Source: Octopus bimaculoides
Taxonomy: Eukaryota
DNA length: 45,712 nucleotides
Direction: 5' to 3'
NCBI RefSeq assembly: GCF_001194135.2
Contig: NC_068983.1
Span: 111,315,392-111,361,103 of the forward strand
Translations under genes and position numbers: made by a program
Shown here: positions 1 through 45,712 of the stretch, in pieces
Layout: each line of letters begins with the position of its first letter
Position numbering within the stretch: position 1 is the stretch's first letter
Notes under the pieces: generated by a model
Told to the model about the DNA's origin: nothing
The model's input: the letters and a program-made list of their open reading frames with translations, nothing else
Database searches by the model: none

Positions 1-12706: not shown

Positions 12707-13283
12707 TGTGTGTGTGTGCATGTATGTATATCTGTGCATGTCTATCTTTCAACGTCCCGTTATTTTCAGTCACCTCTTGTCTGGTTAGTCACTCAATGCC
12801 TATATTCTCCTTTTCTTCACCCTTCTTTTGTGCCTTTTCTCTCCATATTCGTTTTATCTATTTCCTTACTACTTTATTTACTTGCTTATAGGCTTGCTTT
12901 TTTTTTACATTTGTTTACATTACATATTCTCGTATTTATATCGTTTTTCCTCCTTCCTGTTTCTTTTTTATTCCTTATTCTTAATCTTACCTACTTCTAT
13001 TTTTTTCTTCTCCTTGTCTTACCTCTGTACATTTTTCCATTTCTTGTTTTCCTTATAACTGGCATTGCGACGTTTCCTGTTTTTACTTTAATCAGATACC
13101 TTTTTTAAGTCAACTCAACCATCTTCGGCTAAGATTTTTCAATTGTTGGATAGTCCGAAGAACGCCCACTCGGTCGTTGGGTATTTGCAGAAAATTTTAT
13201 GTCTGGATATTCAGTCGCTTGAGGAACACAATCGAAAATCTACGAAAAATTACTCTTGTGAACTCATCTTACACATACACACT

Positions 13284-13315
<32 letters not shown>

Positions 13316-13376
13316 AAATATATATCTGGCTGTTTAGTAGGTATATACATGAGTGTGTGAATATATATGTATGTAT

Positions 13377-15392
13377 ACAAGCAAAAGAACTCGGTTTCAC
13401 TCGGGTTATAAACTCATAGCCTTAACACAGTACTATTTGCTTGTAGGGTAAGATTTGTGTATTTCTCAAAAAGTAATACTTTTAACACTCAATGGTTTTA
13501 TACTTTTTGCACATTACATACAAATACTATTCATATAAATGTTTTTTCATATACTATGTTTTCTGTCATGCCATGTCAACTCTGGAACATCCAACATACA
13601 ACTGACCATGTGAGAAGCATGGTTAAAAGAAGGTTATGTCCCACCACCTTTAGAGATTGACCTTGCGCTTTGTTGATAGACATAGCAAAGCTCAATTTGA
13701 CTGAAAACTGAAGTCTCTTGAATTGAAAGGGGAGATCATTTCAGATGAGAGGGGTCCTTGGAATGAAGACATTCTCACACACCATGTTGTCTGTAATTAT
13801 TGGTGCTTCCAACACATGGAGCATGCCTGTTTTAACAACCAGCCTTGTTCCATTGCAGAATCTGGGTGCATCAAGGTTTCTTAACAGCATTATGAGGGCA
13901 CCTGTTTTTATGTTCAGAATGTTTGGGGGAAATGCTGGTGGTGGAAGTGAATTAAGAAACTTCACTGGGTAATGCGTTGCTTCTTCTTGATCAGGAACAG
14001 AGTCAATTGATCTGTATGAACATTCAGTTCCTGGAAGCTGAGACAACAGATTTAGATTCAGCTTGTCTATATGGTCATTCCTTGGTGCCAGAATTGTTCT
14101 TTCACATAGCCACTTGTGACTTGTAGTTTGTGGCAACGCTTGGAAAGACCCTTTGTCTTCAGTTTTTCACGGGAGTCAGTCATATTGCTTTAAAGAAAGT
14201 AGTGGCGACTATCTTCTGAATCCTGTGGAAGTTTTCTATTTCCAATGTAAAGTCACTTCTTGGAGAACTCTGCAGCTAATGGGTCCCCATGAATGTGAAC
14301 CCTCATGTTAGTTGTCAGAGTAAGCTGCTTGACATGTTGCGGCTCATCTGCCTTTGTTCCTCTGGGAATGACAGTCAGAGTTTGCCTGAAGTCATGCGGT
14401 GGGTAACACCACACATGACCTTCTTATTGTTTCTGAAATCTTGTAGTGTTCTATCAAGAGCTTCAAAAGTTACCTTATGGAATATTATTGCCTTATTCCA
14501 GACAATGAGTTTGGCATCTGTAAGGAGCTTTGCTAATGCTGTATTCTTGGACATGTTGCATAATAGAGATTCATTTTGGATCAGGTTCAAGGGTAGCTTG
14601 AATGTTGAATGGGCTGTTCTTCCACCTGTTAGGAGTGTGGCTGCAATTCCATAGGATGCAACAGCCATAGCAATCTTCTTCTTCTGTCTCACCTTGGCAA
14701 GGGTCAGGTTGATCAATAATGTCTTTCCTGTGCCTCCTATTGCTTGTCAGACGTGCATACATCTGTTCAGCACTTTAAGATGTTCGGGCAACACCAATAC
14801 GCAACTGTTTTTTAAATTTTTTATGCACAACTCTTGTCACGTCTTTCTCAGATGCTCCGGCTGCTCTTTCTTGGCGTGATTCCCTTTTATTCGGGTGTCT
14901 CTTTCCTTCGACAGAGAGATTGTTTTGGCTAACCTTGACACTGGAGACAAATTTGACACCTTCCATCTAGGAATGGTTATTTACGGATACAGAAATACAC
15001 CGGCACAGAAGATTGTAAACAATGAAAGTAGATGTAATAATTTTTTGGTATCAGAAATCGTTACGTTTCTATGAGGAACGTGAAGAGTAATGTTTTCACG
15101 ATAAAAATATACAGGAAGCTGTGACGTTCATGGATTTTCCACAGGAACCCCAAAAACAATGCAACTGAAATGAAATAGAAGCGACAGAAATGTAAATATT
15201 CATCAACGCGTGTGTGTGTATACGTGTGTGTGCGTGTGCACGCGCGCATGCGTGTGTGTGTGTGCGTGTGCGTGTGCGTGTGCGTGTGTGGCTAGCAACA
15301 ATTGCGACGTCAGACAAACATGTGTGTGTCCACCTAGCTCCAGTTGCTACGTCAGTACCGGAAGTTGACGTTGAAAAACCTTAAAGAAATGA

Positions 15393-15400
<8 letters not shown>
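13377..15400 (-). mobile_element. Helitron 1, non-autonomous/decayed, with PIF1-like helicase remnant at ~13740-14760
   Basis: Peptides GGRTAHSTFKLPLNL, LDRTLQDFRNNKK, WLCERTILAPRN and LMLLRNLDAPRFCNGTRLVVK are Helitron helicase motifs. Terminal hairpin aactcggtttcactcgggtt at 13388-13407 lies next to the 3' end. The 5' boundary is approximate. Confidence 0.85.
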
Positions 15401-15445
<45 letters not shown>

Positions 15446-15523
15446 ATGTATGTATGTATGTATTTGACAGGAAGGACAGCAAAAGAAAGAATGAGACCTC
15501 GATATTATGCAAATAGAGGAATT

Positions 15524-15717
15524 TATCTGTAAAAATATGTGACACTTATTCAGTAGCCATGATAAAACTCCGAGTTTCGGATGCCAGGGTGGGAGCCCAC
15601 GCCAACATCTCTTCAGATATCCGGCCAATTGAAAATTCCTGTGAAAAATGACCGATAAAAACTTTTATAGGAGTATTATCATGGCTACTGAATAAGTGTC
15701 ACATATTTTTACAGATA
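15524..15717. mobile_element. MITE with 48-bp terminal inverted repeats, TA at both ends (Tc1/mariner-like)
   Basis: tatctgtaaaaatatgtgacacttattcagtagccatgataaaactcc versus ggagtattatcatggctactgaataagtgtcacatatttttacagata: 47/48 complementary. Confidence 0.9.
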
Positions 15718-15953
15718 TATATATATGTGTGTGTGTATGTATGTATNNNNNNNNNNNNNNNNNNNNNNNNNNNNNNNNNNNNNNNNNNNNNNNNNNNNNN
15801 NNNNNNNNNNNNNNNNNNNNNNNNNNNNNNNNNNNNNNNNNNNNNNNNNNNNNNNNNNNNNNNNNNNNNNNNNNNNNNNNNNNNNNNNNNNNNNNNNNNN
15901 NNNNNNNNNNNNNNNNNNNNNNNNNNNNNNNNNNNNNNNNNNTATATATATAT

Positions 15954-16123
15954 ACAAGCAGAGGCAGCTGGCGTTGCCCGTGAATGACATTTTTTCCTTA
16001 AGTATTAGAAGAAAACAGCAAAGTATGTTGTATAGAAATTTGTCATTCTAAATTCAATTTATTCTTCAATTGGGATACAATTTATTCTTTAATTGGAAAA
16101 TCAATTCTGAATTTATAATATTA

Positions 16124-16189
<66 letters not shown>

Positions 16190-16509
16190 TATTATAATAA
16201 TAATAACGGGCTGATTACTACCTAGATCAGATTCCAAGAAACCCCAAAATGGTTGAAGTTCAAAAGATAGTGCTCATGGGAACTGCCCATATCCTACGTA
16301 AAATACTGTCTATGTGATCTCAAATTTTAAAGCAAACACATAATTTTCTTATGGTTTCTTAAACATTCACTTGAACAAAACTGTACAAATCCAAATATAT
16401 GGTACCCTAGGCATAACACCTACATGAACTTCTAACTTGTTGTCTCTTGAGGTCTCTGGGTGAGACTTGGATCCAACTTGTACAAATGCAAAACAAAAGT
16501 CAAACATAA

Positions 16510-16548
<39 letters not shown>

Positions 16549-17885
16549 CGAAAATACATTTTTTTGTTTTCTGGTTCGGTGTATAGACAAATGAGTCCTG
16601 CAAACTACCTGCCCTGGAGCAACCAACATAAAGGTGACCGTAAGAAAAGCAAGCCAGTAGATTTCAAAGACTGACCTTGAACTTTATAAATAGATATTGC
16701 AAAGCAAAGTCGCATTGGGATTTGTACCTCAAATGGTATGTCTGTTAGTTTGATTGGAATTCTTGGAATGAAAACTTTTTCAGAGAAACATCCAGTAAAG
16801 ATGGTAGCTTATTTCATATTAGGTGATAATGTCTTCCCAATCAACTTTGTCCCATCGCATAATTTAGGAGGATCTAAATTTCTTAGAAGCATTATTGGGA
16901 CTCATGCCTTCAGAAAAAAGTTTATGCGGAGGAATTCCATGCGGAACTCTGTTGGGCAATAGACAGCTTGATTTTCATCAAGGACTGAATCAACTGAATT
17001 GTACTTCTTAATGACTGTTGGAATCTTATTCATTAATTCATGGTTAATCCTTGCTATTGTCTCATTTTCTGGAGCAAGAATTGCCCTTTCACACAACCAT
17101 TTATGTAAATTATAATTATTATTTAAGTCTGGAAATACCCTCTTTTCTAATTCAGCTGGGGAATTCACCATGATAGCAATATGAGCCAAACTGATATCAC
17201 CATTCCCATCAAATGGTACTTTCCCATTTCCTAATTGGAGGAGCCAAGTTGAAAGCTGTTTTGCAGATTGGTTCCCATGTAATAAAGCTCACACGTTAGT
17301 ATTGAAGGAGAATTTCAGTACTTTATTCCATAGATGTGAAGACTTAATGCGTGCTTTTATTTCATCAGATCTTGTTCATCTCGGAATGACTGATAATGTC
17401 CTGATAAAACTAATGTAACTTCTCCCATATATTTATTGTTGCTCCTGATGTCCTGTAAGGTCTTACCAAGAGCTTCTGTTGCACCTCTATGTGACATGGC
17501 GTATTTATCCCAAATGATAAGGTGTCATCGGCACAACACTTCTGCTGAAACTGAATTTTTGCTCATGTTACAAATTGGACTGTCGTTTGTGACCAGGTTT
17601 AGTGGAAATTTAAAAGCAGAATGAGCTGTTCGTCTTCTTAGGAGAATGGTGGTAACAAAGCCAGACAATGGTACGGCAAATGAAATTTTAATTTTTATTT
17701 TGCTACCTTACCAAGGAGAAAAGCAATGTTACTAATACTTTACCTGTGCCACCAGGAGCATCAAGAAAGAAAATTCCTCTGCTTTTTGTTTTCTGGCAAT
17801 TATGGAACGCCGCACGCACACACGCACACAGATATACACACACAGTATCAAGCATTAGATAAAATGGACGTGCGCGTGTGTGTGT

Positions 17886-17943
<58 letters not shown>

Positions 17944-18000
17944 TAGAAAGAGAGAGAGAGAAAGATAGGGAGAAAGAGAGACAGAGAGAGAAAGAGAGAC

Positions 18001-18051
<51 letters not shown>

Positions 18052-18228
18052 AAGAGAGAGAGTGAGAGAAATAGAGAGAGAGAGAGAGAAAGAGAGCGAG
18101 AGAGATAGATATATATATAGAGAGAGAGAGTGAAAGGTATGTTGTCATGTATACGTACATACATAAATAAATAGGCATACATCTTTCTGTGTGTGAGAGA
18201 GTGCCACTTAGACATCACTTTCACTCAC

Positions 18229-18297
<69 letters not shown>

Positions 18298-18870
18298 GAC
18301 ATACACAAAAAAGATGTATGCATATGTATTTATGTATGTACGTATACATGACAATACACCCCTTCACTCACTCACACACACACACATACACAGACACACA
18401 CACATACATAGCTGTATACAAACACACATGTAAAAACACACGTGTACATGTGTGACTGACTATAGATACATGGAGCTGAACACGGCGTGCAAAAAGATAA
18501 ATAAATGAATTTTACCGAAATTAACGAAATGTGCGAGTTCAGGACGAAATAATCAAACCTGAAGTGTGTGTGTGTGCGTGTGTGTGTGTGTGTGCGTGCG
18601 TGCGTTTGAGAGAGGGGGAGAAAGAGAGCGCATTGCAAACAATGAATGAGATAGACATGGAATGAAAAAATCGTATAAATAAAAGTACGTTAAAAACTAT
18701 CTTGTACCGAATATTTAACTTTGCGAACTTAGTAAATATTTTTTTCAGTAATTTATTGTAGCTGTTTACAAACAGCGAACATTAAAAAAGAGAGTGAGAG
18801 ACTTCGCCGTTTTTACGTCAATACCGGACGTTGACAGTGAGAAACCTTTTTAAAGAAGTGAATCATAAAT
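15954..18870 (-). mobile_element. Helitron 2, decayed, with PIF1-like helicase remnant at ~16700-17800
   Basis: Peptides FFLDAPGGTGK and WLCERAILAPEN, nucleotide matches to the AHSAFKFPLN and RNLDPPKLCDGT motifs, and a terminal motif cagctggcgttgcccgtg at 15965-15982. The 5' boundary is approximate. Confidence 0.85.
16208..16510 (+). mobile_element. 3' end of an R4/Dong-like RLE non-LTR retrotransposon inside an (AAT)n array
   Basis: Peptide ADYYLDQIPRNPKMVEVQKIVLMGTAHILRKILSM* (QK..L.GTA.ILRK.L C-terminus). Flanked on both sides by (AAT)n. Confidence 0.75.
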
Positions 18871-19097
18871 ATAAAGCAATATTTTTTTGTTATTCTTAAT
18901 AAAAAAAAATAAATCAAATGAAGAGCCTGACATTTGCCCGAAGTAAAATTATTTATGCATCACAAGTATGGAAGCAATTGGTGAAGCCGTTTTCGCGCGA
19001 AAAGCGAATACACACACATCTCTATTATATATATATATATATATAAATAATATAATATAATATATAATAATATATAATATAAAAATATATATATATA

Positions 19098-19849
19098 CCG
19101 TAAATCCTCGAGTATAGTCCGCCCTTGAGTATAATACGCAGGGGATGTTTAGGGGGCTGTACCTCTGAAAAACCTAAACCTTGTGTATAATACGCACTCC
19201 TTCTCTAACTTGAGTCAAGGAGGTCTATATAACGTCCTTGGTTTGTAAACATATATAAGGTAACGTCCTTTATTATTATTGTATATCTAACATAAGTGGA
19301 GGCGCGTGGCTTAGTGGTAAGGGTGTCAGCATCATGATCGAAAGATTGTGGTTTCGATTCCTGGACCGGGCGACGCGTTGTGTTCTTGAGCAAAACACTT
19401 CAGTTCACGTTGCTCCAGTCCACTCAGCTGGCAAAAATGAGTAACGCTGCGATGGACTGGCGTCCCGTCCAACTGCGGAATACAGACGCCACTGAAGCCG
19501 GGAAACCCGGACCATGAGCCTGGCTAGGCTTTAAAAGGGCGCATTTATATTTTTTATATATAACATAATGCAAACGTGTAGCTTTTTTTGTGCACTTTGT
19601 TTGCAGAAAATCTAGAAATAACAGTAATAATGTCAGTGAAAAATAAATATTAAGTAAATTGCCTTTACATATTTATCACTATCAATTACAAGCCCGACAT
19701 CACAAAGTGCGTCTGAATGAGCATTGCCGGACAGAAAATAGAAACTCGGACATTGCTTAGAAAATAGTTTTATAGTATATAGTACGCACTAGGGATTTTA
19801 AGCTTTAGATTTTAGGAAAAAAATGCGGTTTATACTCGAGGATTTGCGG
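19098..19849. mobile_element. Non-autonomous TcMar (Tc2-like) DNA transposon with TA target duplication
   Basis: TA|ccgtaaatcctcgagtata ... tatactcgaggatttgcgg|TA terminal inverted repeats. Confidence 0.85.
19296..19560 (+). mobile_element. tRNA-derived SINE (family C-like head) nested in the TcMar MITE, with 8-bp TSD
   Basis: Head gtggaggcgcgtggcttagtggtaaggg...gtttcgattcc. TAACATAA at 19288-19295 and 19561-19568. Confidence 0.85.
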
Positions 19850-19939
19850 TATATAAATATATATATATATATATACTTGGAAAAGGATGCGTGGCGTTCG
19901 ATCATATAATAATGTAAATTATATATAGATATATGCATA

Positions 19940-20170
19940 TATCCATGCATATATGTACATACCAACATCTATATGTATACGTACATGCATATATGGGTAC
20001 AGGACATCAAAAAAGCGTTAAACATAATGAGAAACAAAAACATAGAAAACGAACTTTTTTTCGAACAGCGAAAAAACAAACGGAGAAGCGAGACATGCAA
20101 CATAAAGATTATACCCCTTCGTCAGTTGTCCCTGTTTCATCTACTCCGCGTTTCTTACGAAACACATAGA
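19940..20170 (-). repeat. Interspersed repeat; second copy at ~45010-45240 in opposite orientation
   Basis: Shared blocks atatgggtacaggacat / atgtcctgtacccagat and cttcgtcag / ctgatgaagg. Both translate to GTGH.K in the ORF track. Confidence 0.6.
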
Positions 20171-21129
20171 TAGCGTAGAAGTGCTCAAGTCGAGGCTTTA
20201 AATGGGTATAGTGGATAGAATAGAAAAAGTTCAAATGAGGCAGACTACGATTAACACATACATATACGGGTTTAGTTAAAATAAAATAAAAGTTGTCCAA
20301 ACTGAAACATATATTGACATATTAGAGATATAAATATATATAAATATAAGAATATATATGAACTCATACATATATAGATATATTAACATATTAATAATTG
20401 AATATAGATAAAAAAAATAATAGTGTATTATAGATAAAAAACGTTTTTAAAATGTTTTTCATTATGGTATAGTAAAAGGTATTAAAAAGAGTTTGGGGTT
20501 ACATGTTAGAAGAAATACAATGTTCCAACGATCGTTTTTGGAGCTCATTCGTCCGAATTACAGATAAATCTTAAGATTCATTTCCAGAGAACGCCCCTTC
20601 AATAGTCGGGGTGGGATTATGTTTACTCTAGATATGCGTTTTTCCACGATGAAGGAGAAAAAATTTTCCAACCATCTATTTTGATATGTAATTAATTTGC
20701 ACAATCTATTTTCTAATATTTTGCTACTCATATTCATGCCTCACACAGTTACATGCAATTTTGGAGTATTGGAAAGTGCAGAGGTTGTTCATGAGGTCAC
20801 AACTTTGATTATAATGAAATTTCGGACTAGAAAAAATTACTGTAAATAAATTTTATTAGCATAACAGTTTAGATACCGGATTATTTTAACCATATCATAA
20901 ACCGAAAGAAAATATATAAATAAAAAATCTAATTACCTACCCTCTGTCATAAAAGAATGTCATTTGACATTCGGCAAATGAAATTATATTTAACTCACGT
21001 GCTCATTATTACAATGTAGCACTAGCTACGGCTTGTTAAACTGAGAAAATCAAGTAAATACTTGATAATAATTTCATTAATGCATATAGCCAAAATAACA
21101 ATAACAACACTATACCATACTTTGGTAGT

Positions 21130-22260
21130 GGAAGAAATTATGAACACAAAATAGATGAAGGTGGTCATCATAACCCAGGAAAAGAGAAACAACATAATGA
21201 ATAAAAGTAAAAGGGAAAATATGGTTAATCTACATTTTAATTATATAAATAACTGTAATTCTTTAGATAACGACTCTACCACAGATTATACTAGTAATTA
21301 TAGACTGAACAAAATGTATAAATAATGCAATGTTTTGTGGAATAATCCAATCTTCCGATTAGGAATGTTATCCAGGTCTGTTAGGATCTTCTTTGCTCGA
21401 TAGGAAAGGCATTTTTCAGAATCTAATGAATACCACAAAATTTTTAGATGACATACAGTAAAATTATCGCACGCTACATTTAATAACTTAGAATAATACA
21501 TTCATAAACTTAATAATAGAAAGATATAACAGAAGTTAAGGAACGCAATTAGCGGGGATAGAAATGATCCTTCTAATAAGTATTGTAAGAGTAAAGAAGA
21601 AAGTAATATAGCCCATCCAAATAATTATGATAGAAATAATAATATAGGCGATAGCAAAAAAAATATAAGTAAAATAGATATGCTGAAAATCTTGATGATG
21701 ATAGTACTGGAATCAGCAACAAACATGATAATGAAGGTTACGTTGAGAGCACTAATAAAAAACTATAGAAACAAAGAAGGAAACATCAGGAATAGAAGAT
21801 AGTCTGGTTAGACCGATTAGAAAGCAGTGTGGTAAAGAATTGTAGTTCCAAGGACAGAAACGCATGTCCTCTGCAAAATCAATACTTTGGAAGAATGTTA
21901 TAAACAAATGTACAATGAGAACACTAGCAGATGCATTTGTATATATTGGTGGGACTGCAGATCAATTCAAAGATCGATTTCGAAACAATATTTGCTTCAT
22001 TTAAAAACATTAATAGGAGACACTGCACATCAGTTGCTGGAGACTTAAGGAAGGTAGAGTTTTATACAGTATCACATGGTTAATAGTAAAAAAAATGCAT
22101 ATCTTTGTAATACGGTCTCAAAATTTTGCAATCTCTGTTCGGAGGAAGTCCCATGCATTTTAATGAGTGCAGATAAACTATTGAACAAGTACTTTGAATG
22201 AGTTATAGGATGTAACCACAGACTAAAATGTCCATTTTCAGTTTTGTAAAAACAATTAAC
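21130..22260 (+). mobile_element. Decayed Penelope-like element: RT thumb and GIY-YIG endonuclease
   Basis: Peptides NCSSKDRNACPLQNQ, KNVINKCT...FVYIGGTADQFKDRFRN, SFKNINRRHCTS and CNLCSEE.....LLNK.....GCNH match the Penelope CxC..CP/YIG.T/CxLC/CxH pattern. Stops and frameshifts present. Confidence 0.85.
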
Positions 22261-22352
22261 TTTTGAAACTCTACCCATTCAACATACCTTAATCTTTCTC
22301 TCTATCATATTGTATGTATTTGTCTCAAGTTTTTTAAAATAGTTAAATGCAT

Positions 22353-22594
22353 ACATTATTTACATTATTTACATTATTTACATTCGACGGATATTTGTCC
22401 TCATCTTGTTTGTTGTTAATACAACGTTTCGGCTGATATACCCTCCAGCCTTCTTCAGGTATCTTGGAGAAATTTCGAACCTGGGTTCTCATTCCTAAGG
22501 TATTTTTCGATGTTATTATTATTATTATTATTGTTCAGTAGTTTTATTTTTATAACGTGCTTTCACTTCACTACCGAGCGCAGCTCTGTGCGCC

Positions 22595-22679
<85 letters not shown>

Positions 22680-22770
22680 TTATTATTCAGGTCACTGCTT
22701 GGAATCGAATTCGGAATATTGGGGTTAGTAGCCCGCGCTCTTAAAAACTACACCATATGCCCGTGGGCAC
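22353..22770 (-). mobile_element. tRNA-derived SINE family D (tRNA head, AAT/AAC microsatellite, Penelope-like 3' part, AAATAATGT tandem tail)
   Basis: Minus-strand head tgcccacgggcatatggtgtag...gggctactaacc...aattcgattcc at 22690-22770. (ACATTATTT)x3 at 22353-22383. Confidence 0.85.
22418..22463 (-). ncRNA. Minimal type-I hammerhead ribozyme motif
   Basis: Minus strand GAUAC-CUGAAGA-A-GGCUG[gagggtatat]CAGCC-GAA-ACGU-U-GUAUU. Core nucleotides intact, stem II 5 bp, stem I GAUAC/GUAUU, palindromic ACGU stem III. Confidence 0.7.
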
Positions 22771-23260
22771 ATTAATATAATTTTACCTAAAATCTCCCAG
22801 AAGGTAAGGAGATAGAGAACATGCGGTCTTCACTTCAGCTTAGAAGCTACTAAGGTATCAGGAAGAAAGACTTGTTACAGATTTTGCTTGTCACTGTATT
22901 ATGGGTTCAGTTTTAATTTATAGACTAGTTTATCAAATCTTTGTATAACTAAGGCCAAAAGAGCAAGGAGCAATGCCTGTTACGAAGTGAGCTGAAGGAG
23001 TCGACAGAAATCATTGTGGGTATAGTCATAAAAGCTATCAAGATTTATTTGAAGCAATATCATGAAATTTGGAAAGGGAAATCTTAAAACAAGATGAGTC
23101 TATAAATTAAAACTGACCCCATAAAACAGTGAAAAGCAAAATCTGTAACAAGTCTTACTTCCTGATACCTTAGTAGCTTCTAAGCTGAAGTGAAGACAGC
23201 ATGTTCTCTGTCTTATCTCCTTACTTTCTTGGAGATTTTAGGTAAAATTATACTAATGTG
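22768..23260. mobile_element. Foldback element / long-TIR MITE (~160-bp arms, ~170-bp spacer)
   Basis: 22768-22926 is about 90% complementary to 23097-23260, e.g. gtcttcacttcagcttagaagctactaaggtatcaggaag versus its reverse complement. Confidence 0.9.
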
Positions 23261-23414
23261 TCCACCTGTTTTAATTGAATTAAATTTTATGTCTTTATGA
23301 AGCTGAGGATAACTCTGCATTTAAATTGATGTAATGATTGCATTGTTCAATTAAATGGAGTTGCTTGAAACGATTGTACTGCATTACCTCTCGATATCCT
23401 TGTTGCTTATTTTG

Positions 23415-23487
<73 letters not shown>

Positions 23488-25024
23488 GTGCATACATATG
23501 TGTGTATTTCATTATTTTTCTCTCCTGACTGTATGGTGGTTGGCATGTATGTGGGAAGTATATAGGTGCGCATGTATGGATTAATGCTAATACTACATGT
23601 CTGTACTTTTTATACATACACAAACATATGCTTATAGATAAATGTAAAAATATACACAGTAGTCTACAGGTTGGACTTTCGGTCTATCATGTATTACTGT
23701 AAACAGTAGAGATAGTGTGGATGTTGTTGGGATGCATATGGTTGTGCATGTGTGGGAGGACGTGTATGTGTGCATGTATGTATGTATGTATGTATGTATG
23801 TATACAGAAAGCAAAGGCGCACTACCCTGTGGCTGGTTGTATGGGACAGTATATGTGCGGAGCGGGAAATGCTATCTGCAAATTTCTTTTTTTTATTGCT
23901 TAAAAGAAGGACATAATAACTACACAGTAATAAATCAACTTTAAATAGAGGCTCAGTCGAGTTTGGAATGGGGCCAGCTCTTTTGTCGTGAGAGAAGGAA
24001 GGCAATTTAGATGCTTAAAGGAATCAACTAAACAGTAGATAAGAACTGAAATGATGAGTCTTAACTGCTTTATCACTTTATAATCTGTAAACACTTTATT
24101 TTATTCGTTATCTATTCTTTAGTATGCTTAGATCTCTCTTCCTTATAATCTGACCATTAGGATAGAAATGTAATTTGATAGAAGACCAGAATCCTTTTCT
24201 TTCCTTTTGTCTATTTTTTATTTATGTATTTCGTACTTTGAGCGTTATTGTATTTTGTTTGTCACTTTATCTATAGCTTTAGTTTTGTCTGTCAACTGCT
24301 GGGAATGACATCTCTTAGTATATGCATTATCACACTTTAGACACCAGGAATAAAGGCATATCAAATATATACGAGATGACTACTTGATTTATGAAATTAT
24401 CTCAGCTTCTAGAGAGGCTTAAACAAGCGTCAATTGAAATTGTAACCAATTCCGAAAGAAAAAGGAAGATAATTGTGTGATGTCATTAAGAAAATACTTT
24501 TTATATGTATTGCAGGAGGAGAAACGAGGACAGTTGTGGATATGTGTTTCGGTCTTAATGAGTATCGTCAGTACAGCAGACAGAAGATGAAGACGTACAA
24601 AATCTGTGGAGAACATTTATGGCCTTGGACAATTTGCATAATTAAAATAGAAATGTGCTAAGAGAAATAATTCAGAGAGCCTAAGTTTGGAGAACAAAAA
24701 TTAAGGCATATCATAAATCATGCAAGAAAAATTCTTAATTCGTATAGATAATCTTCAGCTCATGAGAAGATGAAGGAAAACGTCATTGGAACTTAGCTTT
24801 AAAATTAGTTCGATAATCATTCAAATAGTTCTATATATATAGAAATAGGACACCCGAAGACTATCGGGTAATTAATTTGAGTGAAATGTTGTGTTAAAAT
24901 ATAGAAACAAAAGATAACGTTAATAGTCTAGACATCTTAAATTATTCTAACAAAACAACTTTAAAATAGAGGCAAGTTCTAAAACTCTACGTTAGAGATT
25001 AAATATAGTTAATCATATAAAGCT

Positions 25025-25140
25025 CAATATTTGACTAGTACTTATTTTATCGACCTAGAGAAGATGATAATTAAAAGTCAACTTGACTGGATTTTAACTT
25101 AAAGTATTAAGAGATGTAATTAATTACTTCAAGATATTCC
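25025..25140 (-). mobile_element. SINE family B fragment, diverged
   Basis: gactagtacttattttatcgacctagagaagatg...aaagtcaacttgactggattttaact. Confidence 0.55.
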
Positions 25141-37250: not shown

Positions 37251-38929
37251 AATACAGAAAAGATTACGTTCCCAAGATCTTATAATATTAACTTGAATCT
37301 TAAAATGGAGATAAATGATGTAGAATTCTTATACAGTAATTACCAATTACAAGGAGAATTGCAACTAGTATTTGTAGAAGAAAACCTGTATACGATCGTA
37401 TAACCTGCAAGAAATTACAATTAAATTTGCCTTAAAAATACCAAGCATTCTTCAAAAGAGTTACCAATACAGAAAAGACAAATACCGAATACAATATGTC
37501 TTAAAGGATACAAGATGCGTAGACCACAATGCTGGTAGAACGATAAATATTTGACGCAAAAGTATCTCTCTCAGAGCATCCAAATGAACTGAGAATGACA
37601 GAAGCTACACGTGTGCATAAAACGGGTTCTGGCACTTTACAATCTCTTTAAAATACTTGCAAATAGCCCACGAGACAAGAACAATCATGAATAAGACAGA
37701 AAATACACTCAAAATAAAATGTCCATAGAAACAGGAAATACTGCTATCTGTGTTCAATACACACAGATCTGTGCAAAGCGTTCCTTTAAAAGCAAATGCT
37801 TTACACAACACAAAAATCTGTAAAATGCATCAGTACTAATGACATTAGAAATACCTTTATAGAAGTAAAATTTATTGAGACGTTCTAACTAACAAAACAT
37901 GGGACACACGAGCTACAGTTGTCACCTTTCACAACCTGCTGTGTCCATACAGGATATATTCAAGAATTAATGCTTCATGCACAAAAACGAAGTTTGTAAA
38001 CATGACACAAAATATCTAGGAACCTGTAATACTATAATAACACCATCAAAATACCTTTATGGACACTAAAACATTTTATCATCTCTTAAGCTATTCATGT
38101 AGCAATAGTTCCAGAAATATTCCTATCAGAACATCAAACGCACACCATTCCAAATTATACTCAGGGAGATGCTTTTACATTGGATATGGTCTTATAACAT
38201 ATAAAATCTTGCCTTCAGTAAATAAATGTAAAAAATGACATTGGTAAACTAATGTGAAACGATACTACACTGAAAAGGGGAAAAATCTTGTAAGAAGAAG
38301 CACAATAATACAAATACACATGTATTCAAATGCAATACAAACATATGTACCAACCGCATCAACTGTCCAGACAGATTAGCCCTGATAAAAAAAACTGCAC
38401 TTGAAGATTACGAGCACTGTTTGCAGGCTACATCAATACATACATTTCCATATATTCAAATAGACGATCAAAGAAAAGCGATGTGATATCATTGTAACAA
38501 ATTAGTTCTCCATGCTAAACAATTCTCACTAACACACACACATACCACATCAGACCAACTGTAACAACTCTTCATCAGACATCGTGTTCTGCTCCTCATA
38601 CCTATTTTACACAAACATTATGCAAGTAATTCCTCAAATTTTCTTAGATCTCCTATCAAATATTATCGCAACAAACACAAATATCAACGACGAAAGTTAG
38701 TACAATTCAACAAGATTCCAAGTAGTACAAAAGAGTGAGTTTCATCAAGGTTTTCAAAATTCGATACTATTTCAATCAACAATACCCAGCAATACGTGTT
38801 TAGTAGAAAGTGGGTTATACATCTTTAGATTGTATACCTGACTTTCTACTATAAAATTAAAGAATATAACGGAACGCTGAACTCCAGACCAAACAACTTA
38901 AACAACATTTATTTAGGTGGTAAACATAC

Positions 38930-38991
38930 ATATCTTTAGTTGTACATCTTTAGAGGTGAGAATAACGAGCTGTCGAGTGTAAGACCGAAAG
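38930..38991 (-). other. Candidate non-coding first exon with pyrimidine-rich (TCT/TOP-like) start
   Basis: Minus strand ctctctacatCTTTCGG...AAAGATAT|gtatgt. Only a 3-codon uORF (ATG TAC AAC TAA). Confidence 0.4.
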
Positions 38992-39088
38992 ATGTAGAGA
39001 GACAGACAGCTTAAACACACGTCCATGCTCAATCGCTGGCCAGCGAGAAAAAGAATGAATTGAGCGGGAAACGCTTGCCTGTTTAATT

Positions 39089-39300
39089 CTACGCATGCGT
39101 AAAACTACGCATGCGCAGGCGTTACTACACATGTATAGCGCTGATTCGAAACCGAATCCCTAAGCGTCCTGCCAAACATCACTAGGAAACTACCATAGTT
39201 TCACATGATCGGTCTATTAACCGACCAATCAGCGTAAAGCGTTGGTGTGGACGGAGTTTAATCGATCATTCTAGAATTTGGCTTTTAGTCCCCTATAAAA
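39089..39300. promoter_or_regulatory. Putative bidirectional promoter 1: two (A)CTACGCATGCG NRF1-like sites, CCAAT box, TTCTAGAA, TATAAAA
   Basis: Motifs at 39089-39117, 39225-39233 (ccaatcagc), 39269-39276 and 39294-39300. Locally CpG-rich in a CpG-poor window. Confidence 0.6.
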
Positions 39301-40171
39301 ATCGTTCGGTGCGATTTTTACAGTCAGACAATTTAGACAGATGACACAGGAAGATGGCCCAGACGGACAGCTAAAATAGATGACCAAAAACCTCTGTCGC
39401 CACGGAGATAGCACAGTTGTTTTTAGATATGTTGGGCAAACATGTTGCCGTACCAATAGCTTTCTGTTATCTCAGAGCAATATCTTTCTACCAGTCCGTC
39501 TGTAATTATTGCTGATGTTAACTGTAAAATACCAACGCAGTTTGTCTTTATATGCGACAATAGATTTTTCTGTTAAATGATCACGGGTGTTGCTAATTTA
39601 CTTCTTCATGCAGTCAAGAAATGAATTTTCGTTCATTAACTCAACCGGCTACCACAGCAGCATGCATGAAACATCATAAGACAACTCGTGACTCTTACAT
39701 TCAACTGAATAATTATAATTGCATCTAAAAACTACACCTGACAAGTTAATATGAAAAATACAGGCCCAGTTATATAGCAGACATAGACAACTCCATGAAA
39801 ATCAGAGACAGCATCAAACAATACATTAACGCTATACACAATCGAAATAAAACTTACCGTCAAACAACTAAACAAATAAAATATCAAATGTTTCAAAAAC
39901 AGAAATTTTACAAATATTAGTTATCCGAAAGGAAAACATCCTTGCAGTAAAACATTATACTGATTAATCAACTGTATCACCACACAATATAACCTCAAAT
40001 AATATACCCACACTGCTCTCATAGCTCTAAAATCAGCCATCGAAACCAACACACTGAAAATAGAAACACAGACGAAATATACACATTTTCTAGCGACATA
40101 ACTCTTTTGACGCTACCTTAGATCAGTCACCTTAAAAGTATTATCATACCACAAACACATGCATGCATACA

Positions 40172-40205
<34 letters not shown>

Positions 40206-40253
40206 TACGTACACACGCACACACACACACACACACACAAAGTGATAGATAGA

Positions 40254-40290
<37 letters not shown>

Positions 40291-40729
40291 AAGGCTTGCA
40301 GTTAAAAACATCTCTGTATTTAGAAGCAGCAGAAAACCAAGAAAAAGAGCAAAATGATGCCTAAACATGCTTTGAGTAATCACAAGTAGCGGAATTGATC
40401 AAAAGAAATAAACAACAACGGGTATAGATAATATATAAAATTCATCGTGAACCCTTATCTTCCAACAACAGACTACAGTTAATTACAAAGAACCCAAAAC
40501 AGCACCCTACTCATCCTCACAAATTCTTCAACTAGCCACTAGCCACCGACAGACCTGAAAAAAAAAATTACTAAAATGGTAATAACATCTGGGGATACAA
40601 AAGTCAGGGTTTGTTGCTGCAGCAAGTTTCAACCCACACAGACTTCTGTCACTACAGGAAAACATCCTGTAGAGGATTCGAGATCGAATAACGTAATAGC
40701 CGAACAGACACCACAATGAGACCACTGTC

Positions 40730-40821
40730 GTTTCACTTGATCGGCCAATTAAACGACCAATCAGCACCAGTCTGTCGCATAATTTGACTTTCTAGAACTT
40801 TGTCATTGATCTCCATATATA
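40730..40821. promoter_or_regulatory. Putative promoter 2, paralogous to promoter 1: two CCAAT boxes, TTCTAGAA, TATATA
   Basis: gtttcacttgatcggccaattaaacgaccaatcagc versus gtttcacatgatcggtctattaaccgaccaatcagc at 39198. ttctagaa at 40790, tatata at 40816. Confidence 0.6.
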
Positions 40822-41639
40822 GGTGGTTTTTGGCAGTAATCGAAGAACGTGAGGTAGCTGTGCGTAGAATAGAGAGACAGTCGCTCGACGTCTCCTTTCT
40901 CTTTCAGCACCTATTGGTATTGAGAAGACACACATTTTGCCGACATGAATATCGCACAATTATTTTCCGGGTCAACCACAGATTGCTATATCAGTTAATT
41001 GCCATAGATCTCAGTGGTGTGTCTCTCCCAGTGTGTAATTGTCGTTAGTTTTTGCCAAAGGGCCAACACAGAAAACAGTATGTGCAGTAAATAAAGCTTC
41101 TCTCGAATGCTTGCGAGTGTTATTAATTACTTCTACATGCAATCTTAGAAATAAATTTTCATTCACCAGCAGCTATCGTGACTAGCACAATGACAACAGC
41201 TGTCATGACAACCCAAACACTATGAAATACTCTATAGCAATATCCGAACATTCTAAAAGAACTATCTTCTATTCAACTCAGACAGGAATACAACCAGGTG
41301 CACACAGAAATAGCAACAAAACCAACAACCTTACAGGACCCAAATACTGAAATCCACACCATCAACAATAAGTGCAAAGGAACAGAAAGTGCCGTGTTCT
41401 GTCCCAGTTTACCTTGATTGTCTCATTTGTTGCCACTATCAGAATCTACGAGTAGACTGGACAAGAAAAAGGGTAGGTACCAAATAAAAAGAATAGTTGG
41501 AACTTTCACTTTGCATCCATATGTTTTTGCCAGGCAGAGACATCGTATCATTGGGAAGATCGATCTAAAGTTTATATGCCATACAAATGATCGATCAAGG
41601 CTGAACAGGGATTACATCATAATCCATCCCTCTGGAGGC

Positions 41640-41835
41640 ACAAAGCCTGAAATTTTAGGGTTGGGGAGGCTAATCTACTACATTGATCCCAGTGCTCAAC
41701 TGCTACTTGTTTTATCGACCTCGAAAGGATGAATGACAAAATCGACCTCGGCGAAATTTAAACTCAAGACGTAAAGCCAAAAGAAAGGTCACCAAGTATT
41801 TTGTGCGATGCAGTAACGACTCTGCCACCGCTCAA
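41640..41835 (-). mobile_element. SINE family B
   Basis: cacaaagcctgaaattttagg...aatcgacctcggcgaaatttaaactcaagacgtaaag...gactctgccaccgc. Confidence 0.8.
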
Positions 41836-41863
41836 GGGACCATATAATAATAATAATATTAAT

Positions 41864-41922
<59 letters not shown>

Positions 41923-41949
41923 TGATAATGATGATGATGACAATAATAA

Positions 41950-43145
41950 CTGATCTTTGTACTGTGCTTGATAACGCTAACACTGATTCTGAGGAAAGGC
42001 GATTCCACTCCTTTGATATGGAGCAGGGGTAATCGCATGAACAGTAGACGAGCTAAACAGCTTAGACAGAAAGACAAAGAAGTTGCTAACTAGATATGGG
42101 TCACTCCACCCAAAAAGTGACACAGACAGACTGTATGTACCAAGAAAAAGATGGGGAAGAGGACTTATTGGATGCGAACACATTAGAGCAAAAGAAAACA
42201 ACATAGCATGGTATGTAAAAATATACCGCAGAACCGCTATTATTAGAAGTCAGAAGGTCAGGCTTGTGTAGGATGAAAGATTGCAAAGATAAAGCACTAT
42301 ACAAGAAATTGAAAACAAATGAAACTGAAAATAGGTGGGTAAAGAAAAGGATGCATGGCCAATTTCATAGGGATATTGAAGATAAGAGAGACAGAGAAAA
42401 AATATGGCTGTGGATGACTAAAAGGGATTTAAAACCGGGAACGGAGGCTCTCATCTGTGCTGCCCAACAGCAAGCACTAAGAACAAACTACATAAAATAC
42501 GGAATAGACAACACAGCAGAAAGTGATAAGTGCAGATTGTGTGGACAAAACGGTGAAACCGTATGGCATATTACCAGCCAGTGTACACTACTAGCCCAGA
42601 AGGAATATAAGAGACGCCACGACAATATATCCAGGCTTGTCCATTGGACGCTCTGCAACAAGTATGGACTTGAGAAAGTGAAAAATTGGTACGACCACAA
42701 TTCTGAAAGTTTGTCGGAAATAGAAATGCAAAGATCCTATTGGATTTTATGATTCAGTGCGACCATGAGATGGAGAATAGAAAGCCGGACAATTGAGAAA
42801 GAAAACAAACTATGCTGTATTATAGATATAGCATGCCCAGCTGACAACAAGGTATGCGATAAGGAAGAAAGAAAAGTCGGGAGATATGACAGGTTAGCTT
42901 GGAAAACTAAGCAGTTATGGTGGATGAAAAAGGTAGCAGTAAAACCAATAATTATCGGAGCCCTGGGAACAGTGAGCAAAAATCTCGAGAAGTACGTGGA
43001 ACAAATAGCAATAAGGGTGTAGCACTTGCAGAAAACAGCACCGCATGAAACCGCTCGAATACTCCAGAAGGTGCTCTAAAAATCAGAGGTGTTACCTTAG
43101 TTCACTGGTAGTGAACAGCTGACACTGTAGTACATCTCCAGCGTT
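41950..43145 (+). mobile_element. 5'-truncated R4/Dong-like non-LTR retrotransposon with CCHC knuckle and restriction-like endonuclease
   Basis: LHPKSDTDRLYVPRK..GRGL; MHGQF; LICAAQQQALRTN; CRLC...ETVWHITSQC; RRHD; KPD...IIDIACP; IIIGALG; QK...TARILQKVL*. Frameshifted. (AAT)n on both sides. Confidence 0.9.
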
Positions 43146-43162
43146 AGAAGCTGTGCAAAGGC

Positions 43163-43203
<41 letters not shown>

Positions 43204-43249
43204 CAACAACAACAGCAATAATTGTAATTTCATTTATTTTTAATAATGA

Positions 43250-43465
43250 TGATAACTTCAAATTTTGACATACGCACTGAACCTTTGAGGGGAAAAGTAA
43301 GTCTATTACTTCAACCCCAGGGTTCAACTTGTATGTATTTTATCAACCCCGAAAGGATGAAAGGTAAAGTCGACCTCAGTGGAAATTGAACCCAAAAAGT
43401 AAATACGGACGAAATGCTGCAAAACATTTTGTCCGGCGTACTAACGATTTAGCAAGCTCGCAGCC
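43250..43465 (-). mobile_element. SINE family B
   Basis: ttcaattttgacatacgcac...accccgaaaggatgaaaggtaaagtcgacctcagtggaaattgaaccc...gcaagctcgc. Confidence 0.8.
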
Positions 43466-44483
43466 AGGGACTACGTCATAATAGCAATAACAACAACAAT
43501 AACAATTATGATTTCTTTTATTTTCAATAATATTAATAACAATAACTTACTGCGATATTTATACGCTTGCATCTTTGAAATGCTTTATCCATAGTGGTTA
43601 TAAACCAATCCTAGGACAAATAACTATTTTCAATAAAATTAAATATTCTCACCTTCCTGCATATATCTCCAACAGAATACACCACTAAAGACATTGCCAA
43701 CAAAATCTACAACCTTCGAGTCAACAAAGGAGTACCTATATGATCAATCAATTTGCTAGATATAACAGCGAAATATTCCTTATATGACATGCTCTAACAG
43801 TTAAAGGCTATTCTGGATATTGTATCACAGATATACTGCATCTGTTTAAACCGACAGGATGGTCACGGCTGTAACAGCTTTGAACACATGCATACTCAGT
43901 TCAAGTTGAGCTAAAGCTAACCAACAACAATTTTAATCTTGAATACACTGACAAGAATCCTTTCTTAGCAATAACAAATTTACATTTGCTTCAAAAATAT
44001 CGAACATGGCACAACTTATTACCACTTAATACATCATACTCAATAAAGATATTTTACATTTGCAAAAAGTTAGTTTTTTTAGAAGGAAGATAACGTTAAT
44101 TGAATCAATCTTGGCTAAGCCTTTGTACTTAATTTATCATCCGCTAAAGTATGCTAAAACTTGACTGCAATAAGATTTAAAATCACATGTAAAGACGACA
44201 ACTGAAATACGAAAATGCATTTAGCCATGCGTTCTACTGAATCTACCACTCCATATGTCTTTTCGACTCACAGTCACTAATGACATTGTGCCACTCATAC
44301 AAAGTATTTGCATTTAAGACATAAGCGAAGAGCATGTCAGTATCGCTATACATCATAATATGGGCAATAAAGGAACCACAGACGAATCCTCACGCAGAAA
44401 CGGCTTATGAATAAAGTGACATACTATTTCGAGTCTGTGTGCCTCTGAGAGTGTCTAATTATATTCATGTGGGCCTGTAACTC

Positions 44484-44503
44484 CCTTTCTCTCTCTCTCT
44501 CTA

Positions 44504-44578
<75 letters not shown>

Positions 44579-44614
44579 ACCTATCTGTCTCTATCTATCT
44601 ATCTATCTATCTAC

Positions 44615-44675
<61 letters not shown>
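44484..44675. repeat. (CT)n/(CTAT)n/(CA)n microsatellite
   Basis: Directly visible. Confidence 0.95.
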
Positions 44676-44677
<2 letters not shown>

Positions 44678-45357
44678 CTTCCTCTTTTCCTCTCGTTGCT
44701 CACCTATTCTTCTACTTCCTCCCTTTGTTTCTCCCTACCACTCTCTTTCTCTCTTTCCCTTACACCGGCATGGTCACATGCTTCCGGTCACTAATCCTTT
44801 TCTTCCTTGGCTATCGCCGAGCAAACACGCGAATTTACTTCGTCCCCACTTTCAAGTTCGTGCCTCACAGCGTTCATACACATATAATTTTTCCCGTCTG
44901 GCCGTATAGCCTTTTCCGTTTGTTTTCCTATATTGTTTTTTGTCCGCCACTACATTCCTCCATGGCACAGGTTTAATTTGTGTATACAAATTTAATTTGC
45001 GGTCCATGGGAAGAGCCGTTTTAACGATGCGTCCTACCCAGCTCTTCGAAACGCCGGTGTTAAAACGGGGGTAGCTGATGAAGGAAAATATTCTCTATGT
45101 GGCTTGTGTGTTTTCTGTACTCTGATTATCATTATTTTCTTGTCTACGTTTTGTTTGCAATGTCCTGTACCCAGATATGCACCTATACATACAGGTGGAT
45201 GTCGGTATGCACATACCTGTACGTATATATGCATACACTCATTTATTNNNNNNNNNNNNNNNNNNTATATATATATATATTTCTAACAAAACTGTCCGTT
45301 GAACATATTACTCCACCTCTGGTATTTGAGTACTCTTTTTTCCACCTTATATATACA

Positions 45358-45521
45358 GACGCAGGCGTGGCTGTGTGGTAAGAAGCTTGCTTCCCAACCA
45401 CATGGTTCCGGGTTCAGCCTCACTAGATGGTACCTTGGGTAAGAGTCCTCCTACTATAGCCTCAGGTCGACCAAATCCTTTTGAGTGGATTCGGTAGACG
45501 GAAACTGAAAGAAGCCCGTCG
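45358..45521 (+). mobile_element. SINE family A, 5' half only
   Basis: gacgcaggcgtggctgtgtggtaagaagcttgcttcccaacc...gaaactgaaagaagcccgtcgt, then the SINE similarity stops. Confidence 0.9.
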
Positions 45522-45533
45522 TTCCCTTCCCAC

Positions 45534-45712
45534 ATTCATGACACTAACCACGCGCTTCGTCTATTCAACTCTTTCTCTTTCCCTCCCGGCCCTTCTAAGC
45601 TTCTCTTCACTCTAGACATCCAGAGCCTCTATACAGTGATCCCCCACGACGAGGGGCTGCGTGCCCTGAAGTTTTTTCTAGACCAACGCCCCAACCCACA
45701 ACCCAAGACCTC
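45534..45712 (+). mobile_element. Penelope-like reverse transcriptase fragment, running off the window end
   Basis: Open frame IHDTNHALRLFNSFSFPPGPSKLLFTLDIQSLYTVIPHDEGLRALKFFLDQRPNPQPKT, with the Penelope D..SLYT.IPH..G motif. Confidence 0.85.

What the first reader, a model, noticed from the sequence alone, without database searches (positions are those of the whole stretch)
38940..41165. Diverged tandem duplication of a promoter plus downstream conserved blocks in a repeat-poor island
Seen: two units about 1.5 kb apart (38940-39635 and 40660-41165) share collinear blocks. (a) acatctttagaggtgagaataacg / acatcctgtagagg...gaataacg. (b) gtttcac.tgatcgg....ttaa.cgaccaatcagc. (c) ttctagaa.tttg, then a TATA box. 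(d) acat.ttgccg. (e) atctcag...ccagt...tgtaatt...ccaac.cag. (f) gtgttgctaatttacttcttcatgcagtcaagaaatgaattttcgttca / gtgttattaattacttctacatgcaatcttagaaataaattttcattca. The spacers between blocks have diverged and differ in length. There is no ORF, TIR or tail. Inference: blocks conserved within diverged spacers suggest selection, either on duplicated bidirectional promoters or on a pair of ~330-nt TATA/CCAAT-driven non-coding RNA genes on the plus strand, possibly stress-responsive (TTCTAGAA is a minimal heat-shock element core). I match it to no RNA family I know.
Basis: partly seen in the sequence, partly recalled or inferred. Interest (0 to 1): 0.7.

Follow-up and report, generated by a model that had tools for sequence, protein, structure and literature searches.

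The report
Old duplicated promoter-like segment in octopus DNA
Two ~516-base copies of one old sequence sit 1.5 kb apart in an octopus-type genome and look like small gene start-and-stop units, but I could not tell whether they are working host elements or the two end-repeats of a long-dead mobile element.

Summary
The duplication is real but smaller than reported. Unit 1 is 39121-39635 and unit 2 is 40648-41165, both on the + strand (blastn E=3e-11, ~69% identity in aligned bases, 57% counting gaps). No third copy exists in the window.

Reader blocks b, c, e and f are collinear. Block a is chance (P=0.53). Block d is out of register with a better match.

Two stretches are more conserved than a uniform neutral model predicts. 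One is the E-box/CCAAT stretch (48/61) and the other is the last 49 nt (41/50); two such windows give P~0.001-0.002. The first ~100 nt after the TATA box looks no more alike than random sequence.

Both units are compositional islands with zero strand skew and CpG o/e ~1, set in A/C-skewed flanks.

I found no Rfam match, no fold-stability signal, no conserved ORF and no protein homologue.

The layout is CCAAT, TTCTAGAA, TATA, then poly(A) hexamers ~260-330 nt on, ending in CA. That fits a compact Pol II unit. It equally fits a retroelement LTR (U3-R-U5).

My estimates: host duplicated promoter/short non-coding unit ~0.4, ancient LTR pair ~0.3, neutral relic ~0.2. Genome copy number, orthologues and transcription could not be checked here.

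The parts
39121..39635 (+). Unit 1 (515 bp), a compositional island: A.30 C.21 G.19 T.30, skews ~0, CpG o/e 1.07
40648..41165 (+). Unit 2 (518 bp), a compositional island: A.30 C.21 G.20 T.30, skews ~0, CpG o/e 0.93
39173..39233 (+). Best-conserved upstream block of unit 1. Holds E-box-like TCACATGA and the NF-Y-type CCAAT box CGACCAATCAGC (39222-39233).
   Evidence: 79% identical to 40705-40765 without gaps; 12-nt exact run
40705..40765 (+). Matching block of unit 2. Holds TCACTTGA and two CCAAT boxes (40745, 40757), including CGACCAATCAGC (40754-40765).
39269..39276 (+). TTCTAGAA palindrome of unit 1, 25 nt upstream of the TATA box
40790..40797 (+). TTCTAGAA palindrome of unit 2, 26 nt upstream of the TATA box
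39294..39301 (+). TATAAAAA of unit 1. An Inr-like TCAGAC has its A at 39326, 32 nt downstream.
   Evidence: Read from the sequence
40816..40821 (+). TATATA of unit 2
39330..39429 (+). Least conserved stretch (unit 2 counterpart 40850-40949). Similarity is no better than shuffled sequence, and large indels fall here.
   Evidence: z=0.13; alignment
39559..39564 (+). AATAGA, a variant poly(A) hexamer in unit 1, homologous to AATAAA at 41090-41095 in unit 2. GTGTT follows 28/27 nt after the hexamer start (39587, 41117).
   Evidence: read
39587..39635 (+). 3' block of unit 1: GTGTT, a T-rich stretch, a second hexamer AATGAA (39620-39625), ending in ...TTCA
   Evidence: 41/50 columns identical to 41117-41165
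41117..41165 (+). 3' block of unit 2: GTGTT, a T-rich stretch, AATAAA (41150-41155), ending in ...TTCA
39636..40647 (.). Spacer. A/C-skewed, not homologous to either outer flank, holds (AC)n at 40169-40239 and (AG)n at 40247-40285, and has no Pfam hit in the + frames.
38950..39120 (+). G- and CpG-rich extension upstream of unit 1 only (CpG o/e 1.27). Holds two CGCATGCG palindromes (39092-39099, 39108-39115). Unit 2 has no counterpart.

Best explanation
An old local duplication of a ~516-bp host segment that works as a compact RNA polymerase II module. The upstream part is an E-box plus CCAAT (NF-Y-type) cluster, then a TTCTAGAA palindrome, then a TATA box. Poly(A)-type signals follow about 260-330 nt downstream.

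In this reading, selection has kept the promoter-proximal ~190 bp and the last ~50 bp, while the 5' part of the transcribed stretch drifted freely. The product would be a short, unstructured, probably polyadenylated non-coding transcript whose sequence matters little, as in lncRNA-type genes where the promoter is better conserved than the RNA. Alternatively the units act only as promoter or enhancer modules.

Shown here: the duplication, its limits, the motif order, the uneven conservation, the compositional islands, and the absence of coding or RNA-structure signal.

Inferred: that the motifs function, that transcription happens, and that selection rather than chance or gene conversion kept the blocks.
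For: - Homology is significant and confined to two copies.
- Conservation is uneven. Two separate 50-column windows have 40-41 matches (P~0.001-0.002) and the window variance gives P~0.02-0.03 against a neutral simulation matched for identity and gaps.
- The interior stretch 39330-39429 is indistinguishable from random (z=0.13), while neighbouring interior pieces give z~4.
- The best block is a perfect NF-Y-type consensus kept for 12 nt in both copies.
- CCAAT + TTCnnGAA + TATAWA in promoter order occurs nowhere else on either strand of the window.
- Both units have the same skew-free composition and CpG o/e ~1. All three flanks are strongly A>T and C>G with CpG o/e 0.34-0.83.
- The unit lengths stay at 515 and 518 bp despite ~28 gap openings.
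- Similarity may continue weakly ~100 nt past the right end (1-5% of control windows score as well). That would suit a segmental duplication better than an LTR.
- No PBS, PPT, TSD or gag/pol remnant was found.
Against: - I have no transcription data, no orthologues and no genome-wide copy count.
- The statistical support for selection is modest. The finding was picked because its blocks stood out, so selection bias applies.
- Unit 1 has only variant hexamers (AATAGA, AATGAA).
- The putative start sites are not at homologous bases. The distance from TATA to the conserved T5-CAGT block is 28 nt in one copy and 19 nt in the other.
- Homology stops sharply at all four ends. The flanks are unrelated and the copies end in CA, which an LTR pair explains without extra assumptions.
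- In octopus under 10% of CpGs are methylated and transposons are unmethylated and CpG-dense (PMC9476566). CpG o/e ~1 is therefore not evidence of promoter activity.
Confidence: 0.4

Rival explanations
1. The two units are the 5' and 3' long terminal repeats of one ancient LTR retroelement that is internally deleted or non-autonomous and is decaying neutrally. U3 would hold the CCAAT, TTCTAGAA and TATA motifs. R would run to the AATAAA at 41090. U5 would be the final ~55 nt with the GU-rich GTGTT and the terminal CA. The 1.0-kb spacer would be what remains of the internal region.
For: - There are two direct copies in the same orientation with sharp ends and unrelated inner and outer flanks.
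- Both copies end in CA. Unit 2 can be read as TG...CA (TGTCAC at 40646, or TGTAGAGG at 40668). Unit 1 reads TGTATAGC at 39132.
- Promoter, then AATAAA, then GTGTT 21 nt after the hexamer's end, then a short tail is the usual U3-R-U5 order.
- An AGGAAAACA run lies just before 40668.
- The A-rich + strand of the spacer suits a retroelement sense strand.
- The simulated per-lineage divergence of ~0.2 suggests roughly 60-70 My on the scale in PMC13282606 (JC 0.2 at about 56 My). That is old but possible.
Against: - There is no TGG or PBS-like sequence in the 30 nt after unit 1.
- The 16 nt before 40646 are only 37% purine.
- No target-site duplication is visible (ACACA or CAGGC against CCAGC).
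- The + frames of the spacer give no gag/pol Pfam hit.
- The six-frame protein search of the units found nothing.
- Uniform neutral decay does not predict the uneven conservation or the random-looking interior stretch.
- Inner and outer flanks share the same unusual skew.
- There is a weak hint of similarity beyond the right end.
- LTR elements are a minor repeat class in octopus beside LINEs and SINEs (PMC13282606).
Confidence: 0.3
2. A neutral relic. Either an old small segmental duplication or two fragments of an unclassified low-copy repeat, with no present function. The promoter-like words and better-kept blocks are chance survivors or old gene-conversion patches.
For: - Overall identity is low (57% with gaps).
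- TATAWA occurs 226 and 221 times and CCAAT 39 and 36 times per strand in the window, so single motifs are cheap.
- There is no structure, coding or family signal.
- Blocks a and d of the finding turned out to be chance or out of register.
- The finding was selected because its blocks caught the eye.
Against: - The heterogeneity tests argue against it.
- The best block is exactly a full NF-Y consensus in promoter order with a TATA box.
- Two skew-free islands with identical composition sit in skewed flanks.
Confidence: 0.2
3. Each unit encodes a small protein or micropeptide. The candidates are unit 1 ..EIAQLFLDMLGKHVAVPIAFCYLRAISFYQSVCNYC* and unit 2 MNIAQLF.. / ..VCNCR*.
For: - IAQLF is kept through three third-position changes.
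- Both reading frames stop at aligned positions after VCN.
Against: - Unit 1 has ACG where unit 2 has ATG.
- Unit 2 is frameshifted by 4 nt relative to unit 1.
- The third-position bias is not significant (my estimate about 0.3 after allowing three phases).
- Amino-acid identity in the C-terminal part is what 62% DNA identity gives.
- There is no Pfam hit at E<=10 and no homologue among 5.8 billion proteins.
Confidence: 0.04
4. A structured non-coding RNA gene pair of a known or new class: telomerase RNA, an snRNA/snoRNA-type gene, a Pol III type-3 gene or a pri-miRNA.
For: - A TATA box lies ~25 nt downstream of a conserved block, as in PSE-TATA promoters.
- T-runs lie ~90-100 nt after the putative start.
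- Vertebrate telomerase RNA genes also use CCAAT and TATA (from my own knowledge).
Against: - No Rfam match at gathering scores or at E<=10 beyond chance-level hits.
- Fold z-scores are -0.7 to -1.5 on either strand.
- The consensus fold is negligible.
- The would-be RNA 5' part is the least conserved stretch.
- There is no CCCTAA-type template in the transcribed part.
- The small hairpin in block f is not stable.
Confidence: 0.03

Closest known systems
LTR of an LTR retrotransposon or retrovirus (U3-R-U5), present as a 5'/3' pair
   Same: Two direct ~0.5-kb repeats with sharp ends and unrelated flanks. Each holds CCAAT and TATA upstream, a poly(A) hexamer followed by a GU-rich element, and a terminal CA.
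   Different: No PBS, PPT, target-site duplication or gag/pol remnant is recognisable. Conservation along the repeat is uneven. Genome copy number is unknown.
Tandemly duplicated lncRNA-type genes with promoters better conserved than transcripts
   Same: The upstream ~190 bp and the 3'-end region are better kept than the body. There is no ORF and no stable fold. The presumed transcripts have similar lengths.
   Different: No transcript evidence at all. The presumed RNA is very short (~260-310 nt) and single-exon. Unit 1 lacks a canonical AAUAAA.
Heat-shock gene promoters of the hsp70 type (HSE + CCAAT + TATA)
   Same: The same three kinds of element appear in a similar order and spacing upstream of a TATA box.
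   Different: There are only two perfect nGAAn units, plus GAT or TTG as a partial third. A functional HSE usually has at least three. No heat-shock protein ORF follows.
Vertebrate telomerase RNA gene (CCAAT/TATA-driven Pol II non-coding RNA)
   Same: The promoter type and the size range.
   Different: No template for TTAGGG repeats, no H/ACA-like 3' end, no Rfam hit and no conserved structure.

Membership tests
LTR retrotransposon (LTR pair) | Two direct terminal repeats in the same orientation with sharp, shared boundaries | tested here: met
   39121-39635 and 40648-41165 are both on the + strand. The flanks are not alignable.
LTR retrotransposon (LTR pair) | 5'-TG...CA-3' termini | tested here: inconclusive
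   Both copies end in CA. TG is present at 40646 or 40668 in unit 2. In unit 1 TG is present only at 39132, and 39119-39120 reads GC. The left boundary is uncertain by ~20 nt.
LTR retrotransposon (LTR pair) | Target-site duplication flanking the element | tested here: not met
   ACACA or CAGGC on the left against CCAGC on the right gives 2-3 matches of 5. At this divergence the test has little power.
LTR retrotransposon (LTR pair) | Primer-binding site (TGG...) just after the 5' LTR and a polypurine tract just before the 3' LTR | tested here: not met
   There is no TGG in 39636-39665. The 16 nt before 40646 are 37% purine. Only a short AGGAAAACA lies before the alternative start at 40668.
LTR retrotransposon (LTR pair) | Internal gag/pol sequence or remnants | tested here: not met
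   The + frames of 39637-40647 give no Pfam hit at E<=0.1. A non-autonomous element would not need these remnants.
LTR retrotransposon (LTR pair) | Dispersed copies or solo LTRs elsewhere in the genome | not testable with these tools
   Only 45.7 kb plus two 20-kb loci could be searched, and none was found. No cephalopod genome can be searched by DNA here.
HSF-regulated (heat-shock) promoter | At least three contiguous alternating nGAAn units | tested here: not met
   Unit 1 reads GAT-ca-TTC-ta-GAA-tt-TGG. Unit 2 reads TTC-ta-GAA-ct-TTG. That is two perfect units plus one 2/3 match.
HSF-regulated (heat-shock) promoter | Induction by heat or stress | not testable with these tools
   No expression data were available.
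CCAAT/TATA Pol II core promoter | CCAAT box 60-100 bp and TATA ~30 bp upstream of a mapped start site | tested here: inconclusive
   The motifs are present at suitable spacing: CCAAT to TATA is 69 nt in unit 1, and 59 and 71 nt in unit 2. No start site has been mapped.
Canonical poly(A) site | AAUAAA or a common variant 10-30 nt before the cleavage site, with a GU- or U-rich element downstream | tested here: inconclusive
   Unit 2 has AATAAA at 41090 followed by GTGTT at 41117, and a second AATAAA at 41150. Unit 1 has only AATAGA and AATGAA at the homologous places.
Any Rfam RNA family | Covariance-model score at or above the gathering threshold | tested here: not met
   There were 0 matches in the whole window. 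Only chance-level hits with E>=0.5 appeared in 38700-41400.
Telomerase RNA | Template complementary to about 1.5 telomere repeats (CUAACCCUAA type) | tested here: not met
   The only CCCTAA (39158-39163) lies upstream of the CCAAT box in unit 1 and is absent from unit 2. That cephalopod telomeres are TTAGGG is from my own knowledge.
Pol III type-3 or snRNA-type gene | An RNA-coding part conserved at least as well as the promoter | tested here: not met
   The first ~100 nt after the TATA box are no more alike than shuffled sequence.
Protein-coding or micropeptide gene | An ORF kept in both copies with a coding-type substitution pattern or homologues | tested here: not met
   There is a frameshift and a lost ATG between the copies, no Pfam hit and no homologue.

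The most novel reading that the evidence does not exclude
The units are a pair of octopod-specific, HSF/NF-Y-driven, stress-inducible short polyadenylated non-coding RNA genes. Their sequence is free to drift but their regulated transcription is selected. They would be a molluscan counterpart of stress lncRNAs such as Drosophila hsr-omega.
Probability: 0.06. Interest if true: 0.6.

Novelty: new member of a known kind. Interest (0 to 1): 0.25.

Why it matters
If the units are host elements under selection, they would be a clean small example of duplicated Pol II promoter or short lncRNA units in a cephalopod, where regulatory DNA is poorly mapped. It would be easy to test with existing octopus RNA-seq, ATAC and comparative genomes.

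If they are an old LTR pair, the finding is ordinary repeat annotation. Its only interest is that promoter words can outlive the rest of a dead element and mimic a gene.

In both cases the case shows that promoter plus poly(A) anatomy alone cannot separate a mini-gene from an LTR.

Tried and rejected
- **Rfam.** Whole window at gathering scores and the region at E<=10 gave nothing usable.
- **Single-strand folds.** Both putative transcripts on both strands gave z -0.7 to -1.5. RNAalifold on the pair gave -13.9 kcal/mol over 335 columns. A small AU-rich hairpin in block f has one compensatory change, but it is not the minimum-energy fold in unit 1 and has z~0. I dropped it.
- **Protein search.** A six-frame translation of both units, concatenated, against 5.8 billion proteins gave no hit at E<=10. 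This also closed the route to orthologous loci through called ORFs.
- **Exact-pattern scans.** Degenerate block b and block f patterns in JGI metagenome contigs and IMG/VR found nothing.
- **Small-ORF idea.** I rejected IAQLF...VCN and a recalled likeness to sarcolipin-type peptides because of the frameshift, the missing ATG and the lack of any Pfam hit.
- **LINE 5'UTR idea.** The LINE on the + strand starts only at 41999. The related LINE locus L001 has nothing like the unit. The sequences after the two units are unrelated.
- **Penelope-type pseudo-LTRs.** No hammerhead ribozyme hit.
- **tRNA look-up for a PBS test.** No tRNA genes in the window, L001 or L002.
- **CpG o/e as a promoter mark.** Abandoned after reading that octopus transposons and intergenic DNA are unmethylated (PMC9476566).
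- **RT-like translation at 36400-37200.** I saw it by eye, but Pfam did not confirm it.
Full report
**Context.** The window is animal DNA full of microsatellites, SINE copies and assembly gaps.
- A PIF1/Helitron-type ORF at 14375-14716 (-) is 83% identical to an Octopus bimaculoides protein. All other hits are 64% or lower.
- The O. bimaculoides locus fetched with that protein shares several dispersed repeat families with the window at 70-87% identity, but it is not syntenic.

**The observation.**
- blastn pairs 39143-39635 with 40675-41165 on the same strand (E=3e-11). It finds nothing else in 45.7 kb.
- A profile built from the pair also finds no third copy in the window or in two other loci.
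- Edge tests put the left limit at 39121/40648, at GTYACTACA...GATTCGAnAnCGAAT (P=0.002).
- Both copies end at ...TTCA, at 39635 and 41165. The lengths are 515 and 518 bp.
- Fifteen shared words keep an offset of 1512-1543.
- Identity is 57% counting gaps and about 69% in aligned bases.

**Is the conservation uneven?** I simulated two lineages from a random ancestor with uniform substitution and indel rates tuned to the observed identity and gap counts.
- The best 50-column window (41 matches, block f) is reached in 4-5% of simulations.
- Two separate windows with at least 40 matches (blocks b and f) are reached in 0.1-0.2%.
- The variance of window identity is reached in 2-3%.
- The 100 nt after the putative start (39330-39429 vs 40850-40949) is no more alike than shuffled sequence (z=0.13). 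The next interior pieces give z~4.
- The evidence for selection is real but modest. The finding was also chosen because its blocks stood out.

**Anatomy on the + strand.**
- An E-box-like word and a full NF-Y-type CCAAT consensus come first. CGACCAATCAGC is exact in both copies, and unit 2 has a second CCAAT 12 nt upstream.
- TTCTAGAA follows, with TATAAAAA or TATATA 25-26 nt further on.
- In both strands of the window, a TATAWA with a CCAAT 40-110 nt upstream and a TTCnnGAA between them occurs only at these two places.
- About 265 nt after the TATA box lies AATAGA in unit 1 and AATAAA in unit 2. GTGTT follows 27-28 nt after the hexamer start.
- A second hexamer (AATGAA in unit 1, AATAAA in unit 2) lies 10 nt before the terminal CA.
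- TTCTAGAA is only two perfect heat-shock pentamers plus a partial third.

**What it is not.**
- No Rfam family matches.
- Neither strand folds better than shuffles.
- The pair has no consensus structure worth the name.
- No frame is conserved. A tempting IAQLF...VCN frame has ACG in place of ATG in one copy and a 4-nt frameshift in the other.
- There are no Pfam hits and no protein relatives in any frame.
- There is no telomere-template word in the transcribed part.
- A Pol III or snRNA-type reading fails because the would-be RNA is the least conserved part.

**Composition.**
- Both units are A.30 C.21 G.19-.20 T.30, with zero AT and GC skew and CpG o/e about 1.
- The outer left flank, the spacer and the outer right flank all have AT skew +0.20 to +0.31, GC skew -0.16 to -0.40 and CpG o/e 0.34-0.83.
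- The units are therefore sharp islands.
- Octopus intergenic DNA and transposons are essentially unmethylated and CpG-dense (PMC9476566), so the CpG value says little. The absence of skew is the more telling feature.
- Unit 1 alone has a further G- and CpG-rich 170 bp upstream (38950-39120) with two CGCATGCG palindromes.

**Surroundings.**
- The flanks of the two units are not homologous to each other.
- The spacer holds (AC)n and (AG)n runs.
- After unit 2 come a SINE copy (41637-41863) and a LINE tail (41999-43076, +).
- Similarity may continue weakly for ~100 nt past the right end. Only 1-5% of control windows from the same kind of flank score as well.

**Explanations.** The anatomy is that of a compact Pol II unit, and two things have that anatomy.

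(1) A host module, either a promoter or a short unstructured polyadenylated RNA gene, duplicated locally and kept by selection on the promoter and 3' end.
- For: the uneven conservation, the skew-free islands, the equal lengths, the hint of homology beyond the right end, and the missing LTR hallmarks.
- I give it 0.4.

(2) The two LTRs of one ancient retroelement (U3-R-U5).
- For: four sharp ends, unrelated flanks, the terminal CA, a possible TG start, and the AATAAA-GTGTT-tail order.
- Against: no PBS, PPT, TSD or gag/pol remnant, and the uneven decay.
- The simulated per-lineage divergence of ~0.2 suggests very roughly 60-70 My on the scale of PMC13282606.
- I give it 0.3.

(3) A neutral relic with chance blocks: 0.2.

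Micropeptide and structured-RNA readings together: under 0.1.

**What could not be done.** No cephalopod genome or transcriptome can be searched by DNA with these tools. Routes through called ORFs and exact-pattern scans found nothing. Copy number, orthology and transcription, which would settle the matter, remain open.

**Verdict.** This is a real, low-copy (within the window), old duplication with promoter-like anatomy. Its selection inference is modestly supported. Its heat-shock and structured-RNA suggestions are not supported. An LTR origin remains a serious rival. Interest is low to moderate.

Noticed in passing
window 13741-14716 (-) and 16902-18224 (-): Fragments of a PIF1-like helicase, probably Helitron-type. 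Pfam gives PIF1 (E=9e-26) and the Pif1 2B domain. The best protein hit is O. bimaculoides PIF1 at 83%. A related copy in O. bimaculoides CM046608.1 is 81% identical over 1.3 kb of DNA.
   Followed up: partly
window 41999-43076 (+), tail (AAT)13 at 43163-43202: 3' part of a LINE: the reverse-transcriptase C-terminus plus the zf-RVT domain. It is 62% identical in protein to an ORF on an ENA contig (L001). Named relatives are from corals and a sponge. A SINE lies just upstream.
   Followed up: partly
window 41637-41863, 43297-43545, 5663-6050 (two copies head to head), 34779-34962, 8786-8993, 9786-9846: A SINE-like dispersed repeat of ~190-250 bp at 68-83% pairwise identity. It is also present in the O. 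bimaculoides locus L002.
   Followed up: partly
window 38950-39120: A G- and CpG-rich stretch upstream of unit 1 only. It has a direct repeat of TACGCATGCG (39090-39099 and 39106-39115). From memory, the palindromes resemble NRF-1/ewg-type sites. There is also a consensus-like splice donor AG|GTGAGA at 38953-38960.
   Followed up: no
window 39642-39654 (+): CAACCGGCTACCA, just after unit 1, looks like the 3' end of a tRNA in sense orientation. Its complement TGGTAGCCGG would be PBS-like, but it is on the wrong strand and side for an LTR element made of these two units. ARAGORN finds no tRNA there.
   Followed up: partly
window 3311-3892, 31101-31655, 32029-32559, 32987-33325: Very long microsatellites: (GAT)~193, (TC)~281, (TTA)~177 and (TAT)~111.
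   Followed up: no
window 2972-3110, 15747-15942, 28319-28514, 30856-30923, 45248-45265: Runs of N (assembly gaps). Most lie inside or next to microsatellites, so the window comes from a scaffolded draft assembly.
   Followed up: no
window 37250-38940, 39636-40160, 40290-40647, 41166-41630: About 3 kb of low-copy sequence with strong strand asymmetry (A>T by 20-31%, C>G by 16-40%) surrounds both units. Its origin is unknown. It has no Pfam hit in the + frames and no other copy in the window.
   Followed up: partly
window 36400-37200 (+): The translation looks RT-like by eye (..SISRALEIVVKSHILRH..QYGFPRD..), but Pfam gave no hit, so this is unconfirmed.
   Followed up: partly
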